DNA of 62,494 nt, the filler included, from Pirum gemmata (lineage: Eukaryota), in assembly GCA_002812295.1 (NCBI GenBank). It is 12 parts of 12 records of this genome, joined end to end, with 100 filler letters (N's around TTAATTAATTAA, not from the genome) between each part and the next. Parts side by side here need not be neighbours in the genome. Positions count along the whole stretch, not along the records: positions 1 to 4,911 come from PDIN01000797.1; 11 more parts are not named here. One strand, 5' to 3'. Positions within the stretch are counted from its first letter, which is position 1, and each line of letters begins with the position of its first letter. Shown in pieces: positions 1 through 62,494 of this stretch. The position numbers and the translations under genes are program-made. The notes under the pieces were generated by a model. The model saw nothing but the letters and a program-made list of their open reading frames with translations, was not told the DNA's origin and searched no databases.

Positions 1-30
1 GAGTTCGAAACTCACCTCGAACACTCGAGC

Positions 31-375
31 TGTGACACGCCCAAGGTCATCTGCCTGAAACACAGAAAGATGACCCAAACTAACTAAACAAATCAAAACA
101 GAACCAGACCCAAGAGTCAGGAAAAAAAGAAAAAGAAACGCAAAGCTAATTAAGCCTAAACAAAAAAAAAGGTAATCAGACCCAAAATCCGACTAAAAAG
201 CATCAAAGAAAAAAAAAACACAGACAAACAGAGTCCATAAAACACAAACCCAGAAAACCAAGAAAATAAAATCCAGAAAGAGAAAATGAGCAAAAAAAAA
301 TACAAAATGTAGCTCAAAACACAGGTGATAGGTCCTTTTTATGCTGAAAAATCTTTATTAAGCGAGGACAAAACA
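31..375 (-). repeat. Candidate 3' LTR (~345 bp)
   Basis: On the minus strand it starts TGT at 375, right after the purine tract, and ends TGTCACA at 31. It contains AATAAA. The 5' LTR is not in the contig, so the boundaries are unconfirmed. Confidence 0.55.
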
Positions 376-381
376 CCATTT

Positions 382-418
<37 letters not shown>
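376..418 (-). promoter_or_regulatory. Candidate polypurine tract
   Basis: Minus strand A-run then GAAAATGG, directly before TG, about 40 nt after the pol stop. Confidence 0.55.
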
Positions 419-423
<5 letters not shown>

Positions 424-456
424 AAATATAACTTCAAGCAGATAAAAAATATAACT

Positions 457-2418
457 TCAAGCAGACAAACGATCCAAAGTTTTATCACGAAAATCCGCAC
501 ATAAACCAAACTTCAAAGCACGGCGGACCCCAGATTCTCTAGTCTGAGCACTAGCGAAACACATCTGCGAGCGAACAGCAGAGCGCAAAGCCGCAGACCA
601 AGGACTAGCCATACCATCCTCCAAACAACAATCAAAAGAAGAAGACTGCCGAAACTTAAACCAAAACATAAAATGGGTGGACATCTCAGTTTTAAACTTC
701 TTACCTCGACCCTTACTCAAAATTTCTATTAAACGTAGAACATAGGGGGAACCAGAATCATACCAGGGCATGTCCATCAACCATTTTGAATAAAAATTGA
801 CACCTAACATAGGAACAGCCAAGCTAGAATGATGCAAAACAGTAGGGGTTTGACCATAAGACATAGGAGTATCAAACACATAAGCATCTGTGGCAGGTCG
901 TAGCTGATCCAGATGAACCTTAATAGGCTTAACATGTACACCATCAGAACAAAGAGCATGGGTATCATTCACTAGTTCAATAGTCAAAACACTATCCTCC
1001 CAAACACTAGCCAAATCATCCCTATTGTTATCTAACAAACGCCAAACCTTATCCCCAACCTGAAACTGAAAAGGACAAGAGACAGTTTTATCATAGTTAT
1101 GCTTGCGGTGGGACGCAGCCAGAAACTGTGCCCCTACCGTTTGTCGCCGTTGGTATGGTAAAGAACTGACTACAAACGGATTATTACGTAAACGCCCCAA
1201 GAATAATAAATCAGGAATGTTTTTAATACTAGAATGAAAAGACCCATTATAAGCCTCGACTGCCTTCCGTAAATACCGAACCCAACATTGTTGTTTATTA
1301 TCATCATGCATAAAACGTCGTAAAATGTGTTGAATAGTGCCAATAACACGCTCAACCATACCATTAGCCTGATGACGTCTAGGAGTATGATGATGAACCA
1401 TAATGCCTAGACTACGTAGTTGTTGAATAGTAACATCAGCTAAGAATTCCTGACCCCCATCATTATTAAACTCAACAGGCTGACCATAATTATGAATAAA
1501 TTGAATAATGTGAGGAAATACAGTAGTAGAATTTTTGTTTTCTAAAGGTTCAGCAGCTACAAACCTGTAATAATGATCAATGATAACCAAAATATAATTA
1601 TAACCATCAACCGTTGCATTAAGTTTACATAAATCCATAGATACACGCTCTAACGGCTTGGTACACAATGGATATGAAGCTAAAGGTAGTTTAACCTTCT
1701 TAGTTGTATTAAATAAATCACAAGATTTACAACAAGACACAACATTATCAATGAAACTGTCAGAAAAACTAGACACATAGTCCATAAGACCCAACTGAAA
1801 ACGAATTTTCTTCAACTTTCCATGACCGGTGAATAAATGTATATGCATAATAAGATCTGATTTATTTAATTTGGTACCATCAGGTAAAGTGTGAAAATTT
1901 TTCTCAAAATTTTTCTCAGTAGACTGAACTTCCGCCGATCCGGAAGCCCCCCGCTCTTCTCCAATGAGAGTCAAGCTAAAATCCCCCAAAACGGGACTGA
2001 CATCTGACGTCACAAACTGCCCAGCGGCCGCCTGTATTTCGGGCCAAAATCGATAAGATGCCCTATTCCCAAAATAAGGTAACAATGTGTCCCCTTTTTC
2101 ATCATCAGGAAGCGGGCCCACAGGTAATGAGACACCTAGTTGTAACTGGACGTCCAAAGCCCAAAAAAAAATTTTAGAAGGCATAAAATGAGAACTTTGA
2201 TTTCCGGACAATTTGGAAACCAAAGTGACCGACCACCGGGGTGGTCCTAAAATTCTGTCCCCCTTATGCAGAAAAGTGTTAGTAGCTCTGGGTAGAATGA
2301 TCGGATCACAACATAACAAGGTGGTCCAAAGCCCCCACCAGCTAGCAGTAGGCTCGTAAGGGTGACAGACTATCACTGTAGCGCCAGAGTGATAAATTTT
2401 TAATAAAACTTTGTGCAA
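457..2418 (-). CDS. pol: pol part 2 (-1 frame): C-terminal half of the adenine MTase, linker, integrase, unknown C-terminal extension
   Basis: Begins LHKVLLKI..GATVIVCHPYEPTASWW (post-NPPF MTase strands). Integrase HIHLFTGH..CKSC zinc finger, RVSMDL, NNDGGQEF, ANGMVER catalytic core, FQVGDKVW GPY/F-like region. The TTG start is probably not a real start. Confidence 0.92.
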   Translation of the reverse strand: MHKVLLKIYHSGATVIVCHPYEPTASWWGLWTTLLCCDPIILPRATNTFLHKGDRILGPPRWSVTLVSKLSGNQSSHFMPSKIFFWALDVQLQLGVSLPVGPLPDDEKGDTLLPYFGNRASYRFWPEIQAAAGQFVTSDVSPVLGDFSLTLIGEERGASGSAEVQSTEKNFEKNFHTLPDGTKLNKSDLIMHIHLFTGHGKLKKIRFQLGLMDYVSSFSDSFIDNVVSCCKSCDLFNTTKKVKLPLASYPLCTKPLERVSMDLCKLNATVDGYNYILVIIDHYYRFVAAEPLENKNSTTVFPHIIQFIHNYGQPVEFNNDGGQEFLADVTIQQLRSLGIMVHHHTPRRHQANGMVERVIGTIQHILRRFMHDDNKQQCWVRYLRKAVEAYNGSFHSSIKNIPDLLFLGRLRNNPFVVSSLPYQRRQTVGAQFLAASHRKHNYDKTVSCPFQFQVGDKVWRLLDNNRDDLASVWEDSVLTIELVNDTHALCSDGVHVKPIKVHLDQLRPATDAYVFDTPMSYGQTPTVLHHSSLAVPMLGVNFYSKWLMDMPWYDSGSPYVLRLIEILSKGRGKKFKTEMSTHFMFWFKFRQSSSFDCCLEDGMASPWSAALRSAVRSQMCFASAQTRESGVRRALKFGLCADFRDKTLDRLSA

Positions 2419-2560
2419 TAAATAAAAGGTGGATTAGCCCAGCCTCTAAACATATTCCAATCTAATAAAAAAGAATTTTTCTCTTTAGTTATAAAAGTAG
2501 GCAATTGACAATTATGCTTAGCTGCAAATAAATCAACATCTAATGTACCCATTAAGTTAT
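2210..2560 (-). other. DNA N6-adenine methyltransferase domain (DIRS/phage Dam-like), split by a frameshift
   Basis: Reconstructed GTLDVDLFAAKHNCQLPTF..NSFLLDW..WANPPF/(I,Y)LLHKVLLKIYHSGATVIVCHPYEPTASWW..DPIILP. SAM-binding DLFA motif precedes catalytic NPPF at 2435-2424. Confidence 0.85.
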
Positions 2561-4847
2561 TAATAAAAGAGAATAAAACAGGATTCAGTTTAAAATCTAC
2601 AAAACTATCTTTTTTATTGTTATTATAAATATTCTTACTATCATTATTGCCATTATCATCACCAACAATGTTATAATTATGTTCCTTTTTTATACCTACA
2701 GTATTGTTATTGTAATCAGTAGGGACCATCGTTCCTAGATATATGTTTTCTGCCTTTCTATCGTACGTATCCACAAACTGTAACCATTTACTTATCTCAT
2801 TTGCCATTCTAGACTGAGAATCAGCATGGTAGTTAAATTTTCCAGGCACATATTCTAGATTGAAATTGAATGCATTCATAAGTGACCACCATCTTCTCAA
2901 CCTCCTATACTTAACCGAGTCATCGGTACTGTTCCCATCTAACTTCCTCCATATGCCCAGCAAAGGTTTATGGTCCGTATAGATAGTAAAAGGGTTGACA
3001 CAAGCTGACAATATTTTCTCATACTTGGTTATTCCAAATATAAGAGCTAAACCCTCTAACTCAGTAGGCGAGTAGTTGAAGTGACACTCTTGTAACTTGG
3101 TACTTGCAAAAGCTACAGGTACCAACTCATCCCCTATCTTATTAAACAGAGCCGCACCTAGGCCTGTTAAACATGCGTCCACATACAATACTAATTTACC
3201 ATTATAGTCAGGAGTGGTGAGTCTCCTTTTCAACTCCAATTCACCCATCACTCGGTCCCAAGCTGTTTGTTGATCCAAACCCCACTCAAACTTAACCTGC
3301 GCCTTAGTTAACTTAGAAATAGGCTCTGTTATTATCGAAAAGTTTGGAATAAACCTAGACCACCAGGATAATGATTGATACACACTCCTAACATCATCCT
3401 TAGATTCTGGTGGCTTCAATCGTTTGATGCCCAACAACGCCTCATCAGTTACCGACACACCCTCATTCGATACCTTGCGCCCCAAGTATGTTACGGTAGA
3501 CTCAAAAAACATACACTTTTCAATCCGTAGCTGTATGTTGTGTTCATCCATCCTCCGTAACACCTCAGTTAGCGTAACTCGATTTTCCTCTACAGTGTTA
3601 GTAGCTATTATTAAATCGTCAATATAAATATACAGGTGAACTATATCCCCTAGGATAGCATTCATGATTCGTTGAAACACAAAAGAAGCATCCTTTAAAC
3701 CCATGGGTAGCCTCTTATACTGTTTCCTGCCTTCACTAACAGTGAAAGTAGTATACTTCCTACTTTCCTTTGCTAATAGCACCTGCCAAAAACCCTTGGC
3801 ACAATCTAACACTGTAAAACACTTTTTGTCACCAATCTCTTCCATTAGTTCCCCTTCCGTCATAATCGGAAACGTCTCAGCTTCTACATATTTGTTTATA
3901 GGTGCCAGGTTTGCACACATACGCCACCCTTGATTCCCAGGCTTAGCAACCATCACAGGTTGACTATTCCACCTGCTATCCCAAGGAGCATCTTCAACAA
4001 AGTCGTAATCCTGCATTTGTTTCGTTTCCACATCCCTATACTTACTCTTCTCACCATGTTTCTCTTTATAGTATTGAAATATAGGAGTGGTTCCTTCCTT
4101 TATTTTTATTTCATGTTGGTACCCCTTAATGAATTTGCCGGACCTGGGGTCCCATGCTACCTTTCTCAATTGCTTTATTAATAAGATAGCCGGTTCTCCC
4201 ACCACCTTGTTCCCAAAAACATCTTCAGGTACTACCGAGGGCTCCCACCCAGGTATTTGCTCCAAAAACAACTCTCTATCAGGAGTACTTCTAACTGTAA
4301 ATGATAACAAGCAAGCCAGTTCTTGCTCATCTTGTAATAAAAGACTTTTATTCAACTCCTTAGTGTGTTTATTATTTACCACCTTGTTACTAACATACGA
4401 TAATAACAAGTTGCTCCCTACCCTTGTACCTTCCTGTACAATGTTTCTCACTTCACGCCTAGTCAAGGTCTTAAGTTCATCACCATGCTCATCTGTAACT
4501 TTTAACTCATATACACCCATGGTAGTATAAGAAACCACGGTCTCAACAAAGCAAGGTAAACTATCAACGATGTACATTTTCAAAGTTTTTATTTTATTAT
4601 TAAGGGTAACATTTTTGTATAAAAAATCTTTTAGTGAAAACTTCACTCCATTCAAAGAATGAGTGTGGGCCACCTCCTCTGTGTAAATTTGTTCTGCCCC
4701 CACCTGTTTTCTAGTTATTAAATCTCTGCTACCCCCTGTATCAACTAATGCCACTTGTACAACGCCGTTCACCTCTACAACTGTAAGTAGCACCGACAGT
4801 TCCTCATCATCCTTTTCATGTTCTGTTATGGTTACCTGAGTGAGCAT
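2400..4847 (-). CDS. pol: pol part 1: aspartic protease, reverse transcriptase, RNase H, N-terminal half of an adenine MTase
   Basis: Protease ALVDTGG; RT LDCAKGFWQV, RLPMGLK, YIDDLII; RNase H YVDACLTGLGAAL, YSPTELEGLAL, YTDHKPL, NYHADSQSR; then DVDLFAAKHN...WANPPF. Confidence 0.95.
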   Translation of the reverse strand: MLTQVTITEHEKDDEELSVLLTVVEVNGVVQVALVDTGGSRDLITRKQVGAEQIYTEEVAHTHSLNGVKFSLKDFLYKNVTLNNKIKTLKMYIVDSLPCFVETVVSYTTMGVYELKVTDEHGDELKTLTRREVRNIVQEGTRVGSNLLLSYVSNKVVNNKHTKELNKSLLLQDEQELACLLSFTVRSTPDRELFLEQIPGWEPSVVPEDVFGNKVVGEPAILLIKQLRKVAWDPRSGKFIKGYQHEIKIKEGTTPIFQYYKEKHGEKSKYRDVETKQMQDYDFVEDAPWDSRWNSQPVMVAKPGNQGWRMCANLAPINKYVEAETFPIMTEGELMEEIGDKKCFTVLDCAKGFWQVLLAKESRKYTTFTVSEGRKQYKRLPMGLKDASFVFQRIMNAILGDIVHLYIYIDDLIIATNTVEENRVTLTEVLRRMDEHNIQLRIEKCMFFESTVTYLGRKVSNEGVSVTDEALLGIKRLKPPESKDDVRSVYQSLSWWSRFIPNFSIITEPISKLTKAQVKFEWGLDQQTAWDRVMGELELKRRLTTPDYNGKLVLYVDACLTGLGAALFNKIGDELVPVAFASTKLQECHFNYSPTELEGLALIFGITKYEKILSACVNPFTIYTDHKPLLGIWRKLDGNSTDDSVKYRRLRRWWSLMNAFNFNLEYVPGKFNYHADSQSRMANEISKWLQFVDTYDRKAENIYLGTMVPTDYNNNTVGIKKEHNYNIVGDDNGNNDSKNIYNNNKKDSFVDFKLNPVLFSFINNLMGTLDVDLFAAKHNCQLPTFITKEKNSFLLDWNMFRGWANPPFIYCTKFY

Positions 4848-4859
4848 GGTATCAACAAG

Positions 4860-4910
4860 TCATTTCTTTTTCTTAGGGCAATCCCTTAAGAGATGATACC
4901 TGGAACTACA
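4860..4910 (-). CDS. gag: 3' end of gag (CCHC zinc knuckle), partial
   Basis: Translates CSSRYHLLRDCPKKKK*, i.e. C-x4-H-x4-C, the distal part of a CCHC knuckle. TGA at 4862-4860 is in frame with pol. Confidence 0.8.
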   Translation of the reverse strand, partial: CSSRYHLLRDCPKKKK

Positions 4911-4911
4911 T

Positions 4912-5011
4912 NNNNNNNNNNNNNNNNNNNNNNNNNNNNNNNNNNNNNNNNNNNNTTAATTAATTAANNNNNNNNNNNNNNNNNNNNNNNNNNNNNNNNN
5001 NNNNNNNNNNN
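4912..5011. other. Artificial contig linker, first of 11
   Basis: N44-TTAATTAATTAA-N44 (stop codons in all six frames). Also at 9935-10034, 14956-15055, 19979-20078, 25011-25110, 30000-30099, 35018-35117, 41948-42047, 46928-47027, 51956-52055 and 56981-57080. Confidence 0.99.
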
Positions 5012-5150
5012 AGCATAAGCATAAGCATAAGCATAAGTATAAGCATAAGCATAAGCATAAGCATAAGCATAAGCATACGCATAAGCATAAGCATAAGCAT
5101 AAACATAAGCATAAGCATAAGCATAAGCACATAAGCATAAGCATAAACAT
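5012..5150. repeat. (AGCATA)n microsatellite
   Basis: Tandem hexamer visible directly. Confidence 0.95.
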
Positions 5151-6565
5151 TATAATTCTCTCTGTGTGTGTAGAAGAAGTGGTAGTAGTAGTAATAATAG
5201 TTGAAAGATTTGACAGATAATAGGCAATATTTATTTATTTAAAATTTACCTTGAGAGGAGTTTAGGTCATGATGAAGTGGATCTATAATTTTGCAAGCTA
5301 AAATTAGTGATAATTCTTTACGCAAGTCATCCATTCTTATTTTTTCGGTCTCTAAATATTGATCAAAAACACTAATAACCAATATGAACAACAATAATAT
5401 TAAAAAATTATTATAACATCTATTTATGTTGTATCACAACTAGGTTCGATTATATAAAAGAAAGTAGACCTGGCCATTGCTCAAGTTTCGAGACACTTTA
5501 GATAATGGCTATCATAGCCTAAAACGGCNGGGGGGGGGGGGGGGGACACCCCGAGACCCTGACCAGGCCACCACCTGGCAGAGTAACAAATCACGTATAG
5601 TCTAAGTCTCTGTTTTTGAATATATTAATTCAATAATAGTCTATCAAGGATAATATACAAAATAAAGAAAGAACTCCCAACTTTTTGAAAAACATCTCGC
5701 AGCTCGATCAATATTCAATCATTATTTATTTTATATTATTTATCTATTAATTTTGTACTATATTTATTTATTATTATCTAAATCGTACTTTTTATCATTA
5801 TTATTATTATTTCTTTATTATTATTGTTATTACTTTCTAATAACATAATTGAAATTTATTTTCAAATATATTTATTAAACTTAAAATGGTACTATATTAT
5901 AATATTATATATACCAAATCATTAATTTTATGAAATTTTAATTCTTTTTTCTACGATTGTGTCATAGTACAGTATCATATATCGATAGCTGTAGAAAAAA
6001 GACTATCGATAGTATAGCTATAGCTAGCTACTAAAGCAAGTAGTGCCCACGATGAATGACGCGAAAACAGAAATATTTGCCTTTCTTTGTCTTAAAATTT
6101 AAAAGTTGTAAAAATGAATAATGATAATACTGCAGTTGATAATAATAAATAACAAAAACAAAAGACAGAATAAATAAATCTAGTACCTGGGACATAGCTA
6201 TAAATGATGATGGTGTATAATATTATGATATTTACAACTTATGCACAGAGATATAATATTATACAACTTCAATAGTAGGATTTTACTGATAAACACTTAA
6301 TTTGGATTATTAATTAAATTGAAAACATGTGCATTTATTAATTTTTATGATTTTTCTTTTTCTAAATAATAATAAACAAAAAATAACACTTTTTACCATG
6401 CTCTTCAGGTAACAACACAATGTAATTAATGGCAATCAACATGACAATAATCACTTGTATTAATTAATACTATTAATAACTAATCAATTAAAAAAAAATA
6501 TTTTTGATCAGCCACTGTGTGAAACTATCTCCATTCTCCAACACGTAATTATTGCTATAGTCTTA

Positions 6566-6998
6566 CAAGAAATGGGTGGCTACAAAAGCTGCCTTTTTCA
6601 CAACATTTTCAATATTAAATTTTGCTTTCTTTTTCTCTTCACTATCATTCTTACCCATAAACAGAGGAAGGTAAGATTTATGATATTCACTCGCTAAGTA
6701 ACCCAACGCATTAACAGGTTGAATTTTTTCACTTTCTGTTTTGCCCAGTAAATCACCTTTAGTACCTATACATATAATTCAAAGTACCAACGTTTTCGTT
6801 TAGTAATATACCGTCTTCCAAGACAATAACTGGTACATTTCCCTTCGGGTTTATTTTGTAAAAGTCATCACCCGTTTCAACCACCTTGTGTGAACCAATG
6901 CCCACTACTTTGCCGTTTTTCCATTCCACTTTCCCTTTATAAGCGGCAATGAAGTTGAGAGCACCGCAAGAAGTAGTTGTGAAGCACAAAGAAGCCAT
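6566..6998 (-). pseudogene. Glutathione S-transferase (beta-class-like), disrupted
   Basis: N-domain TGDDFYKINPKGNVPVIVLEDGILLNENVGTLNY. After a frameshift near 6765 it continues GDLLGKTESEK..NALGYLASEYHKSYLPLF, then hits stops. Confidence 0.8.
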
Positions 6999-7210
6999 GT
7001 TTTTTTATTTATTTAAATGCAGATGTTTATTTGTATGCATATGGATAATGCTTATTATCAATATTATTAGTATTGTTGCAGTTTTGTTTTTTTTTGCTAT
7101 GGTATTTTATTATTTTTGTTGTTTTATTTTTTTTATATTTTTTTTATTTTATTTTATTCACAAAATACCTTTTCCTTTTATACGTGTGAGGAGTAATAAT
7201 AATAATAATG

Positions 7211-7243
<33 letters not shown>

Positions 7244-7749
7244 TATAGCTGAGGTGGTAAAAACTGAAGATTATTTCCATGATTATGACAAGGAAAGTAC
7301 GACTCCGCTTGTGGCTTTAAGAGAACGTGGTCATCACGGGGATAGAGAGGTTTATTGTACTTATGGCGTGACGTCTGCTTGGATTCCTTTTCCTTTGGTT
7401 CCAGAAAATGTAACGAAAGATATGAGATCAGAGATTTTAAAAAGAGACTTGTGCAAAAAAGAGCTACAAGACAGAGAAATGGAGAAACAAGAGGACAAAG
7501 TGCAGCTATTCCTGATTTAATAACCATCTTGAAGCGTTCTAGACATTAAATGTAGACACATGCACAGATTCTGATCATTGGAGACCTTGGGAGTAGTTGA
7601 ATGTAGTTCAAATTATATAATATAACTCGGAAGTTTAATTTTCGTAAGATATTTAGATAGTTTTAACAGTACAATAAAATATAATATAATGATAATATTA
7701 ATAAATAAAGTTTAAATGGTGTTTTTTGACTGTTTTTAGGGTAGTTTAT

Positions 7750-8484
7750 ACATTTTTTAGAGCCTTTATCGACATTAAAAGTTCAAAATCAGTAATTTCA
7801 TACTCATTATCAGCCTTACCAAGCCTTACCAAATAAGACGTGTTGATCTTCAGCCATTTTGATTACTATTCTAAAAGTAGGAGCAAACGGCAGTGGTTTA
7901 ATAACATAGACTATACCATCATTATAAATTTTAACCAACTCGGTAATGACCATTAAATTTTAAACATAAACTGTTTTGAAGTAATGCTAGTAGCAACTCT
8001 TTTATGAGGAACTTCTGCTGGTTTTCCAATAGCTTTGGGTGAGTTTTGGGTACCATTGAACAAACCTTTATTTGGATCAGCTTCAGCTGTTAGTTCTTTA
8101 ATTAAAACATCCAGAATATTTAAATAGCTCCAGATATTTCTTCTATAGATACTGGACTCATCATGATTTTTATGCATTGAAATGGAGAAGCTGAATGATG
8201 TATAATGTATTTATAAAAGAGCCAGCTTTACTACCTGACAAATAATTTTAAATTGTCAAAAAAGGTCATTACCATCTACCCATTGTGCTGGTAGATTCCA
8301 TTCTACAGATTGGCCTGTAGGCCCTGTACCCCAAGCTGTAGTACGGCTGCTGTACCCCCATTAAAATCGGGTGAAGTAAAATATTATCTCTGCGGATAAT
8401 AAAAGAACTATCAGGCTCTATATACGATTCTTTATTTCCTAATACTCTTCTATCTGTTTGCAATTGTTCCAATGCGGTTGCCAT
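7750..8484 (-). pseudogene. Degenerate ORF resembling the N-terminal jelly-roll of a Polinton-like virus/virophage major capsid protein
   Basis: Colinear fragments in shifting frames: MATALEQLQTDRRVLG, GQSVEWNLPAQWVDGNDLF*QFKI, HSASPFQCIKIM..SIEEI, NILDVLIKELT, KQFMFKI, KPLPFAPTFRIVIKMAE, YEITDFELL. Confidence 0.45.
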
Positions 8485-8732
8485 TATATTTTTTAATTTT
8501 ATATATTATATATATTATATGAAATTTTTTTTTTGTATTATATTATGACACAACCAATGGATGTACCAGTATTACAGTTGGTTTTTTGTTTGATATCTTT
8601 CTTTTAATTTTTAAAAAAAGCATGATGCAATACTTGCCATTTTCTTTGTATTTGTCAATATGATTCATGTCTATAGACAAAAGAGTCGGTAAATTATGAT
8701 CTGCATTGATTTGCACTGTGGGTCCTGGTGTT

Positions 8733-9619
8733 TCATCTAGCTTGTGGGGAGTAGTTTCCTCCCTGAGTTTCCTCCTCGGTGTCTTTCTCAGTCTCTGACT
8801 CTGATTGAGGTTGAGGTTCCGGAGTTTTAGTTTCTTCCTTAGTCTCTGACCCTTCTGGAGTACATTGATTTTTTTCTTTTTTTTTTTGATTCAAAAAGTT
8901 TAACTCAAAAACATTTATTTTTAAAAATTTTAAAAATAAATTTACAAAATATTTTTTTTGTAATACCATTTCACGATCAGGATAGGTGGATTTTAAAATC
9001 GTGATAATCTGACTTTCCTTACACGGTAATACACAATAAGTAAAATCAAAATCAAAAAATTCATTAATATACTCTAGCATTTTTTGAGAATACAACTTTC
9101 TTTTACATGATAATAAAACCTTAATACCATTTCTAGTTATCATTCTCATTTTTTTACCATTTTTTTTACCTATTTTGATAAAGAAATCCATGAAAAAAGT
9201 CTTATATTAAAATTCATTAGAATTTTTGATTCGATAGGGATTCTCCAGTTAAAAACTCTAGACCAATGGTATTTGAGATTTTTAGAAATAAAGTAATGAA
9301 AATCATTTTCTTTTGGATAAATTTTCAAGAATCGTCCTTTTTTGTAAGTTTTCGTTTCATGATCCAATAACGCCAAAGAAAAATCCTTAAGAAATTCTGG
9401 CTCTCTCCAAAAAAGGGAATGAATATGGGAACCAGAACCAATCAATCTATAGAAATCCAACGCATGGTTGATTTGCGGCATAATATTCGTTACTTCAAAT
9501 AAAAAATAATTATAAAATCCATAAAAGGGTTTTTCGATTTTTTCTGAATTATAATATCCATGTAGAATTATTATTGGTTTTTTGTTTTCATATTTTTTGG
9601 AAAACCCAGTAAGAAACAT
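8733..9619 (-). pseudogene. Two overlapping intronless ORFs (9170-9619 and 8733-9191), probably one frameshifted gene, possibly viral
   Basis: Overlapping same-strand ORFs. MITRNGIKVLLSCKRK...CKESQIITILKSTYPDREMVLQK resembles Bro-N/nuclease-associated proteins of large DNA viruses. Confidence 0.35.
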
Positions 9620-10601
9620 TTTTTGTATTTTATTTTTTTTTATTTTTTTATTTTTTTATTTTTTTATTTTTTTATTTTTTTATTTATCTTTTTATTTTTT
9701 TATTTTTTATATACATTTTTTTTTATTTTTTTTTTAAAAAAAAAAGGTAGACTAAAATTATAAAAATCCCCTATAAAAATGTCTACCTAAAACAAATAAA
9801 TAAATAAATAAATATTAATAAATAAAGGAGGAATAAAATTAAAACCTCGGTAGCTATGGATCTTTTTACAAAATCATCGGTAAATTACACAATTCAAATT
9901 AAAAGTCATAAAAATAAGTTCAAAATTTGGAGCGNNNNNNNNNNNNNNNNNNNNNNNNNNNNNNNNNNNNNNNNNNNNTTAATTAATTAANNNNNNNNNN
10001 NNNNNNNNNNNNNNNNNNNNNNNNNNNNNNNNNNAATAATAATAATAATAAAAAGAAAAAGAAAAATAACCTTTGCCTTGGTCAAATTTAAAAATTATCT
10101 TTGAAAATTTATACGAGTAATCCATTTTGAGACACTTTCTTGCTACCAGTAAAAGCTAGCTAGCTATCGTACAGTTCAATGTCAATACTGTTCCGAAGAA
10201 TTTCTACTAAAACTTTTTGAACACAGGCAAACTTTAATACTGCAAACTTGCAGAACTAGACTAGGTATAACAGGCCTGTATAACTCCTTAGGGTATCAAT
10301 ATGCTATTACATATAACTTTACCTGATAGCTTTACTAATTTTATAAGCAACTCTAAAAGTCTCTAAGTATAGAGTCTAGGACTACTGGTAATCATAGTCA
10401 CTGTGCTTTTCATTTATTTTGTCACTCTGGATATTTATTTGGTTGGTTATAGTAGTGAAATTGACATTTTTAAATGAATAAATAGATAATAAAATATACC
10501 AAATAAAATAAAATGGATTTATTTGGTATAATATAGACTACGGTCTATCATAGTAGACCTATATCTGATAGGTCTATGGTATCAATTATGTAATACCGGT
10601 A

Positions 10602-10787
10602 TCGTGCTTTTCAGTCATTTTGTCGTCATAAAATATACAATAAATAGTACCAAATTAATATAATATAAATCCATTTAATTTAATTAGGTATATTTTATTA
10701 TCTATATATTGATTTAAAAATGACGATTTAAAGATTATAACCCTCCAAATAAATATTTTAGAGTGACAAAATAAATGAAAAGCACGA
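10602..10787 (+). mobile_element. MITE family A (TA-flanked, Tc1/mariner-like), full copy
   Basis: TA|TCGTGCTTTTCA...TGAAAAGCACGA|TA. Related copies at about 10403-10530, 11283-11467, 31650-31829, 32950-33130, 33762-33826, 40450-40607, 46820-46927, 59576-59772 and 61981-62140. Confidence 0.88.
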
Positions 10788-11282
10788 TATTGTATGTAGA
10801 AGATGACAGGTAAATGATATATGATAGTTACTAGCTAGACTACAGCTAGACTACACTAGCTAGTCTAGCTAGTACACCTACCTACCAGGACGCTAGCTAC
10901 TAGCTAGTCTATACCCGAAAAGAAGCGGGCCACTTTTCTGGAGAACTAAAAGAGCTATCGAAAAAAGGGCGTTTTTCGGACTTTATCTCTCTAGCTAACT
11001 ATTACATATTATTCGAAAGACATTGAAGAGCTGAAAATATTATCAAACTTTGCCTGAAAATGAAGACATGTCGAGTTTTTATTATAAAAATTGTGTGCAG
11101 TAGACTAAGTAAAATTTTACTAGACTCGAACCTTTAGTTAGGAAAAAAAATTAAAAAAAGTCTAATAATACTCTAATAATGACTTTTTTTTTGTGTATCG
11201 TTTATCTGTAATATATAGACTGGGTCTATAGTATCAATATGATCAATATTATATAGTCAAATAATTATATCTGATAATTATA

Positions 11283-11467
11283 TAGCGCTTTTCATTTATT
11301 TTGTCACTCCAAATATTTATTTGGTTGGTTATAGTTTTTTAATTGACATTTTTTAATGAATAAATGAATAATAAAATATACCAAATTAAATGAAATGGAT
11401 TTATATTGTATTAATTTGGTACTCTTTATTGTATATTTTATGATGACAAAACAACTGAAAACCATGA
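11283..11467 (-). mobile_element. MITE family A copy
   Basis: Reverse-orientation copy with degenerate TIRs, TA flanked. Confidence 0.85.
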
Positions 11468-11613
11468 TAACTTTACCAGATAGTCTAATGTAAACAGCTA
11501 TGTAAACAACAAAAAATCATTGTTTATTAATACCAATCCACACAAGACAACATCAAAACACCCAAAAACAAAGGAGGTACCAATAGTGTCCAACCAATCC
11601 ACACAAGACAGCA

Positions 11614-11841
11614 TCAAAACACCCAAAAACAAAGGAGGTACCAATAGTGTATCAATATATGCGAAAATAACCGAATTTTTGCTGATGGTGGTAATTGTTT
11701 GATTTCATTACATTCTAAGTACATTAGATTTTTAAAATTACCAATGCTTGTCGGAATTTTGGTTGTTGTAATCGTTAATATTGAGAGTGTACTCAAAACA
11801 AATGCATTTATCGGTTTACTAACTAACAATAAGTTGTACAC
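11614..11841 (-). pseudogene. Leucine-rich repeat fragment
   Basis: KIPTSIGNFKNLMYLECNEIKQLPPS fits an LRR consensus; there is no complete gene. Confidence 0.4.
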
Positions 11842-11896
11842 TTCATTTTTACCAATGAAAATTTTTTTATTAACAATTTTAATACGATTTTTTTAT

Positions 11897-12391
11897 TCAT
11901 TTTTTAAAATAAGTTAACATTCCCATAGTAGTGGTTTGTATTTCCAAAATACACTGTGGGGGTAAATAAAAACTGTCAATAAATGATAATTCATAAGGAC
12001 TGGAATTAATGTTAGCACCAATTTCAATTATCATGGAATCACCAACTAAATGAGTTTTTTTATTTGTTCTGGAATTACATGATTGTCTATTATTAACAGA
12101 AACTGTATTATTTTGTGTTAGAGGTGTGGTATTTTGTGTTGGAGGTGTGGTATTTTGTATTGGAGGTGTGGTATTTTGTGTTGGAGTGGTGGTATTTTGT
12201 GTTGATTTGATATTCGATATATTTTCTAGTGGTGTGATATTTTCTGATATGGTGTTTTCTGATGTGATGTTTTGAGGTGACTGATGTTTTTCTGTAGTTT
12301 CTATATATGAATCTCGGTTTGTTTGGTTGATATCAATAATATTATTAAGTTCATCTGCTAATCCTTCTAAAGTTTTTTCTAGGTCACTCAT
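11897..12391 (-). CDS. Hypothetical protein with QNTTPPT repeats and a GDS motif (possible SGNH esterase/LINE ORF1 remnant)
   Basis: ATG-initiated 164 aa ORF with a 21-bp tandem repeat. THLVGDSMI resembles SGNH block I. Confidence 0.35.
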   Translation of the reverse strand: MSDLEKTLEGLADELNNIIDINQTNRDSYIETTEKHQSPQNITSENTISENITPLENISNIKSTQNTTTPTQNTTPPIQNTTPPTQNTTPLTQNNTVSVNNRQSCNSRTNKKTHLVGDSMIIEIGANINSSPYELSFIDSFYLPPQCILEIQTTTMGMLTYFKK

Positions 12392-13309
12392 TTTGTTGTA
12401 TAAAAGCTTGATTTTTTATCAATCTTATAGCAAGGAGAAATGCCAACCTTATTAAAAAATTTCAACATAATATTATTTTCACTGCAAAACAACAGTAAAA
12501 CAACAACTCCAACAACTCAGTGCTGATCAACTTGCTTCCTCAAGAACTACAACTCACTCTCAACAACAAAAACAACAATAACTTAATATTATACCAAAAT
12601 GATATTTCATACAAAATATGATCCCAATACAAATTTAAAACAATACAGAGAAAATCCTAAAACTAGCATTCCTTTTTCAAAATATTGTATAAGCTAGTTT
12701 TGCTAGTTTTGTATTGTTGATTGTGTGTTGGTTCAGTAGTGTTCAGTGTTAGTTTGGTTACTAATTATTTTATTTTTTTTATATTTTATGTTTCAAAGTT
12801 TTATTATGTTGATGAATTTTATTGTCCCTCCCCACGACGACCCTACTGAGCGAACAAGGGAAATACGGGGGTAGTGTTACTCTAGCTAGCTAGTATTGAT
12901 ACTGTACCGTTTACAAAGCGAGTGTTGGATTCCTTTTATTAAGATGGGGTTGGTGAAATTAGTACAGGGGACCGGCCCCGGGTGACTGCTCCAATTTAAT
13001 ATAGTCGCTCAAGAGTGACATCTTGTCTGAGAGGGTGATAAACCCTACTAGTTAGGAAAAAAACCCTACTAGATCTACTAGCTAGGAGAAAAACCTGGGA
13101 AGGGAAAAAAAACAGTATAAAAACCCAAGAAAACTAAGGTTTGGGGACCCAGTTTGGGGACCCTCCTTTTTTCCTACTTCCATCCTACTAACGGGTATTT
13201 TTACCTATTTGGTAATAATCTTAAAATTAATATGGTAGTTTCAGAGTACCCCAATTTTGCAATTTCTTTGACCGTGACAGAAAAGATTAGCATTTCATTA
13301 CAATACTTT

Positions 13310-13645
13310 TGTATTGGTTTTTATAATTGTTATTTGTTTTGATTTTTATAATTGTTATTTGTATTAATATTGGTTTTTGTAATTGTTATTTGTATTGATT
13401 TTTATAATTGTTAACGTTATTTGTATTGGTTTTTATAATTGTATGGGTTTTTATAATTGTTATTTGTATTGGTTTTTATAATTGTATTGGTTTTTATAAT
13501 TGTATTGGTTTTTATAATTGTGTATTGGTTTTTATAATTGTATTGGTTTTTATAATTGTATTGGTTTTTATAATTGTATTGGTTTTTATAATTGTATTGG
13601 TTTTTATAATTGTATTCGTTTTTATAATTGCATTGGTTTTTATTT
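13310..13645. repeat. 18-bp minisatellite (TGTATTGGTTTTTATAAT)n with 27-bp variants
   Basis: Tandem units visible directly. Confidence 0.92.
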
Positions 13646-13824
13646 TTAAAAAATCATACAATAACCACTAATATATACTAAATAGGGTATAATTACATGT
13701 CATTTATTAATTTTTATTAGAGACTCATTTTTTCCTAATAATAAAGTATTTAAGTTTTGAACAGAAAATAACATAATTCTACCCAAAACGGGTATAAATC
13801 TTTAGTAGATAAAATAATAGGAAT

Positions 13825-14130
13825 AGAAATGACGTAAAATATTAAAAATGAGCTAATAACTACGTCAAAAGGTTATTTACGGATTAACCAATCAAAAGAC
13901 TTAGGACAAAAGAAAACAAAGACTCCATGAAAATTTTTGCAAAATACTATGGTACGGAGAATGACGTAAAATAGTAAAAATGACCTAAGAACTACGTCAA
14001 AAATGAGATTTGGGGATTAACCAATCAAAATTAGGCTAGTAGACAAAACATAGGACCGATAATGACGTAAGATTGATTGAGAATGACGTAAATTATTAAA
14101 TGACGGATCAACCAATCAAAAGACTTAGCC
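13825..14130. repeat. Imperfect repeat cluster with TGACGTAA and AACCAATCAAAA motifs
   Basis: AATGACGTAA x4, ACTACGTCAAAA x2, AACCAATCAAAA x3. Confidence 0.75.
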
Positions 14131-15481
14131 TACTAGAACTAAATATGTAGACAACAGATTGGCTAGATGAGAAATTCATGAGATTGAATAGAAAAGGGAA
14201 TTTGGTGCTCGTTGATAGGTGAGTAAAATTTTCTAGGTAATTTTTTTTATGGTGGGGGAATTCTACCTGATTCAAGGACTTCAAAAAAAGAACCAGGACT
14301 GAGGGGCTTTTCCCTGCGTTTTTTGCGTGGGAGTAGAAAAAAGGTAAAAAAAATGCCAGTTTTTCCCAGACTAAAGTTGGCCTTATTTTGACTTGTTTTT
14401 TTTTTTCCTAAACGTTCACACAGGGTTAGCTAGCTAGCTAGGACTAGCCAGGGAGCTACTAATTCTTTTCTATCACTTGATAGTCTATAATAATATTATA
14501 CAACTTGGTTAGTAGTACGACTAGTTACTTACAAGTTACAATATTATCATAATANCAATATTGTATGTAACCTTTATTATATATATTGTATTGCTTATAT
14601 ATTTATACAATAGTTATTTCAAGTCCATGGTTATAAAAACTCGAAATACTTTTTTAAAATTAAATTTGGTTTTATCTTTATATATTATTTCATTGGTACT
14701 GCGTACAATGATCCAAATTTTATGGCAAATCATATGCAATGCAATGCTTTCTGTGTAATAGGTTTGCTACTAAAAAAGAAAACCATTGTAGGAATAAATC
14801 AATGATACTTATGGTTCCGGTTCACAAGCAAACGGGTGAAGACTTGTAGAAAGTGCATTATATAGAGCAAAAAGAGCAGGTGTTTATCCCATTGCTATAG
14901 TAAAAGATAATAACAAAGTCAATCAAAAATGTTTTTATTTATTGGCTAATGCACGNNNNNNNNNNNNNNNNNNNNNNNNNNNNNNNNNNNNNNNNNNNNT
15001 TAATTAATTAANNNNNNNNNNNNNNNNNNNNNNNNNNNNNNNNNNNNNNNNNNNNTAATAATAATAATAACAAAATTTAATATATTGTACTTCATGTTTT
15101 CAACACAGTATTGACAACGTTAACATGACACTTCAAATTCTCGATTTTATTAATCAAAAGCTTGTTTAATTAAAGAATGGGCAAGTTGTTTATTATGCAG
15201 AAAATATTTACTATGTACCACCAATAACAAGCCATTTCTTTATGTTTAGGAATAATTCATATTAGTAATGATATATGACAATATTAATATTTAAATATAA
15301 TTAATGGTAGAGATGGTATATATGTTTATGCCACAGCTGCATTAAAATTAAAACCATAACCATTTGTAATGCGACATGCACAGTTTTGCGGCATTAAATT
15401 ATGCATAATAAGTAAGATCAAAATCAATTGATGCAAAGAGCTACTACTTTTAAAATCATAAATTATTATTTTTTTTGTTTT

Positions 15482-15513
<32 letters not shown>

Positions 15514-15638
15514 ATTATTATTATTATTATTATCATGATAATACATATAATATTCAGTCATTATATTATTATTATTATTATTGTAGTATTATTATAATTA
15601 TTATAGCCAAAATATTTGTATAATATTTAGTGAAGTAT

Positions 15639-17129
15639 TCAAGACATGATACTTCTTTGGATAGCTTTTTCTCTAAGTATATTCATTTGAACACTCCTAC
15701 TCCACTTATAGTTAGTGTAGTAAGAAACGCTGTGTGTATTAGACCCACCTTTGTTTTCACTAAAATCAACAGGTAAATCATCATCCTCATCGTCCTCGTC
15801 TTCGTCATTGACATTCCAGTTATTTGAAAATGATTTCGATCTAATACTTATTACAGGACCAACTTCACTACGGGCAGTTCGAGCTGATTTAGACCTTGAA
15901 ACTTGCTTGCTGGCTTTTCTTCGTAATTTGCTGCTTTTAGGTTTTTTACTTTCGATACTTCCCCCGTCTTGCACTTTTTTATCATCTGGGGTGGAAAAAC
16001 TATTGGACCTTTTATTTTGCAGGATATGCCCAGTTCTGGGATCGTAATACTTACCACTGTGCTTTTTCTTTTTCTTCATTATGTTATGATTATTACCCCC
16101 GTAACTATTTTTGCCTTCTCTTTTGTTTTTGCTTTCGAAGGACAAATCTAATAGCCCCATGTTATTTGCGACAGAAATCTGCTTATAGTTGCCTAGGGAC
16201 TTGCTTCTGCTCATACCCTGTTGCGTATCATGATCAATTTCATCTTTTAAGGTTGTTGTTGATATTGGTTTGGCCAAGGTGCATGGCAATCGTGCACTCG
16301 TTGATGTTAATGATGATGATGATAAACACGAAGCCTCTCCTTGATCATCTTTACCATTATCCATACTTGTAGTAATAATAGGGCGTTTAGTTTCAGATGG
16401 CATAGTTCTAGTTCTATTTATTCTCCTTCTAAATGTATCGTTGGTTGTTTGGAAGTTGGATATATTGATGATGGTGTCTTCATTATATTCATCCTCCAGT
16501 AAATATTTAGCGAAAGGGTTAATATCAATGTCAAATGCAATATTGTTCATATTATCATAATTATGCTCATCCTCACTAGTAATTGCGTTGATATCTTCAT
16601 AACAATATTTCTCATTACTAGCGATACTAATGTTATCATAATCATGTTCTTCCTCATTAGTCATTGCGTTGATATTTTCATGACAATGCTTCTTATTACT
16701 AGCGATACTAATGTTATCATAATCCTTATTATTATTGTCATTCCCATTTTTATTATTCTTACCATTATTATTATTATTATTATTATTAATTTCTAAAAAC
16801 TCCATGTTGTCATAGATATTATTATTAATTTCTATATACTCCATATTGTCATAGATTGGATCGTTTTCAACATCACAAGCCTCTTCGTAATCATCAAAAT
16901 GTTTAATGTTAACGTTGTCGTAAATCCTCTCACTTTCCGTACCTGAATTATTACTATCTGTAGAATTCTCTGTTTTATAATCAATATACTTTTTAAAGTT
17001 ATAATTAGTATATAATGGGTTGTCAGTACTGTTTATGACATTGTCATTGTTATTATTAGTAATGACGGATTTTCTATTATTGTTATTATTTTGTGGGATG
17101 AGGTTTCTCCCTGGTGCTTTTATTAACAT
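15639..17129 (-). CDS. Intronless low-complexity protein (496 aa) with repeated YDN motifs
   Basis: Long ATG-TGA ORF; IYDNV, IYDNM x2, DYDNI x2, NYDNM; 13-aa and 27-aa internal repeats. Confidence 0.8.
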   Translation of the reverse strand: MLIKAPGRNLIPQNNNNNRKSVITNNNNDNVINSTDNPLYTNYNFKKYIDYKTENSTDSNNSGTESERIYDNVNIKHFDDYEEACDVENDPIYDNMEYIEINNNIYDNMEFLEINNNNNNNNGKNNKNGNDNNNKDYDNISIASNKKHCHENINAMTNEEEHDYDNISIASNEKYCYEDINAITSEDEHNYDNMNNIAFDIDINPFAKYLLEDEYNEDTIINISNFQTTNDTFRRRINRTRTMPSETKRPIITTSMDNGKDDQGEASCLSSSSLTSTSARLPCTLAKPISTTTLKDEIDHDTQQGMSRSKSLGNYKQISVANNMGLLDLSFESKNKREGKNSYGGNNHNIMKKKKKHSGKYYDPRTGHILQNKRSNSFSTPDDKKVQDGGSIESKKPKSSKLRRKASKQVSRSKSARTARSEVGPVISIRSKSFSNNWNVNDEDEDDEDDDLPVDFSENKGGSNTHSVSYYTNYKWSRSVQMNILREKAIQRSIMS

Positions 17130-17404
17130 TATGTGTTATTATTATTTTTTGGTTTTAGTTTTTTTTTACTTTTGTTTTTTATTTTATTATTATTATTATT
17201 ATTATTTGTAATTATTTATTTTTTTAATGTCAAAAGTGTATTTATATAATAATATAACAATGATATATATAAATAACAATGATTTGGGGTGTGATTCTAG
17301 CTACTACTACTAGCTAGCTAAGCTACTAGCTAGCTAGCTAAGTATAACAACTAAAGTAACAACTAACTCGGGCAACAAACTACAACCTGTAACTACAATT
17401 ATGG

Positions 17405-17596
17405 TGGTGCAAACAATCTAAAAATGTCCTACTTTTTTTAAAAAGCCCCACCTTTTTTAATATGTTTATGATATATTATGACATGGTCGAAATTTTCCAA
17501 TCTATGAAAAAATTCTATTATAAATGTTGATTTTGTTTGAGAACTGAAAGTTCAAATGAAATCCAAAAGTTGGACGTTTTTAAATTGCTTGCGCCA
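17405..17596. mobile_element. MITE family E (~25-bp imperfect TIR)
   Basis: TGGTGCAAACAATCTAAAAATGTCC versus the reverse complement of the right end, TGGCGCAAGCAATTTAAAAACGTCC. Related internal sequence at about 18610-18720 and 40270-40440. Confidence 0.65.
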
Positions 17597-18123
17597 TACT
17601 TTAGAATAATCGATCATAAAAATGAAAAAAAAAGTACATAGTAGACGACTTTTTAAAAACAGTAACAAGATACCAAAACTATACCAAACCAACTTTTTAT
17701 TTTATTTTATTTTATTTTTTTTTTATTTTAACCAAGTCGGATAAAAATTGCGGCGTCTCCCACGTCATGCCACATGAGCTCAAAAATCCAAAAACCTCAA
17801 AATATTCCAATTTTAATAAAAGTACTACCAAAATTTGAAAAATCACCTGACTAAAAAAACTCTACTATGAACCAATTGCTAGATTTTAAAAATAATTTGC
17901 CTAGTTTTTAGAAAAGATGTCCCAAAAAATGATTTCTACAGTTTTATCCGGCATAGTCAATGAAAAACCCTAACGACAAGGTTCTAACAAGCAAGGAGGC
18001 TGGTAGATACTTGGGGTACTATCATAGCTAGTAGAGCTAGCTAGTAGCAGGCATAGACCCCCCTATACCTCTAGGCTATAATAGGCCTCTACAATTATTA
18101 TAATAATATGATACTAGTAGGTA

Positions 18124-18447
18124 GACTTCTCCGAATTCTGCCCCTAAAACTCGACTTTCTGCTTCTGCCTTCTGCCCCGAAAAGCTCGATTTCTGCCAAG
18201 CAGAATTTCCGGTCTGTTTGGTCTGTTCGAAATTAATTTTTTCGAGTTTATTAATAAATACATAAGTTCGAAAATTTCATGTTTATATTTTTATAGTGGT
18301 AGAATCAATCTCCTTTTTTTNNNNNNNNNNNNNTTTTTTTTTTTTTTTTTCAAAAAATTAATTTTTGATCGAGTTAGAGAGGAAAAACACCATTTTGTCA
18401 TTTCTCAAAAAAGGTCAAATTCTGCCCGGGCAGAATTCGGAAAAGTC
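18124..18447. mobile_element. MITE family C (TA-flanked)
   Basis: TA|GACTTCTCCGAATTCTGCCC...GGGCAGAATTCGGAAAAGTC|TA. Near-identical inverted partial copy at about 52660-52885; diverged copy at about 55074-55365. Confidence 0.85.
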
Positions 18448-18740
18448 TATTGGTAGGTTAGCTTTTTTTTTTTTTTCCACTCAATATAACACTATCCAAT
18501 TATAGTAAAGAAAATGCAAATAGTAGCTTAATAATTGACCTATCAGCTGACCCTCCGTGACGTAAAACACAATAATAGCCTATTAATAGGACTAAATGGT
18601 AAAATATTGGAAAACGTTCTACTTTTTTTACTAATTAAAAGTCCCATTTTTTTTTTTATATATTCGAAAATTTCAAATCTATTAAATATCTATTACAATA
18701 CTTTTGTTCGAAAACTGAACTTTCCAGTAGTGAATAAGTA

Positions 18741-18916
18741 GGGGTGAGATGACGTCATTTTATTATTACCGAACACATTAATACTTTTTTTGGTATCTGC
18801 TATAATTAGATTTACTATTTTAAGCTATTTAACTGCTATTATTAGTAAGAAACACGGAACTAAGGTTGGCTCGATAAGCATCTGTTCGGAATAAGTTCCA
18901 GTAGATATCTCACCCC
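18741..18916. mobile_element. MITE family D (TA-flanked)
   Basis: TA|GGGGTGAGAT...ATCTCACCCC|TA; partial second copy at about 38925-39050. Confidence 0.75.
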
Positions 18917-19882
18917 TACTCTGGGAAGTTGGAACAGTGGGAACTTAGTGATACTGGGAAGTGAATAATAGTCTTCAGAAGTCGCATTGATTTGTTTTCT
19001 CATCTTTTTTTTTAACTAATTTTGACCAATACCTGATTCAAAAAGGGCTTTTCAAAACTGGTAGACAACTGGTAGACTGTGGTAGTTTTTTATTGACCAA
19101 TCCAAAGGGGATAGATTCTTTTTTTTTCCTGTTTTGTTGTTGAAATTGGTTGAAATTGTCTAAATTGTCAACAATGTCGTTATTGAACTTAATTGAAGAC
19201 AATTTGAATTTTGAGGTTTTGAAATAGTGTTGAAAACTTGAAATTGATATTATCAGTGATAGACTACTATCATACTAGCTAGCAATCATAGTATATGCAT
19301 ATAATTATATCATATATATGATATCAGATCGCTGATGATACTAGCTAGCTAGGCTGATGATAATACGGTTTATCCGTTAGACAGTGCCCTCTAGCTCCTG
19401 TATCATAGAAGTATATATCATAGTTGAAAAAGTCTGTGGTTAATTATTACAAAAAGTTATTAGTAAAGGAACAACTTTGGTGTCAGATGTAGACATTATT
19501 GTTCTAAAGCGAAAATATTAATGTCCACATGGTACACATGGCCAGCTATGATCTAGCTAGCTGCTAGCTCTAGAGCTAGGGTAGCAAACTTGGCTCAAAC
19601 TTTACAGCATCAAGTAATTTTTTACATAGGACCATTACTTTTCAATATACTACTACTATCAAACCGCTTTCCACCAACTGTAGAAGATAAATTTTAATAT
19701 TTATTCCCAGTCCACATTTTTAATATTTATTCCAGATACATATCATATAGTGTAATTGGTATTAATATCATAAACTTTTTCTATTAACAATAGCACAATA
19801 ATAACAACAATAATAACAATATTAGCATCTAATAAATAAGAACAATAATAAATAAATAATAATAAATAATAAAAATAAAAAT

Positions 19883-19922
<40 letters not shown>

Positions 19923-20552
19923 TGATAATAATATTGATAATTAATAATAATTTAATAATACTAGTAATATTAATAATANNNNNNNNNNNNNNNNNNNNNN
20001 NNNNNNNNNNNNNNNNNNNNNNTTAATTAATTAANNNNNNNNNNNNNNNNNNNNNNNNNNNNNNNNNNNNNNNNNNNNAAAAAAAAAAAAAAAAAAAAAA
20101 AAAATATATATTATAATATTATTATACGTATCAGCTTTCATGAAGTCTTTGATTTTATGATAAAAAAAAAAATACTAATATTATTATGTATTATTGATAT
20201 TGTGTAATATTATATAGTATCATACTAATATCAATATTGTTTATTATCATGAGGCCTAACTCATTTTATTATATTGGAAAGTTATAAAAAATAAATGACA
20301 CGGACGATTTTTTTTTTATTGCTAATTAGTAGTATATATCGTCATTAATTATTAATTTTTAAAACAGTGTATCATTTTTAGCTCTTAGTTTTTTTTATTA
20401 AAATATGTTACTGATTGTAATTATTGACAACCAAACATAAATAAAGACACGATATATCTCTTAGACGATATGTATCATAATAAAATAAGTTTTAAATCCT
20501 TCATGATAGCAACAGTATTCTTGGGAATACTTCGAATGGTAAAAGTGTAAAG

Positions 20553-20774
20553 ATGAATGGAGGGAACAAAAGAGGAAGTAGCACCAACGAAAAAAGTAAT
20601 GGAAGAAATATATTTTTACAAGAACTAGAACAAAAACTTCACAAAACCAATAGCAATAATATTAACAAAAGAATAGACGATGCTGTTAATGATTCTTTTC
20701 TTCGCTCAGCTGGTCCTTCACCTTTAACATCTTCCCCTAAACCAATTGTTTCCGATATATCTATACCAAACGTC

Positions 20775-20836
<62 letters not shown>

Positions 20837-21615
20837 CTTTAACAACAAGAAAATTAACAGCAAATACAATGTCAGCAATAGCAACATCTACAATGCCAAA
20901 AATAGTGGTGATAATAAAAACAGCAATAAAGTAAGCGCACTACTACCTAAAATACCCAAAATACCAACGCAAAGTATTAATTTAGAAGAAAATTCGGAAA
21001 GTGAGAGGTTGGAAAATGAAGAGGAGGTTGTTATACCAAGTGTTATGCCAGAAATTGCAAAGAAAAAAAATGTAAACAAAGCACCAAATGTTTCTGTACC
21101 TGCCATACCAATACCCAAAACACCAACGCAAGGTATTGATTTAGAAGAATATTCCGAAAAAGAAGGGGATAGAATAGATNAGAAATTGCAAAGAAAAAAA
21201 ATGTAAACAAAGCACCAAATGTTTCTGTACCTGCCATACCAATACCCAAAACACCAACGCAAGGTATTAATTTAGAAGAAAATTCGGAAAGTGAGAGGTT
21301 GGAAAATGAAGAGGAGGTTGTTATACCAAGTGTTATGCCAGAAATTGCAAAGAAAAAAAATGTAAACAAAGCACCAAATGTTTCTGTACCTGCCATACCA
21401 ATACCCAAAACACCAACGCAAGGTATTGATTTAGAAGAATATTCCGAAAAAGAAGGGGATAGAATAGATATAAAGATGTTAGAAAATAGTGAGGGCATTT
21501 TTATACCAAAGATTGCAAAGAAAAACAATGTAAGCAAAGCCCCAAATATTTCCATACCTTCCATACCCGTGCAGGTTTTAAAAGCCAAAGCGAGAATCAC
21601 AACAGCAACAACAGC

Positions 21616-21667
<52 letters not shown>

Positions 21668-24600
21668 GCTGCAGCTAAAGCAACAACAGCATTTAATACA
21701 AAAGCACCTTCTTTATCAGCATCACAAGCAATTTCATCAACAAGTTCTCTCACAACGACAGCAATCGTTGGTGGGAAAGTAACCCCTAAATTATCCACCT
21801 TGAAATTTTCCTCACCATCAAAACCAGTAGCATTTGTTGATACACTTTCAACAACTAGCAATTTTAATAATAACACGGTTGTAAAGAAAAATAAAAAAGC
21901 ACCAAATATTCCTATACCTGTCATACCAATATCGGATTTAAACGCTGCTAGTGGAACAACAACAACAGCAACAGCAATAACAACAACAGCAACAACAACG
22001 ACAACAACAGCAATCGCGACAACCACAACTAGAAAACCAAGAAGAACACGTGCATTATCAGCACCACTAGCAGTTTTAGCAACAACTTTAACAAGTACCC
22101 CTACAAGCGTCAATACCAAATTTACCCCGCCTGCAACATCAGTAACTTCTGTGGATACACTTTCAACAATAACTTTTTTGAACAATAACGATTGCTCTAA
22201 CGTCCCAGCTCTTTCGAAAGCGGTTTCCAAGCCTTCTCTGCCCTTACCTGCTCTACCTGTTGAAAACGAGGAAGAAAAAGAGAGCATTTTCTTAACTCTA
22301 AGAAAATTGAAAGCTAAACTTTTGGCTGTTGATGCTCAGGATGAGGTCTATAAAGATCTTTGTACTGATACCGAGGAAGACGCTTCCTATGACATTGTTG
22401 GTTCGGTACCCTCCAAAATCAGTAACGACATAGTTCCAGGTCAAGTGGACTTTCATCCAACAACTACACATAATATCAATGTCCAAAACACCGAAATTGA
22501 TAATGGTGACTATTATGAAGTACGCGCTATTGATACTGTTAAGGGGGGAGATAAATTTCGAGGAAATGAAGGTATATATGATAATTATGATTTTGATAAA
22601 CGTAGCTCCTCTATTTACGAAAACGCTAACAATTTGCCATATTTGAAAGCAGAAGAAGGCAAAAATGATATTTATGAAAACTTTGATTTGGATTCTTTAA
22701 TTTATGAAGTAAGGAGTGGAAATCGAATGACTAATTGTAAACGGGAAAGCTTGGTAATTAAATCTAAACGAGAGAGTATGATAATTGACCCAAATATTGT
22801 TCAAAGCGGCCACCAGAACTTTGATCAAGAAAAAGAGCTGTTGCAAAGTAGGGTTGACATCTTACCAGAGAGAGTTACTTTTGGATTAGAAATAGAAAGG
22901 CAACCTCATATTCCCTTACCACGAGTGTCAAAAGCTGATATAAGTCTTCAATCTAATAACGAGAAAAGTACCTTTTCGCTGAACAAAAAGTCGAACGAAG
23001 AAGTTTCAGAAAGTGATAGTGACCCTTCAAATAAAATTCCTTTAAATGGATCCAGTGTTCCTAAAATAAAGAAAAGCTATAGTAAAAAATTTCAAAATTT
23101 AAGAAAATCCACTTCTTTTGCTAAGAAAGATGCTCCTGTTACCGAAAATAATACAGTTAAAGCTACAAAACGGAAGAATTCTTTAGTTGAAAGCGACACG
23201 GATAAAACTTCATCACCGAAAACGAAAAAAAATTCACTGGATAACTCCGATAGTGAAAGTAATAGAGATTTAGAAAGTGATGATGCAGAGAGAGATAGTA
23301 ATAAAAAAATGTTTCGAATTTCTAAGTCAAAATATAAATTTGACCGTGAAAAGTTTGCAACATTTGGTGATCATTATTCAAGTTCCACTAAAGAAACTAG
23401 AATTGGAAGGCTAAGAACCAGCCTTAGTTCAGTAAAATTTCCCACATCGGCCCCAGAAACCATTCAGGGATCAAGTGCGCATTCCAACTCTGCTGATTTT
23501 GTTAAAGTGGAAAGGTCTTTGCCTCCTTTACCTGATCAAAAAGTTAAAAAAGGTGGAATAGGTAGATCAAAGTCTGTATCCGAAATAGCAGTTACAGATT
23601 TAACAAAGAAATCAACGATGATCGCAATACAAACGCTATCCAGTTCTTCTTCCGATGCAAATTATTACGAGAAAGCTAGAAAAAAATCTTTCGATTCGCA
23701 TCATTACGATGAAGCTAGAAAAAAATCTTTCGATTCGGAAGCTAGAAAGTCATCGGATCATTACGATGTAGTTGGTAGTGTCACACATCACACTACAAAC
23801 AACAACAAAACAGGTATCAAGGTCACGCGAATGAATAGATCCCACTCAGTGACAAATGTTTTATGTACAAGAGACACGTTAGAGTCTTCAATCAAACCAA
23901 AATATCGTTATGACGAAATTGGCAGTTGGGATGCCACACATAGTACCACAATCAGCAATAAAAAAGGTGCCCGAGTCACCGAAATAGGTAGGTCCAACTC
24001 TGTGACAGATGTTCTCTGTACGGGAGACACCTCAAAATCTCCTATCAAACCAAAACTTCCACTACCTCACCCACCATTATTACCTTCTACAACCCAAAAA
24101 TCGTCCTCTTCTGGTTATCTTTACGATGAAGTTGGTGGTTGTAATACCACAAAGAGCAAAGAACAAAGTAAAAAACTGGCTAGATTGGTTAAATCTCACT
24201 CTAATGAACGAAGCCCTTTACCAGTGACAAAGTCGATACTGGGATCATCAAGCGCTGACCATTATGAGGAAGTTAATGGTACTATTAATTTTAATCACTT
24301 TTTGAATAATGTAAATAACGAAACTAGTGAAGGTAAAAATACTAATGTTGCAAGAATAGACCTAGAAGTTGAAGAAGATACAGAAAATTCCAAAGATGTA
24401 GATAATAATAAGATGCTTTTAGAGTTTTTAGATTTAGTCAATGCATTAGAAAATGAACTTAGTTCTTCAACTTTTCCTACACAAAATAATACCAAATCTG
24501 AACTTTGCGTTGGAGATAAAATTGAGACAAATGATAGAATGGAAAAGCGGCAAGTTTCTAAAAAGAAAAGTATTGAATTGACACCATATTATTTTGCTAT

Positions 24601-24679
24601 ATTAGAACAACAACGTTTGAATGATTCTAATAGTATGATTAAATTTTATATTCAACTACTTGAAAGCGAAGCTACATAA
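20553..24679 (+). CDS. Large intronless disordered protein with 53-aa repeats, Asn/Thr tracts, PxxP and tyrosine motifs; broken at N21180 by an assembly join
   Basis: ORFs 20553-21206 and 21299-24679 share a 159-bp repeat (EIAKKKNVNKAPNVSVPAIPIPKTPTQGI..). Motifs YDNY, YENA, YENF, YDEA, YDEI, YDEV, YEEV, RSLPPLP and PSLPLPALP. Confidence 0.8.
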
Positions 24680-25194
24680 TAATATTATATAATTATATTT
24701 TTTAAAAAAATAAATTCGACAACAATTAATATTGAACAAAAATAATTAATAAAGTTAGTAGTTAACTGTTTAATACACAAAAACCAATCAGACATTATTT
24801 GTTCAAAAGCCTAGTCGGTGGTTTTGTTTTCTCGAGTCTATAACCTTACTAAAAGAATACTTACAAAGTAATATACTATAGTAATCATGGAATAATCATG
24901 GAACCTGGGGAACTAAAATCGAACTGAGGCAACAAAACTACTTGATTATATTAATTTAAGATTTTTATTTTAAGTTAAAGTTTTCAGTTTAAATAATAAT
25001 AATAATAATANNNNNNNNNNNNNNNNNNNNNNNNNNNNNNNNNNNNNNNNNNNNTTAATTAATTAANNNNNNNNNNNNNNNNNNNNNNNNNNNNNNNNNN
25101 NNNNNNNNNNATAAAATTTTCGAACTACTACTTAATAAATTCTAGACCAAAAAACGAACCCACCTTTAAAAACAGCTAAGTAGAAATTATTATT

Positions 25195-25580
25195 TTAGAC
25201 TTCTTTTCTAAATACCTTTCATGCTAACTAGCCAAATTATTTTTTTAAAAACTGGTCATTGGTTCATAACAAAATTTATTAGTTAGGTGATTCTCAAAAT
25301 TTGGTAGTACTTTCATTAAAATTGGAGCATTTTGAGATTTTTTGGATTTTGAGCTCATATGACATTTTTAGACCTATCTGACTTGGCAAAAAAAAATAGG
25401 TAGACTAAGTAACCATAAAAATCATTTTCTAAAAACCTTTAACGCTAACTAGCCAAATTATTTTAAAAACTGGCCATTGGTTTATAATAAAGTTTTCTTA
25501 GTTATAAGATTCTTAAATGTTTGGTAGTACTTTTATTTAAATTGGAGCATTTTGAGGTTTCGGATTTTTGAGCTCAGTGG
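25195..25580 (+). repeat. Dispersed repeat family F, two tandem copies
   Basis: Core GCTAACTAGCCAAATTATTTT..TTGGTAGTACTTT..GGATTTTGAGCTCA; also at about 47482-47670 (+), 17730-17940 (-) and 60050-60190 (-). Confidence 0.8.
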
Positions 25581-25930
25581 AAGTCTAGCTAGTCTAGCTA
25601 GACCCCCTGTAGTAGCTAGCTAGCTAGCTAGAGAGTAGACTAACAAGGGGGTTGTCTTGCCGCCCCAAGATGTCGCCAGGTAAAAAAAAAAAAAAAAAAA
25701 AAAAAAAATTATTCAATGCCCCTCTCAACATTTATTAGCCTCTCAACACTCTCTCAACAATGTTTTAGTCAATGTTGAAGGGATTTCAAGGCCAAGGTCA
25801 GAGGCCAGGTCTATCTACTGTTCTCTACTCTAGATAGCTATTCGTAGCTAGGCAATCTACCCCAGCTACTACTATTATTACTATGATGAAAACGAGATTT
25901 TTCAGAGATTTTTCCATGACGGAGATTTTC

Positions 25931-25995
<65 letters not shown>

Positions 25996-27547
25996 GTTTG
26001 GCTCCGAAAGCCCGAAATCAGCTTGATATTTTGAGAGAAGGTATTATTAGGTATTATAGACTACTGGAATTACGAGCTGAATATCCAGCCTAATAGTACC
26101 TAATTAACCACATCCTTTTGGAAAATCGTCATAAATAAACCCTCTGGGGGTGAGTTTTTTTTTTTTTTGTAAACAGTAGACTAGCTAGTGGACTAGTGGC
26201 CTAGCTACTGAAGTAGTAGCTATATATAGAATTAGCCTGTAGAATTAGCTATAGCTACTGTAGCTACTGTAGCTAGTAGCTAGCTAGTAGCTACTAGTAT
26301 GATATAACTGTGTAGCACAAATATCTCGGTAGACTATGATATCATAGTCTAGCTAGCTAGTAGTCTAAATGAGAGGTAGAAGTGAGGTAGAGTCTACCGG
26401 TTTAGCTCTAGCTAGGTCTAGCTAGCGGTAGGTCAGCAGTCTAGAGCAGCTAGGTCTACCGGTAGTCTATATTAGTCTATTCACTATCATGCCTACCACT
26501 TAGTACCACTAGCTAGGCTGCTATGATACTTTTTTTCTTACTACTAGTAGTAGACTACTTTTTTTTCTTTTTCTATCATACGCCTACAGAAAGAAATTTT
26601 AGACTACTAGCTAGAAGGGTCTACAGACTGTCTACAGCTACTATCCTATCTGATAGCTAGAGCTGCTAGACTTCTATTTTTTTTAAAAAAATCCAGTTAT
26701 TGGGTGTTCAGTCTAGCTAGTAGGGTGTTCAGTCAGGGTGTTCAGTGCCCTATCCTCTGAAGAAAGAGGGTGATTGTATGATAACAAGTTCTAGCTAGCT
26801 ATCATAGCAGCAGATATGATAGGATAAAAGTTATTAGAGTCTGAAGGAACTATTATGATAAAAAAAATTAAAAAAGTAAAAAATGGTACCTTTGCAGTAG
26901 CTCTAGGAAACCGGTTGAAAATGTTACCTGTAGACTACTAGCTAGAACAAAGAAATAATTTGGTTGAAAATAGTTATTATAAATGTATTATTATTATTAT
27001 TTTATTTTATTTTACTAGTCTATGATATGATTTTGATATTATTATTGTGATATGATATCATAATGTTATTACATGAGAACTAGCTAGCTAGCTAGAGCCT
27101 AGACTAGACCTCTACTAAAGTTGGAAGTTCTCATGATTTTCAGTCTAAAAATATTTTTATTTTTTTAGCTACTAGGTTATTACATCACCCCTTAAAATAA
27201 ATAGGTAGCTCACTTAATTACTTTTTTGTTCAAGCGAACGTATAAAACTTTTCAAATTTTCTATCAATTTTCGAGCTGATAAATGTTATCTAATTAATTA
27301 TAAATATGTTCGCACTGGAATTGAGTAATATATGATCGAAGTTAATATGATCGAAGTTAGTATTGACTAAATGTTTTTGTTTTGGTATTTTTATGTATTT
27401 ATTATTTTTTTTTATTTTTTTTTAAATCTACAAATGCTTTTGGAAACTTTTTGGAATCTTTTTTTCAACCAACCAGTTTCTTATTTTAACAAATCAAAAT
27501 AGAGAATGGGAACAAAAATGAAAAAAAAAAAAAAAAAAAAAAAAACA

Positions 27548-27582
<35 letters not shown>

Positions 27583-27724
27583 ACAGAAAAGAAAGAACTG
27601 ACTGAAATTACCGGTAAGTCAGCCTTGTGGTATGAAAGACTCGCATAAAAACTGAAATCGAATTTCTGAAATGCATATATAAAAATTATAAGGAAACTAG
27701 GTTTGAAAGAAGAAAACAAACGAA

Positions 27725-27786
<62 letters not shown>

Positions 27787-29581
27787 AACTGAGAATAAAA
27801 AAGGAAATTTTTTTTTGAGTTTACCTGGGCACTCTGGACTCTGGAGCTCTGGAGCCCTAACTAACTTCTCTCTACAAGTCTCTAGCTAGCTAGCTACCGA
27901 GAGTTATATAGCTACTAGGCTGCTAGTAGGTAGCTAGGTGTATCTACGCTAGCTAGGCGGCCTAGGCCCCATTTTTTTTTTTTTTTCATATAGACTAGTC
28001 TACAGACTTCGCGCAGTCAGCGCACACTCAGCGCACTCACATTCACAAACGGTTTTTTTTTATTCGATCCGAACACTTTCTTATTGCAATTGAGTTTGGA
28101 GAATTAGAAACTCATTTAATTAAACTATTCTACGTAGAAGTATAAGAAAACACCGAGAAAACTTTGGTTGCTTTAATTAAATAAAATATGGTAATTTATA
28201 ATTATAAATTTTAACCTTTTAAAAATCAAGAGCACTACTCTTGTTTAAATTCATTTCCAATGGTAACTGGTTTAATAATTTACATGCACACGCACTTAGA
28301 AAGGGATATATATATGTGTGAACAAAACTTGTCACTCACAAATTCATAGACAGCTATACCATATTTTGTATTAGTTATGTGTACGTTTGAGTCCATTATC
28401 ATTATTATCATTATTTACTATCATCATCATTATTTATTTAATATCCATAATATAATAATAATATAAACCGTATCAACATTCATGGAAGTCCATGACCACC
28501 TTGAAATTTGCAAGCAGAAAAACTCCGTTATATTATTGTAATTTTAAAATGTTAATTAATTAAAATCAATGTTAATTGATGCAGTATCAAACACACCCCT
28601 GCAGATATTTTTTTTAAAAAATGAGATTGAGTTATGCTTGTTTGGATTATTAAATTTAATATATTAATAACAATATTAATTAATTATGATTATTTTAAAA
28701 TCTTTAGAAAGCTAAATGTAAGAATAATAATTCAGATGGAACCGGGGAACCTAAAATCGTATATGGTCTATTTATATAATTATAGGCGCTTTTTTGGTTT
28801 AATATTCACTTTAAACTGAATTATATTGTGTTATATGTAAAGTAGTTTTCATAAGTTTATATAGTTAAGATATGTTGATGCGATCATTTTAGTATTGTGT
28901 TTCCGTGAAAAGAAAAATCAGCATAATTATTATATGTAATTGTTCCTTTGTTATATTAATATATATACTTATATAATAGTATCATATTATATCGATATAT
29001 TAAAATATTGATAATATTCAATCTCTGAAACGGCAATAATATTATAGTAAATTGTTGTTGTATTGTCATGATTCATGTAACTGAGCCACTAAACCCACTA
29101 AGTACAGTGGGTAGAATAACTGTAGAATAGTTTCATTTATGATAATGTATTTTATTAAATAATTTTTGCTAGTCTACCGGTAATAATGCATAGTATCGTA
29201 TCATAGTACAATAATACCTACAAATACTCAATAATAATTATCGTAATGTTTTATCATATGATATTAGACTAAAAAGCAAGTTCAATGAGTGTCCAGTGAC
29301 CGCTTCAAAAAAACGAAAAATTTAAAATAAAAAAAGCTGGAGGCAGACATGATACATATAACAGCTCGAAGTGTCTCTAGTTCGTTTCTTTTTCAATTTA
29401 ATAACAAACAACTTATTCACAGTTTATTCAATGTCAATTACGTAATGTTATGGAAACAGTGAGTTTAAAAATACTTTCGAGTCGAAAAAAGTACAATTAT
29501 CTAAGTATGTGATCGATAATCGATCACTATTTTTCTCTTGTGGAAGGTTGATCTCCAAATAATTTTTTTTGTTGAATGGTC

Positions 29582-29644
<63 letters not shown>

Positions 29645-32152
29645 TGTGTACTAGCTAGAGCTAGCTAGTTAGTCTAGCTAGACTATTTACTGATAGTTGG
29701 GACTACAATTTGTATCATAATTTTAGTCTATTTTGTAGCCATTTCAACCAAATAAGACACCCTACCTACAGCCTAGTAGCTAGTATACCCCTGTAGCTAG
29801 TCTAGCTAGCTAGCTAGCAGCTCTTAGTAGCTATCCTGTAGCTATCAATGGCTAGCTAGCTAGACTATTATGAGTTTTTATCATCTAGCAGAGCTAGCTA
29901 GAGAGAGTCAGTAGCTACTACTAGCTAGCTAGAGAGTCTATCGATACAGGATACTCTATCGATAGGGAGCGTTCAAATACTACGTAACGCTAATTTCCGN
30001 NNNNNNNNNNNNNNNNNNNNNNNNNNNNNNNNNNNNNNNNNNNTTAATTAATTAANNNNNNNNNNNNNNNNNNNNNNNNNNNNNNNNNNNNNNNNNNNNA
30101 AAAAAAATAAACAAAAAAATAAAAAAAAAAAAAAAAAGCGTTACCAAAGAGGCAATGTCTAAAATTAACTAGTAACTCGATCATCAGACTCGATGTTTAT
30201 GCATCATGTGACTTTCCGAATTTAGAAAAAATTAAACCAATTAAATTAAAAAGCTAATCTAGAGCTTAAAAAACAAGCAAACTTTGTCATTGAATTTTCT
30301 TCATAGCTGATTATTACCCATTCTATAAACACTTATATTTTGTTCCCAGACGGCCACTTTAAGCTCAAAAAATCCAAACTAAAGCAAAAAAAAGTAAATC
30401 TAGACTATCTAGATTTTTTTATTAATTATTTCCCTAAAAAAAAAAGATATTTGCTTTCTAATTATGGCAAAAAAATATATATATTCCAAATTAGGATTTA
30501 TTTTGGCTCGATGTGGTTTTTCATTTTCGAACACAAATCATCATAAATATTACGTCATATTAAAAATAAACACCCGTCTTTCATAATCTACAAAAAAAAT
30601 TGGGATTTGACCAATGAAAATAAATAATTTAGACATCGGGTTTTCTGACAGGGGCGCCTAATTTCATCCATAATTCGAAATTTTCAAATTTTGTTTTGTT
30701 TTTTTAAAAAATTCAATTAAAAGTCATTATTAAATATACTTAATTAGCTCAACAAGACCCATATATAGATATTAGGAACACTATATTGGACAAAAAACAG
30801 AAAACCTTTTTAACAGACCTAAAAAACTCCATTTCTCTCCATTGGGAATTTGGGAGGGTTCAAATAATACGTCACGTCAAGGGTAGGTAGGTAGGTAGGC
30901 TGTATTTGACCGGAAATTAACGTCAAGGGGTAGGTAGGTAGGGGTATTTGAAGCTGTATTTGACCGGAAATTGGCGTTACGTTGTATTTCATATGGGCGA
31001 CATTGCTAACGCCCTAAAAAAAAAAATAAAAAAAAAATAAAAAAAAAACTCCGATGAAGAAAGATATCTGTTTTTTTTATTATACTAGAGCTAGCTACTA
31101 GAGAACAAGCTAGTATCATAGCTACTAGAAGTAACAGAGTATGATATTTGTTTTTTTATCGTATTTTAAAACATTTTTCTTTATTTAGTTTTTTTTTTAT
31201 CACAGGTTTTATTATTGGTATTATCACTCTAGGGTATTATCAATTTATCATAATAATATTTAATAGCACTGAACTAGCACTGACCATCTTCACTTTTAAT
31301 TAAAAAGAGTCACTTTATCTATAGATACGTTCGTTTTATCATGGCTCATGGTTTTTTATTTATAATGATGACGATATTAATTGGACAATTAATTTAATTA
31401 TTAAACAATATATTAATATATCACTATAGATCACTATGCATATATATATGATTACAATAAATTAGTCTCAGATAAATTGGTTTATAATTACGATAATTGG
31501 GCAATTATATTAATACCAACTTAATTATACATCACTACAGTAAACTGATGTAGTTATATTGTTGTTTATACATAGACGTAATGGAGGTTTACTTTTAAAA
31601 AATGTAACTTTATAATTATCAATTAGAATTATTATATAATATGATAGTTTGTTTCAGCTGTTTTGTCATCATGAAGTATACAATAAGTAATACCAAATAA
31701 ATACAATATAATTCCATTTAATATATTTTTATATATTTTATTATCTATGTATTGATTTAAGAATGTCAATTTAAATATTATAACCCTCCAAATAAATATT
31801 TTGAGTGACAACATAAATGAAAAGCACGATAGAACTTCTACTATACGTAGAGTATCATCTAGCTATCATAGAACTTCTAAAGTAGACTAGCTATGACATA
31901 GTGCTGTACAGGAGCATCACTCGATAGGAGACTCCTTTCTTTCACTCTTTCTCCTCTTTTCATAATGAAAGACACATTACAACAGCTAACTAACTACTAC
32001 TACTAGCTCTACTATTATAAACAGCACATTTATTTATAAAACAAATATTATCATATATGTCTATTTAACTTCTATTTATCATATTAATGATATTATAGCA
32101 TATCTGATACTTATTTATGATAAAAAATATCATAGTCAAAGAACTTCTAAAG

Positions 32153-32203
32153 TAACCCTAACCCTAACCCTAACCCTAACCCTAACCCTAACCCTAACCC
32201 TAA
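32153..32203 (-). repeat. Interstitial telomeric repeat (CCCTAA)n
   Basis: About 8 perfect units inside a contig. Confidence 0.95.
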
Positions 32204-34087
32204 GAAGTCTAATTATTATTTTGATAACGAAGTTCTGGACCTTGTGGTCCTTTTGGAGACTGAGGAGGAACTTTTGTAACTGCACCTTCCATTTGCCACA
32301 GATGAGAAGTGGTGATATTTGATAAAACCTCGATGGCGATAAAACAAATGGTACAAATCTTTCTCATGACGAACAAAATACCAGTTAATGATTTGTTAAA
32401 AGCATCATAGGCTATATATAGACCCTAACCCGTGCCGCAGGCGTCGCTCTGGTCTAGCTAGCTAGCTAGCTAGCTAGGCTAGGCCTGGCTAGCTTGATAA
32501 ATTTTTTAATAACTGTTCAAATTGATAATAATGAATGTTTAGCTATATAATTACACTATTTTATTAATGCATATTAAAAGTCTTTAGTACCAGATAGATA
32601 ATCCTATAATCAATGTAACTATATATATATATATATATATATTATTATACGTACGTGTATGGGTCAGTATTGATTTATTTATTACTGATTCTAATATCAC
32701 AGAACTAATTATCAAGCATATGCATGAAGATGCATGAATCTATATTAATAATATGAGAGAAATTATCTCAGAAATATTGAATTAAAATTTTGTTGGATAT
32801 AATATATTGTATACACGTGTATAACTGAATGTAGTAGTAGATAATATCATAGTCAGCTGATCATATCATAGTAGTATCAGTGTAGAATGTGTGGTATCAA
32901 TGATTATATAACACATTAAAATTTTTATTTTTAAATATGACATTAAAATTGGTTTTCATTTATTTTGTCACTCTGAATATTTATTTGGAGGGTTATAATC
33001 TTTAAATTGTCATTTTTAAATCAATACATAGATAATAAAATATACCAAATTAAATTAAATGGGTCTATATTGTATTAATTTGGTACTATTTATTGTATTA
33101 TTTATGATGACAAAACAACTGAAAAGTACTACAACTGGTTTTAATCCTGGGCACTTATCGAAACTTATAAAATCTAATCTAGGAGTAAAATGGGGTAAAA
33201 TACAACAACATAAATGTATAATATATAAGTTATAATTAAGTTCTGTATACATTATAAATCATGGTATGTATTTTCAATAATTTTTATTATACAAAACTAG
33301 TTATTAGGGATATAACTAATATCAATTATCGATACCAGTACAGCCACCAGTAGTCTATATCATTCTAATATATGATATGATATCATATAAAACACTAGAA
33401 CTAGCTCAAATACAGCTTCAAATAGTCTTCAAATACCCCCTCTGCCTACCTTCCCCTCGACGTTAATTTCCGGTCAAATACCTACCTACCTTTGAACGCT
33501 CCCTAATTATGCATCTATACGAATTTACCTCCATTACTCTATGCCATAGCTTCTAGCTCTAGCAGTGCTCTAGCGCCATTTAATACTGGGGAAAACCACC
33601 TATGATACTAAGGCTACTATTAAAGTGGGGGGAAACCAAACCACAGTATGACCTGAGTATGACACTATCGATCTATTATCTGTTATCTGATATAATCATA
33701 TAGACTTCATATAGACTAATTGATAGTTTTTTACTGTATGTAGCTATGGGCCTATGGCCTATGGTGGTTTTCATTTATTTTGTCATGAAAAAACAAAGTT
33801 TTTTAAAAAAACAACTGAAAAGCACTATATACATTGTAGGCTGGGCGATGAAGACATTGAAGAGTGGTCAGCGGTCTATAGACTATATATAGCCCTTCAT
33901 GAATCATAATTACCTCGGAATTTATCCAATTAACCAATCATTATCCTTTAAAAGCATTCGTCAATGAATCGTCATAAAAAAGCTTCTGTAAATAAGGGAT
34001 TTCCGAAATTCCGAGTACGATTTCCAGTCAGGATTGAGTCTTTTGCTAGGTCTTTTGAACTCTTTTCCTCTACTAGCTAGGCTCTAG

Positions 34088-34384
34088 GGGGCGTTCAAAT
34101 ACTACGTAACGCTAATTTCCAGCAAAAACCTACCCACCTACTCAAAAGTCACACAATCGTAACATCGAGAAAAATGACCTACCCATAATGACGTAACGTT
34201 TTAAAAATAGTACCCTAATTAGTATACTCAAAAAAGCAAAAAAAGCTCAAAAAATCCCAAAAAAAGCTCAAAAAATTCCAAAAAAAGCTCATTTTTTTTT
34301 CCCACTATATATATANCACTTTGGTCACAAAATTCTACCCCCCCCTACCAACCCGTAAGTGTTACGTAGTATTTGAACGCTCCC
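34088..34384. mobile_element. MITE family B (PIF/Harbinger-like, 3-bp TSD)
   Basis: TAG|GGGGCGTTCAAATACTACGTAAC...GTTACGTAGTATTTGAACGCTCCC|TAG. The same left end occurs at 29965 and 56911. Confidence 0.88.
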
Positions 34385-34891
34385 TAGCTACTAGCTAGCT
34401 AGCTAGTGAAAACTCAGACGTAGTGCGCGCGCTTTTGGTTGTCAGGAACAGGAAAAAAAAAAAAAAAAAAAAAACGACAACTCTACTAGCTAGCTAGTAG
34501 CTAGCTGTTGTAGCTGCCACGAAAAACTAAAAGTTCAAGGAATAGACAGGTCTAGCTAGCTACTACCCGTTTACATCATGTTATGTTGACCGGAAATTAA
34601 CGTCGAGGGGTATTTGAAGCTGTATTTGACTCTAGCTAGGTATTTGACTGGAAATTGGCGTTAGGCCTAACTACACTAGTAACTAGACTACCAATATATT
34701 ATTATATTCCTACACTATTCCTATATTATATTATTCTATTATGAATTTATGATTATATTGTTTTTTTAAAAAAATTTAGGGTTAGGGTTAGATTTTATTA
34801 ATTATTTTTATAATACCGGTAGACTAATAAGAATATCCTTTTTTAACTCCTTTTGGTAAAAATGGTTTGACTTTTTTGAGGAAAAAAAAAC

Positions 34892-34957
<66 letters not shown>

Positions 34958-35295
34958 TAACTATTATTACTCTATTATTACAGTATTATTATTATATTAA
35001 TTTTACAAAATGTTTTANNNNNNNNNNNNNNNNNNNNNNNNNNNNNNNNNNNNNNNNNNNNTTAATTAATTAANNNNNNNNNNNNNNNNNNNNNNNNNNN
35101 NNNNNNNNNNNNNNNNNGTCCCCTGGCCGCTCGACATTTTTAGCAAATTTGGTAAAAAGTGCCTCAAAATATGGTTAAGGATTAAACAAAATTGGTAAAA
35201 AAAATACTTAGAAATTTTTTCACATTTTGTGATCGATGTACACTTTAAGTCTGTTTATATATACACTTATAATTATAATAATAATAAAAATAATA

Positions 35296-37071
35296 ATGAA
35301 TACTTTATCACTAGTATTAGTCATAGCAATCCTTGCTTTCATAAATCAAGTAACTGGATTTTCTACTATCCGAGCTGCCCCCCAACAATGCCCTGCTTGC
35401 GCCCCAGCAAGTAACTGTCTCAATGAAGCCGATGAATGTCATAACTCTGGCGAGAGAAAGTGCAATGCTTGTGAAGATGGTTTTACCCTGGTTGACCAGC
35501 AATGTGTTCGTTGTCCAGATGGTCAATACGCCCATGATAACGTGTGTAAACCATGTAAACCTGGTCATGTTTGTGTTAATGGTGTACAATGTTGTTGGGA
35601 AGCTTCTGTAACAGGTAACCCTCTTACCCCTGGATTTTCTGTAAATGATCGATGTTTTCAATGCACCAATGGACACCAATGTAAGGATGGAGTAAAAACT
35701 AAATGTACACCTGCTGTTAATTGCGAGCAACCGATCACATCCCCAAATACGTGCACAGCTTCTGGTTCTTTGTCTTGTGCTAAATGTGAACCTGGCTTCA
35801 CTTTAATTAACGGTTCCTGTCAACGTTGTCCTGATGGTCAATATGCTCACAATAACGTATGCCAAGCATGTAAACCTGGTCACGTATGTGTGAAAGGAGT
35901 CCAATGTTGTTGGGAAGAATCTGTGACCGGTAACCCTAACTCTCCAGGATATTCTATTAATGACCGTTGTTTTCACTGCCCTGCTAACCACGTATGCAAA
36001 GATGGCGTGAAAACACCATGTAATGCTCCTGTACATTGTGAAATCCCAGCAGATCAATGTTTACCTCTTATTGGTTTAACTTGTGAAAAATGTAAAGATG
36101 GATATCACAATGTTAATGGTGAGTGCCAAGTATGTCCAGTAGGTTTCCTTTGCCCCGGTGGTGAAAAAACTCCTTGTGCCCAAAGTGCCCATTGTAAGAC
36201 TCCTGTTCTGTCTTGTGGCAATACCTGTGATGTTACAGGTGTTATCCCTTGTGCAGAGTGTGAAAATAACTTTGCCCTAGTTAACGGCAAGTGTGAGCCA
36301 ATTATTGAATGTCAAATGGAACAATGGTCTGCCTGGTCTGTTTGCACTTTATCCGATAGTAATTCTGATTGTGGTAAAGGTAAGCAAACAAGACAAAGAA
36401 ATATACTTGAAAAAGGTCAACATTCTAATAACAAATGCCCTGCCAGCGAAGAAGAGCAAGAATGTGATGTTGAATGTATACCATGCACAGCTAGCGAATG
36501 GGGGGAATGGGGAAGCTGTAATGTTGCTTCCGGTAAATGTGGCACAGGAGAACAATTACGTACACGTGTTATTAATGCTGGATCAAAAACAAGCGTTTGC
36601 CCTGAAAATGTTAGTATATCGCCATGTCATGTGGAATGCCCCCCTGAACCTTGTGTTGCTGGGTCTTGGAGTCAATGGTCTACTTGCGCTTTAGCATCTG
36701 GAACATGTGGTCAAGGAGAGAAATTGAGAAGTCGAACAATTACCCCAGGGACAGCTGGTAGTCAGTGCCCTGCAGGTGATGAGATTACCGAATGTTCTAT
36801 TCCTTGCCCTGAACCTGAAGTTGTCGATCCCGAACCACCAGTATACAGTGAAGATGATAATGTAAACGTAGGAGTTATCGCAGGAGCTTCAGCTGGTGCA
36901 GCGGCACTACTGATAGGAGCTGCAGCAGCTGGCGCTTACTATTGGAAACAATCAGCTGGTAATAAAGAAGTAGACACAGCCTTTAATGAACTTTTTAATG
37001 GAGGGGACCAAAATCCCTTGTTTGAAAATGAATTAAACGAACAATCTAATCGTTTGACTTTAACTGTCTAA
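35296..37071 (+). CDS. Type I membrane protein: signal peptide, Cys-rich repeats, three TSP1 repeats, TM helix, NPxF cytoplasmic tail
   Basis: Signal MNTLSLVLVIAILAF; duplicated Cys-rich block; WSAWSVC..CGKGKQTRQR, WGEWGSC..RTR, WSQWSTC..RSR; TM VGVIAGASAGAAALLIGAAAAGAYYW; tail ..GGDQNPLFE... Confidence 0.93.
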   Translation: MNTLSLVLVIAILAFINQVTGFSTIRAAPQQCPACAPASNCLNEADECHNSGERKCNACEDGFTLVDQQCVRCPDGQYAHDNVCKPCKPGHVCVNGVQCCWEASVTGNPLTPGFSVNDRCFQCTNGHQCKDGVKTKCTPAVNCEQPITSPNTCTASGSLSCAKCEPGFTLINGSCQRCPDGQYAHNNVCQACKPGHVCVKGVQCCWEESVTGNPNSPGYSINDRCFHCPANHVCKDGVKTPCNAPVHCEIPADQCLPLIGLTCEKCKDGYHNVNGECQVCPVGFLCPGGEKTPCAQSAHCKTPVLSCGNTCDVTGVIPCAECENNFALVNGKCEPIIECQMEQWSAWSVCTLSDSNSDCGKGKQTRQRNILEKGQHSNNKCPASEEEQECDVECIPCTASEWGEWGSCNVASGKCGTGEQLRTRVINAGSKTSVCPENVSISPCHVECPPEPCVAGSWSQWSTCALASGTCGQGEKLRSRTITPGTAGSQCPAGDEITECSIPCPEPEVVDPEPPVYSEDDNVNVGVIAGASAGAAALLIGAAAAGAYYWKQSAGNKEVDTAFNELFNGGDQNPLFENELNEQSNRLTLTV

Positions 37072-38472
37072 AAAAATATATTATTATTTATATATAAATA
37101 TTTTTATTTATATTATTTAATATTTAGACTAGTATTAATATTATATATTATAATTAATTTTAGTTACATTGTATGTACAAAAAACCAATCTTCCAATAAA
37201 TATAATTATGTAATATCATTAATTATAGCTAGTAAGTTTTATTTTTATTTTATTTTATTTTTTCAATGACAATTAATGTAGTGTTATAAAAAATTATAGC
37301 TAGTAAATGGAATTGCAACGGTAACCCAAATCCTCAGTACCCGCTGGGAAGAGGTGACAATAGAAACATATACTATTATAAGGTTTTATCTGTCTATATG
37401 CTAAATATTATATTAAGTGGTTTATGTATGACCCTGAAGCTGAACACGATCGAAAACCCAAAGATAAAAAGGGAAACGAAATTAAGGATCCTATTTGTAA
37501 AGTTCATATGGTCATGCTTGAGAAATTAAGAAACAATAATACTTATAATGTTACCGATTATAATAACCTTGACACAGATATTTAGAGAAAAAATTGGAAA
37601 ATAGTTGTCCCTCTCACCCGTAGGTTAAAGGAATCAGTGTTTGGCGTTTTAGAATAATATATTAATAATAATACTATAATAATACTACTATAATAGTTTT
37701 ATGAAGTTTTTATATATTACAAGTTCTATTGTCAGTATAAATAAAAAAGCTATATATTATCATGATTTATAAAAAAAACACTTTTTTTTTACATTCAGTG
37801 TAATATCACGTGATTTATATAATATCACATTTTTGCCATACGTCCTTTTTATGGATGACTATGATAGTACAGGTATGATGCCGGGAGTATGCCAGTCATA
37901 GCTACATATTTCTTTACCACATTTGGTAAACTATTTGGTAGCTATTATTTATTATAATAATATCATAATATACTCATAATATCATAAATTCATAATATGA
38001 TTATGATAATAATAGTATATTAATAATAATTATCAATATAATAAAAACCATAATCGGATATTATTGTAGTTTAAATTGTTAATATTGTACTATGGAAGGA
38101 TGACTCTGAAATTTTCATTTTCCGCTGCGAGTCTGCGGCTGCGGCTTACTATTTATAGTAAAAAATAAATTATTTAAAGTAGCTTAAGTTACTATACTAA
38201 GACTGTTTCAAAAAAGGCAAATTATTTTAATATTTATGGTTTACAATTTACTTAATTGGGAAGCCAGAAATGGCTACGGGTTGCGAAATTAGTGCCAATT
38301 TAAAGTGTTATTTACTTATAGGACTATAGGTTTTATGTAATAATAATAGTATTAATAACATATATAAATATCGATACTGTTGTAGAAACGTTGTTATTAA
38401 TTTATAACGAATAATAATATCAATGTTATAATAACGTAACATTATTATATATAATAGCTTGCAATTGTTAAT

Positions 38473-38587
<115 letters not shown>

Positions 38588-39926
38588 GTGAATATATCTC
38601 TACTCTACTCAGCATGATAGTACTAGTGGAGCGTTATATAGTAAAAATAAATAATATTAAAATATCGTATTTTTCAATAGTGTTTTAACGTTGTTCACTT
38701 CAAAACCTGAAATTAAATAAATGCACCAAACTACTCCAAACTACTATTATAGTTAAATTATCAGACTTGTTTTAATTAATTTTATACTTAATGCTGTATT
38801 TTATAAACAAGTTCAATTATAAACTTAATTAAACAGTATTATCAAATTAAAGATTGAGAGGTCAATGTCATGCACAACTGTAATGAAATAGACGTTATAT
38901 AAACTTATATAACTCTTATATAGTAGGGGTGAGATGACGCCATTTTATTATTACCGAACAGCTGCCAGAACTTTTCCGATTTATGGTTTTTATTACTATT
39001 AATGTTAATATTATTACTTTAATTGGTATCTACTATAATTAGATTTACATGCATTGCAAACACGTTGAAAAAGTTAGCCACTTTTATTAAAAATATACCN
39101 TTTTTGTTTTTGTTATTCTTTTTTTTGTGATTTTGTTTTTTTTTTTTTTTTTTTTTTTGTTTTTCAAGTTTATCATACTATAGATAGCAAGAGTCTCTCT
39201 CTAGTAGCTACTAGCGCTCTAGTAGCTGCATCAGAGTGGATAAGCTTGTTTTTGTATACAAGCTAGTTTGTTTGTGTAGTTTTACAATCACCTTTCTAAC
39301 CTTTCTGGCGCTGGGAAGAAAGGTAGTCGTTCTAACTAAAGGTGGCCGTTCAGACTGTTGCCCGTGTGGGTCTTTGATTTTTGCTGTTGATTTTTGGTTG
39401 GATTTTTGACATTTTTTTGAACAGGATAAATCTATGATAAATGTACTGGTTGATAAATAAATTCGAAATTTCAAACTATCTGATCAAATGAAATGTTTGT
39501 CTAATCAAATGAAATTTTTATAAATTATGATTGGCGATTTCGTAATTTTTGTTGTTTTGTAAACACTAAAGCACTAAATCCAGACTCCAGACTCGAGAGT
39601 GTATGTATGATGTATGAGAGAGTGTATATATGTAGTAACGAAAATAGTTGAACCAATAGTCACTCAAGTATACTAATAAAGTAACCAACTCTGAAATAAA
39701 TCGTCACTCAAAATCTGACTACTGGCTCCAAAAAAGTTAAAAGTCTCATTCATTCGTTTATTCATAAGGAAAATAAAATAAGTAAAAATAATTTTTTTAT
39801 ATATCATAGATTATATTGTAGAATGTATAGTTTTTTTTTTATCAAGAAAAAAATCATCAGGGACAAGATTCTGAAGAAAATCACTTTATTTTTTTTAAAA
39901 AAAAGTGATGATGTTCAGATAATGAA

Positions 39927-40025
39927 AGGGTTAGGGTTAGGGTTAGGGTTAGGGTTAGGGTTAGGGTTAGGGTTAGGGTTAGGGTTAGGGTTAGGGTTAG
40001 GGTTAGGGTTAGGGTTAGGGTTAGG
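39927..40025 (+). repeat. (TTAGGG)n telomeric repeat
   Basis: About 16 perfect units. Confidence 0.97.
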
Positions 40026-40094
40026 CCCGAATTGAAGGTGAATCGAGCAGAAAATCTGAAATGTTATATATATGGCTTACAGAATACAGAGTAG

Positions 40095-40219
40095 GGGAGT
40101 GTTGAAATAATATGTCACGTCAAGGGGTAGGTAGGTAGGTGGTCTTTGACCGGAAATTAACGTCGAGGGGTAGGTAGGTAGGGTATTTGAAGCGGTGTTT
40201 GACTGGGGATACGTCTCCC
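40095..40219. mobile_element. MITE family B, short subfamily with TAG TSD
   Basis: TAG|GGGAG...CTCCC|TAG with internal GGTA repeats; related to about 30852-30990, 33408-33503, 34585-34665 and 59035-59170. Confidence 0.75.
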
Positions 40220-40686
40220 TAGCTAACGAATCAAACTCGAATAAAAAATTATTGTTACATTATGATACAAGTATTTTAAAAAACAACCTACTTTTTTTTA
40301 CTAATTAAAAAAGTCTCACTTTTTTTTTTTTATGTTTGATAATTTCAAACCTATTAAATATCTAATAAACTTCTTATGATTGAAAACTAAAAATTCGAGT
40401 AAAGCACAAAAGTTGCACGTTTTTAAATGGTTTGTACCGATAAGAGAATATTATTTATTTGGATGGTTATAATTTTTTTAACTGACATTTTTAAATGAAT
40501 TAATATATAATAAAATATACCAAATTAAATGAAATGGATTTATATTGTATTAATTTGGTACTATTTAATATATATATTATGATGACAAAATAACTGAAAA
40601 GAATGATATTATATATTAATTGTAAAAAGAAATAAAGGAAATGGCAATAGAGATAATACAGCAAGCAAACACACACACACACACAG

Positions 40687-40717
<31 letters not shown>

Positions 40718-40838
40718 TTTATTAGAAGTATTTGGTGTATTAGAAATAAATTTTTATATGACCCTTTACTTTCAGTTAATTCTGGAATTATTGGTGGGTG
40801 AGAATCGATAGTAGATTTGGCATTCAGTTAATGGGGAA

Positions 40839-40884
<46 letters not shown>

Positions 40885-41240
40885 GTACAATATAATAAAA
40901 ATTACATAAATTAAAAAATAATATCTTCGAATTCATATTATACTAATATTATTAATTAATATATAATATCAATAACTTGTATTTATCATGTGAACCCAAG
41001 GGTGGTGACCCGGGTACCTAGACTTCCTTTAAACCTCCATTGTTAATGTTACAATGAAGACGATTACTAAATAAGACAACTATATAGTACATGACGTATT
41101 AATACTTATACTAATTATCATTTTCATACCAACAACAAAAATGGAGATGCGAGTGTTTAAAAGAAAGTCTAGAAACCGAGGTAAGGGGCGATATATTTAT
41201 TATTATAAGAGTATTTATATTTTTAATAAATTTAAATTAC

Positions 41241-41460
41241 CTGGGGTACCATGCAGAACTTTGCCAAAGGCAATATCGAAAGCCTTACGGTACATATCAA
41301 CCCATCCTGGATTTTCTTGGAAAAAGGGTTGAGGGATATTGTTTTTGTCAGGGTTGTACCCCAGGGTTGACGAAGGGCTTGTTGTAGAAGTTGTTGTTGT
41401 TTTGCATCCTAAAACAGTAGTAGTAAAGAATAACAAAGGAAATAAGTTTGAATACATCAT
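41241..41460 (-). CDS. First exon of a secreted protein, possibly a GH63/trehalase-like glycoside hydrolase
   Basis: Signal-like N-terminus, Thr/Ser linker, IPQPFFQENPGWVDMYRKAFDIAF, then a GT donor at 41240. Downstream exons were not identified. Confidence 0.45.
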
Positions 41461-42130
41461 TGTTGTAAACTAGTACAGACACTAGTTCTGCTTGGAGTAT
41501 GCTTATGGTGGTGGTGTGTGGTGGTGGGGGTGCTTGTACTATATATGATTGTTGTTGTTGTTGTTGTTGTTGTGGTGGTGGTGGTGGTGGTGGTGGCGGT
41601 GGTAATGTTTGTAGTGGTTGTGGTTGTAGTGGTTGTGGTTGTGGTTGTGGTGGTTATGATTATGGTTGTGGTTGTGGTTGTGGTTGCGTTGGGTTTGTGG
41701 TTGTGTGTGGTTTGTTGTTTTTATAGTTCTTTGTTGTATTTATGTTTTAACGTTGTTGTGGTTATTATGATTTTAATTATCTGTTTTTTTGAAAATTTGG
41801 TTTTTTTCTCTTGTTTTCTGTTACACACACACACTCACATTATATATATATGACTATTAGATTAATTTTTGATTATTATTATTTAATATTATTATTATTA
41901 TTATATTATTATTTTATTATTTTTTACTTTTTTTTTTTTTCTTTTTTNNNNNNNNNNNNNNNNNNNNNNNNNNNNNNNNNNNNNNNNNNNNTTAATTAAT
42001 TAANNNNNNNNNNNNNNNNNNNNNNNNNNNNNNNNNNNNNNNNNNNNTTGTTGCTGTTGTTGTTGTTGTTGCTGTTGTTGTTGTTGTTGTTATTGTTGTT
42101 ACCGTTGTTTATTTCAATACAATGTAAATA

Positions 42131-42950
42131 TGAAGGCATTGGATTTTCTAGGTGTCTGGAAGAAGCTGCCATGCAACACATGCAACTTGCTCAGCAAAGT
42201 CATCCACATTCCCAGCTGCAATTCGGTCTTATGTGTATACGGGGTGAGGGATTGAAACAAAATTCCGACATGGCTTTGAGCGTTTTACAAACTGCCGCTA
42301 CTAATGGAATGTCTTTTGCCAATACGCTTATAGTATGTTATTTTTGTTTGCCTTGCCGCATATAATTGCTGGTTTGCTTATTACCTATTATGTTCTCTCC
42401 TTTTTCTTCTTTTGTCTGTGTGTGTGTGTGTTTATTTGTTTGTATGTGCTTGTATGTATGTATGTGAATGAATGTTTGCTTCTGTAATTTTTTTGTTTGG
42501 TGTTTGTGATTTGCTGCTTTCTGTTGTTGTTTTTGTTTGTTGCTGTTTTGTTTCTATATTAATTTCTATTAATATTCTTTGTTATAGGGGGAGATGTACG
42601 TAAAGGGAACGGGTTCAATTGATGTAAATGTCACGAAAGGCGTAGAATATTTTGAAAAAGCTGAAAAAGCTGGTGATATGAGCGGTGTGCATAACTTGGG
42701 TTTACTTTATTACAACGGCGAAATGGTAACTAAGAATGAAGAAAAGGCTTTAGCCTATTTCCGAAAAGCGGCAGAGTCTGGCAATATAATGTCGATGGGC
42801 ATGCTAGCAACAATACATCGTGAAGATAAAAGATTTCTTGACTTTAGGGAAGTTGGCATTTGGATGAAAAAAATTGCAGAGATAGAAAAAAAGGGCAAGC
42901 GTAGTATTTCCAAAAGCGATCAACACTCAACTTCGACATTAAATTTGTAA
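42131..42950 (+). CDS. Sel1-repeat protein, 3' part (exons ~42131-42332 and 42588-42950)
   Basis: SQLQFGLMCIRGEG, GEMYVKGTG, VHNLGLLYYNGEMV..KALAYFRKAAESG. GTATGT..TAG intron 42333-42587 keeps the frame. The 5' boundary is uncertain. Confidence 0.88.
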
Positions 42951-45071
42951 ACTATTATATAACAAGTATCAATTACCATGCATCTTTGAATCTTACTAAT
43001 CTTTTTCATTAAAATATCAACTGGAAAATCCCAGGGCAAATTAATCAAGGTGGACTTAAAAACATTGCAAACCGCTCATGCTTTCTATCTTGTGTTCCTG
43101 AAAGGCAATGATAAGAAAAGAATATATAACTGCATCCACGGTAATCCTAACATATTAGTAATATGAAAACAAAGGGATTTTTCGGTATCCGATTTACTTT
43201 TTATTTTCTTTATTTACTTTTTTATTTTTGTTTAAATTGACAATCTATCTTGTACACCAATTAGGGTATACCAAAAGCATTTATAAGAACCAAGTCACCA
43301 ACATTTAATCTTAAACACCAAAAATGGTCATATTCCACAACACTTCCACAAACACTTGGCAACTCGGTGAAGCAAACTTTCAAATGCTCGAGGTTTTTAA
43401 AAACTACTATGACAACAAAAATACAAAAAACAATATGTTTTTTCAAGCACATAATGTGTGAACTTAAAGGTTCAGCATGTAACCAACAACTACAAGAATA
43501 GCTAATTGGCTACATGTAATTAATTAACATATATTGTCTAAATAAAAAGATTTAGAAAAAAAATAAAAAACTGTCCCCTTAGAAACTGCCAACCTCTAAA
43601 AACTGTCCTAGCTTTCCGGATATATTTTTACTCTATTATGATATTATACTGTTATTATCTGCTTGTGCTAAAAACTCAATATTAATTAATGCTAAACACT
43701 GCCATAATCTGGTGGTCGAAATTTCTGACCATTGCTTTATAGAATATATGCACCGATTGAAACTCAGATTGAAACCCTTGCATTTCGTATCTGCAAGAAG
43801 TAGAAATGTGGTTCTACCAAATAATATTAATGTAGGTATTATATATTATGTGTACTACATATAAAAATAGGGTTATATCTGGACTGAATATTTAGTTGAA
43901 AAGGTGTCTATATGTGATATATATATAAATTTATATTAATATATTATATATAATTGTCTGCTAGAATTGTGGTGGGAGATTTTCTTTGTTTTTGAAAATT
44001 TGGCCTTCAAATCTTTTTGTATTTTGCGTGTATGTAGGGACTGTATCTTGAATTACTGTAGACGGGGGGGGTCTATTAATATGATTATTATCTTTTGTTT
44101 GGGTAAGGTAGTGGGCGATAAGATGCTTTGGTGGTATTTGTAAGTTCGTACAGGGTTTCGTTGGAGGGTCAATGGAGACTTTCTTTAATCTTGAATTGTT
44201 TGTGGCCAGTCGGTTAATGTCATTCTGCATTACTTCGAATTTGTTTTGAATAGGTTTACTCATCATGATTATTGGCAAGGTTGATTGGTCTGTGTTGGAG
44301 CGTAGTAAGGACTTGTGTGTGCTAACAAGAATTTTGGCATTTGCTCCCCTGTGTGTTTGGGTGATAGCGTATAAAAGTCGTTTTTTGTTGTTGAGTTTTG
44401 GAGAAGTTTCTCGTGTCGTTCAAAATTCCATTTTTTATTGAGGGTGATGGAAACAGTATACAGTATAGAAACTGTGATGGAGCTCGAGTCTTTTTTTAAA
44501 AGCTAGCTATCATAGCTATATTGATAGTACTGATACTAGCTAGAGCTATTGATAGAGGCTCTCTATCATATTATGATACCTCTCTAGCTAGCTAGGACTC
44601 TCGAGTCTCTACTGAGTCTACTACTAGCTAGCTAGCTACTACTATATAATTATTATACGATAAAATCCGATATTATGATATATTTAATACATTATTATGG
44701 TGAGTTATCATTATCATTTTGTTATTCTTTTATTCTTGTATGAATATTGCTACATATATTGTTATATAATAATTTTTATTATCCTATACATTAATATTAT
44801 TATTGTTATTGGTTCATTGACAATAACAATTATCCTATACATTAATATTATTATTGTTATTGGTTCATTGACAATAACAATTATTGTTGTGGGAGGATTA
44901 GGGTTAGGGGTTAGGTTAAAACAAAACAGTAAATTTAAACTTAATTCAAAAGAATGATTAATTAAGAGTGAATTTTTACAATATTTTAAATTTTTCCCCG
45001 GTAACTCCCCAGGAGTGGTCAAAGAAAACATTATAGTATCCTTATCATTATATGTATCAATATCATTTTCA

Positions 45072-45300
45072 TTATTTAGCTGATATACCCTGCATTAAAT
45101 CTTTTTTGCTGCTACTCCTACGATACAACAGAACAGCAACAATTACACCAATAACCAACGCAATGAATGTAACAACGCCTACAATAGTAGCTATAACAAT
45201 CGGAGTATTATTAATAACAGCATCAACAGCTATATTTGAATCATTCTGTGGTGGGAAACACATTTCAGAATTGATAGGATTTGTAGGATTATTGTAATAA
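45072..45300 (-). pseudogene. Transmembrane segment of a single-pass receptor (fragment)
   Basis: TPIVIATIVGVVTFIALVIGVIVAVLLYRR stop-transfer helix; flanking frames are broken. Confidence 0.5.
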
Positions 45301-47988
45301 GAACGGTTGTTTAATTGACAAGAATATTGAAAATTACTTAATTTACTTAATTCACCTAATTCACTTAATTAACTCCTTGATTGTCATATTACAACATACG
45401 AATGAATTATTTTCAATATTAACATATTGGTAATTTTGAAACATAATTATCGTATCAGACTCCAGTAAGGAAAGCTTATTATTATGAAGGGTTAGATTTT
45501 TCAGTTAGGTTAATGGTGTGTATGTACTTACGCTTATATCACTTATTAAGTTTTTACTTTTATTAAATCCAAATTTTGTAAAATTGAAAATTCATGAAAA
45601 GAATATTGATGTATGGTTTTGATTTTGTAATATGGTAAATCTAACGATGAACACACTATGAACACTGAGGTTTGAAATCATATTAATTAATAACCAGGTC
45701 CGACCTTATATTGTTGTAATTGATAAAAGTAATATTAATTAATTAATAGTATTAATATTTATTTAGTACATTATAATATGGATTCAGTTATTATATAATG
45801 TTGTGTTTGTTTTGTATTATTAATATGTTGTGTTTGTTTTGTATTATGTTGCAATTGTGTTTGTTTTGTATTATGTTGTATTGTGTTGTGTTGTATTGTA
45901 TTGTATTGTATTGTGTTGTGTTGTATTGTATTGTATTCATTAATTATTTTATCGATTAACATTAAATAGATAGGGCTCCAAAATTATTTCAAATCGGTGG
46001 ATATGATCATTATTCTAACGTTTTAATCAGGGCCATTATTGTATAATGGTAAATATGCATAATATATTATGATCACAGTCTATGATCATAATATCATACA
46101 AGTTGATACAACTATCGCTGTAGTACGATAAGCTAGAGGATCATACAAGACCGCAGAGAATGGCAATGTCACCCGACATGCATACCGGTATGTGCCTTTG
46201 TTTTTTTAAAACGCAAATAATCTTGCCAAATTTGGTACAAGTTTCGTCTTGTTTAGTCATCAAAAGATTTAAAAAAAAACTCCCCCTACGTTCTAGCCAG
46301 ACTATCATAGCTTTAGGAAACTGGAAACTCCCCCAAATAACACCCGATTACTACCCGATTCCAAATTTCAAAAATTTTGAATTTTTGACGAAAAAGTAAA
46401 ACCGTGAATATAGATCGGGCTTGAACAAGAGTGTTCGATTTATGCAAAAATAAAATGTAAAACTAGTCTAGCTAGCTAGCTAGTAGTGTTGCCCAGTTTA
46501 AAAACTGAAATAAAGGTATGGTTCAGCTATCAGACATGTTTTGAACTTTTGATTAATTTGGTATTTTATACATGTTCAAAGGAGGGAAGGTGATAACGTC
46601 ACTACCGATTGCGTAGCTACTAGCTAGGATTGCGTAGACTCTCGAAGTTCGAACAAGATTTTTTGCAAAAGTATTTATAAAAATGGCCATTGGCTCGTGG
46701 TATGTTGTAATATGGGATAATCTAAGTATAATCTAGGTGGGATAATTGACTGATAATATGATAATTGATATTATTTATCGATAGATTTATCATATCATAG
46801 TCTATTTATTTAGACTATATCGTGCTTTTCAGTTGTTTTGTCATCATAAAATATACAAAAAAGAGTACCAAATTAATACAATATGAATCCATTTCATTTA
46901 ATTTGGTATATTTTATTATCTATTTATNNNNNNNNNNNNNNNNNNNNNNNNNNNNNNNNNNNNNNNNNNNNTTAATTAATTAANNNNNNNNNNNNNNNNN
47001 NNNNNNNNNNNNNNNNNNNNNNNNNNNTTTTTTTGTGTGTGTTTTGTTGTTTTGCTGTTTTTGTGGTTTTTTGTGGCTTTTTGTGGTTTTTTGTGGTTTT
47101 TTTTGTAATTTTTGGTGGTTTTTCCTAATTTTTCTGGTTTTTTGTGATTTTTTGTGATATTTTGTGGTTTTTTGTGGTTTTTTTTATTTTTGTTGGTTTG
47201 CAGTTTGAGGAAGAAGATGACATACTAAGGGCTCCTGTGATTGACGTTCCTGTTTAACCCACCCCCTGTTAATGTATAATTTCCTTACTTTTAAGGTAAA
47301 TGATTATCCAGATTGGGTAACTTAGTTAATTTTAACGGGGTTTTATATTTATTACAATATAGACTGATAAAACAAAAACAAAATTAATTGCAAAAACAAA
47401 AAAAAGTATACATAAAAATATAAATGTAGTAAATTAACCGAAAAAAAAAAAGCTGGGTAAAACTGTAGAAATCATTTTTGTCTAGACTTCTTTTCTAAAA
47501 AACCTTCAATGCTAACTAGCCAAATTATTTTTAAAACTAGCCATTGGTTCATAATAGAGTTTTTTTAGACGATTTCTCAAGATTTGGTAGTATTTTTATT
47601 AAAATTGGATCATTTTGAGATTTTTTGGATTTTTTGAGTACATATGGCCGATGTCGCCATTTTTATTTGGCTTGAGAAAACATAATAAACTATATATATA
47701 CAAAAAAAATGGGCTTATAAAAATAATTTTATCAGTTTATAATTAGTTGACGGTTGACTCCGTTACGACTGTAGAAACATAGTCCAATAAGGGTAATAAC
47801 CAGGTGGCCATGATCAAAAATTCCATCGATATGATTGTCTATGTAATGTAAAGATATCAAATAGACCAAATTATAAGTATCGAAATATCGAACCATATAT
47901 ACATATAATAGGGCTAGGGTTAGGGTTGGGGTTGGAGTTGGGGTTGGGGTTAGGGTTAGAGTCGGATACTTTTTTGATATGAATTATT

Positions 47989-49460
47989 CTGCTTTTCATT
48001 TAATTTGTCACTTTGGATTATGTATTTGCTACTTTCAAACTTATAAAAGTGGTTATTTTAAATTAAAAAATTTTAATAATAAAACATAAAAGATCAATTA
48101 AAATGTATCATATGGATTCAATATAGTATTAATTTGGTACTTAATGTTTTTGTATATTTTTTCATGGACAAAATAGCTGAAAAACACTATAATCCAAAAT
48201 GGAAATTATTTCTCAATATAATTTATTTAATTTGATATTTTTTGCCATTTACTACATTAATTTGTCACTTTGATTATGTAATTGGTATGATACTTTCAAA
48301 CTTATAAAGGTGGTTATTTTAAATTAAAAAATAAATAAAGCATACAAGATTGATTAAAATGTATCAAATTGATTCAATATAATATTAATTTGGGACTTAT
48401 TATTGTATGCATTTTTCAAAATAACTGAATACAATTTATTCAAATTGACATTTTTTGCTATTTACTATAAAATAATTTAAAGAACCCTAAAGTGACATAA
48501 ATCTCTGGAAACTAGGATATATTTATCCACAAGAAAAACTATGTATATGCAACTTTTTAAACTTATAAAAGTTGTTATTTTCAATTTAAAAATTAAATAA
48601 TAAAACATACAAGATTGATTAAAACATATCAAATAGATTCAATATAGTATTAATTTGGTACTTATTATTGTATATTTTTTCTTGACAAAACAACTGAAAA
48701 ACATGACAATCCCATGGAAATTATAAAATTTACTTAATTTGACATTTTTTGCTATATATTAATTTGTCACTTTGATTATATATTTAGTACTTTCAAACTT
48801 ACAAAAGTGGTTATTTTAAATTAAATAATAAATAATAAAACATACATTATTGATTAAAATATATCAAATAGATTCAATATAGTATTAATTTGGTACTTAT
48901 TATTGTACATTTTTTCGTAGACAAAAAAAAATTGTTTCTCAATACAATTTAAATTGACATTTTTTGCTATTTACTATAAAATAGTTTAAAGAACCCTCGA
49001 TTAACGAATAAACAACTCGAGAGAGTGATTATATATATATAGCATTAAAATACTTGGTATGATGAAAAGTATTAAAAGGAAAGACAATATTGAAATGTAC
49101 ATCAACCAGGACAAACCAATGGGTTGGAAAATACGAATAAAACCTGAAGAACACAATCGTTTTTGTACGTCTACTATAATAATATAAATATAGAATTATG
49201 TATTTGCTACTTTCAAACTGATAAAAGTGGTTATTTCAAATTAAAAAATAAATAATAAAACATACAAGATTGATTAAAATGTATCAAATAGATTCAATAT
49301 AGTACTAATTTGGTACTTATTATATTTTTTCAAAGACAAAATAACTGAAAAACACCTAAGGAAAACACGATAATCCAAAATGGAAATTATTTCTCAATAC
49401 AATTTATTGAAATTGACATTTTTTGCTATTTATTATAAAACAATTTAAAGAACCCCCAAT
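47989..49460. repeat. Tandem array of about 5 diverged MITE-A-related units
   Basis: CTTTCAAACTTATAAAAGTGGTTATTTTAAATT..GATTCAATATAGTATTAATTTGGTACTT recurs near 48030, 48290, 48550, 48790 and 49210. Confidence 0.85.
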
Positions 49461-49551
49461 TAAACGAAAAAACAACTTGAGAGAGAGAGAGAGAGTGTGT
49501 GTGTGTGTGTATGTGTGTGTGACAAAAATCCCCAGAAAACCAGGATACATT

Positions 49552-51715
49552 TTATCCACGAGAAAAAGAAGGAACAGCAGAATTCATTTTAGCGTAATAA
49601 TAAGTTGTGTAAGACCTAAATCCTATAGCAAAAATAATAGAAACAATAATACAAATGAAAGTAATTAAAATAACTTGTACAGTGTGACCTTTACCATCCG
49701 CGCAAAGAGTGTCCGAAATGGTGCTACAATCTTTATAAGTATGTTTACAAGATTTACAAGCCGAGCATTGATTACCGTTAGCCCAAGTTTTGCCCAACTC
49801 ACAAGTCAAGCACTGAGCATCGTGAGTTTTATCACAAGCTACCGTAGTGGCTTGGCCAGTTCCACAAACTTTACAATTCTGACATTGGTCAACCAAAGAT
49901 GTAGTGGTGCTGAACATATGGTCAGTACACACCGTACATTGTGTATCCGCATTTCTTGAACAAGCCTTAGTAGCGCCTTTACCTGGTGCGCATTCTGAAC
50001 ATTTTTCGCAATTGTTTTGTTTATTAGCATTAATAAATTCACCGCTGGGGCAAGCTTCGGTTGTACATACGGTATCTACTTCTAATCCACATGCTGATTT
50101 CACACGTTGCCCATTGGGACATACTGTGCATGGGATACACCGATTATCTTTAGGTTTGTGCCAAGTTCCACGTTTGCATATTCCACATACAGTATCTGTC
50201 GCAGTAGTGCAAATGTCATGAACGACTAATTCATCCGAACAATGTTTACAAAGTTTACAACTATCTTTAGTATTTGTAATGTTATTAAAAGTTTTACCTG
50301 GCGTACAATCAACACAATTTGTATCTTTTTCACGGGTGCATTCACTTTGGAAACCCTTCCCTATCGCACAACCTGGAGAACAAGGTAAACATTTTATACC
50401 GTCCTCAGAATAAGTTTTTTCTTGGCATTTTTCGCAAAGAGTATCGGATGTAGTATTACAAGTAGTTGGTGCCTGTATTGCTGACCCCGCAGTACAATTA
50501 GTTCTACATGTCAGACATTTCTCCATATCATCATGATTTGCAAAAGTTTTACCTTTAGTGCACGGAGAGCACTTTTCACCGTCGCCAGAAAATCCTTTTT
50601 GACACGCAGAACATTTAATAGTAAGAGGTATTGGCCCACCCTCACAACCACATGTAGTAACAGCGTCTCCGCGATCATCACACTTACATTTCTTTTCGTC
50701 CAAAATATTATGAACATGCATACCAAACATATCCTCCTTCGAATCACAAGGTTGTTCTTCTGTGGCGTAGGCTTTGCCAGCGCAAGGGTACCATTGGTCA
50801 CCATCCTTAACACAGTCTCTCATCATAAGCAGTAAGGTATTTTCTTTCCCATCATCAACCCACATCCGGAAATCAGCAGATGGTGTGGGAGGTGGTACTC
50901 GAAGTTTTAAATTATTTCCATCATTAATTAAATTAATCCCGATGGCAACTTTCTTGTCTTTTTGTTCAGGGTCGTAAACCTGACCAAGAGTAAATTGTTG
51001 AGATTTCTTAGATATGGTAAAATTAAATTTCTCATCCCCAGGTATCATAGCTTTTATATGCGTTCCCATATAGCTTTGGGGTTTTCCTGAATCCGAATAA
51101 CATTCTTTAACAGTGAAAAAATCATCGACATACCTTACATATTTTTCATCGTAAGGAACAGTCAAGCATGGCTTTTTTTCATCAGTTACATTGCTATATA
51201 TAAATATATCATATATGGGGGGGGGGGGTTGAAATTATAAAAATCAAAAACACTTTCCAAAACGACTATAATCCAAACAACAATAGAAAAAATAACCATA
51301 ACAACAAAAAATATATCTGGAAAGTGGGTGTGGGTGTGGGTGCGGGTGTGAATTATAAAAAAAAAATTGAAAACACTTTCCACAGCGACTTCAATCCAAA
51401 CAACAACAGAAAAAAATATATCAAAAAAAATATTTGGAAATAATCAAAAATCAAAAAAAAATCCAAAAAAAACGAGAAGATACAATATTCCCTTAAAAAG
51501 TAACAAAACGACAGAGTTTTACGAGTAAAAACTTAAAAAATCAAATTGACAACAAACGTAACAATAATAATGATGATAACAGAACAACAATCATCTTAGA
51601 ATATTTTTTTATTTTAAACTTACAGCTTCATTTCTCGGGTTTGGGTATCATATATCCACACATAGCTCTGAAGATTCTTGTTGCCAACTGACGAAAAACT
51701 GCCTTTGGAATCATC
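49552..51715 (-). CDS. Type I membrane protein with TNFR-like Cys-rich repeats, 5'-partial (exons 51715-51624 and 51193-49552)
   Basis: Repeated CxxxxD(T/A)xC units (CNTTSDTLC, CTREKDTNC, CTTATDTVC, CSRNADTQC, CSTISDTLC); TM VILITFICIIVSIIFAIGF. GTAAGT..TAG intron 51623-51194 joins in phase (..REMKL/NVTDEKKPCLT..). Confidence 0.88.
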
Positions 51716-53134
51716 CTACAATTTAATTTATATAAGCACACACAAGGAAAAAGAGAGAGAGAAAGAGATATTTTAATAAATACGAATGATATTTTAAAAC
51801 CTTCACTTAGGGTTAAGAAGCATAGATGATTTAGTTTTTTTTTTGTATTAAACACAATAACATATAAGCATATTGATAATAAAGAAACTTTCCTACTTAC
51901 TGATGTGGCTATAACTACCGTAATACTAAATATTAAATAATAATAATAATAATAANNNNNNNNNNNNNNNNNNNNNNNNNNNNNNNNNNNNNNNNNNNNT
52001 TAATTAATTAANNNNNNNNNNNNNNNNNNNNNNNNNNNNNNNNNNNNNNNNNNNNGTAATAATAATAAACAACAATAAAAAGTTTTGTGTTTAATAATAT
52101 TAATTTCGTTAATGATGGTAACATACGCTTTCTAGAATGTTTACCTTTGGATAGTGTGGGTATTGAGAGAGAAAGACCAATATAGAGGTTTCCTTTTAGG
52201 CGATAATGATGCAGACGATTATGAAGATGTTCTTTTTTTCTTCAGGAGAAAGCATAAAAATAATCTGTGTGCGAAGAAGTCTAAATCACGTCGTGAATAT
52301 AATTAATTATTAGCTGAGTCTTGGATTAAATGTGCACGTTTAGCTTTTACCTTGCATTGTATATCGTGTTTCTGTGAGCGCTGTTTCTCTATATCTAAAG
52401 CATACGAAACTGACAAACAATCAAACAAGCGTCACTACTTAATAGCTTGCTCAGGTAAATTCTCGTAAACCTTTTTATTCCAAAGACCGTAACACAGAAC
52501 AAGAAGTATTTAGACTGGGATTTGTTTGTTAGCTTGCTCCCCAGGAACTTAGCCGTAAACAACTCTGCTTTTAATACTTTTTAATACTGTTTATATAATA
52601 TTATATAATAATAATATAATATTGTAAAAGCTCCAACATTATTCATAATAAACATTACATTATTGAACTTTTCGAACCTATGTATTTATTAATTAACTCG
52701 AAAAAAATCAATTTCGAAAATATAAGCTCGAACTTTTCGAGTCTATGTATTTATTAATAAACTCGAAAAAATCAATTTCGAACAGACCAAACAGACCAGA
52801 AATTCTGCTCGGCAGAAATCGAGCTTTTCGGGGCAGAAGGCAGAGGCAGAAAGTCGAGTTTTAGGGGCAGAATTCGGAGAAGTCTCCTTTAGGAGTCATA
52901 GTCTACCAACAATAGCTACTAGCTAGCTAGCTAGTTATGATAGCTAGCTAGCTAGTTATGATAGCTAGCTACGAGGTAGCTACTGCTACCTCACCGGGTC
53001 ACCCTAACCCTAACCCTAACCCCTAACCCTAACCCTAACCCCTTTTTTTTTTGAAGTCCTTGCCCTAACCCTAACCCTGCTGCTATTCGTACTAGCTAGC
53101 TAGCTAGCTAGCCAGAGTACTAAGGACCGTACAC

Positions 53135-53995
53135 TGGCTCGGTTTGGATCGAGTAAAAAAATCATTATCGAATATATCTGTGTAGACTACTGGTCGAAAA
53201 AAAAAAAACTTTTGTGATTGATTGATATTTTTTTTAAAAGAAATGTTTTATTAGTCATTTTTTTTTGCATAAAAAGTGAATATAGTACTTCATTGGTAAA
53301 TAGTGTATTATAAAAATATATAAAATAAGTACCGGAAACGATTTGTTAGGACATTTCCAGTAAGTTTTTTCTTTTTAATTTTTGAATTTGGACAAGTCTT
53401 TGTTTAGATAATATTATATAAAACTTAGTCTAAAACAAAAGTAAAAAAAAAAACACATAATAAATTTTTGCAAAATTGTGGTAGCCTGTCCTCTCTGTCC
53501 TCTGGCACCATTCTAGGCCAGACTATCAGATATTATTAGGGTTAGGGTTAGGGTTAGGGTTAGGGTTATGAACTTATGATAATAATTATGATAGCTAGCT
53601 AGCTAGCTAGAGTAGGGCCGTATAAGTTCGGTATAACTGACCGTATACATTCGACAACTGTATAGTTTCGACATTTTTTTTCGATTTTTTGGCTCGGTTT
53701 GGATATAGTAAAAAATCATTATCAAACATATCTGTGTAACTACTATGTGTGTGCATAGTCGAAAAAAAAAAAAAACATTTGTGATTGATTGGTATTTTTT
53801 TTAAAAAAGAAATGTTTTATTAGTCAATTTTTTTGCATAAAAATGAATAAAGTACTTCATTGGTAAACAGTGTATTATAAATATATATAAAATAAGTGCC
53901 GGAAACGATTTGTTAGGAAATTTCCCTAACCCTAACCCTTTCCAGTAAGTTTTATCTTTTGAATTTTTGAATTTGGACAAGTCTTTGTTTAGATA
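53135..53995. repeat. ~290-bp direct repeat pair (53135-53411 and 53690-53995) with nearby telomeric tracts
   Basis: GGCTCGGTTTGGAT...GGACAAGTCTTTGTTTAGATAA occurs twice; CCCTAA/TTAGGG tracts at 53001-53077 and 53536-53567. Confidence 0.9.
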
Positions 53996-54061
53996 ATAAA
54001 ATAATTTTTTAAAAAAATATAAAACTTATAATTTAATCTATTTATTTTTTTTATTTTTTTT

Positions 54062-54114
<53 letters not shown>

Positions 54115-57100
54115 TGTTGTTGTTGCTGTACGTCACCTTGTATTAATTATAATCCCCCTTCCAATGCACATCAATTTCGATATTTAATTTATTCACCCTT
54201 TCTACATCAATAATGTACTCTATGAGAACATAAACATTAGCAAAGCCTTTCCTATATGAGCGTGGAATCCATGAATAAAATTTCAAGGTATATTTTTCTC
54301 TTCTATGATCTCTTTCACTTTGTAATATTGTTATTAATATGCTTTTTTGTGAGAATTGTTTTTATGCCTTTCTTAGTCAAAGGCACATGGGGTAATCAAC
54401 TTTCCAGACACAACGTTAACAGTTTAAAACTCACATTAGTGAAGTATGAAGGTACTTCTCTTCTCTTAAAACATTTACCGCCTTAAGGAAAGCTTCAGTA
54501 ATAATCGGAGAGTAGGATTCCATAGTTTTGGGGTTTATTTGTCCCTTCAAGAATGCAACCAGTTTATTCTTTGGTATTAAAGAGCCTACAGACTTTGCAT
54601 GCATGAACTTAACATTAGTCTCAGAAAGGGTAATATTATCATAATATGAATATGATAGAGAAAAGAGGTTTTTTTTTAAAAAATAGAGAAAAGACAAAGA
54701 CCCCAAGAAAAAGAAATATGGAGTCTTTGGAAAAGAGGAAGATGTGGATGGTGGATCTCAATTGATAATAATAATTAAAATATTGCCAAAAATAGTAATA
54801 GATTTTTTTTTACCTGTATAAGGCTATAACGGCATCAAGACAATGATAATCTGAGCATCAAGATTCAAGACTGCATCAAGTGCATGACTGTGCATCAAGA
54901 CAGTTCTGGTTGATTCGTTAGTCTAGTAGCTAGTAGTAGCTAGTAGCTAGAGTCTAGAGACTAGCTATCATAGTAGAGTAGGCTAAGTTTGATCTGTAGC
55001 AGAGTCTACCTACTACTAGCTAGCTAGCTAGCTACTAGCTAGCTAGTAGCTAGACTCACTGTAGTGTAGACTAGGCTTCTCCCAATTCTGCTCTTTTTTA
55101 AAAATCGAGTTTTCCAGCCTATTTATTAATTAAATAAGTTCGAAATTTTGAGCTTAAAATTAAGTATTCAAAGACTCCATATTTCTTTTTCTTGGGGTCT
55201 ATTTATTAATTAAATAAGTTCGAAATTTTGAGCTTAAAATTAAGTATTCAAATATATTTATTTATTTATAAAACTGAAAAAAATGGAAAAAATAATTTTC
55301 GAACGGGGCTGAATTTCAGCTTTTTTTTCGACGGCAGAAATTTGAGTTTTCGGGCTCGAGCAGAATATGATATCATATACTGATATGGTTTCTGTTGTCT
55401 AGCTATATATTATGATATAGCTCTAAGCTAGACTCTAGCTAGTAGTAGCTTTTTGCAAAAAAAAGTCTGCTTTTCACAATAATTATGATAGTGGAATAAT
55501 AACTATTTTACTTGAAACTTTTGTTTTGTTGAGTAAATTTTGAGTTAGTTTACTTTTAAAAATATATTATATAAGACTCTAACTAATAGTAAAAGTAACA
55601 AAATCCCAATTCTAGCTAGAGCATAGCTAAACTCATATATGATAGACTAGCTAGCTAGACTATCATAGTAGCTAGACCCGATAGAGTCCATACACTTCTA
55701 TACCCACATTAACCCTAACCCTACCCACCAGCTGCTACCCACAGTGTGCCCAGTGTGCCTACCTAGTAGTACTACTAAGCAGTATCATACTATGATATCA
55801 ATAGTTAGTAGCTATTGATAATAGCCCATTATAGTTCAGTATACTCCAATATGCATAGCTTTAATACTCCTAGTCCTAGCTAGACATGGATTAATTAGGA
55901 TTTAGATAGGCTAGTCGATATAATATATTATATCTATAGATAATAGATAATAATATAGTATCATATTATAATAATGATAGTAGGCTGCCTGTGATTATTT
56001 TTTGTAATAATTCTTTATTTATAAATAAGGAAAAAAAGTGGGCGAGGCGACGTATAGACCGGGCTAGCTAGATAGGCTAGATAGACCAGGGTATACTGTC
56101 ATGATACAGATCATACAGTTACTACTAGCTAGGCGGGGTAAGTCGGGGTATGATATATACTATATAGTTATATTACCTGTATTATTATAATATATTATAT
56201 ATAGGTATATATGATATGATATATATAGATATTATCTAGTAGATGTTATAATTGTGATATTAAATATGATACTCTATGAAGTCTCTATGATGACACTTAT
56301 GATAATATTATTATAATCCAACACAGGCTAAGCAAGTTTTTAAAGCAACCCAATTACATTGCAAGTAGACTATGATCAATATTATCATAGACTGGGGGGG
56401 TTAGTTCTAACTTTAGTTAATATAAAGATTTCATCAGTTATTTTATTTATTTTATTTTATTTTTTGTTTTGTTTTTTTATAAAATTTAATGATATCTATA
56501 GACTATAATATAAAAAGGAGGAGCAGTAGATAACAGTTATTATATAATAATTATAGGTGTAATTTGTTATAATAATTTGTTTCATAATACTATGGTATAA
56601 GTTAATAAATTATACTTTTCATAACAATACCATAATATATAGTCTATGATCAGCAATTTTATTGTTCTTATGTTGTAGAAATATTGGTTTTTAACTTTTG
56701 TTCCTAATATTATAGTTATAGTCATTGTTATGGATGTTGTTGGAGTTGTCGTCAATATTGGGATTTATACTTTTTTTTTGATATAGGATAGCCATTCTAC
56801 TTTTTAAAAAAAATTATTAAAAAAACTAATAATAGTTACAGCTAACTAGGCTGATGTTAGTGTCGATCTAGTTAGTATCTATCAATAGTAAAGTAAATCA
56901 CCTCTACTAGGGGAGCGTTCAAATACTACGTAACGCTAATTTCCGGCAAAAACCTACCCACCTACTCAAAAGGGTTAGTANNNNNNNNNNNNNNNNNNNN
57001 NNNNNNNNNNNNNNNNNNNNNNNNTTAATTAATTAANNNNNNNNNNNNNNNNNNNNNNNNNNNNNNNNNNNNNNNNNNNNAATAACAATAACAATAACAA

Positions 57101-57446
57101 TAACAATGGTAATAACAATAACAGTATTAATAGCAATAAACAATAACAATAACGTTATACTAACGTTATAGTACTGTTATAGTAATAACAAAAAATACCT
57201 CTCTCTTATTTCCCCCACAGGCGCCCACACTGCCCCGCACGACAAAAAAAAACACCTTTTAACCAATCCAAAGCTACAGTCATAAATTTTTTTTGTGACC
57301 CGGTTGAGAAAAGCTCAGGGATGTTTTTGGAAAGAGTCCCGGTACAAAGTACAAAAACTAGTAATAAATAATATGAGAATATTATATCGGGATTAGCACC
57401 GGGATTAGCACCGGAATATTATAGGGATATTTGCTCAGGGATATTT

Positions 57447-57535
<89 letters not shown>

Positions 57536-57556
57536 NNNNNNNNNNNNNNNNNNNNN

Positions 57557-57740
57557 CCCTAACCCCTACTCTGACCCTTACCCTAACCCTAACCCTGACC
57601 TTGACCCTAACCCCTACTCTAACTCTAACCCTAACCCTAACCCCTACTAACCCTAACCCTAACCCTAACCCTAACCCTAACCCTAAACCTAATTAACCCT
57701 AACCCTGACTGTAATAACCCTAACCTAGAACCCTAACCCT
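57557..57740 (-). repeat. Degenerate (CCCTAA)n tract; further tracts at about 58285-58487 and, inverted, 59260-59460
   Basis: Perfect and variant telomeric hexamers. Confidence 0.9.
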
Positions 57741-59034
57741 ACTAGCTAGCATCTATTACTAGCTGTATCGATCGTGAGCTGATAAATCCTTAAACTTTAG
57801 TCATAACTTTAATCACATACTTAACCCTAACCCTAATTTACAACCTTAACCTTAATTAACCTCCTGCCCTAACATAATATATATTAGTATACAATAATAA
57901 TGATAATAATCAATAAAATAAATAATCTGATACTATAGCTAGTTACGATATTTAATATGTTTGATAATTGTTTCTATTATTATAGTTATGAGGGGGGTGG
58001 GATTGATGGTGGAGATAGTTTGTTTGTTATAATTTTGAATGTTTTTATTTTATATTATATTGCTTATCGAGTAAAATTACTCAACGATGTAATTATAATG
58101 ATTATAGATGCCATTATGATGATTATAGAAGTTGTTTTTAAAACTAATTCTTCGAATACTAAACTAGTATAACTTACAAGCATATATACATTAAACATAC
58201 ACGATATTATCATAAACATTTTACATTTTTGAATAAAAAATAAATTGAAGTGTATTTGAGAGTTGGGCTAGTTAATCTAATCCCAATCCTAACCCTAACC
58301 CTAACTCTAACCCTAACCCTAACCCTAACCCCTAAGGGCCCTAACCCCTAACCCTATAGCCAACCCTAACCCTATAGCCAAACCTAACCCTAACCCTATA
58401 ATATAGTTAGCCTAACTCAGACTCTAACTCTAACCCTGATCTTGACCATGACCTTAGCTTTAAAACTCTAGCCCTAGCCCTAACCCTTGGGGAAAATCAA
58501 CAAAATTAACATCATTTTAAACAAATATTGCAAAGAGTTGTAAGTTAGTGTTCGCGTCCTGGTTCGCGTCAGCATCGAAATTGAGGTTCGCGATAGCGCT
58601 AGGATTTTGATTTTTTTTTTCCAGAGTATTTTTATTACTTGAAAGCACCAGTTGAAAGTAACTTCAGGCATATGCTATCGTGGTACAAGTAATTAAAAAA
58701 CTTAGTATGCATAAAGCAAATTTTTTTTAAAATGTATTCCTTGCAACTGGGATTTTATTCTCATAGTTTTTCATCGTACTTTTCTTATTAAAACCCTGAC
58801 ATTGGGCACATTATATGATTCATCATCGATATCATATCCTTCAATTTATGATATTTCAAGGAAATGAAAAGAGTCTCTACTGAACAATGATATCCTACTA
58901 GCTAGATATAATAAGACAAAGATTTGTTGTAGACTTTTCAAGCTCGATAAAAGATGCTATGAAATCTATAGCTAATCCTGATCTTGCCCAAGAAGTAATG
59001 AGTGAGATTGTATCTTTAGTAAAGTATATCATAA

Positions 59035-59170
59035 GGGAGCGTAACGCCAACTTCCGGTCAACTACAGCTTCAAATACCCCTACCTACCTACCTACCCCTC
59101 GACGTTAATTTCTGGTCAAATACTACCTACCTACCTACCCCTTGACGCGACGTATTATTTGAACTCTCCC
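59035..59170. mobile_element. MITE family B copy with TAA TSD
   Basis: TAA|GGGAG...CTCCC|TAA. Confidence 0.8.
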
Positions 59171-60510
59171 TAACTGATCAAAATAATTTTTTTATTAATT
59201 TTAAATTAAAATCAAAGTATATTTATTTAGTTTTAAAGTACTTAATTTTCAAGGGATTGGTTAAGGTTAGGGTTAAGGCTAATTGAGGTTAGGGTTAGGG
59301 CTAATTAAGGCTAGGGTTAGGGCTAATTTTTTAAAAGGGCTTTTTATTAAGCTTTTAATTAAGGTTAGGGTTATTATTAAAGCTAATTTTAAGGTTAGGG
59401 TTAGAGGCTTAGGGTTAATTAAGGTTAGGGTTACTAATTATTAAGGTTAGGTTAGGGTAACGTTATGATTAATACCTGACCCTAACTCTTAACTCTTTCA
59501 TCGATATTTACGATATAATATAAAAGGTTGGTATGACGTATCGAGTCGTATCGTAGCATATCGTAGCTCATGTATCCTGCTTTTCATTTATTTTGTCACT
59601 TAGATTATTTATTTGGTACTTTCAAATTTATAACCGTGGTTATTTTAAATTGAAATGTAAATTATTAAACACGCCAAGTTAATTAAATTGTATCAAATAA
59701 ATTTGACATAGTATTTTAACTTGGTATTTATTACTGTGTATTCTATTATGACAAAATAACTGAAAAGCACGATAATCACAGTATAATCACTGCAACCACT
59801 GTCAGGCACAATGACGTCATCACACTTGGTTATATAATAAATAATTATATTACATCATAGATATTTTTCTAGCCTATCATAGTATTTACTATAGCTATTA
59901 GGATTCATAGATATTAAAAAATTAAAAAGGGATTCATAGAGTATTCATAGCCAGACTATTTTATTTTTTTTTATCCAGTTTTTTTATCCCACCACGATAT
60001 GAGAGATATCAGCTCAAAATCAGGCGAAATCTTAAAACACACCAATAATAATAAAAGTACTACCAAATTTTTAGAAATCGTCAAACTAAGAAAACTCTAT
60101 TATGAACCAATGGCTAGTTTTTAAACATAATTTGGCTAGTTAAAATTAAAGGTATTAGAAAAGAAGTCTAAAAAAAAAATGATTTCTGGGCTGGAAATTC
60201 TACTAGCTAGCTAGCTAGACTACTACTACTAGTAGCTACTTACCTGCCTTAGTACTATGATATATGATATAGCTATCGATGAGCTATCGATAGTCTCTAG
60301 CTAGGCTAGCTAGTACTAACTAGAGAGAGGGTTTTCGCTATGATATGATAGCTGACACCTATTTCATTCGGGTTGTCTATCCGACCAATAATACGAGCGT
60401 GTTGAGTTGAAATAGTGTTTACAAATATAGAAATATGGGATTTGCGTACTAAATTTAGGCCAAAAGCTACTTAATATAGGTACCCTTGTATTAAACCTGT
60501 AAATTTTGAA

Positions 60511-60544
<34 letters not shown>

Positions 60545-60566
60545 TAAGGGTTTTTTTTTTTTTTTN

Positions 60567-60612
<46 letters not shown>

Positions 60613-61980
60613 TAATTTTTTATAAAACTACCGTATAGGACTCGTATAGGCCGTATAGTCTAAATATAGGTACCCTTGTAGCCTGTAAATTTTGAATTTT
60701 AAAAAAATAATTTTGTAAAACTGTATATACCAATAGTGCCGACACTTTATATACATCTCTTAAAATTTCTTTATTAGTAAACCCTTTTAACCTATCAGAT
60801 TAATTTTAAAAAAGTTTGGCGAAGAGTGAATTCTTTTTTTTTAAAAAATCCATATGAAAATTCCAGAAATCAAACAAAAGCTTCCATAAATCAAACAACT
60901 GCCTACAGATATTAATTTGAAGACTTAAAAAGCCTATCTGAAAAACTATAGATCAGCCACAATTGCACAAAAGGATGTTTATTCTCAATCTGGAATGGTT
61001 AAAAGGGAATCTATAGGCTTTAACCTAACAACTACATAAACTACTCCCACACAAACTATTACATGTGTGTATATATAGGGTATATATTATGATAGTACCC
61101 AGCATAATACAGAAACTCAATATTGCGGGTTTTGGGTTTGTGGTTTGCGGTTTCGGTTTTGCGGTTACGATTTTGCGGGTACTATTTTGCGGTTACGAGT
61201 TTGCATATCTGCAGAGTCGGTGCAGTGTCAGTGCAGACACGAGTGAGACACTGTGCAGACTTGCGGTTGCAGACTTGGGGCTGTGGTTGGCAACTTGGCA
61301 CAACTAGTATGACATATAATATAATACTACATTACTTATTAATTTATTTGTTATAAATATAAAATATGTACACATCCATATATACCGGTGGTTAGACAAT
61401 CAACAATAAAACAATCAAATCTGTTCTTCAGTTTTATATTCTATCATCTAAAACATTAATCGTTTATTCCATTTCAGTTGTCTTCTCGAATCTCGATCTT
61501 TTAAAACTAAAGTGTATTATGTATAATTGAACATGTTTATGAAATACAACATTTAATAGGTATAAAATACCAAAACATGTCTGAACCATATTGGGCAACA
61601 CTGTTGAAAACACGATAGTCTAGTCTAGTCTATAGATATATCACTTACTTATTTTCATCTTGTTTATTTAATTATCATAAATCAATATATGATATAATGA
61701 AAACGAATAAAAAACAAACTACAACAACAACAGCAACAGTGAAAACAATTGATAAAAACATAAAGCGCCAACGTCATATTACAACACATAAGATATCATT
61801 TTAGTCATCAGATTCTGACAATGAGATTGACAAGTGAAATAGTCTTATTTTAATTAATTAATTAAATAGCTGTCTATATTATATTTTGAAACTACCAGGC
61901 ATGTTTTAATTAATTAATTCTATATTTAATTAATGTTGTATTTTATAAACAAGCTCAATTACACATTTAATTAAACAGTA

Positions 61981-62140
61981 TAGTGCTTTTCAGTTGTTTT
62001 GTACCAAATAAATACAATATAAATCCATTTGATATGTTTTGGTATATTGTACTATCTATTTTTTGATTTAAAAATGTCAATATAAAAATTATAACCCTCC
62101 AAATAAATATTTAGAGTGACAAAATAAATGAAAAGCACGA
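61981..62140 (+). mobile_element. MITE family A copy inserted into another dispersed repeat
   Basis: TA|TAGTGCTTTTCA...TGAAAAGCACGA|TA; both flanks match the uninterrupted repeat at about 38770-38895. Confidence 0.88.
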
Positions 62141-62461
62141 TATCAAATTAAAGATTGAGAAGACAACTGTAATAAAATAAACGATAATTACTATTACTAT
62201 TAATTACTAGTACTAGTACTATTAATATATTAATATTACTATTACTATTAATTACTATAATGATATTATGTGCTTTATAGAAATTATACTATACTGTAGT
62301 TTACTTACTATTAAAAGGATAAAAGCATGAAACCTACCCCATTCTCATGATAAAAGCAATAGACTAACTTTAATCCTTTGAAATTCTTAAATTACATGAT
62401 CAAATTTAATCGCGTTGTTTATTGTAATTAATTAAATTTAAACTTATTATTGATAATCAAC

Positions 62462-62494
<33 letters not shown>

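What the first reader, a model, noticed from the sequence alone, without database searches (positions are those of the whole stretch)
457..4911. Ty3/Gypsy LTR retrotransposon carrying a DIRS-type N6-adenine DNA methyltransferase between RNase H and a DDE integrase
Seen: after RNase H and an Asn-rich linker, pol encodes DLFAAKHN..F..NSF..DW..WANPPF, continuing in the -1 frame as LHKVLLKI..GATVIVCHP..PTASWW..DPIILP. A conventional HHCC plus DDE integrase follows. Established: this Dam-like domain downstream of RT-RH is characteristic of DIRS elements, which use a tyrosine recombinase, and is not part of the standard Ty3/Gypsy pol; cytosine MTase capture by retrotransposons is also known. Inference: this is a chimeric lineage that delivers an adenine MTase with the integrase. 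It could place 6mA on new cDNA or the insertion site, to evade silencing or mimic active chromatin. The SAM-binding and catalytic motifs both look intact. I cannot confirm that this exact architecture is undescribed.
Basis: partly seen in the sequence, partly recalled or inferred. Interest (0 to 1): 0.92.

Follow-up and report, generated by a model that had tools for sequence, protein, structure and literature searches.

The report
Gypsy retrotransposon carrying adenine methyltransferase
This is a frameshifted copy of a real, multi-copy Gypsy-type jumping gene, likely from a single-celled relative of animals, that carries a conserved adenine-methyltransferase domain between RNase H and integrase; a 2026 preprint already described this design, and the domain likely marks the element's own new copies, which is untested.

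Summary
On the minus strand lie a gag end, an in-frame UGA, protease, RT, RNase H, an Asn-rich linker, a Dam-family domain (Pfam E 2.6e-8) split by a one-base frameshift after NPPF, and an HHCC/DDE integrase. It is not a chimera or decay product. A sister copy in a public run is in one frame across the break, with 8 synonymous and 2 replacement changes in the domain (pN/pS about 0.06). An intact relative, named from Pirum gemmata, folds as an N6-adenine methyltransferase (pLDDT 93). The RT groups with Ty3/Gypsy, away from DIRS (100/98), and no tyrosine recombinase is present. It is not new: bioRxiv 10.64898/2026.05.21.726589 describes DAM-LTRs, including an ichthyosporean lineage in Pirum, Abeoforma and Sphaeroforma, with the same hypothesis. 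This scan also found the design on other DNA (12 notes, at least 3 genomes). Activity is unproven: the preprint's E. coli assay was negative, and the top fold match is the RNA enzyme PCIF1 (tied with others). One side observation: 7 of 9 LTR-type domains have a phage-like short loop that 0 of 29 DIRS-context domains have. Interest is low to moderate.

The parts
4863..4910 (-). 3' end of gag, with the last three ligands of a CCHC zinc knuckle (C-x4-H-x4-C), cut by the contig end
   Evidence: Translation. The knuckle pattern is recalled, with no Pfam test. Changes at 4866, 4869 and 4878 in diverged contigs are synonymous in this frame.
4860..4862 (-). In-frame UGA between gag and pol; candidate read-through stop
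   Evidence: Diverged contigs in X1 and X2 differ at 6 listed places in 4845-4878 and none is listed in the codon, but the table is cut. No stable downstream hairpin (z +1.69). Read-through is inferred.
4602..4778 (-). Aspartic protease (DTG at 4742-4734)
   Evidence: gag-asp_proteas E 0.023, below the cut-off; motif ALVDTGG
3450..4073 (-). Reverse transcriptase (YIDD 3626-3615), Ty3/Gypsy side of the RT tree
   Evidence: RVT_1 E 6e-26; tree with DIRS split 100/98
2808..3209 (-). Ty3/Gypsy-type RNase H
   Evidence: RT_RNaseH E 1e-18 and RT_RNaseH_2 E 6e-18; 12 synonymous and 2 replacement codons among the listed variants
2600..2800 (-). Asn-rich linker whose length differs between copies
   Evidence: A diverged contig links RNase H (2700-3041) to the DAM start (2550-2627) with other letters between.
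2424..2597 (-). DAM N-terminal half: DLFA motif (2534-2523), short phage-type loop, DW, catalytic NPPF (2435-2424)
   Evidence: Pfam Dam E 2.6e-8; HMM positions 1-65; alignments
2423..2427 (-). One-base frameshift in a short T run just after NPPF; copy-specific lesion or assembly error
   Evidence: Two other contigs of run X1 have one more base here (table 4). No stimulatory hairpin downstream (z -0.32). The window's own version is not among the contigs laid at this place.
2209..2421 (-). DAM C-terminal half (ORF2 frame): LHKVLLKI, VIVCHP, WW, DPIILP, PPRW
   Evidence: 39.8 bits against a best shuffle of 7.2; E 3.5e-18 to P0159; with the N half, 8 synonymous and 2 replacement changes over 2290-2518
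1860..2205 (-). Spacer of about 115 aa between DAM and integrase, with no known match
   Evidence: No useful Pfam hit; no hit among the fetched proteins
1720..1845 (-). Integrase HHCC zinc-binding motif
   Evidence: Motif positions; Ty3 Gag-Pol match covers it; no Pfam H2C2 hit
1351..1659 (-). DDE integrase core (D267, D325, E361; D-x35-E)
   Evidence: rve E 5e-11; foamy virus integrase E 2e-9; spacing
457..1100 (-). Integrase C-terminal region and a tail of about 145 aa with no known family; no chromodomain or tyrosine recombinase found; stop at 459-457
   Evidence: No Pfam hit at E up to 10 except a weak chance row; own chromodomain and YR HMMs negative; Atlas best score 0.80, a lead only
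1..37 (-). Possible start of the 3' LTR (TGTCACA after GGGCG), cut by the contig end
   Evidence: Sequence; summed contig depth over 1-164 is the highest of the 30 bins in X1. A hint only: no second LTR is in the window.

Best explanation
The contig is a frameshifted copy of a multi-copy Ty3/Gypsy LTR retrotransposon, likely of the ichthyosporean Pirum gemmata or a close relative, whose pol carries a conserved DIRS-family N6-adenine methyltransferase domain between RNase H and integrase (a DAM-LTR), and in intact copies this domain likely methylates adenines on the element's own newly reverse-transcribed DNA. Shown: the domain order; an RT outside DIRS; no tyrosine recombinase; a sister copy in one frame across the break; purifying selection; intact DLFA and NPPF motifs; a methyltransferase fold for the intact relative P0159. 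Inferred: pol is made by read-through of the gag UGA; the domain is packed into the particle with RT and integrase; it acts on the RNA-DNA hybrid or nascent cDNA, since the 132-aa domain has no separate target-recognition domain; host AMT1 then maintains the 6mA so the new insertion stays transcribed (the preprint's model). This copy, as assembled, would stop at 2400 and could move only with proteins from intact copies. My odds: DAM-LTR identity about 0.93; domain catalytically active in the family about 0.7; own cDNA or hybrid as the main substrate about 0.45.
For: Architecture. RT tree of 47 rows, DIRS side 100/98. A YR HMM finds nothing in six frames of the contig (best E 6) but hits 15 of 21 control loci. 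Run X1 covers 30 of 30 bins with several diverged copies. Record 1 spans 2180-2518 with one extra base at the break and 10 synonymous and 5 replacement codon changes (pN/pS 0.14, P 2e-4); over 2290-2518 it has 8 and 2 (0.06, P 9e-5). P0159 (named Pirum gemmata) has RNase H, linker and whole DAM in one frame; P0157 (88% identical) is also named P. gemmata; P0180 (50%) is named Abeoforma whisleri. The window and P0159 DAMs pair at 100/99, and all 27 retroelement DAMs form one side against 13 phage Dams, 99/98. P0201, P0203, P0228 and P0262 carry RT-RNase H-DAM-integrase in single ORFs. The P0159 DAM model has pLDDT 92.6 and its best fold matches are amino-methyltransferases. The preprint (whole main text) reports more 6mA and expression on DAM-LTR copies than on other LTRs in A. 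whisleri and S. arctica.
Against: No methylation has been shown for any eukaryotic DAM: the preprint's E. coli expression test was negative. Iyer et al. (PMC4738411, passages) place the DIRS domain in the PCIF1 clade and call DIRS copies likely inactive. The top fold match is PCIF1 (Foldseek TMq 0.63-0.67 against 0.34-0.37 for E. coli Dam, none at E up to 0.001; VIA Z 9.9, tied with DIMT1 9.4 and KsgA 9.1, then T4Dam 8.6), which fits an RNA substrate as well. The 6mA enrichment is a correlation, measured in other species, and is at ApT, the host AMT1 context. The selection estimate rests on one pair of copies and 15 changes. One other contig that adds a base at the break also has a 4-base insertion at 2445 and a loose end at 2326, so it looks decayed. 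No laid contig spans the whole element, and the window's own allele at the break was not seen in the run.
Confidence: 0.5

Rival explanations
1. The domain is an RNA methyltransferase, like PCIF1/CAPAM, that puts m6A or m6Am on the element's genomic RNA (or its primer) to stabilise, translate or package it; the 6mA on integrated copies is the work of host AMT1 alone.
For: PCIF1 is the top fold match in both searches, and rRNA m6A enzymes fill the next ranks. P0228 has a weak PCIF1_WW hit over its DAM (E 0.004). Iyer et al. put the DIRS domain in the PCIF1 clade. The dsDNA assay in E. coli was negative. There is no target-recognition domain.
Against: In sequence the domain is closest to phage DNA methyltransferases (Pfam Dam; phrog_111 in 7 of 8 alignment members), and PCIF1 is only at E 0.8-1.3 with a 22-row profile. 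The Z scores of the top three rows are tied, and T4Dam is 1.3 lower. A shared fold shows no substrate.
Confidence: 0.22
2. The domain is kept as a non-catalytic nucleic-acid or SAM-binding module, or a structural spacer, in the polyprotein.
For: Negative E. coli assay. Iyer et al. regard DIRS copies as likely inactive. P0217 has FPPT and P0228 has HPPF in place of NPP[FW]. Earlier scan notes report lost catalytic motifs in other DAM-LTRs (unchecked).
Against: NPPF and DLFA are intact in the window, unchanged in the sister copy and present as ELFA/NPPF in P0159 at 45-46% identity. NPP is nearly invariant in the 22-row alignment.
Confidence: 0.17
3. The domain travels with integrase and methylates host DNA around the insertion site rather than the element's cDNA.
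For: It lies directly upstream of integrase here and in P0201, P0203, P0228 and P0262, and after integrase in L015.
Against: Protease cleavage sites are unknown. In DIRS the same domain is fused to RT-RNase H and has no DDE integrase (PMC3783388, passages). The preprint measured 6mA within insertions, not on flanks.
Confidence: 0.08
4. The arrangement is an assembly chimera or a nested DIRS fragment inside a Gypsy element.
For: The assembly is fragmented into pieces of about 5 kb; no laid contig spans the element; the frameshift sits inside the domain; record 1 has no change in 2417-2518 but 15 in 2180-2416.
Against: An independent Pirum family has the same RNase H-DAM fusion in one frame (P0159). 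A diverged contig links RNase H to the DAM start. A contig identical to the window spans 2549-2832. No DIRS recombinase is present. Four unrelated single-ORF elements share the order.
Confidence: 0.03

Closest known systems
Ichthyosporean DAM-LTR lineage (Fernandez-Moreno et al., bioRxiv 10.64898/2026.05.21.726589; whole main text read; figures and supplements not held)
   Same: Ty3/Gypsy RT and DDE integrase with a DAM domain, no chromodomain, NPP catalytic triplet. The named hosts include Pirum gemmata and Abeoforma whisleri, the sources of this element's closest relatives.
   Different: The main text does not give the DAM position for this lineage, nor mention a gag-pol UGA or the short loop. 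Whether this exact sequence is in their set could not be checked.
Chloro-Ochrophyta DAM-LTR clade (same preprint)
   Same: DAM flanked by RT and integrase, the same order as here.
   Different: Algal hosts; treated there as an independent capture.
DIRS tyrosine-recombinase retrotransposons (PMC3783388, passages)
   Same: DAM (PF05869) right after RT-RNase H; one clade with this domain against phage Dams.
   Different: DIRS have a tyrosine recombinase and lack protease and DDE integrase, and their RT is a separate clade. 29 of 29 measurable DIRS-context domains have a loop 6-10 residues longer than the window's.
Phage Dam-like N6-adenine methyltransferases (PF05869, phrog_111)
   Same: DLFA or DPCA motif, short loop, DW, NPPY/F.
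   Different: Stand-alone phage genes on a separate branch (99/98), with weak tblastn similarity (22-34% in the 20 of 132 records listed).
PCIF1/CAPAM cap-specific adenosine methyltransferase
   Same: Top structural match of the P0159 DAM model (Z 9.9, rmsd 2.8 over 126 residues).
   Different: 14-17% identity; PCIF1 is a large cellular RNA enzyme with WW and helical domains.
KnitGypsy-Dnmt3 and SymbioDIRS-Dnmt3 (PMC5890265, passages)
   Same: A methyltransferase carried inside retrotransposon pol under purifying selection.
   Different: C5-cytosine enzymes, unrelated in sequence.

Membership tests
Ty3/Gypsy LTR retrotransposon | pol order protease-RT-RNase H-integrase | tested here: met
   (the protease Pfam hit is weak, E 0.023; DTG motif present)
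Ty3/Gypsy LTR retrotransposon | RT groups with Ty3/Gypsy, not DIRS | tested here: met
   37 LTR rows against 10 DIRS-context rows, 100/98; the place within Gypsy is unresolved
Ty3/Gypsy LTR retrotransposon | HHCC plus DDE integrase with D-x35-E | tested here: met
Ty3/Gypsy LTR retrotransposon | Direct LTRs, primer-binding site, polypurine tract, target-site duplication | tested here: inconclusive
   The contig ends inside gag and at a possible LTR start (1-37); no whole genome is held
DAM-LTR (preprint 2026) | PF05869 DAM domain in a non-DIRS LTR pol | tested here: met
DAM-LTR (preprint 2026) | DAM within the eukaryotic retroelement DAM clade | tested here: met
   27 retroelement rows against 13 phage rows, 99/98; the phage sample is narrow
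DAM-LTR (preprint 2026) | Conserved NPP catalytic triplet | tested here: met
   NPPF at 2435-2424, unchanged in the sister copy
Ichthyosporean DAM-LTR lineage | Ichthyosporean host and DAM clustering with Pirum, Abeoforma or Sphaeroforma elements | tested here: met
   P0157 (88%) and P0159 are named Pirum gemmata; the window and P0159 DAMs pair at 100/99.
Ichthyosporean DAM-LTR lineage | No chromodomain | tested here: met
   No Pfam Chromo hit; own 7-row chromodomain HMM negative on six frames
DAM-LTR (preprint 2026) | Raised 6mA and transcription of copies; host encodes AMT1 | not testable with these tools
   No genome held and no modified-base data
DIRS retrotransposon | Tyrosine recombinase present; protease and DDE integrase absent | tested here: not met
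   No YR; protease motif and rve present
Active DNA N6-adenine methyltransferase | SAM-dependent methyl transfer to DNA adenine | not testable with these tools
   Motifs and fold are compatible; the published heterologous test on relatives was negative

The most novel reading that the evidence does not exclude
The RNase H-DAM-integrase Gypsy domains are not repeated captures from DIRS but a separate, phage-like short-loop module that moves between Gypsy lineages and may be nearer the ancestral state than DIRS. It works as a minimal PCIF1-like writer of N6-methyladenine on the element's own RNA or RNA-DNA hybrid inside the particle, which would explain the failed dsDNA assay. Basis: short loop in 7 of 9 LTR-type domains and 13 of 13 aligned phage Dams but 0 of 29 DIRS-context domains; AU tests reject neither grouping (p 0.37-0.45); the RTs of 5 DAM-LTRs need at least 3 separate placements.
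Probability: 0.15. Interest if true: 0.6.

Novelty: already known. Interest (0 to 1): 0.27.

Why it matters
If the domain is active, a retrotransposon writes an 'active chromatin' mark on its own offspring, turning the usual silencing logic round. That idea and this element class are already in a 2026 preprint, so the finding is confirmation. What this analysis adds is modest: a direct measure of purifying selection on the domain in this family, an intact natural relative with a confident model to use in assays, a pointer to RNA or hybrid substrates, and a loop difference that questions the one-way DIRS-to-LTR history.

Tried and rejected
No whole genome is held, so copy number, LTRs and AMT1 could not be searched. 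No RNA holder was listed; this says nothing about expression. Programmed -1 frameshifting at the break was rejected as unlikely: by eye there is no canonical slippery heptamer, there is no downstream hairpin, and sister copies have the extra base. Two word-based protein searches returned 38 and 118 proteins, and none but the window's own carried Pfam Dam. A third, with the P0159 DAM region against longer proteins, found none. The relatives came from the HMMER search (best 150 of 11,670 shown). Scans for close loci found no relative in viral contigs or prokaryote genomes. PDB sequence searches with the DAM gave nothing significant. DAM trees did not resolve the direction of transfer: one clade of LTR DAMs p-AU 0.37; with the loop columns dropped, long-loop clade p 0.44 and short-loop clade p 0.45. 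One search printed a wrong 9:1 count for the core, corrected to 8:2. In one search the window row was read in the wrong frame and P0201 was anchored on an earlier motif; their loop state comes from the alignment. The ORF2 tail was tested as a chromodomain or recombinase remnant and was negative. No other part of the window resembles contig 1. A search of earlier scan notes by sequence found nothing.
Full report
Setting. The window is a string of pieces of about 5 kb joined by N-TTAATTAATTAA-N spacers, AT-rich and eukaryotic. The finding fills the first piece (1-4911), so its neighbours in the window need not be genomic neighbours. No whole genome is held.

Observation. On the minus strand ORF1 (2403-4859, 819 aa) has a DTG protease motif, RVT_1, two RNase H models and Pfam Dam at its end. 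ORF2 (460-2433, 658 aa, -1 frame) has the rest of the DAM, an HHCC motif and an rve core with D-x35-E. The ORF2 start is the second half of the same domain: an HMM built from 28 DIRS-context DAMs, with no window or Pirum rows, places the two halves at positions 1-65 and 67-135 of 139, at 41.7 and 39.8 bits. The best of 500 shuffles of the C half scored 7.2. Upstream of ORF1, in the same frame, are the end of a gag zinc knuckle and a TGA. A gag stop thought to be suppressed is described for the Ty3-type element Tj1 (PMC5911963, passage). Read-through here is an inference, and no downstream structure stands out.

Is it real? Four runs were listed; one holds 0.61 of the sampled words. Its contigs cover 30 of 30 bins with several diverged copies, though none spans the element. 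Three contigs cross the break. Record 1 (340 letters on 2180-2518, 15 substitutions, one gap) has one more base at the break, which keeps ORF1 and ORF2 in one frame. Record 3 also has one more base but carries other insertions and a loose end. Record 2 ends at 2429. The window's own allele was not among the contigs laid there, so the lesion may be a mutation of this copy or an assembly error. Record 1's changes are 10 synonymous and 5 replacement (pN/pS 0.14, binomial P 2e-4); over 2290-2518 they are 8 and 2 (0.06, P 9e-5). This is one pair of copies. For record 2 only 16 of 27 changes were listed, and these gave 9 synonymous and 5 replacement codons.

Relatives and host. A HMMER search with RNase H plus the DAM N half (best 150 of 11,670 listed) gave P0157 (88%), P0180 (50%) and P0159 (47%). 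Their sources name Pirum gemmata, Abeoforma whisleri and P. gemmata. P0159 has RNase H, linker and a whole DAM in one frame. The host is therefore most likely P. gemmata or a close ichthyosporean; an earlier scan note on this genome also suggested a single-celled relative of animals. Of 305 other proteins fetched by then, 6 matched the DAM at E below 1e-5. Four of these (P0201, P0203, P0228, P0262) are single ORFs with RT-RNase H-DAM-integrase, and two of the four end in a chromodomain.

Gypsy or DIRS? A metagenome scan gave 41 DAM loci. Of the 38 scanned with Pfam (78 ORFs; L023, L030 and L033 left out as near-copies), 6 had a tyrosine recombinase and one (L015) an rve integrase before the DAM. 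An HMM from those 6 recombinases hit 15 of 21 further loci and nothing in the six frames of contig 1. In an RT tree of 47 rows (10 DIRS-context, 8 of them with YR evidence; L035 dropped for a poor match; 37 LTR rows including the window, picked mainly from 183 eligible proteins), DIRS and LTR sides separate at 100/98 and the window is on the LTR side. The five DAM-LTR RTs are scattered, with at least 3 placements forced by well-supported branches (the bootstrap had not fully settled). In DAM trees the window pairs with P0159 (100/99), and all 27 retroelement DAMs stand against 13 phage Dams (99/98). Deeper order is unresolved.

Fold. The P0159 DAM (132 aa, 8-row alignment) models at pLDDT 92.6. 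Foldseek gives no match at E up to 0.001; its best rows are PCIF1/CAPAM (TMq 0.63-0.67), then E. coli Dam (0.34) and KsgA. VIA-align gives PCIF1 Z 9.9, DIMT1 9.4, KsgA 9.1, ErmC' 8.9 and T4Dam 8.6. It is an amino-methyltransferase fold, and the substrate is not shown. The window's own domain was not folded whole.

A loop difference. Between the DLFA and NPP motifs the window, P0159, P0201, P0217, P0228, P0262 and L025 have 28-29 residues, with the same gap as 13 of 13 phage Dams in the alignment. P0203, L015 and 29 of 29 measurable DIRS-context domains (of 39 loci) have 35-39. Caveats: the LTR rows were found with a short-loop query, many DIRS and phage rows are kin, L025 is classed as LTR only by its RNase H, and trees without the loop columns neither support nor reject a short-loop clade.

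What is known. bioRxiv 10.64898/2026.05.21.726589 (whole main text read; figures not held, supplements closed) defines DAM-LTRs in five lineages. One is an ichthyosporean lineage in P. gemmata, A. whisleri and S. arctica without chromodomain, and another is an algal clade with DAM between RT and integrase. It reports more 6mA and expression on DAM-LTR copies, a negative E. coli assay, and the model of methylation on RNA-DNA intermediates maintained by AMT1. The main text has no statement on the DAM position in the ichthyosporean lineage, and a search for PCIF1, DIRS and methyltransferase together did not list it. The DIRS architecture is from PMC3783388 (passages); the PCIF1 link and the 'likely inactive' view are from PMC4738411 (passages); cytosine enzyme capture is from PMC5890265 (passages); ichthyosporean 6mA is from PMC12695648 (passages, which do not mention Pirum). 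Six literature searches were answered. I did not find the short-loop observation in the texts read, but the unseen supplements may hold it. Earlier scan notes hold the same design 12 times in at least 3 genomes (unchecked).

Verdict. A correct observation of a real, selected architecture that is already described, most likely in this very host lineage. The likeliest function is self-methylation of new cDNA or hybrid (about 0.45), ahead of RNA methylation (0.22), a non-catalytic role (0.17), target-site methylation (0.08) and artefact (0.03). Interest 0.27.

Noticed in passing
window 4860-4910 (-): The gag zinc-knuckle end and pol are in one frame, separated by a UGA followed by CUU. Diverged contigs change nearby bases but no change in the stop is listed, so this is a candidate read-through signal.
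   Followed up: partly
window 379-470 (-): A short tandem duplication at the ORF2 stop is followed by an A run of about 35 bases and a U-rich stretch before the possible LTR start.
   Followed up: no
window 460-895 and 1860-2205 (-): Two ORF2 stretches (about 145 and 115 aa) have no family match; the tail has the lowest contig depth in run X1.
   Followed up: partly
window, whole: Eleven N-TTAATTAATTAA-N spacers join 12 pieces of about 5 kb; adjacency across spacers is artificial.
   Followed up: yes
window 10407, 11289, 31645, 32953, 40428, 46818, 62001: A dispersed repeat of about 110-185 nt occurs in both orientations at 67-95% likeness, possibly a MITE or SINE.
   Followed up: no
window 32150-32200, 39927-40022, 53520-53570, 57550-58420: Telomere-like (TTAGGG)n arrays and degenerate versions; also (AGCATA)n at 5012-5147.
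   Followed up: no
window 35233-37068 (+), 49555-51234 (-), 42588-42947 (+), 6762-7004 (-): Host genes: a thrombospondin-repeat membrane protein, a TNFR cysteine-rich membrane protein, a Sel1-repeat protein and a GST-like fragment.
   Followed up: no
window 43964-44419 (-): A weak Pfam GFP hit (E 3e-4, below the cut-off) in a low-complexity frame, probably chance.
   Followed up: no
L015:1-2685: An LTR element with the DAM after integrase and SH3, with the long DIRS-type loop: a different arrangement.
   Followed up: partly
L036:1194-5016 and L038:296-1474: DAM-bearing loci with an ALOG-domain ORF downstream; L036 has an RNase-H-like hit before its RT.
   Followed up: no
P0019, P0023, P0010: Gypsy polyproteins with a PHD finger. 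P0019 and P0023 carry PF00145 (C5 methyltransferase), and P0010 has a weak DAM-like NPPW stretch before its RT.
   Followed up: no
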